A stretch of DNA of 64,000 nucleotides, from contig CAZCAO010000001.1 of NCBI GenBank assembly GCA_964496815.1, positions 17,803 to 81,802 of the forward strand, in the 5' to 3' direction. This document shows, piece after piece, positions 1 to 64,000 of this stretch. The position numbers were made by a program, and so were the translations under genes. How positions within the stretch are numbered: the first letter of the stretch is position 1; every line of letters starts with the position of its first letter. The notes beneath the pieces were generated by a model. It was not told the origin of the DNA. It searched no databases and was given only the letters and a program-made list of their open reading frames with translations. The stretch comes from an uncultured Candidatus Saccharibacteria bacterium (GTDB taxonomy: Bacteria; Patescibacteriota; Saccharimonadia; CAILAD01; JADZBC01).

Positions 1-18
1 TCGCCCTTTTTATTTTAT

Positions 19-1170
19 TTATTTACTCCGGACGATGTAGTAGCCGTTTTGTGCCGCGGGGTCGGTACTGTCCTCTAGTTTGGCGGCGACTGTAAAGCTT
101 GTGCCGTTGGACTGATAGGCGTATTTAATTTTAACATCTGCCGTGCTTGAAGGATCATAGTTGACAACCGTAATGTAGGGGGGCGTGGTGTACTGGAGTG
201 GGTAGATGACCTTAATGTCATCACCAGCCGGATAGCGGCCTTGCTGCTGCTTGTAGACCTCTAATGCTGCGGAGATGGTATTGAGGTCGTCTTTGCGCTT
301 TTGATCGCGGGAGATGGCCTCTGATGACGCCTTAGGTGGCCCTGGAACTTGTGGCTGATTGGTTTTTGTTACGGCTGGCACTACTCGATTGGCGTTTTGA
401 CGTGCTAGCATCCATGCTCCGATTCCGGCTACAAGCGCTAGGCAAAGCACCGTGCCTGCTAGCAACGCGACTTGTTTGCCCTTGGATTTTTTCGGCTCAT
501 TGGCTGGATCTACTTTGGTATCAGAGTGTGTTGCTCTATTCTGAGTGTTAGCTAATTGGCGATTCGTGAGTACTGTAGGCAGCATGTCGTTTTCTGCAAT
601 TTCTTCGGCAAGTTGATATGCCTTAGTATGCCTTGATGCTTCGATTTCTGCCGAACCCGGTGGTGTAGTCGGCAGCGTCTCGTCGGCAATTTTGTTGGCT
701 AATTTAGGTTCAACGGGGAGGGAGCCGATAGCTGCACGATCGGGTGGAGTGTCATTCAACTTTGCAGCCATGGGTTGGCTCAGCTCAGGGTCTGAGAGTG
801 AGCTCGGTAATTCAGGTTCATCTAGCATGCTTGGTAGTTCCGGTACGACCAGGCGCCTTAGTCGAGCTTTGAGTCGATGTCGAAAGCGTATGGCGTCTTT
901 TACTGTTACTTCTGGAGCCGTCTGCTCATGACTAGTTGGGCTTGTTATCTCTTGCGAGCCGGACGTTCTGATGGGGCTGGGCGGTAAGGGGTCTTCTGCT
1001 AGGCTAGGCGCCACATGATTAGCAGTCGGAGGCGTACTTGGTTGGCGACTTTCAGTCTGGCCATGCCTAATCAAGGTGCCACATTCCATACATACGTCGC
1101 CAACGGCGGTATGAACCATTGGTTGCTTGCAGTTGGGGCAGAGTGGGGCTGTATGCTGGTCGTCTATCAT
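19..1170 (-). CDS. Membrane protein with N-terminal zinc-ribbon, one TM helix and C-terminal type IV pilin/PulG-like globular domain
   Basis: N-terminal CPNC...CMEC motif; single hydrophobic span (VALLAGTVLCLALVAGIGAWML); C-terminal 'SRDQKRKDDLNTISAALEVYKQQQGRYP' resembles the conserved motif after the pilin N-terminal helix. Start moved to internal ATG (MIDDQ...) preceded by TATAAT. Confidence 0.5.
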   Translation of the reverse strand: MIDDQHTAPLCPNCKQPMVHTAVGDVCMECGTLIRHGQTESRQPSTPPTANHVAPSLAEDPLPPSPIRTSGSQEITSPTSHEQTAPEVTVKDAIRFRHRLKARLRRLVVPELPSMLDEPELPSSLSDPELSQPMAAKLNDTPPDRAAIGSLPVEPKLANKIADETLPTTPPGSAEIEASRHTKAYQLAEEIAENDMLPTVLTNRQLANTQNRATHSDTKVDPANEPKKSKGKQVALLAGTVLCLALVAGIGAWMLARQNANRVVPAVTKTNQPQVPGPPKASSEAISRDQKRKDDLNTISAALEVYKQQQGRYPAGDDIKVIYPLQYTTPPYITVVNYDPSSTADVKIKYAYQSNGTSFTVAAKLEDSTDPAAQNGYYIVRSK

Positions 1171-1338
1171 GATAATTCTTACGGTTATTATACCTTTTCT
1201 TAGGAAATTTGCCCAGAAAGTACCCCGCCAAGACAAAAATTGTTCAAAAAAACTGTTGTATTTTAGACTGTTGTAGATTTATACTAAGTAGTAAGTAATT
1301 TAAGTTTTAAACAAAAGAAAAGTAGACAAAAAAACAAT

Positions 1339-1611
1339 ATGCTAAAGCTCTTCATAACATCAAAAACAAGACGAAAAATCATTACGATTTACAGTAAATA
1401 TCCTGACTACCGCGTACACGTTCGGGGTTTGGCTAAGATCTTGCGTGAAGATCCTGGCAATATTCAGCGTGAATTGGCCCGTATGGAAAAGATTGGCTAT
1501 GTTAAATCTGCCAAAGAAGGCAACGCCAAGGTGTATTGGGTGAATCAGCAGTTCCTACTCTTTAAAGAGCTACAGAGTATGGTTCTTAAAACATCAAGGA
1601 AGAAATCTTAA
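1339..1611 (+). CDS. Small winged-helix DNA-binding protein (putative transcriptional regulator)
   Basis: 90 aa; HTH-like 'GLAKILREDPGNIQRELARMEKIGYV' pattern typical of winged-helix regulators. Confidence 0.45.
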   Translation: MLKLFITSKTRRKIITIYSKYPDYRVHVRGLAKILREDPGNIQRELARMEKIGYVKSAKEGNAKVYWVNQQFLLFKELQSMVLKTSRKKS

Positions 1612-1840
1612 AAAATGAGTATTCTCGCCAAAATCAAAAATCAATTTTCGAAACAAGACATATACCGACAAAAGGCTGAAAAGATGGCTCAAACCCAGCG
1701 CTTTTTGTACGCCCATCGACAGGTATATCGATCTGAGACTCCCTTGGGCTTTAAGGCTCGTTCTGAAGGTAGCTACCACTTAGCTCGCGCAGGCCGATAG
1801 TCTTGTTTGGCTCGGGCATATAATCCTCTATACTGAGGGT

Positions 1841-3562
1841 ATGTCAGGCAAATATCAGCAAAAATCAACAGATTCGATTACGCCATACACATGGCGTTTT
1901 CTCGCAGAGCCCGACGCATTAGCTAGGAGCCCGATTGAATTACGTGAACTTATTCTGCAGCAGCGCGGCATAGGTAAAGACCAGCAGACCAGCTTCGTCT
2001 CGCCGCAGTATGAGGAGTTACATGCCCCGGATTTACTAAGTGGTATGGACGTCGCCGTGGCAAGGATTAGTCGTGCATTAGAGGGCGAGGAGCGGATTGT
2101 CGTCTATGGCGACTATGATATTGACGGCATAACGGCCACTGCCTTATTGGTTGATGTGCTTGAGCAGTTAGGTGCTCATGTTCGGCCGTATATTCCTGAT
2201 CGGTTCGAAGAAGGCTACGGACTCAATACCGAGGCCCTTACTACACTGCGATCCGACGGCACTGATTTGCTCATTAGTGTGGATTGCGGTATTTCTTCGG
2301 CTGCGGAAGTTGCTGCAGCGCAGAAGCTTGGACTCGACATTATCGTAACTGACCATCACAGCGTGCCCGAGGTAACCCCTGAGGCGGCAGTGGCCTGCAT
2401 AAATCCACGTATAGGCGCCGATGCGTATCCATTTAAGGATCTCGCTGGTGTTGCTGTAGCGTTTAAACTGGCCGTGGCTTTGGCAGCAGCACATCCTGGC
2501 AAAATCAAACCAGGTCGTGAAAAATGGCTACTTGATCTTGTCGCCCTTGGTACCGTCTGCGATGTTGTGCCACTCGTGGGCGAGAATCGGGCGCTGGTGC
2601 AGTTTGGGCTGACCGTGTTGCGCAAAAGCCCTCGTCCCGGACTGCGGGCACTAGCCGAGGTTAGTGGGGTTGAATTAGAGAGCGTTCAAGCTTCGGACCT
2701 AGGCTTTCGCTTCGGACCTCGCCTGAACGCTGCCGGACGATTGGAACATGCTGCACAAGCGCTAGAACTGATTACTACCAAGGACACAGGTCGGGCGAAA
2801 GAATTGGCCGAGGGACTAAATATTCTAAATCGCGAGCGACAAGATGAAACGGCGCGGGTATTTGCAGAAGCCATGGAGCAGGCGGAGGGTTACTCGGATG
2901 ATGCAATCTTGGTGCTGTCCGGCCCGGGTTGGTCGCACGGTATCGTCGGGCTGGTAGCTAGTCGGGTGAGTGAAGCTAGGCACAAACCTACGATTATTTT
3001 GCAGCAGCTTGGTGCGATTACCAAAGGTTCAGCTCGAAGCATGGGGGCTTTTAATATCATCGAAGCAATTACGAGTGCCCGGCAGCACCTCGAGCGTTAT
3101 GGTGGGCATGCCTTTGCTGCTGGTATGACACTGAAAACGGATAAGATAGCCGATTTTCGCAAGGCTCTAAACTCATATGCAGCTCTGCATTCGTCCGAGC
3201 TAGGTAAACAAAAGGAGCTTGTTATAACCTGCCGGCTTGATAGTACTACCCTTACTACTAGTCTTTTGGATGAACTCGAACTACTGGAGCCATATGGGAA
3301 CGCCAACCCACAGCCAGTATTTATGTCGCAGTTGAAGCTCGTGCGCATGCGTCCGGTTGGGGCTGATCAGAAGCATTTACAGATGAACTTTGACGCAGGC
3401 CGAGGGCAAATTGGTGCAATTGCCTTTAGCGCCGCCGGACGCTGGCCATGGCTGGAAATTGACCAAGAGGTCGAGGTGGCCTACCGAGCGTCAAAAAACG
3501 TTTGGAATGGGGTAGAGAGCTTGCAGTTAGAGGTGGTAGACATTCGACCTATTGGGGCTTGA
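1841..3562 (+). CDS. recJ: Single-stranded-DNA-specific exonuclease RecJ
   Basis: DHH/DHHA1 motifs (VVYGDYDIDGITATALL, DHH...); 573 aa; -10 TATACT 6 bp upstream of ATG. Confidence 0.9.
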   Translation: MSGKYQQKSTDSITPYTWRFLAEPDALARSPIELRELILQQRGIGKDQQTSFVSPQYEELHAPDLLSGMDVAVARISRALEGEERIVVYGDYDIDGITATALLVDVLEQLGAHVRPYIPDRFEEGYGLNTEALTTLRSDGTDLLISVDCGISSAAEVAAAQKLGLDIIVTDHHSVPEVTPEAAVACINPRIGADAYPFKDLAGVAVAFKLAVALAAAHPGKIKPGREKWLLDLVALGTVCDVVPLVGENRALVQFGLTVLRKSPRPGLRALAEVSGVELESVQASDLGFRFGPRLNAAGRLEHAAQALELITTKDTGRAKELAEGLNILNRERQDETARVFAEAMEQAEGYSDDAILVLSGPGWSHGIVGLVASRVSEARHKPTIILQQLGAITKGSARSMGAFNIIEAITSARQHLERYGGHAFAAGMTLKTDKIADFRKALNSYAALHSSELGKQKELVITCRLDSTTLTTSLLDELELLEPYGNANPQPVFMSQLKLVRMRPVGADQKHLQMNFDAGRGQIGAIAFSAAGRWPWLEIDQEVEVAYRASKNVWNGVESLQLEVVDIRPIGA

Positions 3563-3634
3563 AGAAGTCGTGGTTTTAGCGTATAATCGCTTCTGAAATT
3601 GATTTATTAGCTAGTAGAAAAACAAGGAGTTAGT

Positions 3635-3844
3635 TTGATCCAAGTAACAGCCAAAGAAAAAGAGTCGGCCGAGAGCTTATTGCGCCGCTTCAACAAGAAG
3701 GTAATCCAGTCTGGAGTATTGGGCGAAGCTCGCCGTAAGCGATATTTTGAAAAGCCAGTTTCTAAGACCGAGCAACGTTCGATTGCAATCCGCAAAGCAC
3801 GCCGCAAAGAGCAGAAAGCTCGCGAAATTCTAGGGATCAAGTAA
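3635..3844 (+). CDS. rpsU: 30S ribosomal protein S21
   Basis: 'ESLLRRFNKKVIQSGVL...RKRYFEKP' S21 signature; TTG start preceded by AAGGAG. Confidence 0.85.
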   Translation: MIQVTAKEKESAESLLRRFNKKVIQSGVLGEARRKRYFEKPVSKTEQRSIAIRKARRKEQKAREILGIK

Positions 3845-4284
3845 TGCACGTTCTCGAGCAGCTGGAAAAAGATCTCGCAGCTGCCATGCGAGAGCGAGAC
3901 CAGATCCGCCTCCAGGTTTTGAGGCTGCTTAAGAATGCTCTCAAAAACTATCAGATTGAAGTCGGCCATGAACTCAGTTCTCAGGAAATGATGCAAGTTT
4001 TGCAAAAGGAAGCAAAAAAGCGCCGTGACTCTATCGAAGCATACACAAAAGCCAACCGTGATGATTTGGTGGCTGAGGAAACAGCTGAGCTCAAAGAAAT
4101 TGAGCACTACCTGCCAGCGCAAATGAGTGATGAGCAGGTGCGCGCAATTGTGCAAGAAGTCCTTGCCGCCAATCCTGACGCACAGATGGGACAGGTAATC
4201 GGTCAGGTTTTAGCTAAGACTAATGGCCAGGCAGACGGTGGCGTGGTGAGTCGCATCGTGAGTGACGAACTTAATACTAAGTAG
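3844..4284 (+). CDS. GatB/YqeY domain protein
   Basis: 146 aa with YqeY-like helical pattern; start overlaps rpsU stop (translational coupling). Confidence 0.75.
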   Translation: MHVLEQLEKDLAAAMRERDQIRLQVLRLLKNALKNYQIEVGHELSSQEMMQVLQKEAKKRRDSIEAYTKANRDDLVAEETAELKEIEHYLPAQMSDEQVRAIVQEVLAANPDAQMGQVIGQVLAKTNGQADGGVVSRIVSDELNTK

Positions 4285-4289
4285 TAGTC

Positions 4290-4766
4290 ATGGCATTGAG
4301 TCTAGAGTTTGCCACTGACGTTCCGACTGAGGTAAGCCAGGGTGATCTACGAATGGCGCTTGATTTGGTCGAAGTTGCCACCGACACTACGGTAGACGGA
4401 GTGATTAGTTTGGTTTTTACCGATGAGTCGACGGCTCGCGAGTTGAACCATCGCTATGCCGGTAATGACTATGCTACTGATGTGCTGAGTTTTAACTACT
4501 ATGAGCATGAGACGGTTGAGCCTACTACTGACGATATACTGGGCGAGGTTGTGATTTGCTTGCCCATAGCTCAAAAGCAAGCCGCTGAACACAATCAGAC
4601 TGTGCGCTCTGAGCTCTTATTGCTTACTGTGCATGGCATGATGCATGTACTGGGGTTTGACCACGCAGATACGGCTCAGAAGACTAGCTTCGCACATATG
4701 CAAAGTGCTATATTAAGTAAGCTTAAGATTGATGCAAGGGATATATTCAATGGTAACACTCGGTAG
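4290..4766 (+). CDS. ybeY: rRNA maturation endoribonuclease YbeY
   Basis: 'HGMMHVLGFDH' zinc-binding motif. Confidence 0.9.
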   Translation: MALSLEFATDVPTEVSQGDLRMALDLVEVATDTTVDGVISLVFTDESTARELNHRYAGNDYATDVLSFNYYEHETVEPTTDDILGEVVICLPIAQKQAAEHNQTVRSELLLLTVHGMMHVLGFDHADTAQKTSFAHMQSAILSKLKIDARDIFNGNTR

Positions 4767-5109
4767 TCTTCGTCACGCTTTCAAAGGTCTTCGCGCAGTC
4801 GTAAGTCGTGAGCGTAATGCGCGTATTCATCTGGGCTTCGCCCTGCTTGCCGTGTTGGCTAGTTGGTTCTTTAAGATCTCTATCTTCCAGCTCTCTCTGG
4901 TTATTCTAGCGATTATCTTGGTGTTCTTTGCCGAGATTACGAATACAGCAGTGGAGCGCACTCTAGATCTTATTACTACTGAGCGCAATCAGGTAGTTCA
5001 GCTTGTTAAAGATATGACAGCAGGTGGCGTGTTCGTTTGTGCCCTCGGTGCGCTTGCCATAGGTGTTTGCATCTTCGGCCCACGTATTTACGAAATGTTG
5101 GTGCGATGA
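4750..5109 (+). CDS. dgkA: Diacylglycerol/undecaprenol kinase family membrane protein
   Basis: 3 TM helices, 'NTAVERTLD' DgkA-like motif; start assigned to internal ATG at 4750. Confidence 0.7.
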   Translation: MVTLGSLRHAFKGLRAVVSRERNARIHLGFALLAVLASWFFKISIFQLSLVILAIILVFFAEITNTAVERTLDLITTERNQVVQLVKDMTAGGVFVCALGALAIGVCIFGPRIYEMLVR

Positions 5110-5654
5110 GCCGACGTATTATCGTTCTAGGTATGCCAGGGGCCGGCAAAGATACGCAATGTGACATGCTTGCCAAAGAGCTGGGTGGGGTTATTATCAA
5201 GACCGGCGATATCGCTCGGCAGCTCGCTAAAACGAATACAAAAATTGCACAAATACTGCGTGAAGGCGGCTTAGTTGAAGATGACATTATCAACGCCAGA
5301 CTCGTAGAAAAGCTTAAAGAATTAGGTTCTGAACCTGACATTATCTTCGATGGCTTCCCTCGCAGGGTTGAGCAGGCACGTTGGCTTGATGAAATTTTAG
5401 GGCAAAAAGCTGCGCAGGACTTGCACGTATATTATCTGCGTATTAGTGCACAGTCTGCACTTAAACGCCTAATGAAACGTGGTCGAGCAGACGACACCGA
5501 TGCTATAGTGCGTAATCGTTTGCGTGTTTTTGCCGAGCAAACTGAGCCCGTATTGGCCTATTATCAGGCAAGCCATCGCTTGGTAGAAATTGACGGCGAA
5601 CCTAGCCCGTCAGAGATTCAGACAGAACTGCAGCATAAGATAAAGGAGCAGTAA
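5106..5654 (+). CDS. adk: Adenylate kinase-family nucleoside monophosphate kinase
   Basis: P-loop 'GMPGAGKDTQ', 'GFPRRVEQARWLDEIL' LID/NMP-binding pattern; ATGA overlap with dgkA stop. Confidence 0.7.
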   Translation: MSRRIIVLGMPGAGKDTQCDMLAKELGGVIIKTGDIARQLAKTNTKIAQILREGGLVEDDIINARLVEKLKELGSEPDIIFDGFPRRVEQARWLDEILGQKAAQDLHVYYLRISAQSALKRLMKRGRADDTDAIVRNRLRVFAEQTEPVLAYYQASHRLVEIDGEPSPSEIQTELQHKIKEQ

Positions 5655-5655
5655 T

Positions 5656-6408
5656 ATGATGACTCAGGTAAAAACAGAAGCAGAGATTGCTGCTATGAGG
5701 TATGGTGGCAAGATACTTGGGCAGACACTACAGACGCTGAAGGCAAAGGCTACTCCGGGTATGATGACCCAACAGATTGACCAACTAGCTCGGGATCTTT
5801 TAGCGGAGCAGGGCGTTGAACCAGCTTTCTTGGGTTTTGACGGTTTTCCCGCCGCAATTTGCATTTCGATTAATGAAGAAATAGTACATGGCATACCTGG
5901 GAGTCGGGTTCTCCGTGAGGGTGATCTGGTGAAGTTTGACTTTGGGGTTAAGCACGAAGGCATGATTACAGACAGTGCCATTAGTTTTGTACTTGGGGCA
6001 ACTACGAACTCGAAGGCTGAAAAACTGATCCGTGCCACCGAAGAAGCACTTAGTCGCGCCATTGATAGCTTGCATGACGGCGTGCGAGTGGGCGACATTA
6101 GTGCTGTGATCGGTACTACCATCCAGAAACATGGTTTTTCCGTGCTGCAGTCATTGGGCGGCCACGGCGTGGGTCATAGGCTTCATGAAGACCCCTGGAT
6201 AGGTAATGACGGGGTGGCTGGAACCGGGCAGATGCTCAAAGCAGGCATGACGATTGCCTTGGAACCGATAGCCTCAATTGGCACAGAAGACCTTGTGATG
6301 GCCGATGATGGCTGGACTTGCATAACTGACGATGGTTCACTGGCGGCACAGAGCGAACACACAATTTTAATCACTGAGTCTGGGGCAGAAATATTAACTC
6401 TTCCTTAG
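5656..6408 (+). CDS. map: Methionine aminopeptidase type I
   Basis: MetAP fold motifs (ISINEEIVHGIP, FVLG, HGVGHRLHE); AGGAG RBS. Confidence 0.9.
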   Translation: MMTQVKTEAEIAAMRYGGKILGQTLQTLKAKATPGMMTQQIDQLARDLLAEQGVEPAFLGFDGFPAAICISINEEIVHGIPGSRVLREGDLVKFDFGVKHEGMITDSAISFVLGATTNSKAEKLIRATEEALSRAIDSLHDGVRVGDISAVIGTTIQKHGFSVLQSLGGHGVGHRLHEDPWIGNDGVAGTGQMLKAGMTIALEPIASIGTEDLVMADDGWTCITDDGSLAAQSEHTILITESGAEILTLP

Positions 6409-6477
6409 GCGGATTGCACCAATAGTTTGCGCAACCACGACGGTCGTGTATATAATGGAAGACATTAAGGCAGGGTT

Positions 6478-7710
6478 ATGGCGGCAAAAAACGAATCAAC
6501 ATTTGTAGGTTTAGACATCGGCACAAGCAAAGTAGCTTGTGTGGTTGGCTTGCATCAGGATGATATGGCTGAGCCGAGTATCATAGGCCTTGGCGTGGCG
6601 CCTACGACGGGTTTGCGCCGCGGAACGGTCTCGGACGTAGAGGAGACTGTTGCGTCGATTACGGCTGCCCTTGAAGAGGCCGAGCGGATGAGCGGCGTGA
6701 CGATTGAGCACGCTACGATCAGTGTCGATGGTGCGCATATCCAAAGTCTCAACTCACGCGGTGTCATAGCTGTCAGTCGCGCTGATCACGAGATATCACG
6801 TGAGGATCTCGCTCGCGTTGAGGAAGCGGCGGCTGCTATTCAGATGGATAGTAATCGTCAGATCCTTCAGGTAATACCTCGTAGTTATACCGTAGATGGT
6901 CAGACAAACGTCACCGACCCCGTTGGCATGAACGGTGTTCGTCTTGAAATTGATACACATATAATCACCGCTGCTTCACCAGCCATGAAGAACCTGACTA
7001 ACGCAGTTTTTCGCGCTGGGATTACGATTGACGATCAGCTTTTGGTGCCGCTGGCCGCTGCACGAGCTGTTCTAACAAAACGACAGTTCGAGCTCGGCGT
7101 CGTCCTCCTTGATATCGGTGCCGAAACGACTGGTATTGTGGTTTTCGAAGAGGGTAGCATTGCTTTTACAACTATTCTACCTGTAGGGTCAAACCATATA
7201 ACTAAGGATCTGGTATATGGCTTGCGCACAAATATTGATGTAGCCGAGAAGCTCAAGCTAGCGCGGGCTTCTGCTATGAAGGAGAAGGGCCGACCGAACG
7301 AAAAAATCGACCTAGCTGACTTTGGCGGTAGTGGTACAGTCAGCCAGAGCGAGGTTGATAAGATTGTAACCTCACGCTGCGAAGAGATCTTCACCATGGT
7401 TGCCACAGAGCTACGTAAGGCAGGTAAGGACTCAATGTTGGCCGGCGGAGCAGTTTTGACTGGCGGCGGTGCTAAATTGCCTGGAATTGATAAGCTGGCC
7501 CAAAACACCCTCAAACTTAATGCTGTAGTGGCATCGCCACGCGGCTTCGGTGGGATTAGCGACAGGGTAAAAGACCCAGCTTATGCAGCTGCGGTCGGTC
7601 TTATGCTCGAGGATATGCATCATACACCAACTGGCCATGGCGGGATAAACTCTGCTATCAGCGGAATTGTTTCACAGGTAAAGGGGATTTTTAAGAACTT
7701 CTTGCCATAG
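6478..7710 (+). CDS. ftsA: Cell division protein FtsA
   Basis: Actin-like ATPase 'VGLDIGTSKVACVVG', 410 aa, directly upstream of ftsZ. Confidence 0.9.
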   Translation: MAAKNESTFVGLDIGTSKVACVVGLHQDDMAEPSIIGLGVAPTTGLRRGTVSDVEETVASITAALEEAERMSGVTIEHATISVDGAHIQSLNSRGVIAVSRADHEISREDLARVEEAAAAIQMDSNRQILQVIPRSYTVDGQTNVTDPVGMNGVRLEIDTHIITAASPAMKNLTNAVFRAGITIDDQLLVPLAAARAVLTKRQFELGVVLLDIGAETTGIVVFEEGSIAFTTILPVGSNHITKDLVYGLRTNIDVAEKLKLARASAMKEKGRPNEKIDLADFGGSGTVSQSEVDKIVTSRCEEIFTMVATELRKAGKDSMLAGGAVLTGGGAKLPGIDKLAQNTLKLNAVVASPRGFGGISDRVKDPAYAAAVGLMLEDMHHTPTGHGGINSAISGIVSQVKGIFKNFLP

Positions 7711-7741
7711 TACCGATAAATTTACAAAAAACCATCAATAA

Positions 7742-7773
7742 ACAGCCCTGCACTAGCAGGGCTGTTGTGTATT
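7742..7773 (+). terminator. Intrinsic terminator after ftsA
   Basis: ACAGCCCTGC-acta-GCAGGGCTGT hairpin followed by TGTGTATT. Confidence 0.6.
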
Positions 7774-7845
7774 GAACACGACATAAATATTATTGAACAC
7801 AAAATTTAACAGATGTAAAAGGTCCAAATATTTCGAGCAAAATAT

Positions 7846-7874
7846 TTGCATTACTTGTGCAATTTGGTTATACT
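7846..7874 (+). promoter_or_regulatory. sigma70-like promoter for ftsZ
   Basis: TTGCAT-17 bp-TATACT. Confidence 0.5.
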
Positions 7875-7992
7875 TTTGGCTATACCGGTTGAGTAGCGGT
7901 ATGTGTGTGGTAAGGACTCCCATTAGGTTGGGAAAGCTTCGATCGCTCGACAAGAGCGTTCAACGCCATTATATAAAGGAGTCACAAACAGC

Positions 7993-9396
7993 ATGGCAGA
8001 AATTCGACCCGAAATTGAGACATTTGCACGCATCAAAGTAGTTGGTGTGGGTGGCGGTGGCAATAACGCCCTAAACCGTATGATTCAATCGAGCATACGC
8101 GGCATTGATTTTGTAGCGGTTAATACGGATGCTCAGGCATTGCATTATTCCCAGGCTGCGAAGAAAGTCCACATCGGCAAAGAAGCTACACGTGGACTAG
8201 GAGCTGGCGCAAACCCTGAAGTAGGCAAAATTGCGGCAGAAGAAAGCGAAGAAGACATATTCGAGGCTCTAAAGGGTAGCGAAATGGTATTTATAACTGG
8301 TGGTTGTGGTGGTGGTACTGCAAGTGGTGCTGCACCAGTAATCGCCCGGATTGCGCGAGAGATCGGTGCTCTAACTGTAGCGATTATGACGAAGCCATTT
8401 GCCTTCGAAGGTGATCGACGACGCAAGATTGCTGAGGCTGCGATTGAAGAACTTCGTGACAAAGTCGACACTTTAATTATCATCCCGAACGACCGCATAT
8501 TGCAGATTATTGATCGCAAGACCTCTTTGCTTGATGCTTTTGGGGCAGTAGACAACGTTCTACGTCAGGGCGTGCAAGGCATCTCAGACCTTATTACCGT
8601 TAATGGTTTGGTCAACTTGGACTTCGCTGACGTCAAATCGATTATGAGTAATGCTGGTAGCGCCCTGATGGGAATTGGCCATGGTTCTGGTGATAATCGT
8701 GCCGTCGAGGCTGTAAAGCAGGCAATGGACTCACCATTGCTCGAAGTTTCGATCCAGGGTGCTAAGGGCGTGCTGATTAACTTTACCGGCGGTAGAGATA
8801 TGGGCATGCATGAGATCGAAGAGGCTGCCAAGCTGATTCATGACTCAGTTGATCCTGAAGCAAATATTATCTGGGGTACAGTTCTTGATGAGAACACTAC
8901 TGGCGAAATCAAGGTAACGTTGGTTGCAACGGGTTTTGACGCGTCACGATCGCCAGCTACGAAGGCTAATAGCTTCTCGGGCTTTGGTGTTGCCTCAAGT
9001 AATGTCGCGAGCAGCGAAAACTATACCCAGCCAGCTCCGCATGTCGAGGAAGTTTATACCGAGCCAGAACCAGAAGCAATCCCATTTATTCGCGAGCAGC
9101 CGCGTCCTGTATTTCAGTCTGACGACCTTGAGCCACTTGTAAAGGCCGAACCTGAAGCACCAAAGACTATGATGGATGACCCGATTACTGGCTTTGACCT
9201 TGAAGAACCTGCCTTAGAAGAGTCGGTAGTAGAGCCTACAGCGCCGGCAACTCCAGCTCAGCCGATTATCGAACGAGCCGCTGGCTTTAGTGGTGATGAA
9301 GACGATCTCGATAAGCCTGCCTATCTGCGTCAAGGCGTAACGTTAGAACAAGACGTTGACGATGACATTCCTAGTTTCGTAAAGAAAAAGATGTAA
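7993..9396 (+). CDS. ftsZ: Cell division GTPase FtsZ with long acidic C-terminal tail
   Basis: '[13 protein letters not shown]' tubulin signature; T7 loop; 467 aa. Confidence 0.95.
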
Positions 9397-9418
9397 TAGG
9401 TTAGGAGGGTGCGAAAAA

Positions 9419-9889
9419 GTGAAGTGTCCACGCTGTCGATCTCAGGAGAGTCGGGTTTTAGAATCCCGCGAAGTAGAGCAGGATAATGTAATACGCCGGC
9501 GTAGAGAGTGCTTGAGCTGTCAGCATCGTTTCACTACCTATGAACGCATTGAGGCTGCTCATTTGATGATTGTTAAGAAGAATGGTGAACGTGAGCTGTT
9601 TGATCGAGCCAAGTTAGCTAATGGCATATATAGCGCCTTCCAGAAGCGTCCTGTATCAGCCGACCAAATTGAAGGCATCATCACTGCCATCGAACAAGAG
9701 TTAAAGTCAACAGGTGATCATGAGATCGCAAGTAGTAAGATTGGCGAATTAGTCATGAACAAACTGCGCGAAAGCGACGATGTCGCCTATGTTCGCTTTG
9801 CTAGTGTTTATCGTAGCTTCGCTGATATAAAGAGCTTCGAGGCTGAACTCAACCGCCTTAAGAACGAGGCAAAAAAGAAGGTCGATTAA
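9419..9889 (+). CDS. nrdR: Transcriptional repressor NrdR
   Basis: 'MKCPRCRSQESRVLESR' zinc ribbon plus ATP-cone; GTG start after AGGAGGG. Confidence 0.9.
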   Translation: MKCPRCRSQESRVLESREVEQDNVIRRRRECLSCQHRFTTYERIEAAHLMIVKKNGERELFDRAKLANGIYSAFQKRPVSADQIEGIITAIEQELKSTGDHEIASSKIGELVMNKLRESDDVAYVRFASVYRSFADIKSFEAELNRLKNEAKKKVD

Positions 9890-9910
9890 CTCTCATGCTA
9901 TACTAAAAGC

Positions 9911-10141
9911 ATGAGAACGATTGGATTATATCGGGGGCCTACCCCAGATGAGATGAAAAATTACAGTGCTGAACTGATCGAAGCAGATTCGCGTGAGGGC
10001 CAGGTGGTATCACGGCTGTATGGCGTGGTAGAATACCCAGCACTTGTCGTGACACAAGATGACGGCCGACTCGTTGCGATTTGGCAAGAAAAATTACCGA
10101 CCAGAGCGGATTATTTGCACGTCGCTAACCCTCTTAATTAA
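9911..10141 (+). CDS. Hypothetical small protein (76 aa)
   Basis: ORF with TGcTATACT -10 element 6 bp upstream of ATG (leaderless-type promoter). Confidence 0.4.
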   Translation: MRTIGLYRGPTPDEMKNYSAELIEADSREGQVVSRLYGVVEYPALVVTQDDGRLVAIWQEKLPTRADYLHVANPLN

Positions 10142-10188
10142 GCTGTTGATACTCCATATTGTATAAATATAGTACTCAAATTGAATAT

Positions 10189-11754
10189 TTATTCAACGCG
10201 CAGAATTCGGACAGTATCAGTACCGCCTGTTATGCCATGATGCTTGCCAAAAGCGCTGACGACATAGTCGCCTTTGCGAATACTACCACGCTCTTTGTAT
10301 TCCGCTAGAACGAGCTCGCTAACGGCTTGCTGACGGGGCACTAAGGTTGGCTTGCCACCCCATACGATTGCAAGTTTATTGCAGACATGGCGATCTGGAC
10401 TAGCCATGATGATCGGGGCACTTGGTCGTAGGCTTGAAATACTATAGGCGGTATGACCCGTTAGGGTTTCGGCAAGAATAAGCTTAGCTGGAATCTGTTC
10501 AGCCAAGGTAATTGCTGCGAGTGAAACGCTGGCGGCAATGCGCTGATCGGTATTCTCTTTCAGGTTTGCTTCAATCTGATGCTGTTCGAATACAATTCGC
10601 GTCGTATCGTGGATTTTCTGCAAATTTGGCTTGCTGACATAGGCGGTCTGCAGTTCGGAAGTGCTATCCTCTGACGATGAGAAGCTTAGATTGATCATGC
10701 CAGAGATTGCATACTGTTCTGCTTTAAGGATAATGCGTTTCATCATTTGCACTGTTTCAACAGGAAACTTTCCTATCGCTGTTTCACCCGACAGCATTAC
10801 GCTATCAACTCCGAGTAATACTGCGGTTGAGACGTCATTCGCCTCCGCTCTTGAGGGCTGAGTAGAAGTCATCATACTCTCCAACATTTGCGTCGCCATA
10901 ATAACTGGCTTATGAGCAGATCGTGCCAGCTCGATAATACGGCGGCCTACGATTGGAACGTTTTCGGCTCCTATTTCTATGCCTAAATCACCACGCGCGA
11001 TCATGATCGCGTCTGCAGCTTCGATGATCTCTTCGATATTATTTATGGCTGCTTTGGTTTCAATCTTGGCAATGATGTGGATCGGTTGCGGGGCGGGCCT
11101 GAGGAGTCTGCGTAATTCCTTCACGTTAGCAGCGGACTGAATAAACGACAGCGCGACATAGTCAACATCCTCCTTGAGCGCAAAGGCAATGTCTTCGCGA
11201 TCTTTTGGGGTAATGACGGAGTTCTTAAAGGTGGTATCCGGTAGGTTTATGCCGTGATGCGTCATGACGGTACCCGCGTTAAGTGCCTTGGCAGTCACGA
11301 TGCCGCCCTTGATAGATTTGATAACAAGCTTTATTTGGCCATCACGTAAGAAAAGGTGCTCACCAACGCTGACTTCGTGGCTAAAGTCATACTGTGAAGG
11401 TAGTAAGCCAATTTCTTCGTCGTAGTCATCTTCGAAACTGAAGCCAACCATATCACCGCGCTTGATTGTGATGCCACCCTCGGGTAGGTCTCCAAGGCGG
11501 ATCTTTGGTCCAGAGAGGTCTTGGATAATGGCTAGGCCACGCGCTAGCTCACGGGATGCCTGGCGGGCTATAGTAAGATTCTTTTTGTGTGTTGCATAGC
11601 TGCCATGGGAGAAGTTTAGCCGAATTCCGTTTACTCCGGACTTCAAGAGTGACGGAATGTGTCCTTCGCTCGCTGGACCAATCGTCGCAATGATCTTTGT
11701 TTTTTTATAGGTTGTGGCGTCGCGCTTCATGACTTCCATTGTAGCTGTCAACAC
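10189..11754 (-). CDS. pyk: Pyruvate kinase
   Basis: 'KIIATIGPAS', 'MIARGDLGIEI', 'MLESM' PK motifs; 521 aa. Confidence 0.9.
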   Translation of the reverse strand: MLTATMEVMKRDATTYKKTKIIATIGPASEGHIPSLLKSGVNGIRLNFSHGSYATHKKNLTIARQASRELARGLAIIQDLSGPKIRLGDLPEGGITIKRGDMVGFSFEDDYDEEIGLLPSQYDFSHEVSVGEHLFLRDGQIKLVIKSIKGGIVTAKALNAGTVMTHHGINLPDTTFKNSVITPKDREDIAFALKEDVDYVALSFIQSAANVKELRRLLRPAPQPIHIIAKIETKAAINNIEEIIEAADAIMIARGDLGIEIGAENVPIVGRRIIELARSAHKPVIMATQMLESMMTSTQPSRAEANDVSTAVLLGVDSVMLSGETAIGKFPVETVQMMKRIILKAEQYAISGMINLSFSSSEDSTSELQTAYVSKPNLQKIHDTTRIVFEQHQIEANLKENTDQRIAASVSLAAITLAEQIPAKLILAETLTGHTAYSISSLRPSAPIIMASPDRHVCNKLAIVWGGKPTLVPRQQAVSELVLAEYKERGSIRKGDYVVSAFGKHHGITGGTDTVRILRVE

Positions 11755-11789
11755 CCATGTGCGTAAAGCTTATGCTAGAAAATCTTCAT

Positions 11790-11818
11790 TTGCTAGGTAC
11801 GAACCAATATGGTATTAT
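11790..11818 (+). promoter_or_regulatory. sigma70-like promoter upstream of ileS leader
   Basis: TTGCTA-17 bp-TATTAT. Confidence 0.45.
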
Positions 11819-11824
11819 TAGCCT

Positions 11825-12043
11825 CAAGATGCACTTTGCCCCTCCAGGGCAGATGAGCGGTTATCAGCCGCGAAGCAGCAGAAAGAACAAGGCCAAGCCT
11901 TCAGTAGAATCTGCCGGACATCAGCCCGCTGCTGACAATTAAGCGCCAGAGAGATGCCTCTCTTGGAAACTGGATGGTACCGTCCGCGAGCACGCGGATT
12001 CCAGTAGCCAAGAGAGGTATTTGTATAATAAGGAGTCACAGCC
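11825..12043 (+). promoter_or_regulatory. Candidate T-box leader (Ile-specific) upstream of ileS
   Basis: ~215 nt structured leader; 'GGATGGTACCG..CCGCG' resembles the T-box consensus GGGTGGTACCGCG including a UGGU bulge; ATC-A in a stem-I-like context; competing 10-bp CCTCTCTTGG/CCAAGAGAGG helix. Confidence 0.4.
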
Positions 12044-14968
12044 ATGGTAGACGATAAACAGCCAGAAAAATCTCAGCAAGCCAAGCTCGAAGAGCAGATT
12101 TTGGCATTGTGGACAAAAGAAGATACGTTTGCGCAGTCAATGCAGCAACGTAAAGGCCAGCCGGTATATAGCTTTTACGACGGTCCGCCATTTGCAAATG
12201 GCTTGCCGCACTTTGGGCACTCATTGGTAACCAGCATTAAGGATTCGATGCTACGTTATAAGACGATGCGCGGTTATTACGTGCCGCGTCGTAATGGTTG
12301 GGATTGCCATGGTCTGCCTGTAGAATTTGCGATCGAAAAGGAATTCGGGGTAAGTGGCAAAAAACAGATTCTCGAGCTTGGTATTGAAAAGTTTAATGCC
12401 GCCTGTAGTGACTCGGTTTTTCAATACAAAGGTGAGTGGGAGGAATTATTAAAGCGCTTGGGTCGCTGGAGTGAGTATGATAATTACTATGCCACAGTAG
12501 ACAGCACTTATACCGAGAGTGTTTGGTGGGCTTTGGCACAGGTTCATAAAAAGGGCTTACTATACAAAGGCTATAAGAGCACGCCGTACTGCCCACGTTG
12601 TGAGACGCCATTATCGAATTTCGAGGTCAACGATGGCTACAAAGACAACGTACCTGACCCAAGTCTGTATGTCATGTTTCCCCTTGCGGACGAAGACGCA
12701 TATTTGCTGGGTTGGACTACCACACCATGGAGTTTGCCTGGTAACGCGGCAGTTGCCGTAAACCCAAGCGAGCGATATGTATATGTAGAGCTGACTGACG
12801 AATCGGCTGGCCAGACAGTTATTTTGGCCCAGAAGAGATTGGCGGCACTTGGCCACGATAATTATCGGGTAGTAAAAGAGCTCGATGGTCACGAGCTGGT
12901 AGGCAAGACCTACGCTCCTGTATTTGAAGTCGATGGCCTTGACGGGCTTGAAGGCGCTGAAAACCTCTACAAGGTTTGGTCGGCTGACTTTGTGAGTATA
13001 GAAGACGGCACCGGAGTACTACATGTAGCACCGGCTTTTGGCGAAGACGATTTAAACCTAGGCCAACAGCACAATATCCCTGTACTACAAACAATTGATG
13101 CCAGTGGTAAAGTTACGCCGCAGGCAGGTGTGCCGGAGGCTGCTGGTAAGTTCTTTAAAGGTGCTGACAAGCTTATTATCGAAAATCTTACCCAGAGGGG
13201 ATTGGTCTATCTGGCAGAGACTAAAGAGCATACCTATCCATTTTGCTGGCGCTGCGAAACTCCATTAATGTACTATGCCATTTCAAGTTGGTTCATTCGG
13301 GTATCGAGTATCCGTGATCAGCTCATGAAGACGGCTGAGGACATTCACTGGACGCCTGCTCATATTAAATCAGGACGATTTGGTCAGTGGATTGAGGGTG
13401 CGCGTGATTGGGCGATATCACGTAATCGCTACTGGGGCGCACCAATGCCAGTATGGGTAAATACGGAGGATGAGTCGGATTATATCGTGGTGGAAAGTTA
13501 TGACGAGCTTCGCCAGCTAGCTGGCGATGATTCGCTTGATACGCGTGATGTGCATCGCCCGATTATCGACAACGTTGTGATTGAACGAAACGGCAAGACC
13601 TACCGACGTGTCGAAGAGGTGCTTGACTGTTGGTTTGAATCTGGGGCCATGAGTTTAGCGCAGCACCATTATCCTTTCGAAAACAAAGACGCCTTCCAGC
13701 AGGCTTTTCCCGCCGACTTTATTATCGAAGGCTTGGACCAAACTCGCTTGTGGTTCTACGTTCAGCACGTCGTTAACACCATCTTGTTTGATGCTCCGGC
13801 CTACAAGAACGTTATTGTAAACGGCATGATTATGGCGGCAGACGGCGAGAAATTGAGTAAGCGGCTCAAAAACTATCCGCCGGTTGAAGAGGTTTTTAAT
13901 CAGGAGGGGGCAGATAGCTTGAGACTGTATTTGCTCTCGAGCCACCAAGCCAGCGAGACGGCGGAATACATTCGCTTTAATCGTGATGCTATGCGTGACA
14001 TCCAACGTAATGTACTAGGCACCCTGCTTAATTCGCAGAGATTTTTCACCATGTACGCTAACATTGATAGCTGGAAGCCAGCTCGGGCTGGGGAGCGACC
14101 AGCCAGTGGCAACGTCCTCGACCAGTGGATGCTTGCCCGAGTCGATGAGGCTATAACTGAAGTTACGAAAGAAGCTGATAATTATCAAATTGCCCACGCG
14201 ATAGCACCAATCTTTAGCCTGGTAGACGACATGAGTAATTGGTATATCCGACGCTCTCGTCGACGTTTCTGGAAGAGTGAGGACGACGGCGATAAGGCCA
14301 TGGCTTATGAAACATTGTGGTATACATTGATAAGGCTTTGCCAGCTCCTTGCTCCATGGGCGCCGTTCGTAGCTGATTATGTATGGAGAGAGCTGGTCGA
14401 GGGTACGACCATGCCAAGCTCCGTTCACTTAAGTGATTGGCCCGAAGCCAGTCGGCCCGATGCAAGTCAACTTGCCCAGATGGCAGTCGTTCGCGATACG
14501 ATTAAGGAGGCTCTGGCTGCTCGTGCCGATGCAGGCATTAAAGTTCGCCAACCGCTGGCCCATCTGCTCGTCAGTTCTAAACAGGAGCTTGACGCACAGT
14601 ACCTGGATATCATTCGCGATGAGGTCAACGTAAAATCAGTCAAGATTAAGCTAGTGAATACCCCGGCAGCTCCAGAACTTGATACGGTCGTTACTCCAGA
14701 GTTACGTCGTGAGGGGATCATGCGAGACGTGGTGCGTCTTGTGCAGAACGCTCGTAAGCAAGCTGGCCTAGAGGTCGATGATCGGATTGAGCTCGGGTTG
14801 CGCTGCGAGGACGAAGACATTAGCCGGGCGATTGCAGAGCATAAGGAGACAATTCAAGCCGAAACCCTTGCCTCTACGTTACAAAAGACTGTAGAAGGCA
14901 ATGTAGTGAGCGCGAAGATAGACGGTGTAGAAATTACGATTAGCCTCCGCAAAGCCGAGTCTCTATAA
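12044..14968 (+). CDS. ileS: Isoleucyl-tRNA synthetase
   Basis: 'PFANGLPHFGHSL' HIGH region, 'KLSKR' KMSKS variant, 974 aa. Confidence 0.95.
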   Translation: MVDDKQPEKSQQAKLEEQILALWTKEDTFAQSMQQRKGQPVYSFYDGPPFANGLPHFGHSLVTSIKDSMLRYKTMRGYYVPRRNGWDCHGLPVEFAIEKEFGVSGKKQILELGIEKFNAACSDSVFQYKGEWEELLKRLGRWSEYDNYYATVDSTYTESVWWALAQVHKKGLLYKGYKSTPYCPRCETPLSNFEVNDGYKDNVPDPSLYVMFPLADEDAYLLGWTTTPWSLPGNAAVAVNPSERYVYVELTDESAGQTVILAQKRLAALGHDNYRVVKELDGHELVGKTYAPVFEVDGLDGLEGAENLYKVWSADFVSIEDGTGVLHVAPAFGEDDLNLGQQHNIPVLQTIDASGKVTPQAGVPEAAGKFFKGADKLIIENLTQRGLVYLAETKEHTYPFCWRCETPLMYYAISSWFIRVSSIRDQLMKTAEDIHWTPAHIKSGRFGQWIEGARDWAISRNRYWGAPMPVWVNTEDESDYIVVESYDELRQLAGDDSLDTRDVHRPIIDNVVIERNGKTYRRVEEVLDCWFESGAMSLAQHHYPFENKDAFQQAFPADFIIEGLDQTRLWFYVQHVVNTILFDAPAYKNVIVNGMIMAADGEKLSKRLKNYPPVEEVFNQEGADSLRLYLLSSHQASETAEYIRFNRDAMRDIQRNVLGTLLNSQRFFTMYANIDSWKPARAGERPASGNVLDQWMLARVDEAITEVTKEADNYQIAHAIAPIFSLVDDMSNWYIRRSRRRFWKSEDDGDKAMAYETLWYTLIRLCQLLAPWAPFVADYVWRELVEGTTMPSSVHLSDWPEASRPDASQLAQMAVVRDTIKEALAARADAGIKVRQPLAHLLVSSKQELDAQYLDIIRDEVNVKSVKIKLVNTPAAPELDTVVTPELRREGIMRDVVRLVQNARKQAGLEVDDRIELGLRCEDEDISRAIAEHKETIQAETLASTLQKTVEGNVVSAKIDGVEITISLRKAESL

Positions 14969-14977
14969 TAGAGACAT

Positions 14978-16084
14978 ATGTTTGGATTACGCTTTCTACG
15001 CAAACTTGATCTTGTCACGGCCGTAAGTACTTTTGTACTTTTGGTCATAGGGCTGACCGTGTTGTATTCCTCCGGTATTAAGCCGGCACAGGTTGCTACT
15101 GAGATTGATCCAACTCGACAGTTTTTGTACGGGGGGATTGGGGTTGTCGTCATGTTGTTTTTCGCGCGTTTGGATTATAGGGTATTGCGCAATTACGGCG
15201 TGGTATTGTATATCCTCTCAATTCTTTCGCTTTTGTACGTCGATGTTGCTGGCGCAACACGACTTGGTGCGACGCGCTGGATTGACATTGGTTTTTTTCA
15301 ATTCCAGCCCTCAGAGTTTGCGAAGCCAATTCTGGCGATTATGTTAGCTAATCATTTTTCTAAGTATTATGATCACGTCAACGAGTGGAGGTATTGGCTT
15401 GGTTCGTTGGCATATCTCGTGATGCCACTTATGCTGGTTCTCGCACAGCCAGATTTGGGCACCGGCATGGTGTTTGGCGCCATTTGGTTCTCTATGGCTA
15501 TTGCTGCACGAGTGCGTTGGCAGTATTTGGTGGGTCTCGTGGTGAGTGCCGCTGCTATGGTACCCTTGATCCTGCCAAGGCTCCAGCCGTATCAGCGCGA
15601 GCGCATTACGACGTTTCTTAACCCCGCTGCTAATCCTGCCACAACTGGCTATAACGTAAACCAGGCAATTATTGCGGTTGGTAATGGCGGTTGGTTTGGC
15701 CAAGGCCTCGGGTCAGGCAGTCAGAGTCAAGGCAACTTTTTACCTTCGCAGCAAACTGACTTTATCTTTGCTGTTCTCGCTGAAAAGCTAGGCTTTTTTG
15801 GCGGACTATTGACCTTAACTGCGTTTTTGGCGCTTGTTTTACGCGCCTACTGGATTACAAAGTTGGCAGCTGATAAATTTGGTGGTTTATTGGGGGTTGG
15901 CTTGACGAGTATGCTTTTGTTTCATGTCTTTATTAATGTCGGCATGAATTTGGGTATCATGCCGGTTACCGGTATTCCGTTGCCATTTATTTCCGCCGGT
16001 GGTTCAAGCATGATTGTTACAATGTTTGCCGTCGGTACAATCCAAAGTATTTATATTCGTCGCAAAAAACGAGAATTGGCATGA
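14978..16084 (+). CDS. FtsW/RodA/SpoVE family peptidoglycan glycosyltransferase
   Basis: 10-TM SEDS pattern, 368 aa; TATAAT 8 bp upstream of ATG. Confidence 0.85.
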   Translation: MFGLRFLRKLDLVTAVSTFVLLVIGLTVLYSSGIKPAQVATEIDPTRQFLYGGIGVVVMLFFARLDYRVLRNYGVVLYILSILSLLYVDVAGATRLGATRWIDIGFFQFQPSEFAKPILAIMLANHFSKYYDHVNEWRYWLGSLAYLVMPLMLVLAQPDLGTGMVFGAIWFSMAIAARVRWQYLVGLVVSAAAMVPLILPRLQPYQRERITTFLNPAANPATTGYNVNQAIIAVGNGGWFGQGLGSGSQSQGNFLPSQQTDFIFAVLAEKLGFFGGLLTLTAFLALVLRAYWITKLAADKFGGLLGVGLTSMLLFHVFINVGMNLGIMPVTGIPLPFISAGGSSMIVTMFAVGTIQSIYIRRKKRELA

Positions 16085-16638
16085 GTCGTAAAAAGCGGTT
16101 AGGGATATTAATGGCAATGTTTTTGGCTTGTTTGAGTGTCTACCGTGGACTAACACTTCAGCAGCAGTCATCAGCCAAGCAATCTAGCACCGAAGTCGGA
16201 CAATACCGAGTAGAGCATGTCGTGGACGGTGATACGATCGAAGTTCGGATTGATGGTCGCATGCAAAAAATTCGCTTGATTGGTATGGATACGCCGGAGG
16301 TGGTTGACCCGCGCAAGACCGTGCAGTGCTTTGGGCGCGAGGCATCAGCACAAGCTCATAGGTTGCTCGAGGGACAAGTGGTGCGCTTGGAGTATGATGT
16401 GCAAGTTGGTGAACGAGACAAATACAATCGTTTGCTCGGCTATGTATTTCTGATTGATGGTACCAACTACGCCGAAAAGATGATCCGCGAAGGCTACGCG
16501 CATGAGTACACCTATCAGGGCCAGGCTTATAAGTATCAGGCTACCTACAAGGCTGCTGAGGCCGAAGCTGAGGCAACTGGTCGGGGCTTTTGGTCAAGCA
16601 CTACGTGCAGTGGAGATACAAAGCAGCCCGCAAGATGA
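16081..16638 (+). CDS. Secreted thermonuclease (SNase-like)
   Basis: Signal/anchor then 'VVDGDTIEVRIDGRMQKIRLIGMDTPE' SNase motif. Confidence 0.8.
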   Translation: MSRKKRLGILMAMFLACLSVYRGLTLQQQSSAKQSSTEVGQYRVEHVVDGDTIEVRIDGRMQKIRLIGMDTPEVVDPRKTVQCFGREASAQAHRLLEGQVVRLEYDVQVGERDKYNRLLGYVFLIDGTNYAEKMIREGYAHEYTYQGQAYKYQATYKAAEAEAEATGRGFWSSTTCSGDTKQPAR

Positions 16639-16698
16639 TGTGTTAAATTGCCCCATAACTCGAAATGTGGTTCAATGAAATAGTTAAGCTTGAGCATA

Positions 16699-18036
16699 AT
16701 GACTAAGCCTATTCGTGGCCGCAATGGAAATTTTGTTCGCCACACCCCCGTTAATGTATTAAAGCACCATGTCCGTTCACGACGCCTTGCCGTGCCAATT
16801 ATCTTGGCTGCTGTAGGATTTGGTGTATTCGTTGTTTTTCAAAGCATGGCTTCTACTCGTGCGTTTACAAGGATGGAGTGTCTCGGTACTGAAAGAAAGG
16901 GTTATGCTACCGCGGAAGATTGCTACCTTGGGAGTGCTGAAGGAGTTGCAAGTAAGTACTTTATTACCATTTTTGGGAGGCGGCCAAATGTGGACAGCCT
17001 GAAATTTTGGTCAAACACGCTAAGTGGGCTGTCTACACCTGCCGAGTATCGGCTTGCAGTTAAGATGCTCGATTCTACAGAGGCAAAACGAAAGTTCACA
17101 GCCCTACCTAGTGACAAGGATAAAATAGAGTACTTGTACTTCAACGCACTTGGTCGTAAGCCTGATCCCGCCGGCTTAAATTACTGGTCTGCAAGAGCAA
17201 AGCGCGAAAAGAATTGGGCAAAAATAGTCACATTATTTATATCTAGACCAGAGGTTGCTAGAAAAATTCGACCGGAGGTATTGATCTCGGTCAACGCCTT
17301 ACCTATGAATTGGTGGCCGACTCGAGTGCCAGCTTCCGTTTCTCCGAGGGGTGTTTATTCGGGCTGGAACTGGAATGCGTCCGCCAGTGGTTATAAGAGT
17401 TTTGAGCATAGCCTGGTGGTCGATAGCTACAAGCCAGGTTCGAGTTACTTCTGGTCGCACCAGTTCGGCTTTGTTGGTGGAGATGGTGGTTATATTGGCC
17501 TTCAGTCTACCGGGGCCGCAGGTAGAAGAAGCGGAGAGTATCGTAAGACGGCTATTTTTTCTATTTTTAAAGCCGCAATTGCAACCGACACGCCAGGCTG
17601 TACGATATCTTACGACACTTTCGATGGCGCCCCTGGGTCGGGTACAAGTTGTATTATCACCTATAATTGGGTTAAGGGTCGGACATATAAACTGCGAACA
17701 GAAATGGGCGCACGTGAAGCTAATGGGACCTGGTGGTCTGGTTGGGTGGTAGACACCACCTCGGGCGCAAAAACACTAATTGGTAGAATAAAAGTACCAG
17801 CTACGTGGAAGGGCCACAGAAACAATTCGGTGATGTGGACTGAGAATTTCTTTTCTACAGCTCGTACATGTAATGACATCCCTTATTCTAAGGTTCGTTT
17901 TTCTAAGCCAATAGCGGACTCTTCGATTAGGCCGATTGGTTCATCGCAGACGCTTTCGAATACGTACCAGTGCAATAATTCTCGTATTACGCCTCGGGGC
18001 GATGGGGTAACTCAAGAAGTCGGCCGCAGTCGCTAA
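16699..18036 (+). CDS. Membrane-anchored protein with DUF4214-type repeats and unknown C-terminal domain
   Basis: 'YFITIFGRRPNVDSLKFWSNTL' and 'LYFNALGRKPDPAGLNYWS' repeats; N-terminal TM anchor. Confidence 0.55.
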   Translation: MTKPIRGRNGNFVRHTPVNVLKHHVRSRRLAVPIILAAVGFGVFVVFQSMASTRAFTRMECLGTERKGYATAEDCYLGSAEGVASKYFITIFGRRPNVDSLKFWSNTLSGLSTPAEYRLAVKMLDSTEAKRKFTALPSDKDKIEYLYFNALGRKPDPAGLNYWSARAKREKNWAKIVTLFISRPEVARKIRPEVLISVNALPMNWWPTRVPASVSPRGVYSGWNWNASASGYKSFEHSLVVDSYKPGSSYFWSHQFGFVGGDGGYIGLQSTGAAGRRSGEYRKTAIFSIFKAAIATDTPGCTISYDTFDGAPGSGTSCIITYNWVKGRTYKLRTEMGAREANGTWWSGWVVDTTSGAKTLIGRIKVPATWKGHRNNSVMWTENFFSTARTCNDIPYSKVRFSKPIADSSIRPIGSSQTLSNTYQCNNSRITPRGDGVTQEVGRSR

Positions 18037-18090
18037 ACAGTTCTTGTAATCTACAGGGTGACTGATGACATTATTTGCTATAATAGAGCT

Positions 18091-19014
18091 ATGAGTATAA
18101 TACATGACGTAATTATTATTGGCGCAGGACCAGCTGGGTATACAGCCGCGATTTATACGGCGCGGGCGAGTTTAAGTACCCTGATGATAGCAGGCGATAC
18201 CCCCGGCGGTCAGTTGCTCCTTACCGGCGACGTTGAGAACTTTCCGGGCTTTAAGGATGGCATTAGTGGCCCGGCACTGATGGAAGAGATGAAGGCGCAG
18301 GCCAAGCGATTCGGCACTGAGCTGATAAGCGAGTTCGTAACTAAGGTTGAACTTCAAGGGAAAGTTAAAACGGTTTGGGTGCGTGAAGAGAAGTACCAAG
18401 CCAAGACGATTATCATCTCGACCGGCGCATCTGCTAATTGGTTGGGACTCGACAATGAACAGCGCCTTATGGGGCATGGTATTAGTGCCTGTGCCACTTG
18501 CGATGCGTTCTTTTTCCGCGACAAGGAGGTTGTAGTAGTGGGCGGTGGTGATGTGGCTATGGAGGAGGCCCATGCGCTGACAAAGTTTGCGAGCAAAGTA
18601 TACGTCGTGCATCGTCGTGACACGTTGCGGGCGAGCAAGATTATGCAGAAGCGCGCTATGGATGATCCTAAGATCGAGTTTATTTGGAACGCTGAGGTGT
18701 TTGATGTGTTGGGCAAAGATGCTGTAGAGGGTGTTCGGCTGCGTGACACGCAGAATGGCAGCGAAAGAGATTTTGCCTGTCAGGGTATGTTTGTAGCGAT
18801 TGGTCATACGCCGGCCACGAGCTTGTTCAAAGAAATGCTTGCGTTGGACGCAAAAGGCTACATTAAGGCCAAAGACTCTGTTTTGACCGACATTCCTGGT
18901 GTTTTTGCAGCTGGCGATGTGGTTGATGCCCGATACCGACAAGCGATTACCGCTGCTGGTGATGGCTGCCGAGCGGCACTCGAAGTTGAACATTACCTTG
19001 CAGATCAAGAGTAG
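18091..19014 (+). CDS. trxB: Thioredoxin reductase
   Basis: 'IIGAGPAGYTAAIY', redox CATCDAFFF, second GGGD Rossmann; start at internal ATG 6 bp after TATAAT. Confidence 0.9.
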   Translation: MSIIHDVIIIGAGPAGYTAAIYTARASLSTLMIAGDTPGGQLLLTGDVENFPGFKDGISGPALMEEMKAQAKRFGTELISEFVTKVELQGKVKTVWVREEKYQAKTIIISTGASANWLGLDNEQRLMGHGISACATCDAFFFRDKEVVVVGGGDVAMEEAHALTKFASKVYVVHRRDTLRASKIMQKRAMDDPKIEFIWNAEVFDVLGKDAVEGVRLRDTQNGSERDFACQGMFVAIGHTPATSLFKEMLALDAKGYIKAKDSVLTDIPGVFAAGDVVDARYRQAITAAGDGCRAALEVEHYLADQE

Positions 19015-19016
19015 CT

Positions 19017-19610
19017 ATGGCTTCAGACGAGGCGTACAAGGCACAAATAGAACGACTTAAGCGACGCGTGGCGGAACTTGAGCAGCAGGTTCAGACCGAT
19101 GAGCTTATGGGCGTACTCAATCGGCGAGGCTTAATGCAGGTGCTAAACACTTTTGTTCGTGAGGTAGAGTTTCAGCTTAAGAATCCCGATAGAAGACAAT
19201 TCCTGATCATAAAGTCGTTGAGTATTTTGTTTGTCGATGTGGATAACTTCAAGCAAATCAATGATCAGTACGGGCATGGGTTAGGCGACATTGTGCTTCG
19301 GGAAATAGCCACAGTTATTCGCGACTCTCTACGCGGTATTGATGTCGTAGGTCGGTACGGTGGCGAAGAAATTGTCGTTGGTCTGGTGGGCGCTCATGTG
19401 GAAGCGGCGGTTAAAATTGCCGAGGATTTGCGATCCCGTATCGCGGCTTTAGAGTTTCCAGGAGAAATTAGTGCACTTCGGGTGACGGCTTCGTTTGGGG
19501 TTGCGGCAATGGAGCCTGGTGCTACGCTCGATGAGCTACTTGCGAATGCCGACAAGGCTTTGCGACGGGCGAAAGAAAACGGCAAGGATCGGATTGAGGT
19601 CTATGGCTAA
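19017..19610 (+). CDS. GGDEF-domain diguanylate cyclase (coiled-coil N-terminus)
   Basis: 'VDVDNFKQINDQYGH', 'RYGGEEIV' GGEEI active-site motif. Confidence 0.8.
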   Translation: MASDEAYKAQIERLKRRVAELEQQVQTDELMGVLNRRGLMQVLNTFVREVEFQLKNPDRRQFLIIKSLSILFVDVDNFKQINDQYGHGLGDIVLREIATVIRDSLRGIDVVGRYGGEEIVVGLVGAHVEAAVKIAEDLRSRIAALEFPGEISALRVTASFGVAAMEPGATLDELLANADKALRRAKENGKDRIEVYG

Positions 19611-20097
19611 ACAGCTCGATGGCCCTTACCAGCTCAAATATATTCGACCTCATCATAGCGTGACGCTCGCTCGGCTGTTTCGATTTGCGCTCGATAGTGA
19701 CTTTACTTACTACAGTCCTTCATATTTAGAGCAAACTCGACGTCAAAACAGCGCCTTCCGCTTGGCGCTAGGATGTATGCGTTCAAGTCGCCTCATTCTT
19801 GGTCTATGGGATGACACCGAGCTCGTTGGCTACATTATTGGTGGTACGCGGCCAAATCAGGATTGCGGTGATATTTTCTGGCTCTACATTGATCCCGCTC
19901 ATCGCGGACGAGGGCTTGGTGCGAATTTGCTGACAGAGGCAATCCACTGGCTGCGGCTCAAAAAACTTTCGGCCGTAGAGCTTGTAACCTACGATCACGC
20001 CGAGTTTTATAAACGGTATGACTTTAAGCCCGAGCGCTTGGCTGAGGGCTTTATCGGCGGACAAGATGTGTATATTATGAAGAGGTCACTGGTATGA
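19603..20097 (+). CDS. GNAT family N-acetyltransferase
   Basis: 'YIDPAHRGRGLGANLL' acetyl-CoA binding motif; ATGGCTAA overlap with upstream stop. Confidence 0.7.
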   Translation: MAKQLDGPYQLKYIRPHHSVTLARLFRFALDSDFTYYSPSYLEQTRRQNSAFRLALGCMRSSRLILGLWDDTELVGYIIGGTRPNQDCGDIFWLYIDPAHRGRGLGANLLTEAIHWLRLKKLSAVELVTYDHAEFYKRYDFKPERLAEGFIGGQDVYIMKRSLV

Positions 20098-21497
20098 AAA
20101 AATCATCTACAAATAAGAAATCACCGGCTCGGCATAACACTCCAATCTACATGCCACCTATGCCACGTCGTCAGCGCGCCAAGTCTCGTCATCGTTTGGC
20201 TAAGGCGGCGGGGTGGTTTGGTATCACCTTCGGCTTAATGGGTGTCGTGTATTTTTCTTACGCTGTTTTAATGGGGGGCAATACACCACAGAGCCGCAAT
20301 ATTCTCACTAGGCTCGTGAGCCCTCAGAGCCCGCAGCCAAAATTTGGCAAGATTTTGTTGACCGAGCCTGCAATTAGCTATGATACTAATGCCACCAAGG
20401 CGCTCATCTTCCAGGCCAACAAAGGCTATGTTCTGCCGGTTCAGACAGGCATTAGTAAGCAGGTGATTCGCTACACGTCGTCCGATGAAGAGGGTCGTGA
20501 GGTGCCAGTTTATGCACGTGTATATACACCTACCAGCCCTACGCCAAATAAGAATTTGCCGGTGTTTGCCTTCGCACCAGGGACTACTGGGATTGATGAC
20601 CGTTGTGCTGCGAGTTTGGAAAAACCAGCCGTTGCGAATTGGGCCAATTATGACTCACTGATGGCTGCTTATGCTGCGCAGGGTTACGCCGTGGTCATTA
20701 CAGACTATCAGGGCATGCGAGATCCCGATCGTATGCATCATTACATGATTGGGGCACAGGAGGGTCGAGCTGTTCTTGATAGCGTCCGAGCGCTCAAAAA
20801 CCTCCCAACTACCAAGGACACCATAGATAGTAAGAATATCTTCGTATCAGGCTATTCTCAGGGTGGGCACGCCGCTTTATGGGCCGATATGATAGCTGAT
20901 AATTATGCTCCGGAAATTGACCTGAAGGGCTTAGTCGGCTTTGGCCCCGTAAGCGACGTGCAGACAACTTTGGCTGACATTACCCGCGGGGCTAATATCA
21001 ACTGGTTTGGGCCATTTATCCTTACCTCTTATCAGGACTTTTATCGTACCAATTACAATTTAAGTTCTTTCTTGCTGCCGAAGTGGCAACAGAGTATCAA
21101 AACAGATATTGCCACGCAGTGTATTAATACCGTGATTCCACATTGGGGTAAAAATCCTGCAGCAATTTATCAACCGGAGTTCCTAGCCGCGCTGACACGA
21201 GGTGATCTGTCGGGTAATTATAGCGATCTGGCACGTGATCTGGCCAAAAATCGTGCTGGCACGGTCGCTACACCAACCGCCAAGCTTATTAACCACGGTC
21301 AGAAGGATAATGTAGTACTGCCAAGCCAATCCGAGGCTTTGAGACAACGCCTGTGCTTGATTGGCGGAGGTAGTTTGAGTGTTAAGTTGTATCCTACCGC
21401 GACGCATTACGATACGATGGCACAGAGTTTTAATGACACGATGAACTGGATGTCGGCGGTTCGATCCAATCAACCTCTGCCTTCAAGTTGCCAATGA
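20094..21497 (+). CDS. Membrane-anchored alpha/beta hydrolase (secretory lipase-like)
   Basis: 'VSGYSQGGHAALWA' GxSxG nucleophile elbow; N-terminal TM. Confidence 0.65.
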   Translation: MKKSSTNKKSPARHNTPIYMPPMPRRQRAKSRHRLAKAAGWFGITFGLMGVVYFSYAVLMGGNTPQSRNILTRLVSPQSPQPKFGKILLTEPAISYDTNATKALIFQANKGYVLPVQTGISKQVIRYTSSDEEGREVPVYARVYTPTSPTPNKNLPVFAFAPGTTGIDDRCAASLEKPAVANWANYDSLMAAYAAQGYAVVITDYQGMRDPDRMHHYMIGAQEGRAVLDSVRALKNLPTTKDTIDSKNIFVSGYSQGGHAALWADMIADNYAPEIDLKGLVGFGPVSDVQTTLADITRGANINWFGPFILTSYQDFYRTNYNLSSFLLPKWQQSIKTDIATQCINTVIPHWGKNPAAIYQPEFLAALTRGDLSGNYSDLARDLAKNRAGTVATPTAKLINHGQKDNVVLPSQSEALRQRLCLIGGGSLSVKLYPTATHYDTMAQSFNDTMNWMSAVRSNQPLPSSCQ

Positions 21498-21901
21498 ATG
21501 TATTTGTTTCGGGCAGAATCGATGATATAGAGAGTGTTCGCGAAGTAATGCGAAAGATTGTTGCGTCGGGGCATAAAATTACTCACGACTGGACTAGGAC
21601 GGACACGTTTTTGGGCGGAGCGGTCGATAAGCTGAATAATATCGCCGAGTCAGGTTTGCGTGCCTCGAAGGACATTCAGGGCGTACTCGATGCTGACGTC
21701 TATCTATTGGTAAGTAGTAACGCTACCCTTGGTAAAGGCATGTATGTAGAACTCGGTGCGGCGCTCGCAGCGCATCAATTGTTAAATAAGATACAGGTCT
21801 ATATTATTGGGCCAATGAATCACCTCTCGGTTTTCTATTTACACCCCGCGGTTATACATAAAGATACTATAGAAGAGGTCCTCGCTCACCTAAAAAGTTA
21901 G
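21488..21901 (+). CDS. Nucleoside 2-deoxyribosyltransferase-like protein
   Basis: 'NVFVSGRIDD' and 'GKGMYVELGAALAAHQ' NDT-like motifs. Confidence 0.45.
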   Translation: MPMNVFVSGRIDDIESVREVMRKIVASGHKITHDWTRTDTFLGGAVDKLNNIAESGLRASKDIQGVLDADVYLLVSSNATLGKGMYVELGAALAAHQLLNKIQVYIIGPMNHLSVFYLHPAVIHKDTIEEVLAHLKS

Positions 21902-22417
21902 TAGCACAATGAACATTTGCAGATAGAATAGGTTGATGTTTATTATTTGAAGAATCCAAAAGTACTTATATGGCAGCATGGTCACCATGGGGTATCCTGC
22001 GAGGATGATAAGCTCTATACCAAGTAATAGAAAACGGGTAGCTGTAGGTAGTGGTAGTCCAAATATCGCACCAATGCTCAGCAATATTATAAAGCCACTC
22101 ATGGCAAATGCCAGGGCGGTATGGATAACGCCGTACTTTCCCTTGTCCGGCACAACCGCTTGTGCCCACTGAGTCAGCACACCGGCAAAGGCTAGACTTG
22201 TCAGGACTAAATTTGAGTTTTGAAGCCAAAATATGTTGTAGGCAAAAACTCCGAATGCCAGGCCGCCTATCATGTGGGCAAAAACATAGGCCATATAAGT
22301 GAGGCGGTGCTGTACGGCACGCTCGCTCAAGGTGGATCTGCCGTTGCCCCGTTCATGTAGCACTAAATAGCCGTGGACGATGTTGGTAGCCATAAATGAG
22401 ATTAAAAGCGCCTGCAT
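21890..22417 (-). CDS. Hypothetical polytopic membrane protein
   Basis: 175 aa with ~5 hydrophobic spans. Confidence 0.5.
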   Translation of the reverse strand: MQALLISFMATNIVHGYLVLHERGNGRSTLSERAVQHRLTYMAYVFAHMIGGLAFGVFAYNIFWLQNSNLVLTSLAFAGVLTQWAQAVVPDKGKYGVIHTALAFAMSGFIILLSIGAIFGLPLPTATRFLLLGIELIILAGYPMVTMLPYKYFWILQIININLFYLQMFIVLLTF

Positions 22418-22425
22418 AGTGCTAT

Positions 22426-22458
22426 TTTACCCCAAACAAAAACCGCCCTGCTATGTAT
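22426..22458 (-). terminator. Intrinsic terminator after rplU
   Basis: CCGCCC-N10-GGGCGG hairpin followed on the minus strand by TTTTTGTTT. Confidence 0.55.
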
Positions 22459-22473
22459 GGGCGGAAGTTTTAC

Positions 22474-22779
22474 CTAGGCCTTAATGTCAGTAATGGTCAC
22501 TTCGGAGTACTTTTGACGGTGACCAGTCTTGGTGCTCTGTCGTTTCTTGGCTTTGTACTTTAGTATAACGACCTTCTTGCCCTTTACGGCTTCTTCGGCG
22601 ACTGTGGCCTTGACGACGGCGTTTTCAAGTACAGGCTTGCCAACCTGGACGTTATCTCCGTCGATGATCATTAGGGGCTTAAACTCAACAGTCTTCTCGT
22701 TGCCAAGAAGTTCGGTTTGGATCGTTTGACCCTTTTGGACGATGTACTGCTTTGAGCCAGCTTCGATTACTGCAATCAT
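22474..22779 (-). CDS. rplU: 50S ribosomal protein L21
   Basis: 'MIAVIEAGSKQYIVQKGQ...KYKAKKRQ..GHRQKYSEV' L21 signature. Confidence 0.9.
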   Translation of the reverse strand: MIAVIEAGSKQYIVQKGQTIQTELLGNEKTVEFKPLMIIDGDNVQVGKPVLENAVVKATVAEEAVKGKKVVILKYKAKKRQSTKTGHRQKYSEVTITDIKA

Positions 22780-22914
22780 GTGATTCCTCGTTTTTTGTTA
22801 GTCAATAAACAATCTTAGCAGATTTGGCAGTGTTTGTAAACGCCTTGAGCACCAGTAAAATACCTAGTCGTATCTGTTGGTACATGCTAAAATAGGTAGG
22901 ACAAAGGAGGGTGA

Positions 22915-23676
22915 GTGTCTCATATAATTGCTATTGCCAACCAGAAAGGAGGGGTAGGTAAAACTACCACCAGTATCAACCTGGGCGCCTACTTGGCTAA
23001 ACAAGGCCAAAAGGTATTAATTGTCGACTTGGATCCTCAAGGCAATAGTTCGAGCGGCCTGGCGATTGCCAAAAATCAATTACCGGCTACGGCATACAAT
23101 GTACTGATCGAAGGCGTTGTAGCAAGCGATGCCATTCAGGCTACTGGCGTGCCAAAACTCGATGTGCTACCGGCCAATGCCGTCTTAGCAGCTGCCGAAT
23201 TAGAGCTATCGACCATGCAACAAAGAGAATACCAGCTGCGCAAGGCACTCGGCGGTTTAGACTATGACTACATCCTGATTGACTGCCCCCCTTCGCTCGG
23301 GCTACTGACGCTCAATGGGCTCGTTGCGGCGACTCACTTGCTTATACCTGTTCAGTCTGAGTATTATGCCCTTGAGGGCCTCGGCCAGCTCTTAACAACA
23401 GTAAAAAGGGTGCGACAAGGCCTTAACCCACAGCTCACGCTGCTTGGTGTGGTCATCACAATGCATTCATCACGAACGAGTTTAGCCGCTCAGGTACAAA
23501 AGGAATTGAAACATCATTTTCCAGATACATTGTTTGATACAATAATTCCACGTAATATTAGATTAGCAGAGGCGCCAAGCCACGGCCGACCGATAAGCCA
23601 GTATGATAGGTTTTCCAAAGGCGCCCAGAGTTATAAGAAGCTTGCGAAGGAGGTAATGCAGCGTGTCAGCAAATAG
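22915..23676 (+). CDS. parA: Chromosome partitioning ATPase ParA/Soj
   Basis: 'KGGVGKTTT' deviant Walker A; GTG start after AAAGGAGGG. Confidence 0.9.
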   Translation: MSHIIAIANQKGGVGKTTTSINLGAYLAKQGQKVLIVDLDPQGNSSSGLAIAKNQLPATAYNVLIEGVVASDAIQATGVPKLDVLPANAVLAAAELELSTMQQREYQLRKALGGLDYDYILIDCPPSLGLLTLNGLVAATHLLIPVQSEYYALEGLGQLLTTVKRVRQGLNPQLTLLGVVITMHSSRTSLAAQVQKELKHHFPDTLFDTIIPRNIRLAEAPSHGRPISQYDRFSKGAQSYKKLAKEVMQRVSK

Positions 23677-24559
23677 TCAGAATACTAATCGACTGGGTAG
23701 GGGGCTTGAGAGCCTTATACCGACAGATATTGATGAGTTTGCCGCCCCTTCGATGCCGAAGGAGCTGATAAAAGAAGGCGCTCGAGTCGAAGACTTAGGT
23801 ATCAACGATATTGTGCCGAACCCAAATCAGCCACGTTCAACTTTTTCCGATGAGCAACTGGGCGAAATGGCACAATCAATTAAGGAGCATGGCATCGTTC
23901 AGCCGCTCGTGGTGGTGCGCGACGGCAGTACCTATCAGTTGATTGCTGGCGAGCGGAGATTGCGTGCTGCTAAGCTCGTTGGCCTAAAGACCGTGCCCGC
24001 AATAGTACGTAGCTTTTCGCAGCAAGAGCAGCTCGAGGTGGCTTTGATTGAAAACATTCAGCGTAGTGAGCTCAATGCCTTGGAGCTCGCTAGTGCCTAC
24101 GCCAAGTTGGCCGATCAGTTTAGCATGACGCTCGAGCAGATATCGCAGCGTGTTGGTAAAGCGGTTTCTACAGTGGGCAACATTATGCGCTTGCTGAACC
24201 TGCCACACGAAGCCAAAAAGGCTCTCAATGAGGGCCTAATCACCGAGGGCCATGCCAGGCAGATCCTTGCCGTGACAGATCCGGAGGATCAACTGATCTT
24301 TCTCGACATGATTATCAAGGGCGGACTGAATGTGCGTCAGGCCGAGGAATTGGCCCGTAATTTCAAAAAGGAAGGTAAAGCGGCGGTTAAGAAGGTGGTT
24401 GAAAAGCAAACCTACAATGCGCAACTAACTGCCGATCTCGGCAGGTATCTTGGTACCAAAGTAGATGTCCAAAAGACCGCCAAGGGTGGCAAGCTGGTGA
24501 TTGAATTCTATTCCGACGAGGAGCTTGGTCGTCTGTATCATCAAATCCTAGGGGAGTAA
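23663..24559 (+). CDS. parB: Chromosome partitioning protein ParB/Spo0J
   Basis: 'GERRLRAAKLVGL' ParB box, HTH. Confidence 0.9.
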   Translation: MSANSQNTNRLGRGLESLIPTDIDEFAAPSMPKELIKEGARVEDLGINDIVPNPNQPRSTFSDEQLGEMAQSIKEHGIVQPLVVVRDGSTYQLIAGERRLRAAKLVGLKTVPAIVRSFSQQEQLEVALIENIQRSELNALELASAYAKLADQFSMTLEQISQRVGKAVSTVGNIMRLLNLPHEAKKALNEGLITEGHARQILAVTDPEDQLIFLDMIIKGGLNVRQAEELARNFKKEGKAAVKKVVEKQTYNAQLTADLGRYLGTKVDVQKTAKGGKLVIEFYSDEELGRLYHQILGE

Positions 24560-24561
24560 AA

Positions 24562-25017
24562 ATGGCAATTCGAGTACATGAACTCGGGCACATAGTGCTT
24601 TATGTGCGCAACGTGATTCGCTCCTCAGAATTTTACGAGAAGGTTTTAGGCTGGGAAAGACTGTCTAGCTCAGCTGATTTGCCGGTTGCTTTGTTCTCAA
24701 GTGGTCGAACTCATCATGAGTTGTTACTAATTGAGGTTGGCGAAGCTGCGGGCAGAGTTAGGGGTGGCTATCGAACAGGGTTGTACCACTTTGGGCTTAA
24801 GGTGGGTGACAGTGATGACGAACTCAGAGAGGTCGCCCGTGTATTACGTAAAAATGGAATAGAAGTTGCTGGGGCAACAGATCATAACGTGACGCACAGC
24901 TTGTACATTGAAGACCCTGATGGCAACGAAATTGAGTTATACATTGATGTGCCAGGTGTTGACTGGAGGTCTAATCCAGGCTTGATTATGGCCCCGCCTA
25001 AGCCCCTAGAGCTATGA
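24562..25017 (+). CDS. VOC family protein (glyoxalase/bleomycin-resistance/dioxygenase fold)
   Basis: 'HIVLYVRNVIRSSEFYEKVLGWE' and 'HSLYIEDPDGNEIELY' VOC pattern. Confidence 0.75.
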   Translation: MAIRVHELGHIVLYVRNVIRSSEFYEKVLGWERLSSSADLPVALFSSGRTHHELLLIEVGEAAGRVRGGYRTGLYHFGLKVGDSDDELREVARVLRKNGIEVAGATDHNVTHSLYIEDPDGNEIELYIDVPGVDWRSNPGLIMAPPKPLEL

Positions 25018-25862
25018 ATGTAGACAGCTTCATTCCCTTTGATAAATCTTGGCTAATCCGTTTAGGTGTTTTGGATATTATTAACGGTAGAGATCAGATA
25101 ATTAGGGTTCTAGAGAGAGCGCCGGCCAGGTCTTTAGGTTCCGACCTCGAGGCACTACTGCGAGCAGCGCGTTTTTGGCATATAGGTACAGAGATTGATG
25201 TCGGAGAGTCGGGTACATTGTATCGCTTTTTAATGTTCGCAAATTGGAAGTTTGGCATGGGCGTTCATTTTAAGACCAAGGGCACATTACAGGAGAGAAA
25301 ACTAACGGTCGATGACTCTGTTATAGGTATGTCCGTTAAGGATTTACTTAAACTTGATTCTCATACGTCGCAGTGGGCTAGCGCGGCTGTGCTATTTACT
25401 GACACGCCGAGACCCCCTGGAACTCTGCCATACCATCTAGAGATGACCTTCAAAGCAAAGGAGCATTGGAACGAACGAATTGATAATGGTTTGGATTGGT
25501 TACCTCGTAGGGATGCCACAATCTTGCGTCAGGCACACGCTTATAAGTTTTATTGTGATAGTGGAGTTATGGAGTTTACGCCAATCCAGGCAGAGGACTA
25601 TTGCTTTGCGCGCGCCTTTGGCCTAATGACTGCCAGTGATGGCGAAGCGCGATGGCCGAGTTTGCGGCAACACGAGAGCGATCGTATTGCCGAAATGGAG
25701 CGGCTCTTAGTAGCCGATGCAATAGATTCTCATGACCATCGAGTCGTACAGGCGCTTGCAATGTTGGGTGTGAAAAAATCACGCTTTAGCGATCCTGCCT
25801 GTGTTGCCAAGACCTGGCCACAGTTCTGGGATTATTTGGATGCCGTTGCAGTTCGAACTTAG
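25014..25862 (+). CDS. Truncated EPSP-synthase (AroA/EPT-fold)-like protein
   Basis: N-terminal 'DKSWLIRLGVLD...IDVGESGTLYRFL' resembles AroA 'SKSisnR...LDcGNSGTamRLL'; C-terminal 'HESDRIAEM...DHRVVQALAMLG...DPACVAKTWPQFWDYL' resembles AroA 'KESDRI..DHRmAM...dpkCtaKTfPdyF'; only 282 aa (AroA ~430). Confidence 0.5.
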   Translation: MNVDSFIPFDKSWLIRLGVLDIINGRDQIIRVLERAPARSLGSDLEALLRAARFWHIGTEIDVGESGTLYRFLMFANWKFGMGVHFKTKGTLQERKLTVDDSVIGMSVKDLLKLDSHTSQWASAAVLFTDTPRPPGTLPYHLEMTFKAKEHWNERIDNGLDWLPRRDATILRQAHAYKFYCDSGVMEFTPIQAEDYCFARAFGLMTASDGEARWPSLRQHESDRIAEMERLLVADAIDSHDHRVVQALAMLGVKKSRFSDPACVAKTWPQFWDYLDAVAVRT

Positions 25863-26674
25863 TACGTAGGGTGCTTGAGTGGGCCGAGTTCATTAATTGG
25901 TAGTAAGCGTGCGGTGGCAACTCCAACGATATCAAATCTGGGTAGTTGTCCCCATTCGCGTGAATCAAAGCTACCATTCGGTGAACGATTATCGCCAACT
26001 ACAAAATATTTATCATCCTCGATAACTTCGTCGATCTCGCCCTGTGTGGTTAGAGATTGGTCTATATAGGGCTCATTCAGCACGAGGCCACCGGGATTTT
26101 CCTTGTTATATATAGTGAATTTACCATCCTTCAAAACTACACGCTCGCCCGGTAGGCCGATAAGGCGTTTAATGAAGAACGTACCAGGGCTGTTTGGGTA
26201 ACGAAACACCAAGACGTCGCCGCGTTTGAGATCTAAGCGCGTATCCATGCCAAGCGTTGCTTTGATAGTTGTAAGAGTGAAACCTACCTTGTCGATAATG
26301 AGGTAATCCCCATCTTGGAAATCAGGGTTCATACTGCTCCCCGATACATAGAAGGCCTGGAAGACGAAACTGTGCAAGAATAAGACAATGAGACCTGGAA
26401 GCACAACCCAACTAAAAATCGTTTTAAGCACGCCAAGGATTGCACTGGCTGGTCTTCCCTCGTCCTCGAAATCATCCTCGGCTTCTTGGGTGACTGCCTG
26501 CTCGGCCGCGGGCTTGATAGGCGGAGCTAACTTTGTCTGGTGTGCTGGCGTTGGACTTTGGTGAGGAGGCATGCTGGTCGGCTGCACAGGTGCTGCGGCC
26601 TGAGCCGGTGTTGGAGTCGGCTTTGGTTGGGGCTGCACTGGATGAGATTCGGGGTCTTGTTGCATAGCTATCAT
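25859..26674 (-). CDS. lepB: Signal peptidase I with Pro/Ala-rich N-terminal extension
   Basis: 'GSSMNPDFQDGDYLIIDK' S26 Ser box, 'VVGDNR' box; true start may be Met4 at 26665 (TATAAT 7 bp upstream). Confidence 0.85.
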   Translation of the reverse strand: MIAMQQDPESHPVQPQPKPTPTPAQAAAPVQPTSMPPHQSPTPAHQTKLAPPIKPAAEQAVTQEAEDDFEDEGRPASAILGVLKTIFSWVVLPGLIVLFLHSFVFQAFYVSGSSMNPDFQDGDYLIIDKVGFTLTTIKATLGMDTRLDLKRGDVLVFRYPNSPGTFFIKRLIGLPGERVVLKDGKFTIYNKENPGGLVLNEPYIDQSLTTQGEIDEVIEDDKYFVVGDNRSPNGSFDSREWGQLPRFDIVGVATARLLPINELGPLKHPTY

Positions 26675-26749
26675 TATAGCTTGGCATAACCAGGATTGAA
26701 AGTGCCATAAGCTTTACGAATAGAGTGCGGAGTCAGTATAATAGGGCTA

Positions 26750-28237
26750 ATGCGCCAGAAAAAACCTACAAGGGGGGTGAGTATAGCAACGAGTCGTAAC
26801 AGTGGAGGAGGCGACCCGGCTTTTATTTATGACCCAAAGCGTCGCAAGGTTAAGAGTGAGCATGGCTTAAGGACAGCTTTGGTGATTGGGATGCTCGTGT
26901 TGCTAGCGGGGGGGAGTGCTTTTGCCGCCAAAAGCTATTTATCGCTCGGCAAAGTTATTCAACGCAACACGGGTGTGAGCGCCAGTGGGCTTAAGGGCAA
27001 ACTTCAGCTCTCGCAGCTAAAAGGCGAAGGCGAGGGCAGGGTAAACATTTTGCTTCTAGGCGTTGGAGACAGTAACCATTCGGGAGCGCAATTAAGCGAC
27101 ACGATGATGGTTCTAAGTATTGACCCTCAGACGAACGACGTGGCTATGCTTGGGATCCCACGGGATCTTTGGGTGAATATACCTGGCTTCGGCTATAGCA
27201 AGATTAACGCCGCACATGCCTACGGCGAACAGCTGAAGAAAGATGGTGGTCCAGAGATGGCCAAGAAAGTAGTGAGTACGACATTAGGAGTGCCGATTCA
27301 TTACTTTTTCAGAGCCGACTTTACGGCCTTTAAGCAGGCGGTTGATTCGGTGGGGGGCGTAGATATTGATGTCAAACAGGCCCTCTATGACCAGGAATAC
27401 CCATGTGAGAGAAACGAGAATTTATCATGCGGATTTCGTTTGAAGGCCGGACTTCAGAAAATGGATGGTACCACGGCACTGCGTTATGTACGTTGTCGTA
27501 AGGGGAATTGTGGGGACGATTTCGGACGTGCTCAGCGACAACAGCAAATCATCCTAGCACTTAAAGCTAAGGCACTCAGTATGAAGACATTGCTTGACCC
27601 TACTAAGCTATCAGGCCTGATTGATACTGTGGGTGACAATATTCGACTTGATATGCAGATTGCTGAAATCCAACGCCTGATTGATATTAGTAAGAAAGTC
27701 GATGCTTCCAAAATCGTGAATGCTGTACTTGATAATGATGCAGATAAGGGTACGAACTTGGTGCGGACGGCCAATATCGGCGGTGCAAGCGTGGTTGTGC
27801 CTACAGCAGGAATTGGAAATTACGGTCAAATTCAGCGTTACGTGAAGTCAATATTTGTCGATGGCTACATACAGCAGGAAAAAGCGCGAGTCGAGGTACA
27901 GAACGGCACTGCTCGACCTGGACTTGCTCTGAATGCCGCCAACATGTTGAAAGGTTACAATTACAATGTTATAAATACTGTGTCAGCTGATCGATCTACC
28001 TATACAAAAACTCAGATCGTGGACTATAGTGGTGGTAAGGTTCCTTACACTTTACGCTACCTAGAAAAGAGATTTGGCGTGAAGGCAACACGAGCTCAAA
28101 CTGTAGCTCAACAGTCAAATACACAGAATCAGACCGCAGCCAATGTCCGACCAGCCACAGGATCGCTGACGACAGCACAGCCTCAGATTGTGATCATCAT
28201 AGGCGCTGATTACAAGCCGACTAACCTATACGAATGA
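26750..28237 (+). CDS. LytR-CpsA-Psr (LCP) family cell-envelope phosphotransferase
   Basis: 'NILLLGVGD...DTMMVLSIDPQTNDVAMLGIPRDLWV' LCP core; N-terminal TM; TATAAT 7 bp before ATG. Confidence 0.85.
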   Translation: MRQKKPTRGVSIATSRNSGGGDPAFIYDPKRRKVKSEHGLRTALVIGMLVLLAGGSAFAAKSYLSLGKVIQRNTGVSASGLKGKLQLSQLKGEGEGRVNILLLGVGDSNHSGAQLSDTMMVLSIDPQTNDVAMLGIPRDLWVNIPGFGYSKINAAHAYGEQLKKDGGPEMAKKVVSTTLGVPIHYFFRADFTAFKQAVDSVGGVDIDVKQALYDQEYPCERNENLSCGFRLKAGLQKMDGTTALRYVRCRKGNCGDDFGRAQRQQQIILALKAKALSMKTLLDPTKLSGLIDTVGDNIRLDMQIAEIQRLIDISKKVDASKIVNAVLDNDADKGTNLVRTANIGGASVVVPTAGIGNYGQIQRYVKSIFVDGYIQQEKARVEVQNGTARPGLALNAANMLKGYNYNVINTVSADRSTYTKTQIVDYSGGKVPYTLRYLEKRFGVKATRAQTVAQQSNTQNQTAANVRPATGSLTTAQPQIVIIIGADYKPTNLYE

Positions 28238-29016
28238 CAAAAACACAGCGTACTATAATACTATTTATACCAATTCAGGCTTTGGTAGTTTTTCTATTCT
28301 TCTACCTAACTCGTTATTGGGTGGCTGGATTGGCAATTCAGGCCGGATTAACACTCATTATGACACGTCGCTTGTTGACTGCAGGCAACCGAGCAGTTAT
28401 TGCTGCTAAGTCCCTTCAGCCATTTTTATTCATAGGGACCGCATCCCTTTATAGCGTGCTACTCGTTCAGCTTTATGGTGTTAGTATACCTTTCTTCGTA
28501 CTCCAGACACTCATTATTAGCACATGTTTTGGCCTTGTTAGTTATGCGGCCTTGCGTTCACGTATTCCAGTTTGGGCCAGTAGTATAATCAGCCTTGTCC
28601 AGGTTGGATTGGTTGCGAATTTTGCTTTACTCAGCATGGCTTATTGGCGTGTGCCAAGTTTCTTGATATTGCCTTTGCTGTTTGTGGCTCTCGGCTATGT
28701 TGCGTTGTGGTGGATCATTGAAGTTGGACGGGCGGAAGATGCCCCAACGTTGTATGCTTCGACCTTTGCCCTATTAGCTGCTGAGCTGGTCTGGGCGTAT
28801 TCTCATTGGGTCTTGGTTTATCAATTGCCCCGTCTCAATATTGTAATTTCTCAAGCTGCTATAATCATCGGTGCCCTGGCCTATACTACTGGAGGTATAC
28901 ATTTGCATCGCAGCAGTAAGCGCTTGCGACCGCAGCTGATTTTTGAATACCTAGCTGTATTTGCAGTAGTATTTTTAGCAACGTTCTTAACTACTCGCTG
29001 GGTGAGTGGGCTTTAA
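28234..29016 (+). CDS. Hypothetical polytopic membrane protein
   Basis: 260 aa, ~8 TM helices; ATGA overlap with LCP gene. Confidence 0.5.
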   Translation: MTKTQRTIILFIPIQALVVFLFFYLTRYWVAGLAIQAGLTLIMTRRLLTAGNRAVIAAKSLQPFLFIGTASLYSVLLVQLYGVSIPFFVLQTLIISTCFGLVSYAALRSRIPVWASSIISLVQVGLVANFALLSMAYWRVPSFLILPLLFVALGYVALWWIIEVGRAEDAPTLYASTFALLAAELVWAYSHWVLVYQLPRLNIVISQAAIIIGALAYTTGGIHLHRSSKRLRPQLIFEYLAVFAVVFLATFLTTRWVSGL

Positions 29017-29064
29017 GGTACTCTTCAGCTTGGTGTAGATAATAGAATTGAACAAAGGAGTAGC

Positions 29065-30282
29065 ATGAACAGTAGTCAACAAGCAAAACCTAAAACCTCA
29101 CGTTCGGCTGCTGACACAAAGGCAATGGAGAAGCCAATCGAGAGACAGGTTGGTAATAGTCTCGACCAACACCTGACAACCAAAAAGCGTGTGGTTGCCT
29201 TGTTGAGCGGGGTGGGGCTATGTCTGGTGGCTGGTTTCGTAGGTGCCTGGTTATACCTGGGATTCCTGGGTGGCACAACTCGACTTGTGGAGGAACGCAA
29301 AAGCCTTTTGATTAAAGAGGATTCGGCAGTTATTAATGTGGCGCAACAGGTCTCGCCCAGCGTCGTGAGTATTACCGCTAACAGTAATTCGGTTGATTTC
29401 TTTGGGCAGAATCAAACCGAGGCATCTTCTGGAACGGGTATTATTCTCAAATCCGATGGCTTAATTTTGACAAACAAGCACGTGGTAGAGGGTGGTGATA
29501 GTTTTATGGTGATTACGAGCGACGGCAAAGAATATAAAGACGCCAAGGTAGTCGCAAAGGATCCGAGCAATGACATTGCTTTTCTCAAGATTGACGCCAA
29601 AGGCCTGACAGCAGCTAGCTTGGGTGACTCATCGAAGGTACAAGTTGGTCAGAGGGTTATCGCAATTGGTAACGCCCTGGGTCAGTTTCAGAACACCGTA
29701 ACGACTGGTGTGATATCTGGCAAAAGTCGACCAATTACTGCCACCGGCGGCAATGGCACGGAGAGCCTACAAAACTTGTTCCAGACTGACGCTGCGATTA
29801 ACCCTGGTAATTCTGGCGGCCCCCTCGTGAACATCGCCGGTGAAGTTATAGGCATTAATACAGCCGTGGCTGGCAACGGCGCCGAGAACATCGGCTTCGC
29901 CATACCGATTAATGAGGCCAAGAAAGACATTGCAACGGTAGCAGCGAATGGTAAGATCACGCGCGCTTACCTGGGTGTACGCTATGTCCCGGTAACGCAG
30001 GATGTTGCGGTGCGGAGTGATATTTCGGAAAAGGCAATTGGTGGCGCGTTGGTCGCAGGCCGTGATGGTAGTGGCGTTCTGCCGGGCAGCCCTGCTGACA
30101 AAGCCGGCATCAAGCAAGGCGATGTTATTACCCGGCTTAACGATACAGTACTCGATGAAAACAACTCACTCGCTTCGGTTATTGCGAAATTTAGCGTTGG
30201 TGACACAATCCGTATCACCGTTTTACGCGACAACAAAGAAGTAGTCCTGCGGGCTAAATTGGCCGAGGCGCCTGCACAGTAA
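29065..30282 (+). CDS. htrA: HtrA/DegP-family serine protease with PDZ domain
   Basis: 'GTGIILKSDGLILTNKHVV', 'GNSGGPLVN' catalytic Ser; AAAGGAG RBS. Confidence 0.9.
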   Translation: MNSSQQAKPKTSRSAADTKAMEKPIERQVGNSLDQHLTTKKRVVALLSGVGLCLVAGFVGAWLYLGFLGGTTRLVEERKSLLIKEDSAVINVAQQVSPSVVSITANSNSVDFFGQNQTEASSGTGIILKSDGLILTNKHVVEGGDSFMVITSDGKEYKDAKVVAKDPSNDIAFLKIDAKGLTAASLGDSSKVQVGQRVIAIGNALGQFQNTVTTGVISGKSRPITATGGNGTESLQNLFQTDAAINPGNSGGPLVNIAGEVIGINTAVAGNGAENIGFAIPINEAKKDIATVAANGKITRAYLGVRYVPVTQDVAVRSDISEKAIGGALVAGRDGSGVLPGSPADKAGIKQGDVITRLNDTVLDENNSLASVIAKFSVGDTIRITVLRDNKEVVLRAKLAEAPAQ

Positions 30283-30286
30283 ACAG

Positions 30287-31093
30287 CTAGGAGCCTAGCT
30301 TGAATCCAAGAATGAAATAACCTTCCTTAATTAGGTTCAGGCCGATGCCTGTGGCTTCGGTCGCTAAAGCTTCTTGCTGCCAAGGGTCACATTCGGTAAA
30401 CAGTAAGCCGCCTGGATTTAGATGTAAGGGTAGTTCTTTGAGGAAACGACGATAAATATCTAGGCCATCTGGGCCTCCGAACAGGGCTACACCGGGCTCC
30501 TTCTGAACCTCGGGCATCAGGTCGGCTTTGTCGGCCAGATAGGGCAAGTTACACACCACGACATCAAACTTTTCTTTTATACCATCAAACAAGTCCGCTT
30601 CCCTGAGTGTAATACTTATTTGACGGAGTGAAATATTCTTTTTGGCAACCGCCAGGGCTTCGGGACTCACTTCGGTGGCCCAGACCCTTAGATCTGGTCG
30701 GTGTTGTGCAATTGCGATTGCAATTGCTCCACTGCCCGTACCAATATCGATCAGGCAACTGTTGGCCGGGGCATGCTTGATCGCAAGCTCGACCATTTGT
30801 TCCGTTTCGACTCGCGGGGTGAGAACATGCTCGTTAATATAGAGTTCGATGCCGTAGAATTCTCGTTTGTTTGTTAGATGTACCACCGGCGTGTGTGTGG
30901 CACGGTCACGAATCAGGCGTTGAAATTCTTTGAGTTGAGAGTCGTTTAACTTGGTGGTGTCGTGCGCCAAGAGCCATACTCTGTCGCGACCTAAGACATG
31001 GCAGAGTAGGAGCTCGCTGTCGAGGTGAACCGAATTAACCTTGGCCGCCAGAAGCTCCCTCCGTGCGGCCTGCAGGGCATCTCGGATCATCAT
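30287..31093 (-). CDS. prmC: Release-factor glutamine N5-methyltransferase PrmC/HemK
   Basis: 'IDIGTGSGAIAIA' SAM motif, 'NLPY' NPPY-like; start abuts prfA stop. Confidence 0.85.
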   Translation of the reverse strand: MMIRDALQAARRELLAAKVNSVHLDSELLLCHVLGRDRVWLLAHDTTKLNDSQLKEFQRLIRDRATHTPVVHLTNKREFYGIELYINEHVLTPRVETEQMVELAIKHAPANSCLIDIGTGSGAIAIAIAQHRPDLRVWATEVSPEALAVAKKNISLRQISITLREADLFDGIKEKFDVVVCNLPYLADKADLMPEVQKEPGVALFGGPDGLDIYRRFLKELPLHLNPGGLLFTECDPWQQEALATEATGIGLNLIKEGYFILGFKLGS

Positions 31094-32161
31094 TTAGTAC
31101 TGGCCTTGTTGCTCAAGCGCTTTTGTAATGTCGGCCTCGCGCAGTTGTTCGAGCATGTCATCGATGTCGCCATCCATGAAGCCAGGCAGGTTGTGACGAG
31201 TGTAGCCAATTCTGTGGTCCGTCACTCGGTCTTGCGGAAAGTTGTAAGTGCGGATTTTTTCGCTTCTGTCACCAGTGCCGATTTGTGACAGACGGGCCTC
31301 ACCAAGCTCTTTGCGTTTTTGTTCTTCCTGAACTGCTAGTAGCCGAGAACGAAGAATACTCATGGCTTTTAGTTTGTTTTTAAGTTGAGACTTCTCATCC
31401 TGGCAGGTCACGACAGTATTGGTAGGAATGTGAGTTAGGCGTACGGCGCTGTCTGTGGTGTTTACACTTTGGCCGCCGTTACCGCTCGAACGATAGACAT
31501 CTACTCTCAGGTCACTTGGGTCAATCTCAATTTCGTTTTCCTCGGCTTCGGGCAGGACTGCGACAGTTACGGTCGAGGTGTGAATCCGTCCGGCCGATTC
31601 GGTAGCAGGAATGCGCTGTACTCTATGCACGCCCGATTCATATTTCATAACGCCATAGGCATTTGGCCCAGTTATTTCGGCGATAAATTCTTTATAACCT
31701 CCCGATGTGCCTGGGTTGTCATTCATGATGGTGAGCTTAAGCCCGTGTCGCTCGGCAAAGCGAGCATACATACGCGCAAGCTCGCCCGAAAAAAGGCTTG
31801 ATTCGTCGCCGCCAGCCCCGGCTCGAATCTCTAGAATAGCATCTTTGCTGTCGTGCGGATCTTTTGGTACGAGGGCGCTACGGACTCGTTGCTTGAGGCC
31901 CTCGAGCCTATGTTCGAGTTCGGGGATCTCTAGTTTGGCTAACTCGGACATCTCTGGATCGTTGAGGAGCTCTTTTGAATCAGCCAATTGCTGCTCGGTA
32001 TGTATGACGTCCTGGAATAATTCTAGTCGCGCCTGGAGTTCGCGCTGCTCAGCAACGAGCTTAGCTGATTTTGAAGATGCGTATACGGTAGGGTTACTGA
32101 GCTCTTTGCTTAGTTCAGCTAGTCTGTCTTCGAGTTGTTGAATGGTTTCTTGGTCGATCAT
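31094..32161 (-). CDS. prfA: Peptide chain release factor 1
   Basis: 'GGQSVNTTDSAVRLTHIPT' GGQ motif; 355 aa. Confidence 0.95.
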   Translation of the reverse strand: MIDQETIQQLEDRLAELSKELSNPTVYASSKSAKLVAEQRELQARLELFQDVIHTEQQLADSKELLNDPEMSELAKLEIPELEHRLEGLKQRVRSALVPKDPHDSKDAILEIRAGAGGDESSLFSGELARMYARFAERHGLKLTIMNDNPGTSGGYKEFIAEITGPNAYGVMKYESGVHRVQRIPATESAGRIHTSTVTVAVLPEAEENEIEIDPSDLRVDVYRSSGNGGQSVNTTDSAVRLTHIPTNTVVTCQDEKSQLKNKLKAMSILRSRLLAVQEEQKRKELGEARLSQIGTGDRSEKIRTYNFPQDRVTDHRIGYTRHNLPGFMDGDIDDMLEQLREADITKALEQQGQY

Positions 32162-32175
32162 CGTTAGGCTCCTAA

Positions 32176-32212
32176 ATACAAAACAACGCTCAGGCTATTA
32201 TAGCAAAAAGAG
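32176..32212 (-). terminator. Hairpin/terminator between rpmE and prfA
   Basis: ACAACGCTC...GAGCGTTGT 9-bp stem; TTTTGTATTT follows on minus strand. Confidence 0.4.
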
Positions 32213-32230
32213 CGTTGTCAGGTTGTTGAG

Positions 32231-32560
32231 TTACTGGTCTTGCTTAGGTGCGTCAGTCGGTACGGTCGCGTCGCTGATTTCTTCTTTGATTTCTGCTAAT
32301 TTGGCTTTGGCGTCTTTTTCTTCAGTCGCCTTGGCCTTTTTAACGGCTTTGCCAGGATTGGCCTTCTCTTGCTTAGCACGGAATCGGTCTACACGCCCTG
32401 CAGTATCGATCAGCTTTTGTTTACCGGTATAGAAAGGATGGCATTTTGAGCATAATTCAACATTCATCTCCTCTACGGTAGACATTGTATCGAAGGTAGT
32501 CTTGCAGCCAAGGCACGTAACCTTGGTTTTTTTGATGTCGGGGTGAATTCCTGCTTTCAT
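32231..32560 (-). CDS. rpmE: 50S ribosomal protein L31 with lysine-rich C-terminal extension
   Basis: 'MKAGIHPD..Cxx[13 protein letters not shown]' L31 zinc-ribbon. Confidence 0.85.
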
Positions 32561-32626
32561 AACCTGACTATAGTATCACTTATAGACCAGTTGGTCAACT
32601 CCTACTGGGCTAGCAGGCTGAGGGTT

Positions 32627-33073
32627 TTAGCCCTCGAGGTCGGCTTCTGGCTTACCCATTTTGGCAGTTAATACCACCTGGCGAGTTTCGCCCTCATTGT
32701 CTTTAATCTGGGTTTTTTGCGTTTCGTTGTAGTAGGTGACTAAATAATGACTCATGATTTCTTGCAAATCCTTGAGTTTTGCTCGGTAGTCCTCTACATC
32801 GGCGCTGACTTTTTGGTAATCAGCGTCGGCTTGCAGGATTTTTTTGGCAGTTTGCCGCTTGGTGCTGAGCTCACTAATCTCATCTTTGAGTTGTTGATAT
32901 TCTTCGTTTTGCTGTTCAACGTCTTTGAGCTGTTCTCGTACTGTCTTGAGCTTGTCTTTGGTTTCACGAATTTCCGGTAGTAAACGATGGATTGCTTCGA
33001 GAGTGTTGCGATCTTCAATTGGCTTATCTAGTTTTTCTGGTTTTGCTTCAGGCGTTACGGTTTCGTCAGCCAT
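32627..33073 (-). CDS. Hypothetical coiled-coil protein
   Basis: 148 aa, highly charged heptad-rich sequence. Confidence 0.45.
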   Translation of the reverse strand: MADETVTPEAKPEKLDKPIEDRNTLEAIHRLLPEIRETKDKLKTVREQLKDVEQQNEEYQQLKDEISELSTKRQTAKKILQADADYQKVSADVEDYRAKLKDLQEIMSHYLVTYYNETQKTQIKDNEGETRQVVLTAKMGKPEADLEG

Positions 33074-33143
33074 GTTTTGTCTCCTTTAAGTATTTTGATT
33101 ATGATATGGGATAGATTATAGAGCTTATGGTCTTATCTGCCAA

Positions 33144-34322
33144 TTATTCTGTGCCAACGATGGTGAGTTCTGTTTCGGCGCGAGTTACTGCGGTGTAGAG
33201 CCAGCGTCGCCAGTCATCATCGCTCATCTTTGGAAAGCGCTCTTCGAATAACAGAACACGTGGCGACTGCGAGCCTTGTGCCTTATGCACCGTCAATGCA
33301 TAACCAAAGTCGAATAATGCGCCGGTGTTGTCACCAGGTGCTTTTGGCGGTCGTTGAACAGTTTCTTTCGCACCAAACTGTTCACGCAGGGTGTAGCCCG
33401 AGAACGTCATATTCTCATTATCGAAGTAGATCTCGGTCCAGAACCACTGATTTGTCTCGTCGTCCGGAGCAGGCTCTATACTTACGATAGTGCCAATCAG
33501 TCCATTATAGAGATGTTCACTACGCATATTGCGCAAACAAACCACTACGTCGCCCACAGTCGGCTCTTCGGTTTCTATGTCTCGAAGCGAGCGAATATGT
33601 TTATTTAGAGATACGCGAGTGTGGTTATAGCCGCAAAGCACCATGAGGTCTCCTCGCCAATTTGCCAAGGTGTCTTCGACGATCTGACCGGTTTCTGAAT
33701 CGTATTTGTTTAGCTTTGTTACGCCTGGTCCATAGTCCTTGATCGCAATACTGCCAGTTGTTCTGGCTTGTTGAGCAACTTGAATAATTGGGCTCTCGGC
33801 TTCCTGTCGGAAAATTTGTTCGAGCCGAAGCTGCGGTTCGGCCATGAGATTGAAGTTTGAATTGATAGGGGGAAGCTGGCCGTGATCGCCAACGGCGAGA
33901 ATCGGGATGTCAAAGCTCAAAAGGTCGTTCCAGATCAGCTCATCGACCATGCTCGCCTCATCTACGATAATGATATTGTAGGCGAGTTCATCTTTTAGAC
34001 TCCAGCTCGTGTGGCCTTCGGCAGTCGTGGAGCTGTTGTAGATAAGTGAGTGAATCGTCGATACGTTATCGCCACGGCGTAGGGTCCTTTGTTCTCGGAG
34101 CTTTTGCTTGAGTACCTGCGACGCCTTACCGGTATAGGCACAAAAGGCGACCTTAACATCGCTGTCGTACTCGTGGAGTGCCTGCCGAAGGAGAGCGATA
34201 AGGGTAGTTTTGCCGGTACCAGCATAGCCACCCAGCGTTAAAAACGGTGCTTGTTTTTCGCGATACCAGGCGCCGATGGCCGCCAGTGCTTTAGCTTGGT
34301 TTTGAGAGAGTGTATATGTCAT
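33144..34322 (-). CDS. RecD/PIF1-like SF1 DNA helicase
   Basis: Walker A 'GYAGTGKTT', 'IIIVDEASMVD', C-terminal UvrD_C-like 'ALTVHKAQGSQ'. Confidence 0.8.
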   Translation of the reverse strand: MTYTLSQNQAKALAAIGAWYREKQAPFLTLGGYAGTGKTTLIALLRQALHEYDSDVKVAFCAYTGKASQVLKQKLREQRTLRRGDNVSTIHSLIYNSSTTAEGHTSWSLKDELAYNIIIVDEASMVDELIWNDLLSFDIPILAVGDHGQLPPINSNFNLMAEPQLRLEQIFRQEAESPIIQVAQQARTTGSIAIKDYGPGVTKLNKYDSETGQIVEDTLANWRGDLMVLCGYNHTRVSLNKHIRSLRDIETEEPTVGDVVVCLRNMRSEHLYNGLIGTIVSIEPAPDDETNQWFWTEIYFDNENMTFSGYTLREQFGAKETVQRPPKAPGDNTGALFDFGYALTVHKAQGSQSPRVLLFEERFPKMSDDDWRRWLYTAVTRAETELTIVGTE

Positions 34323-34378
34323 GAGGTTTCATTGTAGCAAATATCTTAAAGCCATGATGCTTATGGTAAAATAAGACT

Positions 34379-36802
34379 ATGAGTCTGGCTGAACTAACAT
34401 CCCAACCCAAAAGAGATTTTGAAGGCTCTCAGTCAGATCCCGACAGGGCTCATGCTCCAGTCGAGGGCTTTACCAAGGCTGATTCTGGCTTGTTGCTGCC
34501 AGTTGATCACAGCGGTGACGCGCGGCCAACGAAGTCGGTCGAGCGTGACGCGCTACGGGTTGGTATGGCCGAAGGCAGAGGGTCTTACAGGTATAGTGAC
34601 AAGCTATCAGAACGTGAACAGGAAGAAAAACGGCAAGATTATTTTTCTGATATTCGCAAAATGTCACCCGGTAGTTTGGTAACCGATGAAGAGGCCCAGA
34701 CTATGCATGTGGCAAAAACCCACTCGGAGCTAGAGCGTGAGGCAGCCGTACTTCCTAAGATTATCAATGAGGCAAGGGCCAGGCACGAGCCGACTTCTGA
34801 AGCGGAGCTATATTACGAAGATGTACAGCGGCGGCTTGCTGAGGCAAAGACTGCTGGCGGCAGCGAGGTGCCAAAGCCGCACTTTTACCCAGGTGTGGGC
34901 TTGTCTGGCAAGCTAGAGGCTGCAGCCCAAGCAACTGCCGGCGCGACACCATTACCAGAGGACAAACCAGGTGGCGAAACACCGCAGGAAAACCCCGAGA
35001 CTAAACCAGAAAACGAAACGGTTTGGAAGCCAACGGTGCGCATCACGTCTGATTTGGGTATGAACTCAAAGGACGAATCGGCTGCGGGTGAGCCTGCAAA
35101 GCCTCAACAAGCTATCCGACCAGAGCACCCTGGGGTTTGGAAGCCAACTGTCCGTCCGACATTGGCAGTTGGGTTTGACACAAAGCCCGACTCTCCTGAT
35201 GTCAGTAAGGATAAGCCCAAGGCTGAAAGGCCGAGCGAGGCTGATCATAGTGCGGAGGCTACGAAGGATCGGCTTCTGCCTAGTAAAGCTTGGGATGATG
35301 TGGTGGCACGCGGGAAGGAGTCTGCACGAAAGTTGGGCTTAACTTCTTCGCCAACTACTACTGGCCAGGGATCAGCTGTGGAGCGTCCGACTGAAAGCGC
35401 AAACGATGCTGTGCCTCCTGCCGAGGATACTCCACAGGCCGACAAAGTCTCTGACGCACAGCACAGGCCGGGAAGGGCTTATCACGAACCAATGGATATT
35501 CGGACTCGCCCGGCGTTTGTGTACGACTCTGACCCAGAGGTATTACGCAGTAGTACAGTAACTATTTCTAGTGTCGAAGAACGGTTTCTACATGATGCGG
35601 ATGGTATGCGTAGAGAGTTCTTTAGTCCTAACTCCTGGCACGGCCCGGATTTCAGTCCAATAACCAGTCATGTTGAACGCGTGCACGAAGCGTGTTTGGC
35701 CTTTACTCGTGAAATCATCAATAACCCCAACCAGCCGGATCTGACACGAGAACTATTGCGTGATCAAGATTACGCCCCGGTAAGTTCTGTACTCGTCGGT
35801 GATAGGGAATTCTACTTGAGCAAGGTGTTTGTTGCTGGCTCACGAAGTATGGCCCTCGGCTATACTTTGCTTGATTCTGGCCAGGTTGCGCCACGTATTT
35901 TTTATAAATCAATGTCGAGTGGTGGTTGGCGTGCTCCAGAATACGTTGCTCCAAATGGTCACCTAGGCAAAGGTGGAGACCCTAGGGTGTATACGAACGG
36001 CACACAGGTTCGGGGTGAGTTGGCGACTATGCTTGATGGCCTCGAAGATCAAGGCTTCGTCGTAGCATCTTCTAGGCTGGATGAGGATAGCAGTAAATGG
36101 TATACACCCTATTCTCCTGGGCAGAGTTTTGAATATCGTGGTCCTGTTTTGGGCCGAGAGCTGCTTACATGGGCAAAAGAAGTACAGGTTTTAGCCCCCG
36201 ATCAGAAATTTGAAGATCAAACCAGTGCCTTCTTGCCGGGCTATGGCTTTCGAACAGAAGCTGGGGCGAGGGCTCGTGACTACTTTGCGGCGCTTTCAAC
36301 AGAGCTCGATGATGCCGTTGAGTCAGCTTTTGCTCGGCCACCTCGTCGAATTGATTATGACGGCCACACCTTGCTTGGCCCGATATTCCGTGAGACCTAT
36401 CAGGTGCCATTGCCAACAGCTTGGCTTGAAAACTTACGGACAGCTACAGGCAGTGGCGACATAGGCTCACTAGATATTGAGATGTGCTTTGATAATGAAG
36501 GCCGCACTTGGGTTGGTAACATCCGTTATAGTGGCGCCCCGGTAACCAGTTACGGCACCGATGCATTTGTGATTCCAGGAGGCATGTTGCTCAACAAGCC
36601 ACTTGAATACTCATCACAGGTGATGGGCTTAGAGCCAGGCGTAGACTACGAGCCATTTGAGGGCAGCCAATACGTTGATATTTCACCACTTATCGAGAAG
36701 CTTAAAATCATTAGACTGTTTAAGCGTCTGCGAGTGATTCCAGCCACTCGCCGAGATACTCGCGAAGAAGATACGCAATACTTTCCAGTAGAATCAACCT
36801 AG
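34379..36802 (+). CDS. Large hypothetical protein: ~380-aa disordered acidic/Pro-rich N-terminus plus ~430-aa globular C-terminal domain
   Basis: 807 aa, no signal peptide, no recognisable motifs; TGgTAAAAT 6 bp upstream of ATG. Confidence 0.55.
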   Translation: MSLAELTSQPKRDFEGSQSDPDRAHAPVEGFTKADSGLLLPVDHSGDARPTKSVERDALRVGMAEGRGSYRYSDKLSEREQEEKRQDYFSDIRKMSPGSLVTDEEAQTMHVAKTHSELEREAAVLPKIINEARARHEPTSEAELYYEDVQRRLAEAKTAGGSEVPKPHFYPGVGLSGKLEAAAQATAGATPLPEDKPGGETPQENPETKPENETVWKPTVRITSDLGMNSKDESAAGEPAKPQQAIRPEHPGVWKPTVRPTLAVGFDTKPDSPDVSKDKPKAERPSEADHSAEATKDRLLPSKAWDDVVARGKESARKLGLTSSPTTTGQGSAVERPTESANDAVPPAEDTPQADKVSDAQHRPGRAYHEPMDIRTRPAFVYDSDPEVLRSSTVTISSVEERFLHDADGMRREFFSPNSWHGPDFSPITSHVERVHEACLAFTREIINNPNQPDLTRELLRDQDYAPVSSVLVGDREFYLSKVFVAGSRSMALGYTLLDSGQVAPRIFYKSMSSGGWRAPEYVAPNGHLGKGGDPRVYTNGTQVRGELATMLDGLEDQGFVVASSRLDEDSSKWYTPYSPGQSFEYRGPVLGRELLTWAKEVQVLAPDQKFEDQTSAFLPGYGFRTEAGARARDYFAALSTELDDAVESAFARPPRRIDYDGHTLLGPIFRETYQVPLPTAWLENLRTATGSGDIGSLDIEMCFDNEGRTWVGNIRYSGAPVTSYGTDAFVIPGGMLLNKPLEYSSQVMGLEPGVDYEPFEGSQYVDISPLIEKLKIIRLFKRLRVIPATRRDTREEDTQYFPVEST

Positions 36803-36817
36803 TAGCCAAGAAGGTAT

Positions 36818-37513
36818 CTAGTGAGAGGTCGTGTGACGCTTTGGTAGCGTTGCAGCTAGGTCGAGAATCTCGTCTTCATCATCCATAATGTGAAACATCT
36901 CAAGATCGCTCTCGGCAATCGTGCCATAATCTTCTAAGAAAGTTGTCCGCATCATGCGCTCAAGCGGCCGCCAAAAATGAGAGCCAACACACACGATAGG
37001 GATAGGGGGGATTTTGTGCTCTTGTTTGAGTGTGACAAGCTCAAAGAACTCATCCATGGTACCAAAGCCACCGGGGAGTACAATATATAGTCGTGCGGCA
37101 AATGCCAGCATTACCTTGCGAGCGAAGAAGTAATGAAAGTCAATTTGATCCGTTAGAAAACGGTTCGGGGCCTGGTGGTGTGCCTCGAGCTCTATGGTAA
37201 AGCCGACTGATCGACCTCCAGATTCAAATGCACCGCGGTTTGCTGCTTCCATAATGCCAGGTCCTCCACCTGTTACAACGGTGTAGCCAAGTTCTTTTAC
37301 CAGCCGGCTTGAAAGTGTTTGGGTTTTTTTATACAGATCGTGATCTGGATTAATTTGCTTTGACCCAAAGAAAGATACAACCTTATTCATGTCTTCAACC
37401 ATGCGGAAGCCATCGTTGAATTCTTGGGTAATTTCGCACATTCGGGCATCGTCGGCTGTGCCGGTGGCTTTGCAGACATCGCGAATTTCTTGTAGTGTCC
37501 ATGGTTTTTGCAT
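36818..37513 (-). CDS. LOG family protein (cytokinin riboside 5'-monophosphate phosphoribohydrolase-like)
   Basis: 'VVTGGGPGIMEAANRGA', 'PGGFGTMDEFFE' LOG motifs; start assigned to internal Met (MQKPW) to remove overlap. Confidence 0.8.
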   Translation of the reverse strand: MQKPWTLQEIRDVCKATGTADDARMCEITQEFNDGFRMVEDMNKVVSFFGSKQINPDHDLYKKTQTLSSRLVKELGYTVVTGGGPGIMEAANRGAFESGGRSVGFTIELEAHHQAPNRFLTDQIDFHYFFARKVMLAFAARLYIVLPGGFGTMDEFFELVTLKQEHKIPPIPIVCVGSHFWRPLERMMRTTFLEDYGTIAESDLEMFHIMDDEDEILDLAATLPKRHTTSH

Positions 37514-37571
37514 ATTTGTAGTATACGGCAAACTACTTATGTTAGACCAGGCCTCGTGATAGAATCTAGCT

Positions 37572-39368
37572 ATGCGCAAACGCTTTTTGGGAATGTATTG
37601 GATTGTATTGCTGGCTGCTCTCGTTGGTGCTGTTTTTTTATCCCGCCCAGCTCGCGCGAGTGTGGACGACTTTAGTTTCAAGAGCTTCGAGGCTGATTAC
37701 TATCTTTCGCGCGACGATCAGAACGTCGCACAGTTGAAAGTGGTAGAAAAGCTCGTGCCGATTTTTCCTAGCTACGACCAGAATCATGGCTTGCGACGTG
37801 CGATTCCCCAGTCGTACAAGGGTCGCAACCTGGACGTTCGTATTGTCTCGATTGTTGACGACAAAGGCATGCCAAGGCCGTATGAAACACGTAGTGAAAA
37901 CAGTAATCTGGTCGTTTCAATCCGCAGTGATGAATACCTGCATGGTGAACAGACCTATGTTATCACTTATACAATCCGTGACGTGATAACGTTTTACAAT
38001 GATTACGATGAATGGTATTGGGACGTCAACGGTGATCAGTGGCAACAGCAGTTCGGTAGTGTGTTGGCACGTATCCATATTCCAGCTAGTCTTGCCACAG
38101 AGCTCCAACAGCAGCAGAGGTGTTTTTCCGGATCCTATGGATCAACCGAGCAAACTTGTTCGATTATTCGCAAACCGTCTACTGAAGGGGTCGTAGTCGA
38201 AGTAGCTGCGACACGTACACTCCAAGCAGGCGAAAACCTTAGTTTTGTATTAGCTTTTAATAAAGCGACATTTGCAGCTTATAAATTACCTATATGGATG
38301 ATATGGGGAATTATCGGGGGCGGATTCCTGCTTTTTATTTTGCCGCCACTAGTGGCTTTCGTTGTAATGTTGCGACGTTGGCTAAAGTTTGGACGTGACC
38401 GAAAAGGGCGTGGCGTGATTATCGCACAGTATGCACCTGAGCCAGGCGTCCATCCGCTTGTGGCCGATATGTTGCAACATGAGCATTTAGAGACAAATGC
38501 AATTACAGCCTGTTTAATAGACCTTTGCATTCAGGGTTATATCAGGCTGTATGAAATAGAGAAGAAAAAACTATTTGGTAAAAAAACAGACTACGAGCTT
38601 GAACTAAGAGGGAAAGACATAATGGCTTTGACTGAATCTCAGCGCCAAGTAGTGAAGGCAGTGTTTGGTGACACTAATTCCGGTAGTCGCATTAAATTAA
38701 GCGATCTTTCGGGGGAGATATATAAGAAATTTCAGCCAATTGATACAGCAGTGGCGAAAGAAGCCACCGAGCAGGCTCTTTTTGTGGCTGATCCTTCTAA
38801 AGTGCGAGAGCAATATCGTAAAAAAGCCCTATGGCTGATTGTTCCATCTGTCATTATTTTTTTCATTCCAGGAGTCGGCTGGTTTAGTCTCGGGTTTCTG
38901 GTGGCGGGCATTGTGGTTGTTGCCTTTGCCCAGGTTATGCCAGCGAGATCCGCCAAAGGGGCAGCCAGCCTCGAGTACTTAAAAGGCATGCGCCTGTATA
39001 TGCAGATGGCGGAGGCCGACCGAATTAAGATGCTGCAAAGCCCCGAAGGTGCAGAAAAAATTAACATTGATCCAGCCAATAAAGCGCAATTAGTTAAGCT
39101 TTATGAAAAGCTTCTGCCCTATGCTATATTATTCGGCATAGAATCACAGTGGGCAAAACAGTTCTCAGAACTATATTCGCAGCCGCCAGATTGGTATGTG
39201 GGCCGTGGTTCTTTTAATGCCGTGGCATTCTCACATGCAGTAAGTGACTTTAGTAGTGTCTCATCGGAGAGTTTTAGCCCACCATCAAGTTCTGGGTCGA
39301 GTGGATTCTCAGGAGGCGGTGGATTCTCAGGAGGCGGCGGCGGTGGTGGTGGCGGCGGAGGCCTTTAG
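37572..39368 (+). CDS. DUF2207-family membrane protein with poly-Gly C-terminal tail
   Basis: Signal peptide, extracellular domain, TM helices, C-terminal 'SGFSGGGGFSGGGGGGGGGGGL' typical of DUF2207. Confidence 0.7.
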   Translation: MRKRFLGMYWIVLLAALVGAVFLSRPARASVDDFSFKSFEADYYLSRDDQNVAQLKVVEKLVPIFPSYDQNHGLRRAIPQSYKGRNLDVRIVSIVDDKGMPRPYETRSENSNLVVSIRSDEYLHGEQTYVITYTIRDVITFYNDYDEWYWDVNGDQWQQQFGSVLARIHIPASLATELQQQQRCFSGSYGSTEQTCSIIRKPSTEGVVVEVAATRTLQAGENLSFVLAFNKATFAAYKLPIWMIWGIIGGGFLLFILPPLVAFVVMLRRWLKFGRDRKGRGVIIAQYAPEPGVHPLVADMLQHEHLETNAITACLIDLCIQGYIRLYEIEKKKLFGKKTDYELELRGKDIMALTESQRQVVKAVFGDTNSGSRIKLSDLSGEIYKKFQPIDTAVAKEATEQALFVADPSKVREQYRKKALWLIVPSVIIFFIPGVGWFSLGFLVAGIVVVAFAQVMPARSAKGAASLEYLKGMRLYMQMAEADRIKMLQSPEGAEKINIDPANKAQLVKLYEKLLPYAILFGIESQWAKQFSELYSQPPDWYVGRGSFNAVAFSHAVSDFSSVSSESFSPPSSSGSSGFSGGGGFSGGGGGGGGGGGL

Positions 39369-39370
39369 CA

Positions 39371-39622
39371 CTAGCTTTGAGTATCGGTCTTTTTGGACTT
39401 TTTCTGCAGAACCTTGGCTTTGGCGGCGTCGTATTTGAGCTTGGCTTTGTGAAGCAGGCCTTTAGCCCAGGCGAATTCAGTAGCAAGAATTGCTAGGCCA
39501 ATAATGACAAACAAAAAGCCCGGCCCTGGTAATACAAAAAACATAAAGCCTACGATGACGACTGTGCCGCCAATCAGGCCGATTGCGAAACGCTTGGTGT
39601 GTCTAAATATAAAATCAACCAT
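39371..39622 (-). CDS. PGPGW-motif small transmembrane protein
   Basis: 'FVLPGPGFLFVIIGLAILATEFAWAK'. Confidence 0.55.
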   Translation of the reverse strand: MVDFIFRHTKRFAIGLIGGTVVIVGFMFFVLPGPGFLFVIIGLAILATEFAWAKGLLHKAKLKYDAAKAKVLQKKSKKTDTQS

Positions 39623-39679
39623 TACGGCTATTATAGCAGCTTACTAGTAGCCCGTGGCTTTACGGGCTATAATAAAGTT

Positions 39680-40414
39680 ATGATTGAAGTAAAGAACGTG
39701 TGCAAAACGTATGGCGAGGGCGATAGCGCCTTCACTGCTTTATATAATGTCCATGTTTCTATTCCAGAGGGCAGTACGGCGGCAATAATTGGCAAAAGTG
39801 GCTCTGGCAAGTCGACGCTAATGCATATCATGAGCGGGCTTGATCACGCCACGAGCGGCGACGTCATCGTGAGCGGCAAAAATTTGCATGATCTTAAGCC
39901 CAAACAAATGGATGCCTTCCGTGCTACTGAAATGAGCTTTATCTTCCAAGCCTTTTTTATTGAAGCCAACCAGACGTGCCTGCAGAACGTAATGCTGCCA
40001 CTTGAAATATCCAAGGCGACGCGACGCACTCGACGTAAACGCGCAGAGGAAGCCTTGGCAGCCGTGGACTTAAGTGAAAAAAGAGACACTTTGGCCGGCA
40101 ATTTATCCGGCGGCCAGAAGCAGCGCCTGGCCATAGCGCGGGCGATTGTGAACAAGCCAAAGTTAATCTTCGCCGATGAACCAACGGGCAACCTAGATAG
40201 CACGACGGGCGAGATGATTATAAAATTGCTGTTTGAGCTCAATCGACAGCTTGGCTGTACGCTCGTGATTGTCACGCACGACGAGGAGTTGGCTGATCGC
40301 TGCCAAATGAAGATCTATATGAAGGATGGCGAGATTAGTGCAGTACATGGGCCTAAGGCGCAGGCTAAGGCCAAGACGACTGTATCAAAGGCTAAACCTA
40401 AGAGGCGTGTCTAA
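39680..40414 (+). CDS. ABC transporter ATP-binding protein (MacB/LolD-type)
   Basis: Walker A 'GKSGSGKSTL', signature 'LSGGQKQR', Walker B 'IFADEPTGNLD'; TATAAT 6 bp before ATG. Confidence 0.85.
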   Translation: MIEVKNVCKTYGEGDSAFTALYNVHVSIPEGSTAAIIGKSGSGKSTLMHIMSGLDHATSGDVIVSGKNLHDLKPKQMDAFRATEMSFIFQAFFIEANQTCLQNVMLPLEISKATRRTRRKRAEEALAAVDLSEKRDTLAGNLSGGQKQRLAIARAIVNKPKLIFADEPTGNLDSTTGEMIIKLLFELNRQLGCTLVIVTHDEELADRCQMKIYMKDGEISAVHGPKAQAKAKTTVSKAKPKRRV

Positions 40415-41748
40415 TGGTTATTCGCGATATTATTCGTCGTTCCGGCCGGAGCCTAAAGAGTGCTAAAGCACGCACGCTCCTTACAGCTCTGGCCATCGCA
40501 GTTGGGGCTTTTGCACTAACGCTAACCTTGGCAGCTAGTAACGGGGCTACGCAATACATAAACAAAATTATTTCTGAAAACTTCGACCCAGCTGAATTGT
40601 TGGTGGGTAAAGATGAAGCAATCTTTGGCCGCGGTGATAATTCCAAGCCCAAGGAATACGATGCCAACTATTCAACTGCCTTAAGCCGGGCTGGCGCAAA
40701 TACTCAAATTAAGCAGCTCGACGAGAATGACATTGCGACCATTAAGGCCCTGGATGGCGTCTCGAGAGTGCGCGAAAGCATCACTGCGAATTTACAGTAT
40801 GTAACTCGTCCTGGTCAGAAAAGGTACATCGGCAACGCCCAGGCTTTTAGCCCCTACAGCAAGCCAGAAGTTTTGGCGGGCAAGGTGCCAGACCCACTGA
40901 GTAATAAGCAGATTCTACTTCCCGAGGGCTACCTGTCTGTCCTAGGCTTTAGCGGTGCGGAGGATGCCATTGGCAAGCAAGTTACCCTGGCCGTAGCTAA
41001 ACCAGCTACCTTAGGCAGCGGTCGACCAACGCCGACTGAGGGCAATACGGTGTTAACAGACTTTACCATAGCTGCCGTACTGAAGCGGCCAAGTACGGCG
41101 CAGCCTGGAACGGAGTTGTACATGTATGTCGGGCTTGATGATGCACGCGAGCTGCAAGACATTACTACCTTCGGAACCCCAAATTATCGTAAATATACGT
41201 TTGTATTTACCCAGGTGGCGAATGGGGCTAACGATCCGCAGGCGCTCAAGGTTGTCCAGGATAAACTGAAGTCCAAGGGCTATGTGGCGCAGTCGGTCAA
41301 AGATACTCAGCAAACGCTGACTGGCTTCATTACTGTATTGCAGGGCATTGTGGCGGGTTTTGGTATGATCGCGATTATTGCCTCTGTTTTTGGTGTGATT
41401 AATACGATGTACATTAGCGTGCTGCAACGCACGCGAGAGATAGGGCTGATGAAGGCATTGGGTATGCGCAAACGTGATATTGGTCGTCTGTTTCGCTTCG
41501 AGGCAGCTTGGATTGGCTTTTTAGGAGGAATGATTGGTTCGTTGCTGGCTGTCGCCCTCGGTACGGCGCTTAATCCGTTTATCACTAAAAGCCTGAATCT
41601 GGGATCGGGTAATTATCTGCTCATATTCAAGCCAGTTGAGGTAGTAGAACTGGTCGTAGCGCTTATGTTGGTCTCCATACTGGCTGGCTGGTTGCCGTCG
41701 CGCAAAGCCGCTAAGCTTGATCCAATTGAAGCATTAAGAACGGAATAG
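40414..41748 (+). CDS. ABC transporter permease, FtsX/MacB-like
   Basis: N-terminal TM, large periplasmic domain, C-terminal 3-TM FtsX module. Confidence 0.85.
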   Translation: MVIRDIIRRSGRSLKSAKARTLLTALAIAVGAFALTLTLAASNGATQYINKIISENFDPAELLVGKDEAIFGRGDNSKPKEYDANYSTALSRAGANTQIKQLDENDIATIKALDGVSRVRESITANLQYVTRPGQKRYIGNAQAFSPYSKPEVLAGKVPDPLSNKQILLPEGYLSVLGFSGAEDAIGKQVTLAVAKPATLGSGRPTPTEGNTVLTDFTIAAVLKRPSTAQPGTELYMYVGLDDARELQDITTFGTPNYRKYTFVFTQVANGANDPQALKVVQDKLKSKGYVAQSVKDTQQTLTGFITVLQGIVAGFGMIAIIASVFGVINTMYISVLQRTREIGLMKALGMRKRDIGRLFRFEAAWIGFLGGMIGSLLAVALGTALNPFITKSLNLGSGNYLLIFKPVEVVELVVALMLVSILAGWLPSRKAAKLDPIEALRTE

Positions 41749-41756
41749 GAGGGGTC

Positions 41757-42008
41757 ATGCTGATCGACGTTCGAACACCAGAGGAGTATGCCGAGGCTCA
41801 TTTGGAAGGGGCAGTCAATGTAGAGCTGAGCCCTGATATGGTAGAGCTGATTCCGGCAGAAGCAAGGCAAGAGACTATAAAGCTCTATTGCCGTAGTGGC
41901 GGCAGGGCAGGAACAGCCGCACGATTATTAGCACAGGCAGGCTACCAAGTGAAGAATATTGGCGGGATTGATGATTTAGTGGCTCAGGGATATAGTAAGG
42001 CTAAGTAA
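41757..42008 (+). CDS. Rhodanese-domain sulfurtransferase
   Basis: 'IDVRTPEEYAEAHLEGAVNV', active-site 'YCRSGGRAG'. Confidence 0.8.
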   Translation: MLIDVRTPEEYAEAHLEGAVNVELSPDMVELIPAEARQETIKLYCRSGGRAGTAARLLAQAGYQVKNIGGIDDLVAQGYSKAK

Positions 42009-42023
42009 TTAGGAGAATACCTA

Positions 42024-42202
42024 TGGATGACAAGAAAAAGAAAGACCTCGAAGAGCAAAAGCGCGGTGGCCTGTTCGTACCCGCTGGTGTCTTGCTGGGC
42101 ACCGGCCTGGGCTTTGCTTATGGTAATATCCCGGCGGGAGCACTGATTGGCTTGGGTGTAGGCTTTACTATCTTTGCCCTCATTAGCGTTTTCAAAAAAT
42201 AG
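42024..42202 (+). CDS. Small membrane protein (59 aa)
   Basis: Not in ORF track (<60 aa); AGGAG 7 nt upstream; Gly-zipper TM 'GVLLGTGLGFAYGNIPAGALIGLGVGF'; ends at terminator hairpin. Confidence 0.45.
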
Positions 42203-42216
42203 TGTCTTGGTATAAA

Positions 42217-42263
42217 CGAAGAAGACCCCCGAACGAATCGGGGGTCTTCTTCGTTCAGGGGTC
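42217..42263. terminator. Bidirectional intrinsic terminator, repeat-family copy 1
   Basis: CGAAGAAGACCCCCGA-acgaa-TCGGGGGTCTTCTTCG then TTCAGGGGTC. Confidence 0.7.
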
Positions 42264-42289
42264 AAACATAGTTGCTGTCGGAGTGTATA

Positions 42290-42727
42290 CTACAGTTCCA
42301 GTTCTAGGCCGAACGCGGCCAGCTGGGCCTGTATGAACTCCACGCTACCTGCATCAAGAGAGGTAGTGTTGAGCAGGAAGGTGGCGCGATACTTCATCAG
42401 CTCGCCAACGGTGTTGATACCGGATTGGTTGCGCAAGCAAGCGGCCGTTCGAGTCCTCAGCAGCTGCGGAAACTCGCGTCCCTCATGCTTCAAATCCAGC
42501 AGGTCTTCGATGCTCATCTCGAGAATCTCGCGCATTTTACCGACGAGCTCGGTTGTGACGCGTATTTCCTCGACCTTGATGGTGGCCATCACGTCGAGAC
42601 CGAAGTAGGTGTCTTCTAGTCTCCTGATGGTCTCGAGGGCTTCCAGTATGGCACTGGGGCTCCCTGTGAGGACGAGTTGCACGTGTGCTTTGTGCGGTAC
42701 GACTTCGGTTCCTTCGATGTCGGGCAT
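42290..42727 (-). CDS. Stand-alone RNA polymerase alpha-subunit C-terminal-domain-like protein
   Basis: C-terminal 'LRTRTAACLRNQSGINTVGELMKYRATFLLNTTSLDAGSVEFIQAQLAAFGL' aligns with alphaCTD '[51 protein letters not shown]'; own promoter TTGACT..TATATT. Confidence 0.55.
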   Translation of the reverse strand: MPDIEGTEVVPHKAHVQLVLTGSPSAILEALETIRRLEDTYFGLDVMATIKVEEIRVTTELVGKMREILEMSIEDLLDLKHEGREFPQLLRTRTAACLRNQSGINTVGELMKYRATFLLNTTSLDAGSVEFIQAQLAAFGLELEL

Positions 42728-42830
42728 TGCTAGGGCCTTTTGTTCTCTGCGGGGCTACCGCAGCACATCCACGGTGGATGATTAGCAGATAATATAACAA
42801 AATTAGTAAAAAGTCAATATTCTTATTAAG

Positions 42831-42873
42831 AAAGGACCCCCGAACGAATCGGGGGTCCTTTCGTTCGGGGGTC
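42831..42873 (-). terminator. Intrinsic terminator, repeat-family copy 2
   Basis: AAAGGACCCCCGA-acgaa-TCGGGGGTCCTTT then CGTTCGGGGGTC. Confidence 0.7.
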
Positions 42874-42894
42874 GGATTGTTGGTGGCCGCTTGC

Positions 42895-43272
42895 TCAGCG
42901 GCCGAGGATGACCGTACAGGACGGATTGTCCTGGATCAGCCAGTCGCCGTCGTACTGCACCAGCTTGCCATCGCAGACCTTGCTGGTCTTGGAGCCGTCT
43001 GTCACGGTGTAGCGCACGGCCCTCTTCCAGACCGAGAGCTCGACCACGTGGATCTTGTCGTAGTGCGACTCGACCTCCGTCGTGACACGGGCATCTTCCT
43101 TGGCCCGGCTCTCATCCACGAGGTACATGCCATTGGCGAAGACCACGAAGATGACGGCCAGTACCCCGAAGGCGATGGCTGGCTTCCAGTGTTTCTTGGA
43201 GATCAGCAGGACACCGGTGGCGACTGCGAGCACTCCCGCCATCATCAGTGCGACGATTACTTCTGCGCTCAT
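42895..43272 (-). CDS. Hypothetical two-TM membrane protein with C-terminal soluble domain
   Basis: 125 aa; AAGGAGG RBS; own promoter TTGTAT-18-TAATAT; GC-rich codon usage. Confidence 0.5.
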   Translation of the reverse strand: MSAEVIVALMMAGVLAVATGVLLISKKHWKPAIAFGVLAVIFVVFANGMYLVDESRAKEDARVTTEVESHYDKIHVVELSVWKRAVRYTVTDGSKTSKVCDGKLVQYDGDWLIQDNPSCTVILGR

Positions 43273-43367
43273 GGCGCCTCCTTGTTCGGGGCCTCAGATT
43301 TAAGGCTGAAGGGTATATTAGCATATTATGCAATAAAAGTAAATACATACAAGGTTTTTGTGTAATA

Positions 43368-43413
43368 ACGAAAAGACCCCCGAACGAATCGGGGGACTTT
43401 TCGTTCAGGGGTC
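43368..43413 (-). terminator. Intrinsic terminator, repeat-family copy 3
   Basis: GAAAAGACCCCCGA-acgaa-TCGGGGGACTTTTC then GTTCAGGGGTC. Confidence 0.7.
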
Positions 43414-43426
43414 GGGCTGTGCCGGC

Positions 43427-43846
43427 TCAGCCGGAGGTGATGACCAGCCTGATGTCGGCGAAGGCATTGGTCAGCGCCTGCTCGAACTCGAGGTTCTCGC
43501 CGATTCCGTGGCCGAAGTGCTCTCGAACGTCGACGGCTCGGATCACCTCGGTCTCCTTGAGCACGCTCAGGGCGTGGTCGATGATCTGTGCCTTGAGCTT
43601 CTCCTGCGGATCGCTCCGCTTGGCGTCGATCAGGACCACACGGTTGTGCAGCTGGCTGAGCTTCTCGTGCTTCTCGTGGAGTCGGCCCTCGACGTTGATC
43701 ACTGCATGTTCTGCAAGGATCTGGAAGCGCCCAGAGGTCACGATGGTCTGGATCTGGCCATCGTCACCCGTGAAGCGCAGGCTTCCGTCGGGCATGGTGG
43801 CCAAGAGGCCTACCTGCAGGGCAGGCGTGGTTGCAGTTGCAGCCAT
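43427..43846 (-). CDS. Hypothetical soluble protein (139 aa)
   Basis: AAGGAG RBS 5 nt before ATG; own promoter TTGACT-16-TATAAT; GC-rich. Confidence 0.5.
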   Translation of the reverse strand: MAATATTPALQVGLLATMPDGSLRFTGDDGQIQTIVTSGRFQILAEHAVINVEGRLHEKHEKLSQLHNRVVLIDAKRSDPQEKLKAQIIDHALSVLKETEVIRAVDVREHFGHGIGENLEFEQALTNAFADIRLVITSG

Positions 43847-43970
43847 GTCAGTTCTCCTTGGTCGGTGGATGACTAAATAATTATATACTAAATCGAAAAA
43901 TAGTCAATGTATTGAGTGTTTTATATCAAGCCTACTTTCCGCTATACTGTTGTAAAGAAAAGGAGCCAGT

Positions 43971-45284
43971 ATGGCACGGGTAACACCACGTATCCTCAGC
44001 GGTTTTGTTGAGCTTCTGCCCGAGGATCAGATCCAATTTAATAAGATGTTCGATACAATTCGTAGTGTGTACGAAAGCTATGGCTATGCACCGATTGAGA
44101 CACCGGCAATCGAGTTGGGAGAGGTTTTGCTCGCTAAGGCAGGCGGTGAGACCGAGAAGCAAATCTACAAAATCGCTCGGGACAAAGACGACAAAGAGAT
44201 GGCATTACACTTTGACCTAACTGTGCCCCTGGCGCGCTATGTAGCTCAGCACGAAGGTGAGTTGGTTTTGCCGTTTAGGCGCTATCAAATGCAAAAAGTC
44301 TGGCGTGGCGAACGCAGTCAGGCAGGACGATACAAGGAGTTCTACCAATGCGACATCGACGTCGTTGGCAGTAGCAATGTGCTCTATGACGCTGAAATGC
44401 CTGCTGTTATTTCGAGCGTATTCCGCCAGCTTAATATCGGTAGCTTCACGATTCGAATCAATAATCGAAAGATCTTACAGGGTTACTTGGAAAGCATTGG
44501 TGCACATCACATTTCGGCAGAAGTACTGCGTGTAATTGATAAGCTAGAAAAGATTGGCGAAGCTGCGGTGGTCTCTGAGCTCGTTAAGCTCGGCGTTGAA
44601 GAGCAAGCAACCCAAAAGCTACTGACATTCTTACGTACGGCAGGAACTGTGGACGAGGTGCTTGAGCAGCTTAGGCAAGTAGACACACAAAACACCCGCT
44701 ATCTAGCTGGGTTAGAGGAACTGAGTGGTGTGATTGACGGTATGCGTCGCCTAGGAGTGCCAGCCGAAGACTACGTGATCGATTTAAAGATTGCTAGGGG
44801 GCTAGATTATTACACCGGTACTGTTTACGAAACAAACCTGGATGACTTCCCAGGGGTAGGCAGTGTGTGTTCTGGTGGCCGTTATGACGATTTAGCGAGC
44901 TATTATACCAAGAGCAAACTGCCTGGAGTTGGAGTATCTATTGGCTTAACTCGGCTGTTTATGCAGCTTAAAGAAATTGGCCTGGTGAGTGCTGGAGCTA
45001 AGACCACCAGTCAGGCGGTGATCTTGCCTCTTAACCCCGCCGCAACTGCTCGCGCACTCGAAGTAGCTAGTGAGCTTCGCAATGCTGGTATCACAGTCGA
45101 AGCATACATGGAGCAGTCGCAGCCAAGCAAGATGATGCGCTACGTGGACCGCCTTGGCGCGCCCTATGCTATCGTGATCGGCGAGGATGAGTTGGCGAGT
45201 GGGGAAGTAGTGCTGAAGAATATGACAACGGGCGAACAGCCGGTGGTGAGCATACAGGAAGTGATCAAGCGCCTAAAGGGCTGA
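43971..45284 (+). CDS. hisS: Histidyl-tRNA synthetase
   Basis: Class II motifs, 'FDLTVPLARY', C-terminal anticodon-binding domain; AAGGAG RBS. Confidence 0.9.
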   Translation: MARVTPRILSGFVELLPEDQIQFNKMFDTIRSVYESYGYAPIETPAIELGEVLLAKAGGETEKQIYKIARDKDDKEMALHFDLTVPLARYVAQHEGELVLPFRRYQMQKVWRGERSQAGRYKEFYQCDIDVVGSSNVLYDAEMPAVISSVFRQLNIGSFTIRINNRKILQGYLESIGAHHISAEVLRVIDKLEKIGEAAVVSELVKLGVEEQATQKLLTFLRTAGTVDEVLEQLRQVDTQNTRYLAGLEELSGVIDGMRRLGVPAEDYVIDLKIARGLDYYTGTVYETNLDDFPGVGSVCSGGRYDDLASYYTKSKLPGVGVSIGLTRLFMQLKEIGLVSAGAKTTSQAVILPLNPAATARALEVASELRNAGITVEAYMEQSQPSKMMRYVDRLGAPYAIVIGEDELASGEVVLKNMTTGEQPVVSIQEVIKRLKG

Positions 45285-45398
45285 CAACTAGCCTCGAATC
45301 TGCTATAATATTGAGCGAAAGATACGCGCCACATTGTGTGTCAATGTAGGCGCATTTATTTTGCTCAAATCTAAGATAATTACCCTGAAAGGTACTAC

Positions 45399-47234
45399 AT
45401 GGAAGCTGCCCAAAAAACCGAGAATATTCGTAACATCGCAATTATTGCCCACGTAGATCATGGCAAGACAACCTTGGTCGACGGCTTGCTTAAGCAATCC
45501 AAGACGTTCCGTGAGAACCAAGCCGAAATGGCTCAAGAGCTCATCATGGATAGTGGCGACCAGGAAAAGGAACGTGGCATTACCATTACCGCTAAAGTCA
45601 CTGCTGTGCAGCACGGTGATTACCGTATTAATATTATTGACACCCCGGGGCACGCGGATTTTTCTGGCGAGGTAGAACGTACACTCAATATGGCCGACGG
45701 CTGCTTGCTCATCGTCGATGCTCAAGAAGGCCCAATGCCACAGACGAAGTTCGTGCTTACTAAGGCATTGGCCGGTGGACTCAAGCCAATTGTGGTGATT
45801 AATAAGATTGACAAGCCAGGTAGTAGAATCGCAGAAGTAGAAGAAGAGCTAGCGGATCTGTTCTTGGAGCTTGCTGTACACGAAGACCAGCTTCACTACC
45901 CCGTGTATTATGCAATTGGTCGTGAAGGTAAAGCCTGGAAGGACGCCCCAAGCGATCCGACTGACGCGGGTGATCTAGAGTGTATCTTCGATGCAATTAT
46001 AAGCGACGTGCCCGCTCCAAAAGTCGAGCTTGATGCACCATTCCAGATGCTCGTGACCGCTCTGGCTCACGATACTTATAAGGGCAAATACGCCGTTGGG
46101 CGCATTAACCGCGGCTCAGTTAAGGCTGGTGATACGGTTTCACTCTGTCAAAAAGACGGCAAAATATCTAAAGCCAGAGTCGAGGCTGTGTTTATGAGTC
46201 ATGGCGTGAGTAAATTCGAAGTGCCTGGTGGAATTGCTGGTGACATCGTCCAGCTGACCGGCATTAGCGCTGTGCAGATTGGCGAAACGATCGCTGACGC
46301 CGAAAAGCCAGAAGCCCTGCCCGTACTCGAGGTAGAAGCACCAACCCTGAAAATTTACATTGGCCCCAATACCAGTCCACTCAAGGGCCTAGAGGGTGAG
46401 TTTACTACCAGCCGACAGATTGATGAGCGCTTGCACAAAGAGTTGGAAACGAACATTGGCTTGCGCGTCGAAGACGGTGGGCTTGGATTCTTGGTTTCTG
46501 GTCGTGGCGAGCTTCATTTGAGCGTGTTAATCGAAACGCTACGTCGTGAAGGTTTTGAGCTCGAAGTCGGTCGCCCCCAAGTTGTCACGAAGGAAGAAAA
46601 TGGGCAGACCATGGAGCCGGTTGAAGAATTGATCATCGAAGTGCCGGCCGAACACGTTGGTGCGGTTCAGATGGAGCTTGGGGCGCGTCGCGCAACCCTG
46701 AAGGAACAGTTCGCCAGTCCTAAGGGTGTAACGAAGTTGGTGTATGAATTGCCGACCCGCGTGTTACTTGGTTTGCGCAACATCCTGCTGACCAACACCA
46801 AGGGAACGGTGATTATGAATAGCCTAATGATTGGCTATCAGCCGCTTGGGCCAGCTATGCAGCAGCTTCGTAGTGGTGTGTTGATTGCTTTCGAAGCTGG
46901 CACAACTACTCCGTATGCTCTGCAGACGGTTGAGCAACGAGGTACGTGCTTTGTCGGTCCAGGTGAGAAGGTTTATGCCGGCCAGATTATTGGTCTGAAC
47001 GCGCGTTCTGATGATATGGAAATCAACGTTTGCAAAGAAAAGCATCTAACCAATATGCGTTCTAGTTCGAGTGATGGTGTAGTGCAGCTAACTCCGCCCG
47101 TCATCTTTAGTCTCGAAGAGTGCATCGACTTTATCGAGAACGACGAGCTGCTAGAAGTCACGCCAAAGAGTTTGCGACTTCGTAAGCGCGAGCTTGATCA
47201 CAATATGCGCAAGCGTCAGAACAACAAACGCTAG
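45399..47234 (+). CDS. typA: Translational GTPase TypA/BipA
   Basis: 'IAIIAHVDHGKTTL', 'DTPGHADF', 'NKIDK'; 611 aa. Confidence 0.95.
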   Translation: MEAAQKTENIRNIAIIAHVDHGKTTLVDGLLKQSKTFRENQAEMAQELIMDSGDQEKERGITITAKVTAVQHGDYRINIIDTPGHADFSGEVERTLNMADGCLLIVDAQEGPMPQTKFVLTKALAGGLKPIVVINKIDKPGSRIAEVEEELADLFLELAVHEDQLHYPVYYAIGREGKAWKDAPSDPTDAGDLECIFDAIISDVPAPKVELDAPFQMLVTALAHDTYKGKYAVGRINRGSVKAGDTVSLCQKDGKISKARVEAVFMSHGVSKFEVPGGIAGDIVQLTGISAVQIGETIADAEKPEALPVLEVEAPTLKIYIGPNTSPLKGLEGEFTTSRQIDERLHKELETNIGLRVEDGGLGFLVSGRGELHLSVLIETLRREGFELEVGRPQVVTKEENGQTMEPVEELIIEVPAEHVGAVQMELGARRATLKEQFASPKGVTKLVYELPTRVLLGLRNILLTNTKGTVIMNSLMIGYQPLGPAMQQLRSGVLIAFEAGTTTPYALQTVEQRGTCFVGPGEKVYAGQIIGLNARSDDMEINVCKEKHLTNMRSSSSDGVVQLTPPVIFSLEECIDFIENDELLEVTPKSLRLRKRELDHNMRKRQNNKR

Positions 47235-47277
47235 GACTCATTTATTACTACCGGGCTCGGTCTTGTATAATACTTGT

Positions 47278-47727
47278 ATGAAGAAACCCAAACTGGCAAT
47301 CTGCGCAAGCGCAGCCGTATATGATAGAGCTATACCGTTAAGCGATCAGGTTGCTGAGCTTGGGTTTGAGGTCATCTTGCCAGCTACCGCACAAGCTATG
47401 AAGTCTCGCGGCGCGGCGAATACAGAGGCGGCGGTTGACTGGTCGCAAATAGCCGACAAGTATGAGTACAAGGCGGAACTTATTCGCGGTCATTTTGATG
47501 TAATCACTGATGCAGATGCGGTGTTGGTCATGAATCTCGAGAAAGACGGCAAGCCCGACTACATCGGCGGCAATGTTCTCATGGAAATGACGTTAGCATT
47601 TTATCTCCATAAGCCGATATACGTGTATGGATCTGTGCCCAAGGACTCCCCCCTTATTGATGAGATTCTCGGCATGCAGCCGATCTTCTTGAATAGTAGT
47701 CTCGATAGACTCCAGGACTTGTTATAA
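47278..47727 (+). CDS. Nucleoside 2-deoxyribosyltransferase-like protein
   Basis: 'KLAICASAAVYD', 'GGNVLMEMTLAFYLHKPIYVY'; TATAAT 6 bp before ATG. Confidence 0.45.
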   Translation: MKKPKLAICASAAVYDRAIPLSDQVAELGFEVILPATAQAMKSRGAANTEAAVDWSQIADKYEYKAELIRGHFDVITDADAVLVMNLEKDGKPDYIGGNVLMEMTLAFYLHKPIYVYGSVPKDSPLIDEILGMQPIFLNSSLDRLQDLL

Positions 47728-47734
47728 TACTGCC

Positions 47735-49198
47735 ATGAAAGCGCTAACCCTCATTGCTCAGGCAGAGCATCACTATGCCCCAGAACAGATCGCGCGCCTT
47801 AAGGCCGCTGTGGAGCTTGCAACGCGCGCCCATGCTGGCCAAAAGCGTAAGAGTGGGGAGCCTTATATTACCCACCCGTTGCACGTAGCGTCATTATTGA
47901 TCGATTGGAAGCTTGATATTGATTCGGTTATTGCCGGTGTGTTACACGATACGGTAGAAGACACGACCACAACTATGGAAGATGTGCGAGCGCAGTTTGG
48001 TGACGATGTGGCATTTTTGGTTGATGGTGTTACTAAGGTTGGCAAAGTACGCAGTGGCATGCGTAGCATGGATGAGTATCGACCCGAAACTAGGGAGAAT
48101 CTTAGTAAGCTGCTGATCGCAGTAGGGCAGGACCTGCGCGTCATTATCATTAAACTAGCCGATCGGCTACATAACCTACAGACATTGCGCTATTTGAGCG
48201 AGGAAAAGCAACATAAGATAGCCCGCGAATCTCTCGATGTCTTCGCACCACTAGCAGACAGAATGGGTATGGGGCGGCTGCGCGTACAGATCGAAGAATT
48301 AGCTTTTTCTTACTTGGAGCCCGAGGCTTATAAGGAGCTTCAGTCCACTATCAAAAAACGTGTGCGGCAGGCTCACAAAAATCTCGAGAACGTGCGTTTG
48401 AAAGTTGAGCAGACGTTTCGTTCGGCTGGTTTGCAGGCACGGCTCGAGGGGCGAATCAAAAGCGTGTATTCTTTGCACAAAAAGCTCAAAAAGGTCGGTG
48501 GTGACTTCGATGATATTTACGATCTCATAGCACTCAGGGTGCTCGTAGAGGATGTCGAGGATTGCTACCGAGCACTTGGTCTACTGCATAGTCTCTATCA
48601 ACCCCTGCCGACGCGGATTAAGGACTATATATCGGTGCCTAAGCCCAATGGCTACCAGTCGCTTCACACGACGGTTTTGACACCTGAGGGCCAGGTGGTG
48701 GAGTTTCAGATTCGTACCGAGGAGATGCACACACATGCTGAGCGCGGTTTAGCAGCGAGCTTTCACTATAACGAGCAGAAGCTTGCTAAGAACTACGTGC
48801 GAGGTGAAGCTTCGCGTCTGCCACGCAACATGCAATGGGTTGTGACCTTGCAGGATGCTATTGCTTCACTCGATGGCGACAGCTCGGCATACGAGCGACT
48901 TAAAGTTGATTTATTCGCAGATCGAATCTTTACTTACTCACCCAAAGGTGATATCTATGACCTGCCCGAAGGAGCAACGGCACTCGATTTTGCTTTTGCT
49001 GTACACTCCGATATTGGTTTGCAAGCGCATACTATTAGGGTGAATCATAAAATCGCCTCGTTCGACAAAGAACTCAACAATGGCGATATTGTAGAAGTGG
49101 TTACTCAGAAGCGGGCACACCCGAGTATGGAATGGGTGAACTTTTTACGAACCGATAAGGCGCGCAGCAAGGTGCGGGCCTACCTACACAGTCGGTGA
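47735..49198 (+). CDS. Short RelA/SpoT homologue (HD hydrolase + synthetase + TGS; no C-terminal ACT region)
   Basis: HD 'HPLHVA..HD', synthetase 'YQSLHTTV', TGS 'DRIFTYSPKGDIYDLPEGATALDFAFAVHSDIG'; TATAAT 6 bp before ATG. Confidence 0.85.
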   Translation: MKALTLIAQAEHHYAPEQIARLKAAVELATRAHAGQKRKSGEPYITHPLHVASLLIDWKLDIDSVIAGVLHDTVEDTTTTMEDVRAQFGDDVAFLVDGVTKVGKVRSGMRSMDEYRPETRENLSKLLIAVGQDLRVIIIKLADRLHNLQTLRYLSEEKQHKIARESLDVFAPLADRMGMGRLRVQIEELAFSYLEPEAYKELQSTIKKRVRQAHKNLENVRLKVEQTFRSAGLQARLEGRIKSVYSLHKKLKKVGGDFDDIYDLIALRVLVEDVEDCYRALGLLHSLYQPLPTRIKDYISVPKPNGYQSLHTTVLTPEGQVVEFQIRTEEMHTHAERGLAASFHYNEQKLAKNYVRGEASRLPRNMQWVVTLQDAIASLDGDSSAYERLKVDLFADRIFTYSPKGDIYDLPEGATALDFAFAVHSDIGLQAHTIRVNHKIASFDKELNNGDIVEVVTQKRAHPSMEWVNFLRTDKARSKVRAYLHSR

Positions 49199-49432
49199 TT
49201 ACTTCAATATAGGCTTAGGGCACTGCTTTTCTATAAGGTCACTGCTAGCAGCCGGATTAACTTGTTTCATGCCGTTGACACAGTCTTTATATTTGCTATA
49301 GGTAGCTTTAAAGTTATTTGGCGCCAGAAATACGAGCGTTATAAAGAGTGCTACGACAACGAGAGCAGCCTGTATAATCAAGCAGATGTAAGCAATCGTC
49401 CTGTAGTCATGTTTGGCGTTGATTTTAGACAT
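49199..49432 (-). CDS. Hypothetical small single-TM protein
   Basis: 77 aa, one hydrophobic helix; weak. Confidence 0.3.
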   Translation of the reverse strand: MSKINAKHDYRTIAYICLIIQAALVVVALFITLVFLAPNNFKATYSKYKDCVNGMKQVNPAASSDLIEKQCPKPILK

Positions 49433-49460
49433 AGTGGCTTGTCTTGATTATAATACGCTT

Positions 49461-49898
49461 ATGGTAAAAAAGAAAAACACCCGTGCTAGCCTCGTTGCTA
49501 TGGAAGGTCGAATTGTCGATAGGATGATGGGCATGGTTTCTGTTGTCGGGCCAGTTAGTGCATCCCCGCAAGTAGTGGAGATCTTTTCTAAGCAGAGTGC
49601 TCAGGGTGTGTCGCTGCTATCATGGGTCATGTATCTTATGCTGGGGGTTGTGTCGTTGTCCTATGGATTGTTTCACAAGCTCAAACCTATAATTGTTAGC
49701 CAAGTGCTGTGGACAATTATGGACATCGTAGTGATCGTGGGTATCCTGATGTACAGTCGCGGTGTCGTGCCTAACTTGTCATTTGATGCGCTCGTAGTCT
49801 TAAATAACCTCGGCAAAGTTCTAATTATTATGAGTTTCATGAGTGGTGGACTGGCAATTTTATACTTCATGAAAGCTCGTCAGCTCAAGCAGGTATAA
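49461..49898 (+). CDS. PQ-loop (SemiSWEET-like) small membrane protein
   Basis: 'SPQVVEIFSKQSAQGVSLLSW' matches PQ-loop motif; 3-4 TM; TATAAT 6 bp before internal ATG. Confidence 0.5.
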   Translation: MVKKKNTRASLVAMEGRIVDRMMGMVSVVGPVSASPQVVEIFSKQSAQGVSLLSWVMYLMLGVVSLSYGLFHKLKPIIVSQVLWTIMDIVVIVGILMYSRGVVPNLSFDALVVLNNLGKVLIIMSFMSGGLAILYFMKARQLKQV

Positions 49899-49979
49899 TT
49901 ATAGAAAAGTACTTGCATACACTACCCATAGTGGTATCATTAGTATCATAAGCACTATAAACAAAAGGAGGTACGGAGG

Positions 49980-50117
49980 GTGAGCGAAGTAGTAGATACA
50001 GTGGAGCAGCAGGAAAGCGTCAAAGTTGAGGCTGTCGAGCAAGAGCAAGATGACTTTCTGGCAGGTGTCCAGGCGGCGGATGCCGAAAGCTTTAATGTTT
50101 GCATATCTTGCGATTAA
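49980..50117 (+). CDS. Small acidic peptide (45 aa) ending in Cys-x-x-Cys
   Basis: GTG start 6 nt after AAAGGAGGTACGGAGG; sequence VSEVVDTVEQQESVKVEAVEQEQDDFLAGVQAADAESFNVCISCD; followed by terminator. Confidence 0.35.
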   Translation: MSEVVDTVEQQESVKVEAVEQEQDDFLAGVQAADAESFNVCISCD

Positions 50118-50121
50118 AAAA

Positions 50122-50160
50122 TCACAGGTAAAACAAATACCCCTACGGAAAATCCGAGGG
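50122..50160. terminator. Bidirectional terminator between peptide ORF and rpf-like gene
   Basis: ATACCCCTaCGG-aaaat-CCGaGGGGTAT followed by TTGCGTTTT. Confidence 0.55.
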
Positions 50161-50183
50161 GTATTTGCGTTTTAGCCTAGGGC

Positions 50184-50768
50184 TTAGAGCAAACCAAGCT
50201 TACGGGCACAGGCGGGCCATGGACTCCAGCCGCGGGCGGCTTGGGTTTCGCGCGCTTTAGCGTCCTGAACTTCAGGAGGTGCTAAGTGCGGATAGGCGTA
50301 ACCACCATAGTTGGCCCAGGTACCGAGGTTGTACTGGTAGGCGCCATAGTAACCGTTGCCCGAGTTGCGGGTATAGTCACCACCGGCTTCACAAAGGCGC
50401 AATTGCTCCCAGACGTCACCAGTCGCAACACCGATTTTTCGGTTCGATTGGTCGTCGATCTGTGCACTAGCCAGTGTAATCTGTACTGCCTGAGCAGCTG
50501 CAACCTTGGCTTCAGCTTCGGCTTGAGCCTTGGCGGCTTGAGCAGCCTTGATCGGAGCCATGACTTCTTGGTCGAAGTCGGGCTTCTGGGCTACAAGCTC
50601 TACAGCCTGAGGCGAATTTGTATTGATGTTTAGATTGTATGTTACTTTTGGTCTACTTACAGCTTGGGCGGCAGCCTCGGCTGTAGCGGTGGCGGGAATG
50701 TGTAGGGGGTTGGCCACCTGGGTTGCAAATAGTACTGCTACTATGAGCGATTGGATGTGTTTATACAT
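50184..50768 (-). CDS. Secreted resuscitation-promoting-factor (Rpf)-like transglycosylase
   Basis: Signal peptide; 'WEQLRLCEAGGDYTRNSGNGYYGAYQYNLGTW...RGWSPWPACARKLGL' aligns with Rpf domain '[27 protein letters not shown]...QGWGAWPLCSQKLGL'. Confidence 0.8.
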   Translation of the reverse strand: MYKHIQSLIVAVLFATQVANPLHIPATATAEAAAQAVSRPKVTYNLNINTNSPQAVELVAQKPDFDQEVMAPIKAAQAAKAQAEAEAKVAAAQAVQITLASAQIDDQSNRKIGVATGDVWEQLRLCEAGGDYTRNSGNGYYGAYQYNLGTWANYGGYAYPHLAPPEVQDAKARETQAARGWSPWPACARKLGLL

Positions 50769-50934
50769 GTGTATCTACGTATAGATACCCTCCTAAACTA
50801 CGTCCTTTTCCTAGTTAATGCTCCGCCCTAAAAATTTGGGCATTCGCGCACTTGGCTTAGAAACAAAAACGACCGTATTAAGGTAATCCTAACAGGTCGA
50901 GAGATATCTAAAATCAAGTGAACGCAGCTATATT

Positions 50935-50963
50935 AGCATGACGTAAGCACTTTGTCAAGCATT
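50935..50963 (-). promoter_or_regulatory. sigma70-like promoter for rpf-like gene
   Basis: Minus strand TTGACA-17-TAATAT. Confidence 0.45.
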
Positions 50964-51004
50964 TTGAAGCACTTTTTACCACCTAAAGAAAAGACGAATT
51001 TTTG

Positions 51005-51300
51005 TAAAAAAAGAACCACCTTGGCTATGAAGGTGGCAACGTAGCCTGGGAGGGGGTGGAATCCTCCCAGGCTACGCGAGCATTGACGAGGTGTGTCCCC
51101 CTCTTGCACACCTGACTGCTCTGGGGCGAAGTGACAGGGGCTGAGGGCCCGAAGCAGGAGGCCTGGCCTGGTGCCCATCAGCGGGTGTAAAGCGCTATCG
51201 ATGGGTGGGGCCTTTGCTCCGGGCCGACAGCTGTCGACTCTACGTTGAGTCGACTGAGGCGGTTTCCCCTGGTTTCCTCTAGCCAGATGGCTTGGTTGTC
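51005..51300 (-). ncRNA. GC-rich structured RNA with intrinsic terminator upstream of rpf-like gene; candidate ydaO-type c-di-AMP riboswitch
   Basis: Minus-strand RNA contains GGGGAAACCGCC, CCCGGAGCAAAGG, CCCCACCCAUCGAUAG blocks and several perfect hairpins; ends in CCACCTT..AAGGTGG + U7 terminator; possible promoter TTGACA-16-TAGAAT at ~51415-51448 (minus). Confidence 0.35.
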
Positions 51301-51479
51301 ACGAGCTTCTGAGCTTCGTCGGTTAGGTTTTTATCCAGCTCCTGCGTCTGGTCCGAACGAACTGTTTTGGAGAAGCTTGTGAAACGAGGCCGTTTGGCTT
51401 GAGTTGGTTTTATTCTACTCCGCTTACGTTTCGTGTCAACGCTTTTTTCGCGCCCAGGGTACTGCTATACTGGTAAGAT

Positions 51480-53264
51480 ATGAGAGACATCATTAAGATT
51501 ATTCGTTACTCCTGGAAGCTCTGGCGTTATTACCTATCAATTGCTTTTTTGGTCATCGTAGTAGCCTTGCTTGGTCTGGCTTCGCCGTTCTTGGTCAAGA
51601 TGATTGTAGACGGCTTGGTGGCAAACAGCTCCGGCGGTAATTATCAGGTAGGCTACTTTATAGTTATCGTTGCCCTTATCTTATTGAGCGACGTAGCGGG
51701 GACGATCATTTCGAACATCAATGGCCACCTGGGGGACATGATGTCTGTTAAACTCAACACATTGCTGAGCCAGCGCTATTACGATCACCTCATGTCATTG
51801 CCAATTGAATACTATGACAATGAAATCACCGGCAAAATCACGGCACGCTTAGAGCGTACGATTGGCACGATTAGCACGCTCATGCAGACCATGGCCAACA
51901 ACTTTGCCCAATTCTTCCTGACAACACTTATCACACTAGTATTTATTAGTATTTACTCCTGGCCAGTTGCGCTGCTGCTCATCGTGATTTTTCCTACCTA
52001 TATTTACATTACGCAGCTGTCGAGTCGGCGTTGGCAGCACGCACAGGAGGGCATCAATCAAGACCTAGATGTGGCGAACGGGCGTTTTGTTGAATCAGTT
52101 GGACAGATTAGGGTTGTCAAATCATTTGTAACTGAGGCTATGGAATCAGCATTCTTCCGTGGTAAGCGACGCAGCATTGAAGACCAGACCAAAGGCCAAT
52201 CTATAGTTTGGCATAAATACGACGTAGCCCGTAGGCTAGTGCTCAACGTCGTTTTTGCTTTGATCTACTGTTTTATTACTTGGCAGGCGTTCAAAGGGGA
52301 AATTACGCTTGGCGAATTCACCTTGCTATTGCAGCTTGTAACACAGGCTCAAATGCCGCTATTTGGCTCGTCATTCATTGTAGACGCTCTGCAGCGCGCT
52401 AAGGCGGGAAGTAAGGATTATTTTGGCGTTATGGCTCTTGAGCCAAGCATTAGTGATCAGGCTGATGCTAAGCCACTGAAGGTTAGCCGCGGTAAGGTAA
52501 GTTACCAGGCAATTTCGTTTGGCTATAGCCAGGGTAAGCAAGTTCTGAATGACATTAGCTTTGATATAGAGCCAGGACAAAAGATCGCGTTGGTGGGCGA
52601 GAGTGGTGAGGGTAAGAGTACGATTGCTAACATCATGCTACGCTTTTACGAGCTTGATGGTGGACGGATTCTGATCGACGACAAGGATATTAGCCAGGTT
52701 ACCCAGACGAGTCTGCGCAAGAACATTGGCGTGGTTTTCCAGGAGCCTGCCTTGTTTTCTGGCACCATCGCCGAAAACATAACATATGGTAGCGGCAAGG
52801 TGTCACGACAAAAGTTAGAGGCTGCGGCGAAGGCCGCTAACGCCCTCGGCTTTATTAAAAAACTCGAACATGGCTTTGATACTCAAATAGGCGAGCGTGG
52901 TGTGAAGCTGTCGGGTGGTCAAAAGCAGCGTATTGCCATCGCTCGGGCAATCCTCAAGGATGCCCCAATTCTTATTCTTGATGAGGCTACGAGCTCGCTG
53001 GATAGTAAGGCTGAGCGGGAAGTGCAAACAGCACTTGAGCGGCTCATGCAGGGGCGCACCACAATGATTATTGCTCACCGTTTGAGCACGATTGCTAACG
53101 TCGATGCAGTAGTCGGCATCCGTGGTGGCAAGATTGTAGAGATGGGCTCACCTGCCCAGCTGGCAAAAGGCAATGGTATTTATGCAGAGCTCCTAAGGCT
53201 ACAATCTGGCGCGGCAACCAAAGCTACCAAGGCTAAGCTTAAACAATTCGAGATCGTTAAGTAG
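51480..53264 (+). CDS. ABC exporter, fused permease/ATPase (MsbA-like)
   Basis: 6 TM + Walker A 'GESGEGKST', 'LSGGQKQR', 'ILILDEATSSLD'. Confidence 0.9.
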   Translation: MRDIIKIIRYSWKLWRYYLSIAFLVIVVALLGLASPFLVKMIVDGLVANSSGGNYQVGYFIVIVALILLSDVAGTIISNINGHLGDMMSVKLNTLLSQRYYDHLMSLPIEYYDNEITGKITARLERTIGTISTLMQTMANNFAQFFLTTLITLVFISIYSWPVALLLIVIFPTYIYITQLSSRRWQHAQEGINQDLDVANGRFVESVGQIRVVKSFVTEAMESAFFRGKRRSIEDQTKGQSIVWHKYDVARRLVLNVVFALIYCFITWQAFKGEITLGEFTLLLQLVTQAQMPLFGSSFIVDALQRAKAGSKDYFGVMALEPSISDQADAKPLKVSRGKVSYQAISFGYSQGKQVLNDISFDIEPGQKIALVGESGEGKSTIANIMLRFYELDGGRILIDDKDISQVTQTSLRKNIGVVFQEPALFSGTIAENITYGSGKVSRQKLEAAAKAANALGFIKKLEHGFDTQIGERGVKLSGGQKQRIAIARAILKDAPILILDEATSSLDSKAEREVQTALERLMQGRTTMIIAHRLSTIANVDAVVGIRGGKIVEMGSPAQLAKGNGIYAELLRLQSGAATKATKAKLKQFEIVK

Positions 53265-53326
53265 CCTTTAGATTTGCGAGATATTTTTGCCCTTTTGGGC
53301 TATCTGAGTATAGTCATTTATGAAAC

Positions 53327-53355
53327 GGGCTCCGAGAGGAGCCTTTGTTATTATT
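53327..53355 (+). terminator. Intrinsic terminator after ABC exporter
   Basis: GGGCTCC-gaga-GGAGCC followed by TTTGTTATTATT. Confidence 0.6.
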
Positions 53356-53504
53356 GAGAATTGGCTGTATTATATTCGTGTCCGCAACTGTGCCCGGAGG
53401 TACAAAATGAACATTCCTGCTTGGGGCATCGTGGCTCCACCCCAGAGCGACTTGAGAAATATCTCGGGTCGCTTCTCCATTCTATAAAAATCCCCTAAAT
53501 ACTA

Positions 53505-53533
53505 TTGACAAGCGTAAGCGACTATGCTATTAT
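53505..53533 (+). promoter_or_regulatory. Near-consensus sigma70 promoter
   Basis: TTGACA-17 bp-TATTAT. Confidence 0.6.
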
Positions 53534-53539
53534 ACATTC

Positions 53540-53953
53540 AACGTCATCGGCAGTGCGCACAGCGCGCGTCGTTGGCCACCCTCACGGAGAGGGGACGTGA
53601 CCCGGTATGCGGGCTTGGTCTTCGGACACACGTTTCAGCTGAGTCCTCGGACACGAGGTATGATCTAGGGCTGCTCGAAGCCCGCGGTCAAAAGCTCACT
53701 CCAAGTGACCCACGAGTCACTTGGTAGTCGGGAACATGTTCCTGACTAGTTTTGCGATCGGGTCGAGATGCGTGGCTTTGTCCACCACCCGAAAACAATC
53801 GAGAGGATGCAGTTCTGTGATCGCACACAGAATCCTTTCTTAGACGGGCTCTTCATCGAGTCGGCTCCCTTCGGGGTAGTTATCTCGATGAATCCCGTCA
53901 ATCCTATTTGAATTATCTACAAGAGGACTCCTTTCGGAGTCCTCTTGTTATTT
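53540..53953 (+). ncRNA. Unclassified ~415-nt GC-rich structured transcript with own promoter and terminator
   Basis: ~65% GC in a ~50% GC genome; many stems (CCAAGTGA/TCACTTGG, GGGCT/AGCCC, GGAACATGTTCC, GCGATC...GATCGC); ends with AAGAGGACTCC-tttc-GGAGTCCTCTT + GTTATTT; no credible ORF. Confidence 0.45.
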
Positions 53954-54186
53954 ACCTAGCTAATTACTACGGCAGTAGCCTAAACCATCTTGCTCATAAA
54001 AAACCTGTCCATTAGGGGTATGCCCCTAAGCGGCTTGAAATCTCCCAGCCCGTTTTGGTTATGCCTGAATCCATATTGCTGCTGGGGCGTATTCTCAGGT
54101 ATAATAATCAGCATAAGCTTTTATATTTTGTTCAATAAAGTGAGGGTGATATCACTAAGAAATTAGTACAAAAGGCGGCCACTACT

Positions 54187-57100
54187 ATGCGACGCGCAGC
54201 AGAGCGTGGTCGTACTGTATTTGTTCGTACTAAAATCCCGCATCACGCTAAACGTGCTCGCGTAGTGGTAGCTGCGCATGCCAGGCGCGCCCATAGTGCG
54301 ACGTTGGGCAGGGCCCATTCGCACTTGGTCACTAGAGTGCCGATGTATAGCAAGTGGCATGGCTGGAAGCACCATAAACATGTTCATCACGGTGTTTTGG
54401 CGGCCGTCTTGGTGGCTGGAACTCTAAATATTTTATTATTCCGCTCGGCTTTTGCCCTTTCGGATATTACTCAGTTGTGGAACTTTTCTAGCCAGTCTGA
54501 CTACACGCTGTCAGATACCAATGCACTGGAATATAGCGGCAATAGTGTGCGCCTAAAAGCCCAGAATTATACGAGTGACGCTAATACCATGGCCCTGTAC
54601 CATCTGGATGAATCAAATGGCACTTCGGCAAGTGACGATTCAAGTAATAACAATACAGGCTTGCTAGCTAATGCGCCGGCGTGGGGAGCTGGGAATCTCA
54701 ACAATGCCCTTACCCTAAACGGCACGAACCAAAGTGTTAGTGCAGCCGATTCAAGCTCGCTTTCGCTTTCGCAGAGCAATAGTTTAGAGGCTTGGTCAAA
54801 GTTAGGTTCTAGCTTTTCGGCCAATTCTCAGCAGAACGACCAAGTGATTATGGATAAGGGTAGTTATAAACTCTATTATGATCACGAGACTGGTAAGCCA
54901 ACCTATGAGCTAGAGAACTCGTCGGCTACAAGCTGGACTCCGCAGGCGGGTAACGGCCAGAATAACAGTTGGAATACCTCTGGCCCGACCGCTACAAAAG
55001 CATCAGTCGTTCACGATAACAATCTATACATTGGCACAGCAGGCGGCGCAGGTTACGCTCAAGTTTGGGGCTATACAGGTTCAGCTTGGACTAAAATTGG
55101 CGGTGATGGCATAAACTCAGGCTGGGCAGCAAACACGTATGAGGAGGTCGACTCCCTTACTTCAGATGGAACATATCTATATGCTGGCCTCGGTACAACT
55201 ACAGGTGATGGTGAGGTGTGGCGTTGGAATGGTTCTAGCTGGAGCAAAATTGGAGGTGATGGCATAAACTCAGGCTGGGCAGCAGCTACCTATGAGTCTG
55301 TGGCTAGCATGACATATATGGGGGGTAATCTCTACGCCGGGCTAGGTGCAAGTGGAGGTGACGGCGAGGTATGGAAATGGAACGGAACGAGCTGGACTAA
55401 GATTGGCGGCGACTCAATTAACTCTGGTTTTAATATCGGAACTGTCGTAAGCCTTGCGAATGATGGAACGTACGTTTATGCCGGCACAGGTACTGCTGCA
55501 GGAGATGCCGATGTCTGGAGATGGGACGGCGCAATTTGGACCCAGCTCGGCGGCGATGGACTAAACTCAAGTTGGGCGGCGGGCACCTATCAGCAGGTGT
55601 TAAGTATGTTTGTACAGGGCGGACAGTTGTATGTTGGTACGGGTGCCGGCACGAGCTTGGGTGAAGTTTGGAAGTGGAGTGGTAGTGCTTGGGCCAGGCT
55701 GGCTAGTAGCGGAACGGGATTCCCGGCAGCCACGTATGAGGGTGTATGGAGTATCACGGGCGACGGAACTAATCTTTATGTTGGCACTGGCAATAGTCAG
55801 AATGACGGTGATGTATATAAATACAACGGTTCTACATGGTCGCAAATCGGTGGTGACGCCCTAAGCTCTGGTTGGACGCAGGGATACATCGTCTATTCAC
55901 TTACTTGGTTCAACGGAAAACTTTATGCCGATGCGACTCAAGCTTCCAGTGGCGATGTCTTTTACTCTTGGAATGGTTCTGCTTGGACGCGTGAAGGTGG
56001 TATGTACTATGGTGGTAGTTGGGGAATGATTAATCTCAATAGTGTGCGGTCTATGACAACTGCCAACGGCAAGTTATATGCTGGCCTTGCAGGGAATTCC
56101 AACGCCAGCGTGTTTGAATACACAGGATCAGCTTGGCGGATTATTGGTGCGCCTGGGCTTAATTCCGCCTGGGGCGTGAGCCAAATTAGCGAGGTTAATG
56201 CCATGACATCAATGGGGGGACAGCTATATATCGGCACAAGTGGCGGGCAGAATGGTGATGCGGAATTGTGGCGTTGGAATGGCACGAGTTGGGCTCAGGT
56301 AGGCGGCGATGGCATAAATTCAAGCTGGAATGGTTCTTATACACGTATTTATGCAATGGCATCAGATGGTACCAATCTTTATGCCGGGGTCGGTTCCACC
56401 GGAGGCAATGGTGAAGTGTGGCGCTATTCGGGCTCAACCTGGACGCGGATAGGCGGCGCAGGGGCCAACGGTAGCTGGAATGGAACTTACCGAAATATAT
56501 ACTCTTTAGTCGTTTCGGAGGGAAATCTTTATGTAGGTAGCTATGGATCAACCAATAATAGTGCCGATGTGTGGAAGTGGAATGGGTCAAGCTGGACTCA
56601 AATTGGTGGCGATGGATTGAATTCCGGTTGGAATTTCAGCTCTATAGGTAATGGTGAGGTTGGTTCGCTCGCAGTTTATGGTAATAAGTTGTATGCAGGG
56701 ATAGGCTCTCTAAGCGCTGGAGATGCCTCGGTTTGGTCTTGGGATGGAGCTGCCTGGACCAAGGTGGGGGGCGATGACGTTAATGGCAGTTGGACGACCA
56801 GCACCTATGAACGTGTCGCTAGTATGGTTGTATATAACGGCCAGCTTTATGCCGGCCTGGGTTCAACAGGCAGTAATGGCGAACTCTGGCGTTATAATGG
56901 TTCAACCTGGACGCAAGTCGGCGGCGACAGTCTCAATGGCGGCTGGAGTTCGTCGATTGAAAGCGTGCGCTCTCTAGCGGTCTATAAAGGTAAGCTTTTT
57001 GCGGGTCTTGGTGACACTCAGAATTCGGATGCCCTGATTTATTCGTATGGTAATAATGGCTTCCTGCAGGGTTCTACAAGCAGTTTCGACACTGCTTGGC

Positions 57101-60100
57101 GGCATATCGCGGCGACATACGACGGTAGCACGATGAAGCTGTATATTAATGGCGCACTTGATGCTTCGGGCGCAACTTCTTTATCGATGCCCGACACAAA
57201 TACCAGCCTCTATATTGGGCGATCGTATGGCACGCAGGGTTCGAGTGGGAATCAAGCATACTATAACGGCAGTTTAGATGAGATTCGTATTAGCAATAGC
57301 GTTCGAACGAGTTTTACATCGAAACCCTATACTGCCAGTCGGGTGGGTGTTCGACTCACTAATCCAGTTTATACGAGCGGCATTGCCAGTTGGGATGGTT
57401 TGGCGAGTAGTTATAGCGCCGATGGTGGCAGTGTGCTGTTTAGACTTTCTATAGACGGCGGAACAACCTGGCGATATTGGGATGGCTTTGCTTGGCAAAC
57501 GTCAGCGGGGCTAGAACAGGCAAACGCAATTGCCGATATTAACGCCAATATACCCTCGATTGGAGTTACATCGGGAGGGATTGTGTGGCAAGCTGTGTTA
57601 CAGGGCGATGGCAATCAGCGTCCATCGATAAGCTCGACTACCCTAACTGCCACAGCGGACACAACTGCCCCTGGTCAAAACGCGGCTAATACCATTATGA
57701 AGACGTCTCCTACCGGAGCGACGGTTGCCGAAGGGGCCTGGACCAATGCGGCCACACCGTACTTTAGTTGGGATGCCGCAATCGACACCCAGTCGACAAT
57801 TAAGGCATATTGCCTCTACCTGGGCCAGTCAAACAGTGATGACCCTCTGACGTCGAAAGGTCTGCTCGGTACGAGTCCGATTGACCTGACAAATACTTGC
57901 CCATTTGCCGTTTCAGGGCAGGACCTTGATCTTGCCACGAATGGGTTGTTGGCGAGTGTGCTGACAAGTTCTTCGAACCCATATTATCTAAACATTAAGG
58001 CAATTGATAACGCTGGCAATGTTGCGGCTAATAGTGAGCAATTTTCATTCCGCTATGATGGAATCGTCCCATCAAACCCCCTCTTCGTTTCCACTCCGTC
58101 GCAATTTGTGGCCAACAAGCAGGTGACGATTACCTGGCCGACCGTCGGGGGAGATGCGGCGCTTGATCAGCATTCCGGGGTTGTAGGCTTGCAATATCGC
58201 ATTGGTACCAATGGTACTTGGTATGGCGACAGTCATACCGGTGCGCAAGACAGTACTGATCTGCTGGCAAACGACGGTAGTTATCAGACGATTGATCCAA
58301 CTGACTTTGATACCTTGCAGGATGGTAATAATACCGTTTACTTTAGGACCTGGGATGCGGCGGGCAATGTGTCGAATGCATATGTTACTGGCGTGATTAA
58401 GATAAATACATCATCACCTTCTGTTCCCCAGAATTTATCAGCTACACCGACGACAAATACGACGAATAGCTTTGCCTTTGATTGGCTCGCGCCGGCTAGT
58501 TTTGGCGGTTCAGCGGCTAACTTAACGTACTGTTATACAATAAATACTCTGCCTTCAGCTAACACGTGTAGCTTCACGGCTGCCGGCGTAACGAATTTGA
58601 TTGCCAACGCTTATGCCACGCAGCCAGGAGCCAACACGATGTATGTGGTAGCTAAGGATGAGGCGGGTAATATAAATTATGCCACTTATGCCTCGGTTAC
58701 CTTTACGGCCAACACGTCAGCGCCTGGACTGCCGCTCAATGCAGATATCGCCGACATCAGCGTCAAGGCTACATCAAATTGGAAGTTGGCAGTATCTTGG
58801 GAAGAGCCAACTGACGTCGGAGCAGGTGTTGCTCAATATCGAGTCTATCGATCTGTCGACGATATTACCTATACGCAGATAGCGAGTACCTCGGGTGCTA
58901 GCTATGTTGACACCGGCCTTTCTCCAATACGGTATTACTATAAAGTTAAAGCCTGCGACTCTGCTAATAACTGCGGCGCCACGACGCTGCAGGTTAATCA
59001 AAAGCCAACAGGTAAATTTACTACCCCTGCTAGCTTGGTTTCTGATCCGGTCGTGTCTGACGTGAGTACGCGACGAGCTACCGTGAGCTGGTCGACTGAT
59101 CGTGATAGTGATAGCCGTATTCAATTTGGCAAAAGTTCTGGTAACTACTTTGCTACAGAAGTCGCAAGCTCTGCACAGACCACGAGTCACAACATAACGA
59201 TTAACAATTTAACCTCGGGAACAACCTATTATGCTCGTGCTCGCTGGACCGACGAGGACGGCAACATCGGTACTTCTGAGGAGTTTATGTTTAGTACCAG
59301 TCCAGCACCGACAGTCAAAGAAGTAACCAATAAACAGATTGGACTTGGTAGTGCTACAGTCCAATTTACATCCAAGGAGGCCACCAAGGTCAAGGTGCTT
59401 TATGGTAAATCAGAGAGTTTTGGCGGGGCGCAGGAGATTAATACAGCCACGCAAGAATCTACTTACACGACCGTGCTATCGAACTTAGAGGATGGTACGA
59501 AGTATTACTATAAGCTCAACACCTATGATAGCGAAGATAATGAGTATGAAGGCAATGTCTACTCGCTTACAACTCCTGCCCGACCTCGTATTAGCAACCT
59601 GCGCTTCGAGCCAGTTGAAGGCGAGCCTACAAGTACGCAGCGGGTCTCGTGGACTACCAACGTACCGACAAGCTCCGAGGTAAGCTACGGCGCGCAGGGT
59701 CAGTCATCTCAAGAACAGTTAGACAGTCAATTAACCCTTGATCACAGCATTGTGATTCGCGGCCTGACTGATGATAGCATATATTCCCTGGTTGCACGTT
59801 CTCGAGATAGCCAGGGCAACGCCGCAGTAAGTGAGACGCAGACATTCCGTACCGCACTAGACACCCGTCCGCCGAAGATAAGTAGCGTTGTGGTCAAAAG
59901 TGCGGTGCGTGGTAGCGGGGCCGATGCACGGGGACAAGTTATTGTAAGCTGGCAGACTGATGAGCCGGCAACCAGCCAAGTGGCGTTTAGTCAGGGCTCT
60001 TTGGGCGGGGAGTTGGCTTCAAGGACCGCAGAAGACGCAAAGTTGGTTACCGACCACCTAGTGATCGTATCTGACCTGACCCCGTCGAAGGTCTACCAAG

Positions 60101-60237
60101 TTCAGGCTTTATCGAAGGATCGTAGTAGTAATCCGGCGAAATCACTCGATCAAACAACAATTGTTGGTAAGGCTCCAGCCAGTATTTTTGACATCGTATT
60201 TAAAACGCTACAGAGCATATTTAGCTTTGTAAAATAG
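54187..60237 (+). CDS. Giant cell-surface protein: N-terminal anchor, LamG-like domains, ~18 tandem ~55-aa beta-propeller-type repeats, C-terminal FN3-like domains
   Basis: 2016 aa; repeats 'GDGEVWRWNGSSWSKIGGDGINSGWAA..Y..V.S......LYAG'; LamG-like 'LYHLDESNGTSASDDSSNNNTGLL...'; FN3-like 'ATVSWSTDRDSDSRIQFG'; true start possibly internal (MYSKWHGW...). Confidence 0.85.
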   Translation: MRRAAERGRTVFVRTKIPHHAKRARVVVAAHARRAHSATLGRAHSHLVTRVPMYSKWHGWKHHKHVHHGVLAAVLVAGTLNILLFRSAFALSDITQLWNFSSQSDYTLSDTNALEYSGNSVRLKAQNYTSDANTMALYHLDESNGTSASDDSSNNNTGLLANAPAWGAGNLNNALTLNGTNQSVSAADSSSLSLSQSNSLEAWSKLGSSFSANSQQNDQVIMDKGSYKLYYDHETGKPTYELENSSATSWTPQAGNGQNNSWNTSGPTATKASVVHDNNLYIGTAGGAGYAQVWGYTGSAWTKIGGDGINSGWAANTYEEVDSLTSDGTYLYAGLGTTTGDGEVWRWNGSSWSKIGGDGINSGWAAATYESVASMTYMGGNLYAGLGASGGDGEVWKWNGTSWTKIGGDSINSGFNIGTVVSLANDGTYVYAGTGTAAGDADVWRWDGAIWTQLGGDGLNSSWAAGTYQQVLSMFVQGGQLYVGTGAGTSLGEVWKWSGSAWARLASSGTGFPAATYEGVWSITGDGTNLYVGTGNSQNDGDVYKYNGSTWSQIGGDALSSGWTQGYIVYSLTWFNGKLYADATQASSGDVFYSWNGSAWTREGGMYYGGSWGMINLNSVRSMTTANGKLYAGLAGNSNASVFEYTGSAWRIIGAPGLNSAWGVSQISEVNAMTSMGGQLYIGTSGGQNGDAELWRWNGTSWAQVGGDGINSSWNGSYTRIYAMASDGTNLYAGVGSTGGNGEVWRYSGSTWTRIGGAGANGSWNGTYRNIYSLVVSEGNLYVGSYGSTNNSADVWKWNGSSWTQIGGDGLNSGWNFSSIGNGEVGSLAVYGNKLYAGIGSLSAGDASVWSWDGAAWTKVGGDDVNGSWTTSTYERVASMVVYNGQLYAGLGSTGSNGELWRYNGSTWTQVGGDSLNGGWSSSIESVRSLAVYKGKLFAGLGDTQNSDALIYSYGNNGFLQGSTSSFDTAWRHIAATYDGSTMKLYINGALDASGATSLSMPDTNTSLYIGRSYGTQGSSGNQAYYNGSLDEIRISNSVRTSFTSKPYTASRVGVRLTNPVYTSGIASWDGLASSYSADGGSVLFRLSIDGGTTWRYWDGFAWQTSAGLEQANAIADINANIPSIGVTSGGIVWQAVLQGDGNQRPSISSTTLTATADTTAPGQNAANTIMKTSPTGATVAEGAWTNAATPYFSWDAAIDTQSTIKAYCLYLGQSNSDDPLTSKGLLGTSPIDLTNTCPFAVSGQDLDLATNGLLASVLTSSSNPYYLNIKAIDNAGNVAANSEQFSFRYDGIVPSNPLFVSTPSQFVANKQVTITWPTVGGDAALDQHSGVVGLQYRIGTNGTWYGDSHTGAQDSTDLLANDGSYQTIDPTDFDTLQDGNNTVYFRTWDAAGNVSNAYVTGVIKINTSSPSVPQNLSATPTTNTTNSFAFDWLAPASFGGSAANLTYCYTINTLPSANTCSFTAAGVTNLIANAYATQPGANTMYVVAKDEAGNINYATYASVTFTANTSAPGLPLNADIADISVKATSNWKLAVSWEEPTDVGAGVAQYRVYRSVDDITYTQIASTSGASYVDTGLSPIRYYYKVKACDSANNCGATTLQVNQKPTGKFTTPASLVSDPVVSDVSTRRATVSWSTDRDSDSRIQFGKSSGNYFATEVASSAQTTSHNITINNLTSGTTYYARARWTDEDGNIGTSEEFMFSTSPAPTVKEVTNKQIGLGSATVQFTSKEATKVKVLYGKSESFGGAQEINTATQESTYTTVLSNLEDGTKYYYKLNTYDSEDNEYEGNVYSLTTPARPRISNLRFEPVEGEPTSTQRVSWTTNVPTSSEVSYGAQGQSSQEQLDSQLTLDHSIVIRGLTDDSIYSLVARSRDSQGNAAVSETQTFRTALDTRPPKISSVVVKSAVRGSGADARGQVIVSWQTDEPATSQVAFSQGSLGGELASRTAEDAKLVTDHLVIVSDLTPSKVYQVQALSKDRSSNPAKSLDQTTIVGKAPASIFDIVFKTLQSIFSFVK
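55050..57040 (+). repeat. Tandem intragenic repeats (DNA and protein level)
   Basis: e.g. 'ggtgatggcataaactcaggctgggcagca' occurs near-identically at ~55095 and ~55257. Confidence 0.7.
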
Positions 60238-60247
60238 GGAAAAGATT

Positions 60248-61018
60248 ATGCAATATTTGATTGAATTTAAAAACGTAGAAAAGAGCTTTGAGGTAGAAGA
60301 GCGCCAAGTTCCAGTATTGCATGATATCAATTTGGCCATCAAGCCGAATTCGTTTGTTATTGTGTATGGCCCTTCGGGCAGCGGCAAAAGTACATTGCTT
60401 AACATCATGATGGGCCTAGAGCCTCCTACGAGAGGGTCTGTACGCATCGACGGCCAAGAGATTTATAACGAGTCCGCCCGTTCACGAGCACTCTATAGGT
60501 CAAAAAATCTAGGGGCTATTTATCAGTCAATGTACTGGATAAAAAGCCTTTCGGTAATTCAAAACGTAGCGCTACCACTTATGTTGGCGGGCCAGACTCG
60601 TGCTCAGGCGCAAGCTACTGCAATGCAAAAGCTTAAGCTCGTTGGTATGGACAAGTTTTCACGTTATGCGCCCAGCTTGCTATCGGGTGGTCAGCAGCAA
60701 AGGGTCGCTATGGCAAGGGCTTTGGTTTCTGAGCCATCAATTCTGGTAGCAGATGAGCCAACGGGCAATTTAGATAGTAAGACAGGAGATGAGGCCATGC
60801 GTCTGCTGCATAATTACCACAAATCAAGCGGCTGTACGATTATACTTGTTACGCATAACTTAGAATATCTCTCAATGAGCAAAGAGCGTTATTACATGCA
60901 GGATGGACGTCTAAAGCAAGATAGGGATATGCACACCGAGCATGTCAGCCGACTTGTAAGCCAAATGCGCAACCGTCTTGATCGAAACCAAGCAGGGCCC
61001 GAAAGGAAAATGCAGTAA
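60248..61018 (+). CDS. ABC transporter ATP-binding protein (MacB/FtsE-type)
   Basis: Walker A 'GPSGSGKSTL', 'LSGGQQQR', 'LVADEPTGNLD'. Confidence 0.85.
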   Translation: MQYLIEFKNVEKSFEVEERQVPVLHDINLAIKPNSFVIVYGPSGSGKSTLLNIMMGLEPPTRGSVRIDGQEIYNESARSRALYRSKNLGAIYQSMYWIKSLSVIQNVALPLMLAGQTRAQAQATAMQKLKLVGMDKFSRYAPSLLSGGQQQRVAMARALVSEPSILVADEPTGNLDSKTGDEAMRLLHNYHKSSGCTIILVTHNLEYLSMSKERYYMQDGRLKQDRDMHTEHVSRLVSQMRNRLDRNQAGPERKMQ

Positions 61019-62268
61019 TGCTGAGTAGAGTTAAACGTGTATTGCCAAACAGGAAGGGTGAAAAAGGTCAGCCGCGCCTAAGTTTCTTGCTGTCGATGGC
61101 ATTGAGTAACTTGCGCTTCAAAAAACTCCGTACCTCGCTGACTGTTGCAGGGGTGGTCATTGGTATTGGATCAATCGTATTCTTGGTATCACTTGGCATG
61201 GGTTTACAGAACTTAGTTACCAAACGAGTTGTCAGCTCTGATTCGGTAAGGACAATCGAGGTGACAACACCCGACCCTACGCTGGTTAAGCTCAACGATC
61301 GTGCAGTTGATCAGTTTAGGAACTTTGGTTCGTTTCTAAACGTAACGCAAATCTATTCTTACCCTGGCAATATCAGTGCCGATGCTGCTCTTACGGACAG
61401 TGTCGTGTATGGTATCGATAGTGCTTACACTAAAGTTGTATTACCCCAAAAACTAGCAGGTGATGTCGTGAAAGATCTCGGACCGAATGATGTGGTTATA
61501 GGGAGCTCTTTATTGCAGCCACTTAACATTAGCTCTGCCCAAAAGGCAATAGGTAAGGCAATTAAGATAAGCATAGTCGTGCCGGATGTTCAGGGTCAAA
61601 CTAAAGCAGGCAAGACGGTAATGCAGGAGTTCGTCATCCGTGGAGTAGTGGAGAGTGGTGCTGGGACTGACGTCTATATCAGTCAAAGGATTTTTAAGGA
61701 CCTCAGTTTAGGAGAGTACGAGCAGGTTAAGCTAGTAGTAAAAGAACAGAGCGCTACTCCCGATATTCGCAAGCGTATTGAGGCGCTCGGTTTTGCGACA
61801 GCCTCGCCTATAGACACATTGCAGCAGATCAATCAGCTTTTCACCTTCTTTAACTTCATTCTCGCCGGCTTTGGTAGTATTGGTATGCTAATCGCGGTTC
61901 TAGGCATGCTAAATACCCTAACTATTTCCCTTTTGGAGCGAACGCAAGAAATTGGCTTGATTGTGTCACTTGGTGGAACTGAGACCGACATAAAAAAGCT
62001 ATTTGTATCCGAATCTCTAATCCTGTCAGTTGCAGGCGGCGCTTTAGGGATTTTGATGGCCTATGGCGGCGGCGGAGTTATCGATCTAGCTCTCAACGGT
62101 TTAGCTAAGCGCCAAGGCTTGACTGAGGAATTCAGTTTGTTCTCGTTACCTTTAACTCTGATTGTAGCCGTTGTAGTATTCATGATAGTGGTTGGCTTGG
62201 CAGTCGTTTATATTCCGGCACGTCGTGCTGCGCGCATTAATCCGATTATTGCCCTGAGAAGAGAGTAG
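61018..62268 (+). CDS. ABC transporter permease, FtsX/MacB-like
   Basis: N-terminal TM, extracytoplasmic domain, C-terminal 3-TM FtsX module; ATGA-type overlap. Confidence 0.85.
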   Translation: MLSRVKRVLPNRKGEKGQPRLSFLLSMALSNLRFKKLRTSLTVAGVVIGIGSIVFLVSLGMGLQNLVTKRVVSSDSVRTIEVTTPDPTLVKLNDRAVDQFRNFGSFLNVTQIYSYPGNISADAALTDSVVYGIDSAYTKVVLPQKLAGDVVKDLGPNDVVIGSSLLQPLNISSAQKAIGKAIKISIVVPDVQGQTKAGKTVMQEFVIRGVVESGAGTDVYISQRIFKDLSLGEYEQVKLVVKEQSATPDIRKRIEALGFATASPIDTLQQINQLFTFFNFILAGFGSIGMLIAVLGMLNTLTISLLERTQEIGLIVSLGGTETDIKKLFVSESLILSVAGGALGILMAYGGGGVIDLALNGLAKRQGLTEEFSLFSLPLTLIVAVVVFMIVVGLAVVYIPARRAARINPIIALRRE

Positions 62269-62285
62269 ACCTTATAATATTAACC

Positions 62286-62654
62286 ATGAAAGAAAAATCT
62301 CAAACGTATGCTTTTGATTTTGACGGTGTGATAGCCGAGTACGATGGCTTTAAGGGGCATGATCATTTTGGCAATCCCATTGAGGCCACCGTTGAAGTAA
62401 TAAAAACACTTAAAAATCAAGGACACAAAATTCTCATTTATAGTACGCGCAGTGCAGAGTCCCTGAGCAAATACTGTACACAACATAGTATTCCTGTCGA
62501 TTACTACAATGAAAACCCAGAAGTCAGGACTGATAGCCCGAAGCCCGTAGCCTATTTATATATCGACGATCGATCAATAAGATTTGATGGACAATCAGCT
62601 GATCAGCTTCTGGAAGAAATTGATTCGTTCAAGGTCTATTGGAAGAAGTCCTAA
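62286..62654 (+). CDS. Small HAD-superfamily phosphatase-like protein
   Basis: 'FDFDGVI' HAD motif I, 'LIYSTRS' motif II-like; TATAAT 7 bp before ATG. Confidence 0.5.
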   Translation: MKEKSQTYAFDFDGVIAEYDGFKGHDHFGNPIEATVEVIKTLKNQGHKILIYSTRSAESLSKYCTQHSIPVDYYNENPEVRTDSPKPVAYLYIDDRSIRFDGQSADQLLEEIDSFKVYWKKS

Positions 62655-62677
62655 GAAGGCAGACGCCCCAAAAGATA

Positions 62678-62706
62678 TTGACTAATTAGTATATTTATAG
62701 TAAAAT
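62678..62706 (+). promoter_or_regulatory. sigma70-like promoter upstream of ppdK
   Basis: TTGACT-17 bp-TAAAAT. Confidence 0.5.
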
Positions 62707-62880
62707 ATACCCCTATTTATTACGACTTTTAAATCTATCTTGTCGGGTAAATCGTGCGACGAAGAATGTCGTTTTGACAGATGAATAGTTCTTTAGTGTG
62801 TTGATATGGGCAGGCGAATCAGCGATTAGTCTACAGGGTGAATGACTGCTCGCTGATTCGACTATCCCTTAGGAGGAACC

Positions 62881-64000
62881 ATGTCAGCATCACGTCAAGT
62901 GGTTTTCCTCTTCAACGAGGGGGATGAAGCCACCAGGACCCCTGCGTTTCGTGGGGGTAAGGGTGCAGGTTTGGCGGATATGGTGGCTCTCGGGCTGCCC
63001 GTTCCACCAGGCTTCACCATTGCTACCTCGGTTGCACGTGCATTCGCCGAAACCGGTCAGCTGCCCAAGCGGCTTGAAGGCCAGATTCGGCGGTCGATGC
63101 GCGTGATCGAGAAGTTGACCGGTCAGAAGTTTGGCGACACCGCGAGCCCCTTGCTGGTTTCGGTGCGCTCCGGCGCTCCCGTTTCCATGCCCGGCATGAT
63201 GGATACCGTCCTGAATGTCGGCTTGCGAAGGGAGATGCTTGGTTCACTCGAAAGTGCCAGCGGTCGAGAGTTCGCTGATGACACTTACGAGCGGTTCCTG
63301 CGTCAGTTCGGTTCTGCCGTTCTGGACCTTCCAGTCCAGGATGATCAGTTGCTCATCAAGGAGTCCGAAGGTCTTGTACCCGAAGATCCCTATGAGCAGC
63401 TGATGATGGCGATCCGAGCAGTCCTGCTTTCCTGGAATAGCGAGCGTGCTCGCACGTATCGCGACAACCAGGGGATCCCGCATTGGTGGGGAACTGCGGT
63501 AACCATTCAGGCAATGGCCTTTGGTAACCGAGATGATCAGTCGGCTACTGGTGTGGTGTTTAGCCATGACGTCAACACCGGCGCAGAGGTTCTCACCGGA
63601 GAATTCCTTGTTCGCGCCCAGGGTGAAGACATCGTGAGCGGCACCACGACGCCACAGTCGATCAATCGCATGCAGGCATGGAATCCGCAGCTCTACCAGG
63701 AGCTGCTGAACAGTGTCAGGCTGCTCTCTGATCATCTTGACAGCATGGTTGATGTCGAGTTCACCGTGGATAACGGCAAGCTCTTCATCCTCCAGGTTCG
63801 TCGTGCTACCCGTACGCCCCACGCCGCGGCTGCGTTCGCGGTTCGCCGAGTGTGGAGCCAGCGGTGGACGCACGTCGAGGCTGTCACGAGCCTCAGTGAA
63901 GCCGAACTCGAACAGCTCGAGGACGGTCAGGCCATGATGGAAGGAGATTCTACGCAACTGATTGCTGCCGGTATGCCCGCCTCGAACGGATGTGCTGTTG
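62881..64000 (+). CDS. ppdK: Pyruvate, phosphate dikinase (N-terminal part; runs off window end)
   Basis: Open frame from ATG at 62881 (AGGAGG 6 nt upstream) to window end; 'GGKGAGLADMVALGLPVPPGF', 'FGDTASPLLVSVRSGAPVSMPGMMDTVLNVGL' match PPDK N-terminal nucleotide-binding domain; absent from ORF track because no stop in window. Confidence 0.85.
   Translation, partial: MSASRQVVFLFNEGDEATRTPAFRGGKGAGLADMVALGLPVPPGFTIATSVARAFAETGQLPKRLEGQIRRSMRVIEKLTGQKFGDTASPLLVSVRSGAPVSMPGMMDTVLNVGLRREMLGSLESASGREFADDTYERFLRQFGSAVLDLPVQDDQLLIKESEGLVPEDPYEQLMMAIRAVLLSWNSERARTYRDNQGIPHWWGTAVTIQAMAFGNRDDQSATGVVFSHDVNTGAEVLTGEFLVRAQGEDIVSGTTTPQSINRMQAWNPQLYQELLNSVRLLSDHLDSMVDVEFTVDNGKLFILQVRRATRTPHAAAAFAVRRVWSQRWTHVEAVTSLSEAELEQLEDGQAMMEGDSTQLIAAGMPASNGCAV

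Follow-up and report, generated by a model that had tools for sequence, protein, structure and literature searches.

What does an ABC pair encoded directly behind a giant, repeat-rich surface protein do for that protein? The question is raised by a locus in a 64,000-nucleotide stretch of DNA from an uncultured Candidatus Saccharibacteria bacterium (the window), which a first-pass annotation had read as a dedicated adhesin production and export locus. We find here a predicted operon of three genes (54076-62268), encoding the giant protein, an ABC ATPase and a MacB-type permease; it is conserved across many lineages of the Patescibacteria (candidate phyla radiation, CPR), and may matter for building or using the cell surface of these tiny bacteria. 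The annotation was partly confirmed in its observations and partly supported in its interpretation. The features of the locus, in window coordinates, are as follows.

51480-53264, upstream MsbA-like gene, 594 aa; Pfam ABC_membrane and ABC_tran
54076-54105, + strand, promoter-like site of the giant-gene operon, TTGCTG-18-TATAAT, read in the sequence
54112-54152, + strand, short leader with two invariant blocks (six-sequence alignment)
54112-54124, + strand, leader block 1, CATAAGCTTTTAT, invariant in the six-sequence alignment
54140-54152, + strand, leader block 2, GTGAGGGTGATAT, invariant in the six-sequence alignment
54187-60237, + strand, giant-protein gene, 2016 aa
54187-54462, + strand, N-terminal region (aa 1-92), a basic His/Trp-rich stretch followed by a hydrophobic helix (aa 66-90)
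54463-54981, + strand, predicted N-terminal half of a LamG/concanavalin-A-like jelly-roll (aa 93-265), resembling the first half of Laminin_G_3
54982-57051, + strand, propeller blades (aa 266-955), 14 four-stranded blades made up of 13 clear repeats of ~51 aa and one split blade
57052-57321, + strand, predicted C-terminal half of the LamG domain (aa 956-1045)
57343-60165, + strand, stalk of nine beta-sandwich (Ig/FN3-like) domains (aa 1053-1993)
60172-60237, + strand, conserved C-terminal amphipathic helix (aa 1996-2016 and stop), here APASIFDIVFKTLQSIFSFVK
60248-61018, + strand, ABC ATPase gene of the LolD/FtsE/MacB/DevA group, 256 aa; Pfam ABC_tran
61018-62268, + strand, MacB-type permease gene, 416 aa; Pfam MacB_PCD and FtsX

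Architecture of the giant protein

The giant open reading frame is a real protein gene; an assembly chimera, which the annotation had named as a finding that would overturn it, is excluded because more than 90 full-length orthologues of 2,001-2,090 aa exist. Its N-terminus is predicted to be a long Sec-type signal or anchor: a hydropathy scan detected a single TM-like segment, A-F-A at aa 88-90 forms a possible signal-peptidase site, and, in the alignment of orthologues, D93 is invariant and Y54, W57 and A90 are each kept by 90% of sequences or more. The signal peptide might remain uncleaved, which would anchor the protein by its N-terminus and place the head beside the membrane; a conserved cytoplasmic Trp/His motif before the helix in Saccharibacteria fits such a retained anchor.

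In the head, the Pfam profile Laminin_G_3 matched aa 958-1041 with 58.5 bits (cut-off, 27.6), over profile positions 68-146 only, and a PDB sequence match linked the region of aa 956-1045 to the LamG-like part of 4qvs. The secondary structure of the AF2 head model (pLDDT 91.7, pTM 0.87) comprises 14 blades, flanked by the strands of aa ~93-265 and ~950-1040. From this strand pattern, with the model coordinates not inspected, and from the LamG_3-like sequence, we read a single LamG domain split by a propeller insertion, in which the 14 blades most likely form two seven-bladed beta-propellers. The best PDB matches of the head are tandem 7+7 propeller proteins, and these structural matches are generic, with TM-scores of 0.2-0.4. 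The earlier description of a giant repeat-rich surface protein with propeller-like repeats and an FN3-like tail is borne out by Pfam and by the AF2 blades; the LamG match noted at the time also stands, as one split domain and not several lectin domains.

The motif W.WNGS.W..IGGDG.NSGW is present, with 13 matches spaced 48-54 aa apart and a repeat period of 153 nt at the DNA level; the ~18 tandem repeats of ~55 aa counted previously become 13 clear repeats of 48-54 aa plus the split fourteenth blade. Near-identical DNA repeats had been placed at 55095 and 55257. The copies do share a near-identical core, of only ~37 nt and with its second copy at 55248, and over 75-95 nt they are 60-76% identical. 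That level of identity, together with a propeller region of 689-715 aa in all 91 aligned orthologues and no gap of 20 columns or more, contradicts the suggestion that these repeats drive length variation; judged from this alignment, the blade number is fixed.

The stalk was modeled by AF2 as beads on a string (pLDDT 87.3, pTM 0.40), and its Pfam matches to fn3 and Pur_ac_phosph_N agree with the C-terminal FN3-like domains reported at first pass; Foldseek matched it to titin/MyBP-C, contactin, gp130 and the GhpA base. Three invariant cysteine pairs in the stalk (1209/1238, 1449/1461 and 1590/1596; alignment A1) would fit an extracytoplasmic location. The tail helix that follows has the family pattern ..AL.LV..NL...FGF, was placed by AF2 at aa 1998-2011 with low pLDDT, and occurs in all 39 loci listed, in every phylum sampled. 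It is amphipathic rather than transmembrane, because a hydrophobic moment of 1.5-1.7 is combined with a mean hydropathy of 1.1-1.4, and its polar face is not basic. Pfam detected no S-layer-homology or wall-binding domain, coiled coil or hydrolase domain in the giant protein, and its sequence contains neither GGxGxD RTX repeats nor a lipobox.

Transcription and conservation of the three-gene unit

The junctions of the unit are operon-like: 10 nt separate the giant-gene stop from the ATPase start (60237/60248), as first reported, and the ATPase stop and permease start overlap (TAATG). The promoter-like site of the giant gene, also proposed earlier, is present, with TTGCTG at 54076-54081, an 18-nt spacer and TATAAT at 54100-54105; 6 relatives, the most distant at 67% protein identity, all keep the TTG of the -35 element and the entire TATAAT. 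The site is absent from the output of a promoter consensus scan, since its -35 element matches at only 4 of 6 positions. The 922-nt region upstream of the giant gene contains a separate promoter-to-terminator non-coding unit, and the real leader measures ~75-80 nt. Within it, a perfect 10-bp palindrome, GTGATATCAC, lies at 54146-54155 as described and overlaps leader block 2, but only in the window is it perfect; the corresponding sequence in relatives is GTGATATCGC, GTGATATAGA or GTGATATCGG. The leader element GAGGGTGAT resembles an extended Shine-Dalgarno sequence (16S 3' end), yet its distance from the giant-gene ATG is 37 nt.

The MsbA-like gene had been included in the shared locus. It is followed by a terminator-like hairpin of its own, the independent non-coding unit lies between it and the giant gene, and upstream copies are confined to the 5 closest relatives (at least 67% identity), the other 33 of 38 loci lacking it; by this comparison it is an unrelated neighbour in local synteny only, outside the three-gene unit. 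These data bear on the proposal that the flanking ABC exporters secrete the giant protein for host attachment in a type I secretion-like (LapA-like) manner. The ABC genes do adjoin a giant repeat-rich surface protein, and the upstream gene does match the HlyB/MsbA class, although TIGR01846 (type_I_sec_HlyB) scored 330 bits against a cut-off of 725. However, besides the restricted occurrence and separate transcription of that gene, the conserved ABC is MacB-type and not HlyB-type, the giant protein carries a signal or anchor at its N-terminus and lacks RTX repeats, and the neighbourhood has no conserved membrane-fusion or outer-membrane component. Locus comparison largely refutes this export scheme, which we consider very improbable; a host-attachment role of the giant protein itself is possible.

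Downstream of the giant gene the picture is constant. Of the loci whose sequence extends past the giant gene, which come from Saccharibacteria and from contigs titled Levybacteria, Dojkabacteria and Paceibacterota, 38 of 38 have an ABC ATPase gene on the same strand 4-82 nt behind it, and in each a MacB_PCD/FtsX permease match comes after the ATPase. Two distant members agree: one of 4,492 aa is followed by ATPase and permease, and one of 3,517 aa by one inserted small gene and then the ATPase, where the contig ends. Among the related loci compared, no other neighbour is conserved around the giant gene, including any kinase, response regulator or other output gene and any membrane-fusion protein (MFP), TolC-like or outer-membrane component. 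Two modules, L003 and L023, occur in one MAG, and each of them has an ABC pair to itself; two modules are carried by L019, and in Dojkabacteria the ATPase and permease are fused. The link between the giant gene and the downstream ATPase and permease, suggested before from the window alone, is thus strongly supported by gene order.

This constancy also bears on a rival reading in which the pair, though transcribed together with the giant gene, does not act directly on its product and serves as a conventional MacB-type pump, of the efflux or resistance kind, whose substrates are peptides, lipids or small molecules. MacB-family pumps often export small molecules or peptides, and contact with the giant protein is only inferred. 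Furthermore, Southlakia epibionticum ML1, the one genetically studied epibiont examined, for which no protein is listed with PF13385 or PF16656, has a MacB-type pair (SEML1_0053/0054) without a giant neighbour, and therefore such pairs can work alone. Yet a pump of this kind seems rather improbable given adjacency in every one of the 38 loci over phylum-level distances while all other neighbours change, retention of their own pair by duplicated modules, and the tight or overlapping junctions.

Other CPR phyla share only aa ~1100-2016 of the giant protein, at 35-46% identity, and the common part of the family is the C-terminal half plus the tail helix. The heads differ by lineage, with LamG and propellers here, Kelch propellers in the examined Levybacteria locus, and DUF2341 in Dojkabacteria and in a second Saccharibacteria paralogue; among close relatives, dN is 3-4 times as large in the head as in the stalk. 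Such swapping and faster evolution are expected of an outward-facing binding module and, together with the lack of a detected S-layer-homology or wall-binding domain, speak against a reading in which the giant protein is not a host adhesin but a building block of the bacterium's own wall or surface layer that the ABC pair is required to assemble. Consistent with such a structural role, the giant protein is conserved more evenly and strongly than is usual for surface proteins (column identity of 0.63-0.79 along the whole length and ~50% across Saccharibacteria) and more than its ABC partners (40-46% identical), the number of blades is fixed, and the oral epibiont Southlakia appears to be without the giant protein. 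We regard this possibility as unlikely; it overlaps our best explanation, given below, and differs only in the ligand.

The ABC pair and its proposed action on the fibril

By sequence, the downstream pair is a MacB-type (type VII, mechanotransmission) ABC ATPase and four-helix permease. The best NCBIfam matches of the ATPase are LolD, FtsE, DarD, YbbA, DevA and the MacB N-terminal region, all below equivalog cut-offs, and its motifs are intact (Walker A GPSGSGKST, signature LSGGQQQRV, Walker B ILVADEPT and H-loop). The permease has TM helices at 37-68, 274-307, 328-352 and 368-405, with an extracytoplasmic domain of ~205 aa between TM1 and TM2, and its PDB sequence matches include YtrF (9o9x), MacB (5gko/5lil), Spr0695 (5xu1) and LolF. 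Its alignment with the lolCE model runs over the full length (positions 15-411 of 411) and scores 60.9 bits against a cut-off of 362; with FtsX models it reaches 27 bits against a cut-off of 255.

We infer, with a probability of roughly 0.6, that this cognate type VII ABC acts on or anchors the giant fibril via its conserved C-terminal stalk and helix, and that export is not its job. Because the giant protein has its own Sec-type signal, by which it would cross the membrane, the pair is unlikely to export it as had been assumed; MacB, LolCDE and FtsEX represent an ABC class that works on substrates or partners already outside the membrane. The pair would act at the outer face of the membrane, the likeliest contact being that of the permease extracytoplasmic domain with the stalk and helix, and ATP hydrolysis would cause the fibril either to be anchored and held or to be released and assembled into the envelope. 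The head, which evolves faster and can be exchanged between lineages, would face outward to bind a ligand that is probably a glycan. The gene order of partner, ATPase and permease matches macA-macB and yknX-yknY-yknZ.

From adjacency by itself, anchoring, release and signalling are indistinguishable. Type VII ABCs are able to link what happens on one side of the membrane to the other, and a sensor might operate here if the propeller/LamG head bound an external ligand and the stalk passed the signal to the MacB-type complex, comparable to BceAB-type substrate sensing or to glycan sensing by tandem-propeller periplasmic domains of hybrid two-component systems. Glycan sensors with tandem propellers, e.g., BT4663 (4a2m), resemble the head, but these matches are generic, a nine-domain stalk is a poor conduit for conformational signals, and no output gene is conserved nearby, making a sensor of either kind highly unlikely.

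Comparison with known systems

The three-gene unit has a close parallel in MacAB-type tripartite systems (including Gram-positive Spr0693-0694-0695, PDB 5xu1, and B. subtilis YknXYZ and YtrEF), which share the LolD/MacB-like ATPase, the four-helix MacB_PCD permease and a gene order that begins with an N-terminally anchored extracytoplasmic partner; the ATPase-permease fusion of some lineages recalls E. coli MacB. Unlike in those systems, the partner here is a 2,000-aa LamG/propeller/FN3 fibril with a C-terminal helix in place of an HlyD-type membrane-fusion protein, no TolC-like or MFP gene is conserved nearby, and no small-molecule substrate is implied. FtsEX is a type VII ABC that transports nothing, its ATP hydrolysis acting on a partner bound to the permease outer domain (PMC7668044, PMC6355983, PMC10694151). 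The proposed action on a cognate extracytoplasmic protein resembles that of FtsEX with EnvC, PcsB, CwlO or RipC, whereas the permease here falls far below the FtsX cut-off and carries MacB_PCD, and neither a coiled coil nor a hydrolase domain was detected in the giant protein.

LapA-type adhesins with LapBCE likewise pair a giant repetitive surface protein with an adjoining dedicated ABC system and have a conserved terminal element for handling or retention; the present locus differs in its MacB-type rather than HlyB-type ABC, its Sec-type signal and its lack of RTX repeats, MFP and outer-membrane component. LolCDE, also of the MacB family, extracts a membrane-tethered protein from the outer leaflet, and the permease aligns with lolCE over its full length, but with a score well under the cut-off; here the giant protein has no lipobox, and both a LolA-like acceptor and an outer membrane are missing.

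Very large secreted or membrane FN3, concanavalin or DUF2341 proteins, with adhesion proposed, have been reported in Absconditicoccaceae and Patescibacterium (PMC13059738, PMC11809585); the available portions of those reports describe neither the C-terminal stalk-and-helix module nor the fixed MacB-type ABC pairing. In the literature we found no published description of the three-gene unit of giant protein, MacB-type ATPase and permease. Two seven-bladed propellers in an extracytoplasmic bacterial protein are known from the GH74 xyloglucanases 1sqj and 6p2l and from the BT4663 sensor 4a2m, but sequence identity to such tandem-propeller glycan binders is 11-16%, with TM-scores of 0.22-0.38, and they do not share the predicted insertion into a LamG domain. 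Eukaryotic double propellers match the head equally well.

The giant gene and the architecture of its product

The first-pass annotation, its observation confirmed and its interpretation supported only in part, had read this locus as a site of adhesin production and export flanked by ABC exporters. Its map of the coding region was matched by four ORFs, all on the plus strand, including the 10-nt gap between the stop codon of the giant gene and the start of the ATPase gene; the stop codon of the ATPase gene and the start codon of the permease gene overlap in TAATG.

51480-53264, plus strand, MsbA-like ORF, 594 aa (Pfam ABC_membrane and ABC_tran)
54187-60237, plus strand, giant ORF, 2016 aa (Pfam Laminin_G_3, fn3 and Pur_ac_phosph_N)
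60248-61018, plus strand, ATPase ORF, 256 aa (Pfam ABC_tran)
61018-62268, plus strand, permease ORF, 416 aa (Pfam MacB_PCD and FtsX)

A chimeric assembly had been named as one of the outcomes that would refute the first-pass reading. Protein searches recovered an identical giant protein on a 44.5-kb ENA metagenome scaffold, together with more than 120 full-length relatives of ~2,000-2,090 aa (48-81% identity, ~100% coverage), and the named ones belonged to Candidatus Saccharibacteria or Saccharimonadales. When 91 full-length relatives were aligned, mean column identity was 64%, conservation was even from end to end (0.63-0.79 per 50-residue block), and the propeller region spanned 689-715 residues in 91 of 91 sequences, with no gaps of 20 or more columns. 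Because of these full-length relatives, the even conservation and the constant length of the propeller region, we conclude from sequence comparison that the giant ORF is not an assembly chimera.

Analysis of the predicted product revealed a single hydrophobic segment near the N-terminus (aa 66-90), preceded by a basic region that carries a conserved Trp/His motif and followed by A-F-A. With the 91-sequence alignment as input, AlphaFold2 modeled the head (aa 93-1150) as a compact body (pLDDT 91.7, pTM 0.87), whose secondary structure comprised 14 four-stranded blades enclosed by LamG-type strands at aa ~93-265 and ~950-1040. Pfam Laminin_G_3 matched aa 958-1041 at 58.5 bits (cut-off 27.6) through the C-terminal half of the profile only, in keeping with a LamG/concanavalin A-like fold. 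The N-terminal LamG half was read from the AlphaFold2 strand pattern and the sequence, and the split layout of this model agrees with the match of Pfam to just the C-terminal half. The best PDB matches of the head were tandem seven-bladed propellers, i.e., Elp2, AIP1, the BT4663 glycan sensor, and GH74 xyloglucanases; since their TM-scores were low (0.2-0.4), they speak to fold class and not to function. From the model we infer two rings of seven blades (2x7). The head also matched, weakly, phage tail-fibre-like proteins that contain propeller or LamG modules.

The first-pass annotation had counted ~18 repeats of ~55 aa in this region, with near-identical DNA copies that could drive length variation. 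We found instead 13 clear repeats at intervals of 48-54 residues, with a period of 153 nt in the DNA. One near-identical core of ~37 nt does exist (55095 and 55248), but the copies are otherwise 60-76% identical; because blade number is fixed among the 91 sequences, variation in repeat number is not supported. Regular-expression counts of blades in homologues proved unreliable (8 to 18), and alignment-based region lengths were used in their place. Within the blades, NG[ST] sequons for N-glycosylation showed no overall enrichment (37 versus ~30 expected) and were variably kept, and they were dropped as a feature.

The stalk (aa 1040-2016) was modeled as a string of nine beta-sandwich domains (AlphaFold2, pLDDT 87.3, pTM 0.40) that ends in a short helix at aa 1998-2011; its structural matches were titin/MyBP-C, contactin, gp130, and the basal part of the grappling-hook protein GhpA. 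Three Cys pairs of the giant protein were invariant in the 91-sequence alignment, which fits an extracytoplasmic location. No LPXTG motif (LP.[TSA]G) was present in the protein and no SLH domain was detected by Pfam, which sets it apart from sortase-anchored and S-layer-homology surface proteins.

In comparisons of close relatives, the non-synonymous rate of the head was three to four times that of the stalk; since dS was saturated in nearly all domain-wise dN/dS comparisons, only the dN differences were usable. At greater distance, the giant protein kept ~50% identity, versus 40-46% for its own ATPase and permease.

Linkage to a MacB-type ABC pair

Related loci (41 in total) were obtained by a scan of species-representative genomes, and the proteins of the window were run against them by tblastn. 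In all 38 loci that continue downstream, an ABC ATPase gene lies on the same strand 4-82 nt past the giant stop codon, bearing out the linkage proposed for the downstream MacB-type pair, and matches to a MacB_PCD/FtsX permease follow the ATPase in the 38 informative loci. This adjacency spans Saccharibacteria and loci titled Levybacteria, Dojkabacteria, and Paceibacterota. As for distant members, a 4,492-aa protein was followed by an ATPase and a MacB_PCD/FtsX permease, and a 3,517-aa protein by one small inserted gene, an ATPase, and then the contig end; the contig of a 6,321-aa member (P0249) ends right after the gene, so that its neighbourhood is uninformative. Clustering of all ORFs of the 41 loci yielded no other conserved neighbours. 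The MsbA-like gene, which the first-pass annotation had included, was found upstream in the five closest relatives only (at least 67% identity) and was absent in 33 of 38 loci; by this comparison, the unit is one of three genes, not four. This gene also fell short of the MsbA model, scoring 405 bits on TIGR02203 against a cut-off of 602, and is a generic ABC_membrane plus ABC_tran half-transporter.

Loci titled Gammaproteobacteria or Weeksellaceae (L029, L033, L035, L036, and L037; GC 36-44%) share syntenic neighbours with Levybacteria-titled loci, and for this reason their titles are probably taxonomic mislabels. Two further genes upstream were syntenic in the closest relatives only: one for a RelA/SpoT-type (p)ppGpp synthetase-hydrolase (47735-49198), and one on the minus strand whose product of 194 aa contains a resuscitation-promoting-factor-type transglycosylase domain (50184-50768).

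In the translated ATPase, Walker A and B, the signature, and the H-loop are all intact, and the best NCBIfam matches of this protein were LolD, FtsE, DarD, YbbA, DevA, and the MacB N-terminal region, all below the equivalog cut-offs. The permease has four hydrophobic helices and an outer domain of ~205 residues between TM1 and TM2; it matched PF12704 (62.7 bits) and PF02687 (59.4 bits), both above cut-off, and its closest solved relatives were YtrF, MacB, Spr0695, and LolF. By these sequence features, ATPase and permease alike place the pair in the MacB/type VII ABC superfamily.

The module differs from several known systems. Unlike MacAB-TolC, it has no conserved gene for a MacA/HlyD membrane-fusion protein or an outer-membrane duct in the 41 related loci, and Pfam detected no HlyD or TolC domains in the flanking ORFs scanned in the window. 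The permease fell short of FtsX_Gneg (27.4 versus 255) and FtsX_Gpos (23.8 versus 225); moreover, the partner of FtsEX needs a coiled coil and a hydrolase or activator domain, whereas Pfam found no hydrolase domain in the giant protein. On the LolCDE model TIGR02212 the permease scored 60.9 bits against a cut-off of 362.45. In contrast to LapA/RTX type I secretion, the conserved ABC system here is MacB-type, an HlyB/MsbA-like gene being missing from most loci; and whereas LapA/RTX adhesins have no N-terminal Sec signal, the giant protein has an N-terminal hydrophobic signal or anchor and contains no GGxGxD RTX motifs.

A stalk-and-helix family in CPR bacteria and its possible function

Outside Saccharibacteria, the alignable part of the giant protein was confined to aa ~1100-2016, at 35-46% identity. 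An alignment of C-terminal tails and the gene adjacencies revealed a family with a C-terminal FN3-like run ending in ..AL.LV..NL...FGF and a MacB-type ABC system downstream of it; an amphipathic helix at the extreme C-terminus was kept in every lineage (e.g., SVLTIILNTLKKVFGF, ALNLVIDNLAKTFGFL, and PLDIIISRLSEVFGFI). The heads differ among lineages. The Levybacteria locus examined encodes a Kelch-propeller head and a 727-aa permease, and a Dojkabacteria locus (L027, 1526-12327) two tandem DUF2341-headed paralogues of ~1,400 aa upstream of a 795-aa fused ATPase-permease. A second Saccharibacteria module (L023, 6168-17410) consists of tandem DUF2341-headed paralogues of ~1,400-1,550 aa with a single ABC system; it lies in the same MAG as L003, a relative of the window locus, and has its own ABC pair. 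Another locus, L019, carries two modules.

An HMMER search with the last 260 residues against 1.84 billion 50%-identity cluster representatives returned 1,239 proteins at E≤1e-30. The 150 matches listed ranged from 253 to 6,321 aa, many of them matching at their own extreme C-terminus. In a separate profile search with the same residues, the matches that carried names were all CPR (Roizman-, Woese-, Berkel-, and Saccharibacteria, WWE3, and Patescibacteria). Beside distant giant genes we observed genes for 23S_rRNA_IVP/bAvd-like four-helix bundles (L046, 12674-12994; L047, 1165-1548 and 3570-4037), one such bAvd-like gene lying between a distant giant gene and its ABC ATPase gene. Because bAvd proteins accompany diversity-generating retroelements, these neighbours raise the possibility that some family members might be diversification targets.

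The gene order of macA-macB and yknXYZ is anchored outer partner, ATPase, permease, and the module has the same order. According to the established view, type VII ABC systems (MacB, LolCDE, and FtsEX) pass no substrate over the cytoplasmic membrane; rather, ATP-driven motion is passed to the outer domain, which acts on an external target (PMC5985334, PMC7668044). By analogy, the ABC class found here points to action outside the membrane. Given such outside action, the Sec-type signal of the giant protein itself, and the partner-ATPase-permease order, we read the unit as a putative surface fibril with its cognate mechanotransmitting ABC system, a verdict drawn from genomic context and structure prediction. 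In this reading, contact or anchoring would probably be provided by the conserved stalk and helix, and ligands would be bound by the variable head at the distal end; the ABC pair might hold, release, assemble, or signal. This corrects a tempting annotation habit, in that an ABC transporter encoded beside a giant protein need not export it. Host attachment is a conceivable role of the giant protein, which is conserved to a degree that would be unusual in a host-specific adhesin.

In Southlakia, the one genetically studied epibiont that was checked, no protein is listed with PF13385 or PF16656 and the giant protein appears to be lacking. None of the MacB_PCD pairs of this genome (SEML1_0053/0054 and SEML1_0385-0387) lies beside a giant gene. 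With neither a family protein nor a giant neighbour, Southlakia Tn-seq fitness data are inapplicable to the module. SEML1_0890, an essential gene annotated 'FN3', is only 588 nt long and unrelated.

The module combines known kinds of components, a giant surface protein and a type VII ABC system with an outer partner. A bolder reading, to which we assign a probability of only about 15%, is that it represents an undescribed CPR-wide machine in which an ATPase, via a MacB-type mechanotransmitter, works on a fibril tens of nanometres long (estimated roughly from the head and the nine domains of the stalk). The fibril might thereby be loaded, tensioned, released, or retracted, and exchangeable heads (LamG/propeller, Kelch, or DUF2341) would set the gripped target. 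If true, CPR would possess, beside type IV pili and secretion systems, a third type of ATP-driven device for attachment. The unit bears on the question of how CPR/Patescibacteria make their cell surface and grip other cells; functional work in cultivated strains has reportedly pointed mainly to type IV pili and a few other envelope proteins (e.g., those flagged by Southlakia Tn-seq). The unit is notable for being kept over several CPR classes, with a giant protein more conserved than its ABC partners and a profile reaching so many cluster representatives, and the C-terminal helix and the permease outer domain form a concrete candidate contact amenable to testing. Two reports describe, in general terms, very large FN3/concanavalin/DUF2341 surface proteins in Patescibacteria, for which adhesion was proposed (PMC13059738, PMC11809585). 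A search of full-text literature, provisional as most subscription journals lie outside it, found no description of the stalk-and-helix family with its fixed MacB-type pairing.

The region upstream of the giant gene

The MsbA-like and giant genes are 922 nt apart, and the interval was found to hold several elements and not a single leader.

53327-53344, terminator-like hairpin directly after the MsbA-like stop codon
53505-53533, plus strand, near-consensus promoter TTGACA-17-TATTAT (11 of 12 matches)
53505-53953, plus strand, candidate structured non-coding RNA unit, from promoter to hairpin and T-run
53921-53953, strong 13-bp hairpin followed by a T-run, 3' end of the RNA unit

The candidate RNA unit contains a GC-rich segment of ~410 nt (putative transcript 53540-53953) that folds much more stably than shuffled sequences (z = -7.2). 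It was common to the window and L003 only and was missing from other close relatives; between these two, compensatory changes were found in 16 of 97 predicted pairs. Neither the unit nor the whole 64-kb window matched Rfam at gathering thresholds, the intergenic region at E≤1 gave merely two weak minus-strand chance matches, and ARAGORN detected no tRNA or tmRNA in the 64-kb window. Searches for further copies with its conserved 18-mer (viral contigs) and 20-mer (metagenome contigs) returned just chance matches in unrelated high-GC coding regions.

Directly 5' of the RNA unit lies a hairpin-containing sequence of 36-40 nt, CCACCCCAGAGCGACTTGAGAAATATCTCGGGTCGC (53437-53476). In L003 it occurs as a direct repeat (6925-6960 and 7831-7866) on either side of an insertion of ~900 nt that consists of the RNA unit and a small ORF, and in L004, which is without the insertion, as a single copy (7830-7869). 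Because the repeat flanks the insertion in L003 and is single in the insertion-free L004, the comparison suggests that the RNA unit is an inserted element that arrived at this site.

The promoter assigned to the giant gene in the first reading, TTGCTG-18-TATAAT, is present at 54076-54105, and the TTG of its -35 element and the TATAAT are invariant in six relatives. The 10-bp palindrome GTGATATCAC (54146-54155) is likewise present, but it is perfect in the window only and not in relatives. Two blocks of the ~75-nt leader (54112-54152), CATAAGCTTTTAT and GTGAGGGTGATAT, were invariant in the six relatives. The latter resembles an extended Shine-Dalgarno sequence but is positioned 37 nt 5' of the start codon, and the close relatives L014 and L032 appear to use another start codon (GTG) further downstream.

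What the first reader, a model, noticed from the sequence alone, without database searches (positions are those of the whole stretch)
53505..53953. Unclassified ~415-nt structured RNA gene with a near-consensus promoter and strong terminator
The promoter is TTGACA-17-TATTAT and the terminator is an 11-bp GC-rich stem plus a U-tract. Together they bracket a ~65% GC, ORF-free segment. The only ORF, 53524..53727, starts inside the -10 element and has no RBS. The transcript is rich in perfect stems: CCAAGTGA/TCACTTGG, GGGCT/AGCCC, palindromic GGAACATGTTCC, long-range GCGATC...GATCGC and a UUCG tetraloop. High GC and dense structure in a moderate-GC genome are hallmarks of housekeeping ncRNAs. I could not find RNase P P4 sequences (GGAAAGUCCGG / ACAGAANCCGGCUUA), tmRNA acceptor, T-arm or tag features, or the SRP domain-IV motif. 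It may be a divergent version of one of these, a 6S-like RNA, or a novel large ncRNA. It sits immediately upstream of the 2016-aa surface protein gene.
Basis: seen in the sequence. Interest (0 to 1): 0.7.

Follow-up and report, generated by a model that had tools for sequence, protein, structure and literature searches.

The report
Orphan 414-nt structured RNA gene
A Saccharibacteria (TM7) genome carries a ~414-base gene for a tightly folded non-coding RNA that matches no known RNA family; the gene is real and under selection, but it was found in only two sampled lineages and its job is unknown.

Summary
Window 53505-53953 (+) has an 11/12 sigma-70 promoter, a ~414-nt ORF-poor segment and a 12-13-bp terminator hairpin. 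It folds far better than shuffles (z -7.7) and ranks 2nd of 774 GC-corrected windows. GC is 54% (62% in the 5' domain), not 65%.

One homologue exists, in another Saccharibacteria MAG (L004). Neutral sites between the two genomes are saturated (39.5% identity). The promoter (92%), 5' domain (80%) and terminator (74%) are conserved. The central ~220 nt are at neutral level (44.5%) but keep the same hairpins: 17 pairs changed on both sides, including one in a pseudoknot. The 67-aa ORF is broken in L004.

No Rfam family, tRNA or tmRNA matches. No copy was found in viral or JGI metagenome collections, in 276 kb of related loci, or through called ORFs in 5.8 billion proteins.

The gene sits in a repeat-bounded module in a variable spot; close relatives lack it there. 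The downstream surface-protein gene has its own conserved promoter.

Verdict: a real, independently transcribed structured ncRNA of a new, narrowly distributed family. It is accessory rather than housekeeping, and its function is unknown. A second unclassified ~415-nt structured element (51412-50995, minus strand), conserved across the genus, was found nearby.

The parts
53433..53475 (+). Upstream copy of a ~45-70-nt two-hairpin repeat motif (CCACCCCAGAGCGACTTGAGAAATATCTCGGGTCGC) that bounds the module on its 5' side. It looks like a terminator.
   Evidence: nhmmer/blastn: 36 nt identical to L004 13606-13641. It also occurs at L004 12672-12740 and L003 13691-13755.
53505..53533 (+). Sigma-70-type promoter TTGACA-17-TATTAT with a TG extended -10. 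The predicted transcription start is about 53540.
   Evidence: 11/12. One of six >=11/12 sites in the window. 92% identical to L004, spacer included.
53541..53704 (+). Conserved 5' domain: P1 hairpin (53543-53576), P2 hairpin (53579-53593), P3 three-way junction with GUAUG and UUCG loops (53594-53634) and P4 multibranch (53637-53700). This is the presumed functional core.
   Evidence: 80-89% identity to L004 where neutral sites are 39.5% identical. The consensus fold has 45 pairs. GC is 62%.
53701..53748 (+). P5 (53701-53724) and P6 (53725-53748) hairpins. Their sequences are unrelated to those in L004, but hairpins sit at the same positions.
53753..53758 (+). 5' strand (UGCGAU) of the proposed pseudoknot; it pairs with the P8 loop at 53820-53825.
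   Evidence: Six pairs in the window and five in L004, with one A-U to G-C double change (helix 15).
53759..53791 (+). P7 hairpin.
   Evidence: Two double-sided compensatory pairs (helices 16-17).
53801..53839 (+). P8 hairpin. Its loop AUCGCA (53820-53825) is the 3' strand of the pseudoknot.
   Evidence: Six of 12 pairs changed on both sides and all remain paired (helices 18-19).
53843..53899 (+). P9, a long hairpin capped by CCC-UUCG-GGG.
   Evidence: L004 has a longer hairpin with the same cap.
53919..53953 (+). Intrinsic terminator: a 12-13-bp stem, a UUUC loop and a UUAUUU tail. This is the 3' end of the RNA.
   Evidence: 74% identical to L004, and the changes are G-C to G-U only (helix 23).
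54013..54055 (+). Degenerate second copy of the repeat motif, bounding the module on its 3' side.
   Evidence: Alignment with the second motif copy in L004 and the single copy in L003.
54076..54105 (+). The surface-protein gene's own promoter (TTGCTG-18-TATAAT), followed by a conserved 5' UTR up to the ATG at 54187. It is not part of the RNA and shows that the downstream gene is independent of it.
   Evidence: Conserved in the window, L004 and L003, the last of which lacks the RNA. Reading it as a promoter is my inference from the sequence; the scan did not list it.

Best explanation
This is a stand-alone gene for a ~414-nt non-coding RNA, transcribed from the + strand (start about 53540, end about 53953) by a strong constitutive-type promoter and ended by its own terminator. 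The RNA folds into about nine helices plus one pseudoknot.

The 165-nt 5' domain is the functional core: its sequence is conserved. The 3' ~220 nt act as a structural scaffold: the hairpins are kept while the sequence drifts freely.

The gene sits in a small module bounded by copies of a two-hairpin repeat, in a variable spot between an ABC-transporter gene and a giant surface-protein gene of a Saccharibacteria genus. It is dispensable, since several close relatives lack it at this spot.

Most likely it acts in trans as a folded RNA that binds or scaffolds a protein encoded in the core genome, or possibly has catalytic activity. No protein gene travels with it.

Shown: the gene signals, the structure, the selection pattern, the absence of any Rfam match and the patchy distribution. 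Inferred: that it is transcribed, that it acts in trans, and that it has a protein partner.
For: Gene signals: an 11/12 promoter with TG, which is rare in the window, and a 12-13-bp terminator. Both are conserved in L004.

Structure: z -7.67 for the window copy and -5.70 for L004. It ranks 2nd of 774 GC-corrected windows.

Selection: four-fold sites of the adjacent ABC gene are 39.5% identical. Against that, the promoter is 92% identical, the 5' domain 80%, the terminator 74% and the central region 44.5%. The central region is still independently structured in both copies (z -6.2 and -4.3), with the hairpins in the same order.

Compensation: 17 pairs changed on both sides, against 0-1 in slid controls. 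With a structure predicted from the window copy alone, the figure is 14 against 0-5. One of the compensatory pairs is in the pseudoknot.

Strand: all 11 one-sided changes are wobble-compatible on the + strand. The + strand also folds better than the - strand in both copies (vs 10, 23 vs 83).

Non-coding: the 67-aa frame stops after 24 codons in L004.

Independence: the downstream gene has its own conserved promoter and UTR. By my reading of the L004 sequence, the RNA there is followed by a different small ORF (ORF84) with its own promoter-like site. ORF84 is an orphan.

No cargo protein is shared between the two modules.
Against: Only two sequences are known, so covariation has no real statistical power (R-scape is not possible). 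The consensus structure was also derived from the same two sequences.

There are no expression data.

Nothing indicates what the RNA binds or does. A trans-acting, protein-binding role is a default inference, not a result.

The U-tract is interrupted, so some read-through into the downstream gene is possible.

I could not search the rest of the relatives' genomes, so 'absent in relatives' is shown only for the syntenic position and for about 20 kb around it.
Confidence: 0.55

Rival explanations
1. It is a cis-acting leader for the giant surface-protein operon: an attenuator, a riboswitch, or a processive-antitermination RNA of the EAR or put type. Transcription from the strong promoter would make an RNA that decides whether RNA polymerase reads through its own terminator and the repeat motif into the 6-kb surface-protein gene and the ABC exporter genes.
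For: It has the same orientation as the orthologous surface-protein gene and lies just upstream of it in both genomes that carry it. A conserved 5' domain, a variable region and then a terminator is the general layout of a riboswitch. The interrupted U-tract would allow regulated read-through. RNA-B has the same arrangement upstream of a cell-wall hydrolase gene: promoter, RNA, terminator, second promoter, gene.
Against: The surface-protein gene has its own conserved promoter and 5' UTR, shared with L003, which lacks the RNA. Five other relatives have the gene without the RNA. In L004 a different ORF, with its own promoter-like site by my reading, and another terminator-like repeat lie between the RNA and the gene. 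By my inspection of the two sequences, the only candidate anti-terminator pairing, GAGUCCUC at about 53602-53609, is not conserved in L004. About 220 nt of stable hairpins between the 'aptamer' and the terminator is unusual for a riboswitch.
Confidence: 0.15
2. It is decaying foreign or mobile-element DNA with no current function, or it works at the DNA level (for example as a recombination or replication site). On this view the hairpins reflect GC-rich palindromes rather than a functional RNA.
For: It lies in a variable insertion spot between duplicated repeats. Its distribution is patchy and it has been lost repeatedly. GC is above the genome average. The - strand is also structured (z -5.8 and -3.0).
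Against: The promoter, 5' domain and terminator are 74-92% identical where neutral sites are 39.5%, which is not expected for decaying DNA. One-sided changes are wobble pairs on the + strand only, and the + strand is 8-20 kcal/mol more stable. No integrase, transposase or replication gene is nearby.
Confidence: 0.1
3. It is a structured mRNA for a small protein: either the 67-aa ORF at 53524-53727, or a shorter peptide as in hok-type type I toxin mRNAs, which are also ~400 nt and highly folded.
For: A 67-aa ATG ORF exists. The length and folding resemble hok mRNAs (my own knowledge, not tested).
Against: In L004 the 67-aa frame stops after 24 codons because of a 2-nt indel. The only partly shared small frame (GTG...MTRYAGLVFGHTF) runs for 25 codons in the window and 60 in L004. 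The ORF start lies inside the -10 element. No called ORF in 5.8 billion proteins matches any of the six frames. No hydrophobic peptide is conserved.
Confidence: 0.05
4. It is a highly divergent version of a universal housekeeping RNA (RNase P RNA, tmRNA, SRP RNA or 6S RNA) that Rfam models fail to recognise in Patescibacteria.
For: The size range, its own promoter and terminator and its GC enrichment all fit. Divergent Patescibacteria group I introns are reported to escape Rfam's RF00028 model (PMC13011429), so null Rfam results in this phylum are not absolute.
Against: No RNase P, tmRNA, SRP or 6S match appears even at E<=10 for either copy. ARAGORN finds nothing. The signature sequences are absent with 2 mismatches allowed. 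The gene is absent from the syntenic position in close relatives and lies within a repeat-bounded insertion. Half of the molecule evolves at the neutral rate.
Confidence: 0.03

Closest known systems
Large 'ornate' bacterial ncRNAs found by comparative genomics (OLE, GOLLD, ROOL, HEARO, raiA)
   Same: It is a long, GC-enriched, multi-helix RNA with a pseudoknot and its own promoter and terminator. Its phylogenetic distribution is narrow or patchy. Like GOLLD and ROOL, it is associated with variable or mobile DNA rather than with a fixed operon.
   Different: It matches none of their Rfam models. At 414 nt it is shorter than OLE, GOLLD and ROOL. It is not in a prophage and there are no phage genes or tRNAs nearby. 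Only two representatives are known, so the structure is much less well supported.
RNase P RNA, tmRNA and large SRP RNA (universal structured RNAs)
   Same: The length is 350-420 nt, it is a stand-alone gene, it is more GC-rich and more structured than its surroundings, and it has peripheral helices that vary while a core is conserved.
   Different: There is no covariance-model match, no P4, T-arm, tag or domain-IV signature, and no 5'-3' acceptor pairing. It is not conserved among close relatives.
Riboswitch or leader RNAs with terminator expression platforms, and processive-antitermination RNAs (EAR, put)
   Same: A conserved 5' folded domain is followed by a variable region and an intrinsic terminator, in the same orientation as a downstream gene for a secreted or surface product.
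   Different: The downstream gene has its own promoter and exists without the RNA in relatives. The downstream neighbour differs between the two copies. No conserved alternative pairing was seen. It is much longer than EAR or put.
RNA-B, the neighbouring unclassified structured element (window 51412-50995, minus strand)
   Same: Same genome and the same size (~415 nt). It has an 11/12 promoter, a terminator and no Rfam match. It has the same promoter-RNA-terminator-second promoter-gene layout. The two are the most structured segments of the window.
   Different: There is no sequence or covariance-model similarity to RNA-A. RNA-B is conserved in synteny across the genus, whereas RNA-A is patchy.

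Membership tests
Bacterial RNase P RNA (Rfam RF00010/RF00011) | Match to the covariance model | tested here: not met
   No hit at gathering thresholds or at E<=10 with permissive filters, for the window copy or the L004 copy.
Bacterial RNase P RNA (Rfam RF00010/RF00011) | Conserved P4 strands (GAGGAAAGUCC and ACAGAANNCGGCUUA) | tested here: not met
   Absent from both copies with up to 2 mismatches allowed.
Bacterial RNase P RNA (Rfam RF00010/RF00011) | Essential gene, present in every related genome | tested here: inconclusive
   Absent from the syntenic position and about 20 kb around it in 10 related lineages. The rest of those genomes could not be searched.
tmRNA (ssrA) | tRNA-like domain (acceptor stem formed by the 5' and 3' ends, T-arm, CCA end) plus a tag reading frame | tested here: not met
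   ARAGORN finds no tmRNA. There is no Rfam tmRNA hit. No T-arm motif is shared by both copies. The 3' end is an intrinsic terminator.
SRP RNA and 6S RNA | Domain-IV motif (SRP), or a long hairpin with a central bubble (6S), with a covariance-model match | tested here: not met
   No Rfam hit. The domain-IV motif is absent. The fold is a string of about nine separate helices, not one long hairpin.
Riboswitch or cis-regulatory leader | It lies in the 5' UTR of the regulated gene, which depends on the leader's promoter | tested here: not met
   The surface-protein gene has its own conserved promoter and UTR, in genomes with and without the RNA. The immediate downstream neighbour differs between the two copies.
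Riboswitch or cis-regulatory leader | Conserved mutually exclusive terminator and anti-terminator pairings | tested here: inconclusive
   From my inspection of the sequences, the one candidate, GAGUCCUC at about 53602, is not conserved in L004. No systematic search was run.
Group I intron | Match to the intron core model, with flanking exons of a host gene | tested here: not met
   No RF00028 hit, although divergent Patescibacteria introns can escape that model (PMC13011429). The promoter abuts the 5' end and the terminator forms the 3' end, so there are no exons.
Type I toxin mRNA (hok-like) or small-protein mRNA | A conserved small ORF | tested here: not met
   The frames are broken by indels between the two copies. 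No protein in the collection matches any of the six frames.
Guide or scaffold RNA of a mobile nuclease or recombinase (omega RNA/HEARO, tracrRNA, IS110 bridge RNA) | An adjacent gene for the partner protein (IscB, TnpB, Cas or an IS110 recombinase) | tested here: not met
   The neighbours are an ABC transporter, a Laminin_G/fn3 surface protein and ABC/FtsX genes. The small ORFs in L004 match no Pfam or PHROG family. There is no HEARO hit.
New structured ncRNA family (generic criteria) | Conserved structure supported by statistically significant covariation across many sequences | tested here: inconclusive
   17 compensatory pairs against 0-1 in controls, and 14 against 0-5 with the window-only structure. 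These come from only two sequences, so R-scape-type significance cannot be reached.
New structured ncRNA family (generic criteria) | Evidence of transcription as a discrete RNA | not testable with these tools
   Only sequence signals are available: a conserved promoter and terminator.

The most novel reading that the evidence does not exclude
RNA-A is the first seen member of a new functional class of large, pseudoknotted RNAs specific to Saccharibacteria and carried on a repeat-bounded, excisable module. It would have a ribozyme-like or RNP-core 5' domain, or it would act as a processive antiterminator that boosts expression of the giant surface-protein operon used in contact with the host. 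Together with the genus-wide RNA-B next door, this would mean that these reduced epibiont genomes invest in several large RNAs that no current database describes.
Probability: 0.2. Interest if true: 0.7.

Novelty: new variant of a known kind. Interest (0 to 1): 0.5.

Why it matters
Saccharibacteria and other CPR/Patescibacteria have tiny genomes and few known regulators, so any large, strongly expressed RNA under selection is likely to do something that matters for their epibiotic lifestyle. This locus gives two concrete candidates of about 415 nt that are invisible to Rfam-based annotation. One is accessory and module-borne (RNA-A); the other is conserved across the genus (RNA-B). They lie next to genes for a cell-wall hydrolase and a giant surface protein. 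If transcription is confirmed they would add new RNA families, and RNA-A would be a rare example of a structured-RNA gene that is gained and lost as a discrete unit. At present the value is limited: there are only two sequences, no expression data and no functional lead.

Tried and rejected
1. Rfam 15 at gathering thresholds on the whole window, and at E<=10 on the region, on the L004 copy and on RNA-B, plus gathering thresholds on 136 kb of related loci. Only chance hits appeared.

2. ARAGORN found no tRNA or tmRNA in 64 kb.

3. blastn of the RNA against the phage and plasmid collections found nothing.

4. Five exact-pattern scans of IMG/VR with the conserved blocks and the repeat motif gave two hits, both chance.

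5. One JGI metagenome scan with CGGTATGCGGN{5,9}CTTCGGACAC gave nine hits, all chance.

6. Synteny route. ABC-transporter relatives from GTDB genomes, and from the protein collection followed by contig look-ups, were searched with nhmmer and a covariance model. Only L004 has the RNA.

7. A six-frame concatenated translation of both copies was searched against 5.8 billion proteins, to catch spurious ORFs called on homologues. No hit at E<=10.

8. ORF84, which follows the RNA in L004, was used as a handle. It is an orphan.

9. Pfam and PHROG searches of the ORFs that fill the same spot in relatives gave no family. A PADLOC search was attempted but failed on a coordinate error and was not repeated.

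10. Antisense pairing with the start regions of neighbouring genes gave z about 0, although the test was crude.

11. A CsrB-like GGA decoy was considered. By hand I counted about 8-9 GGA motifs against about 7 expected from composition. This is my own estimate, not a tool result, and I rejected the idea.

12. A group II intron domain V resemblance in 'CCGGUAUGCGGG' was rejected because there is no Rfam match.

13. Homology between RNA-A and RNA-B was rejected.

14. A resemblance of RNA-B 'GAGCAAAGGCC' to RNase P P4 (2 mismatches) was judged to be chance. That segment pairs locally and no RNase P model matches.

Full report
**What is there**

The window is a chromosomal piece of a Candidatus Saccharibacteria (TM7, Patescibacteria) genome. 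The adjacent ABC-transporter protein retrieves identical metagenome contigs and eight related loci whose record titles name Saccharibacteria or Patescibacteria MAGs. The neighbouring genes are housekeeping genes: HisS, TypA/BipA, RelA/SpoT and an Rpf-like transglycosylase.

At 53505-53533 (+) there is a TTGACA-17-TATTAT promoter with a TG extended -10, scoring 11/12. Only six sites in the whole window, counting both strands, score that high. The predicted start is about 53540.

The segment ends in a hairpin with a 12-13-bp stem (53919/20-53947/8), a UUUC loop and an interrupted U-tract, UUAUUU.

GC is 54% for the transcript and 62% for its first 165 nt, against 49% for the window.

**Is it more than chance?**

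The + strand folds to -182.9 kcal/mol, against -137.9 +/- 5.9 for dinucleotide shuffles (z -7.67). The - strand gives -162.3 (z -5.78).

I slid a 414-nt window over about 58 kb on both strands and corrected for GC. This segment ranks second of 774 windows. The first-ranked window is another gene-free gap 2 kb upstream, described below as RNA-B.

**Known families**

Rfam 15 gives no match at gathering thresholds anywhere in the window. It gives nothing relevant at E<=10 in 53300-54200 or in the homologous region of L004. ARAGORN finds no tRNA or tmRNA in 64 kb.

The RNase P P4 strands, a tmRNA T-arm and SRP domain-IV motifs are absent from both copies with two mismatches allowed.

A paper on Patescibacteria introns notes that divergent group I introns in this phylum escape Rfam's RF00028 model (PMC13011429). 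A null Rfam result is therefore not absolute. This element, however, has a promoter at its 5' end and a terminator at its 3' end, so it has no exons.

**Homologues**

I searched by DNA in phages and plasmids. I ran five pattern scans of IMG/VR (checked in 37) and one pattern scan of JGI metagenomes, which gave nine hits, all chance.

I also searched by synteny through ABC-transporter relatives, using nhmmer and a covariance model of the 5' domain, with and without filters.

Finally, I searched a six-frame concatenated translation of both copies against 5.8 billion predicted proteins, to catch spurious ORFs called on homologues.

Exactly one homologue turned up: L004:12768-13242, in MAG contig CAYTBW010000002.1. 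It occupies the same position between the ABC-transporter and surface-protein genes.

**What the comparison shows**

The two genomes are far apart. Four-fold degenerate sites of the ABC gene are 39.5% identical, which means neutral sites are saturated. Against that background:
- the promoter is 92% identical, spacer included;
- the 5' domain is 80% identical (89% in the tighter alignment A5);
- the terminator is 74% identical;
- the central ~220 nt are 44.5% identical, which is the neutral level.

The central region is still strongly structured in both copies (z -6.2 and -4.3) and has the same series of hairpins, P5 to P9.

On the sequence-only alignment, the consensus structure has 103 pairs, and 99.5% of cells are paired, against about 42% when partners are slid. 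Seventeen pairs changed on both sides, against 0-1 in slid controls; six of these are in P8. That structure was derived from the same two sequences, so I repeated the test with a structure predicted from the window copy alone. Fourteen double-sided changes were kept, against 0-5 in slid controls. Thirty-five pairs were broken, mostly in hairpins that MAFFT cannot align.

It forms six pairs in the window and five in L004, with one A-U to G-C double change. That makes it a plausible pseudoknot (helix 15).

All 11 one-sided changes are wobble-compatible on the + strand. The + strand also folds better than the - strand in L004 (-190.2 against -182.3).

The 67-aa ORF is not conserved. A 2-nt indel makes the same frame stop after 24 codons in L004.

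Together these results support a + strand structured RNA whose promoter, 5' domain and terminator are under purifying selection, and whose 3' half is selected for shape only.

**Context**

The gap between the ABC-transporter gene and the ~2000-aa surface-protein gene varies between relatives:
- L006 has a 116-nt gap with no RNA.
- L003, L005, L008, L029 and L030-L033 have 0.7-2 kb filled with unrelated ORFs of no known family.
- L027, the closest relative at 92%, runs straight from the ABC gene into rpsB.

A two-hairpin, terminator-like repeat lies just upstream of the RNA promoter in both genomes. It occurs again downstream of the module: intact in L004 and degenerate in the window (about 54013-54055). 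L003, which lacks the RNA, has a single copy directly upstream of the surface-protein gene. A single copy is what recombination between the two flanking repeats would leave behind.

By ABC-protein similarity, the carriers fall in two of the three subclades of the >=85% group. Combined with the neutral-level divergence of the central region, this fits an old element lost several times at least as well as it fits recent transfer. I cannot tell the two apart.

The surface-protein gene has its own promoter-like site (TTGCTG-18-TATAAT, 54076-54105) and a highly conserved 5' UTR in the window, L004 and L003. In L004 an orphan 84-aa ORF lies between the RNA and that gene; by my reading of the sequence it has its own promoter-like site. 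No protein gene is shared by the two modules.

**How it most likely works**

Shown: a conserved promoter and terminator bracket a conserved, pseudoknotted fold on the + strand. There is no coding potential, no match to a known family, and a patchy distribution in a repeat-bounded module.

Inferred: the RNA is made as a discrete, abundant ~414-nt molecule and acts in trans. The 5' domain would be the working part and the 3' hairpins a scaffold or stabiliser. Because no partner gene travels with it, any partner must be encoded in the core genome.

I put about 0.75 on 'real, independently transcribed structured ncRNA of a new family' and about 0.4 on the trans-acting mechanism. That gives 0.55 for the explanation as a whole.

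The main rival, at 0.15, is a cis-acting leader or processive-antitermination element for the surface-protein operon. The shared orientation, the leaky-looking U-tract and the parallel layout of RNA-B favour it. The independent, conserved promoter of the downstream gene and the intervening ORF and repeat in L004 count against it.

The remaining rivals are:
- non-functional or DNA-level remnant, 0.10;
- small-protein or type I toxin mRNA, 0.05;
- divergent housekeeping RNA, 0.03.

A crude duplex test found no excess complementarity to the start regions of neighbouring genes.

**Second element, noticed in passing**

The 712-nt gene-free gap between the transglycosylase gene (-) and the ABC gene (+) contains, on the - strand:
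- a TTGACA-16-TAGAAT promoter at 51439->51412 (11/12);
- a hairpin plus T7 terminator at 51037->51015;
- about 415 nt of strong structure between them (z -6.7).

It has no Rfam match. Unlike RNA-A, it is conserved in synteny in at least nine related loci. It has an almost invariant ~100-nt core and covarying peripheral helices: 24 of 83 pairs show double-sided changes among seven sequences.

By folding energy alone the + strand looks better. I assign the strand from the conserved promoter and terminator, so the assignment is not settled. RNA-B has no similarity to RNA-A.

**Verdict**

The 'housekeeping RNA' reading is not supported.

This is a new, very narrowly distributed RNA family of a familiar general kind: a stand-alone structured bacterial ncRNA. 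I score interest at 0.5. It is a solid candidate in an under-explored phylum with an unusual module-like genomic setting. It is held back by having only two sequences, no expression evidence and no functional lead.

Noticed in passing
window 50995-51445, minus strand: RNA-B is a second unclassified structured element of about 415 nt, with an 11/12 promoter (51439->51412) and a T7 terminator (51037->51015). It has z -6.7 and no Rfam match. It is conserved in synteny in at least nine related Saccharibacteria loci, with an almost invariant ~100-nt core and covarying outer helices. It is the most structured segment of the window. Its strand is ambiguous by folding energy, because the + strand folds better.
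   Followed up: partly
window 53433-53475 and ~54013-54055; L004 12672-12740 and 13576-13650; L003 13691-13755: A two-hairpin, terminator-like repeat (core CCACCCCAGAGCGACTTGAGAAATATCTCGGGTCGC) bounds the RNA module. It sits at the 3' end of each small cassette-like unit in L004, and a single copy remains in L003, which lacks the RNA. It was not found in viral contigs or in other relatives.
   Followed up: partly
window 53265-54186 and the equivalent gaps in L003-L008 and L027-L033: The gap between the ABC-transporter and surface-protein genes is a variable spot. It ranges from 116 nt to 2.4 kb and holds unrelated small ORFs, several with predicted membrane helices, that match no Pfam or PHROG family. 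In L027, L007 and L009 the ABC gene is followed by other genes instead of the surface-protein gene; in L027 these are rpsB-tsf-frr.
   Followed up: partly
window 54106-54186: The 5' UTR of the 2016-aa surface-protein gene is almost invariant between genomes whose neutral sites are saturated (for example AGCATAAGCTTTTAT...AAAGTGAGGGTGATATC.CTAAGAAATTAG). This suggests a conserved regulatory or translational element. The start codon is ATG in the window and L003 but TTG in L004.
   Followed up: no
window 55050-56950: The surface-protein gene contains at least 10 diverged copies of a ~150-153-nt (about 51-aa) repeat with the motif GD.EVW.WNGS.W..IGGDG.NSGW, upstream of the Laminin_G_3 and fn3-like domains.
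   Followed up: no
window 53345-53480: A weaker promoter-like site (TTGTTA-17-TATTAT, 9/12) follows the ABC gene's terminator (53327-53344) and faces the repeat motif's terminator-like hairpin about 100 nt downstream. This could be a short transcript. One assembly calls a 55-aa ORF here (53320-53487) and another does not.
   Followed up: no
window 50930-50958, minus strand: A second strong promoter (TTGACA-17-TAATAT with TG, 10/12) lies between the RNA-B terminator and the transglycosylase gene. This gives the same promoter-RNA-terminator-promoter-gene layout as at RNA-A.
   Followed up: no
whole window and L003-L030: No tRNA and no Rfam family at gathering thresholds in 64 kb of the window or in 136 kb of related loci.
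   Followed up: no
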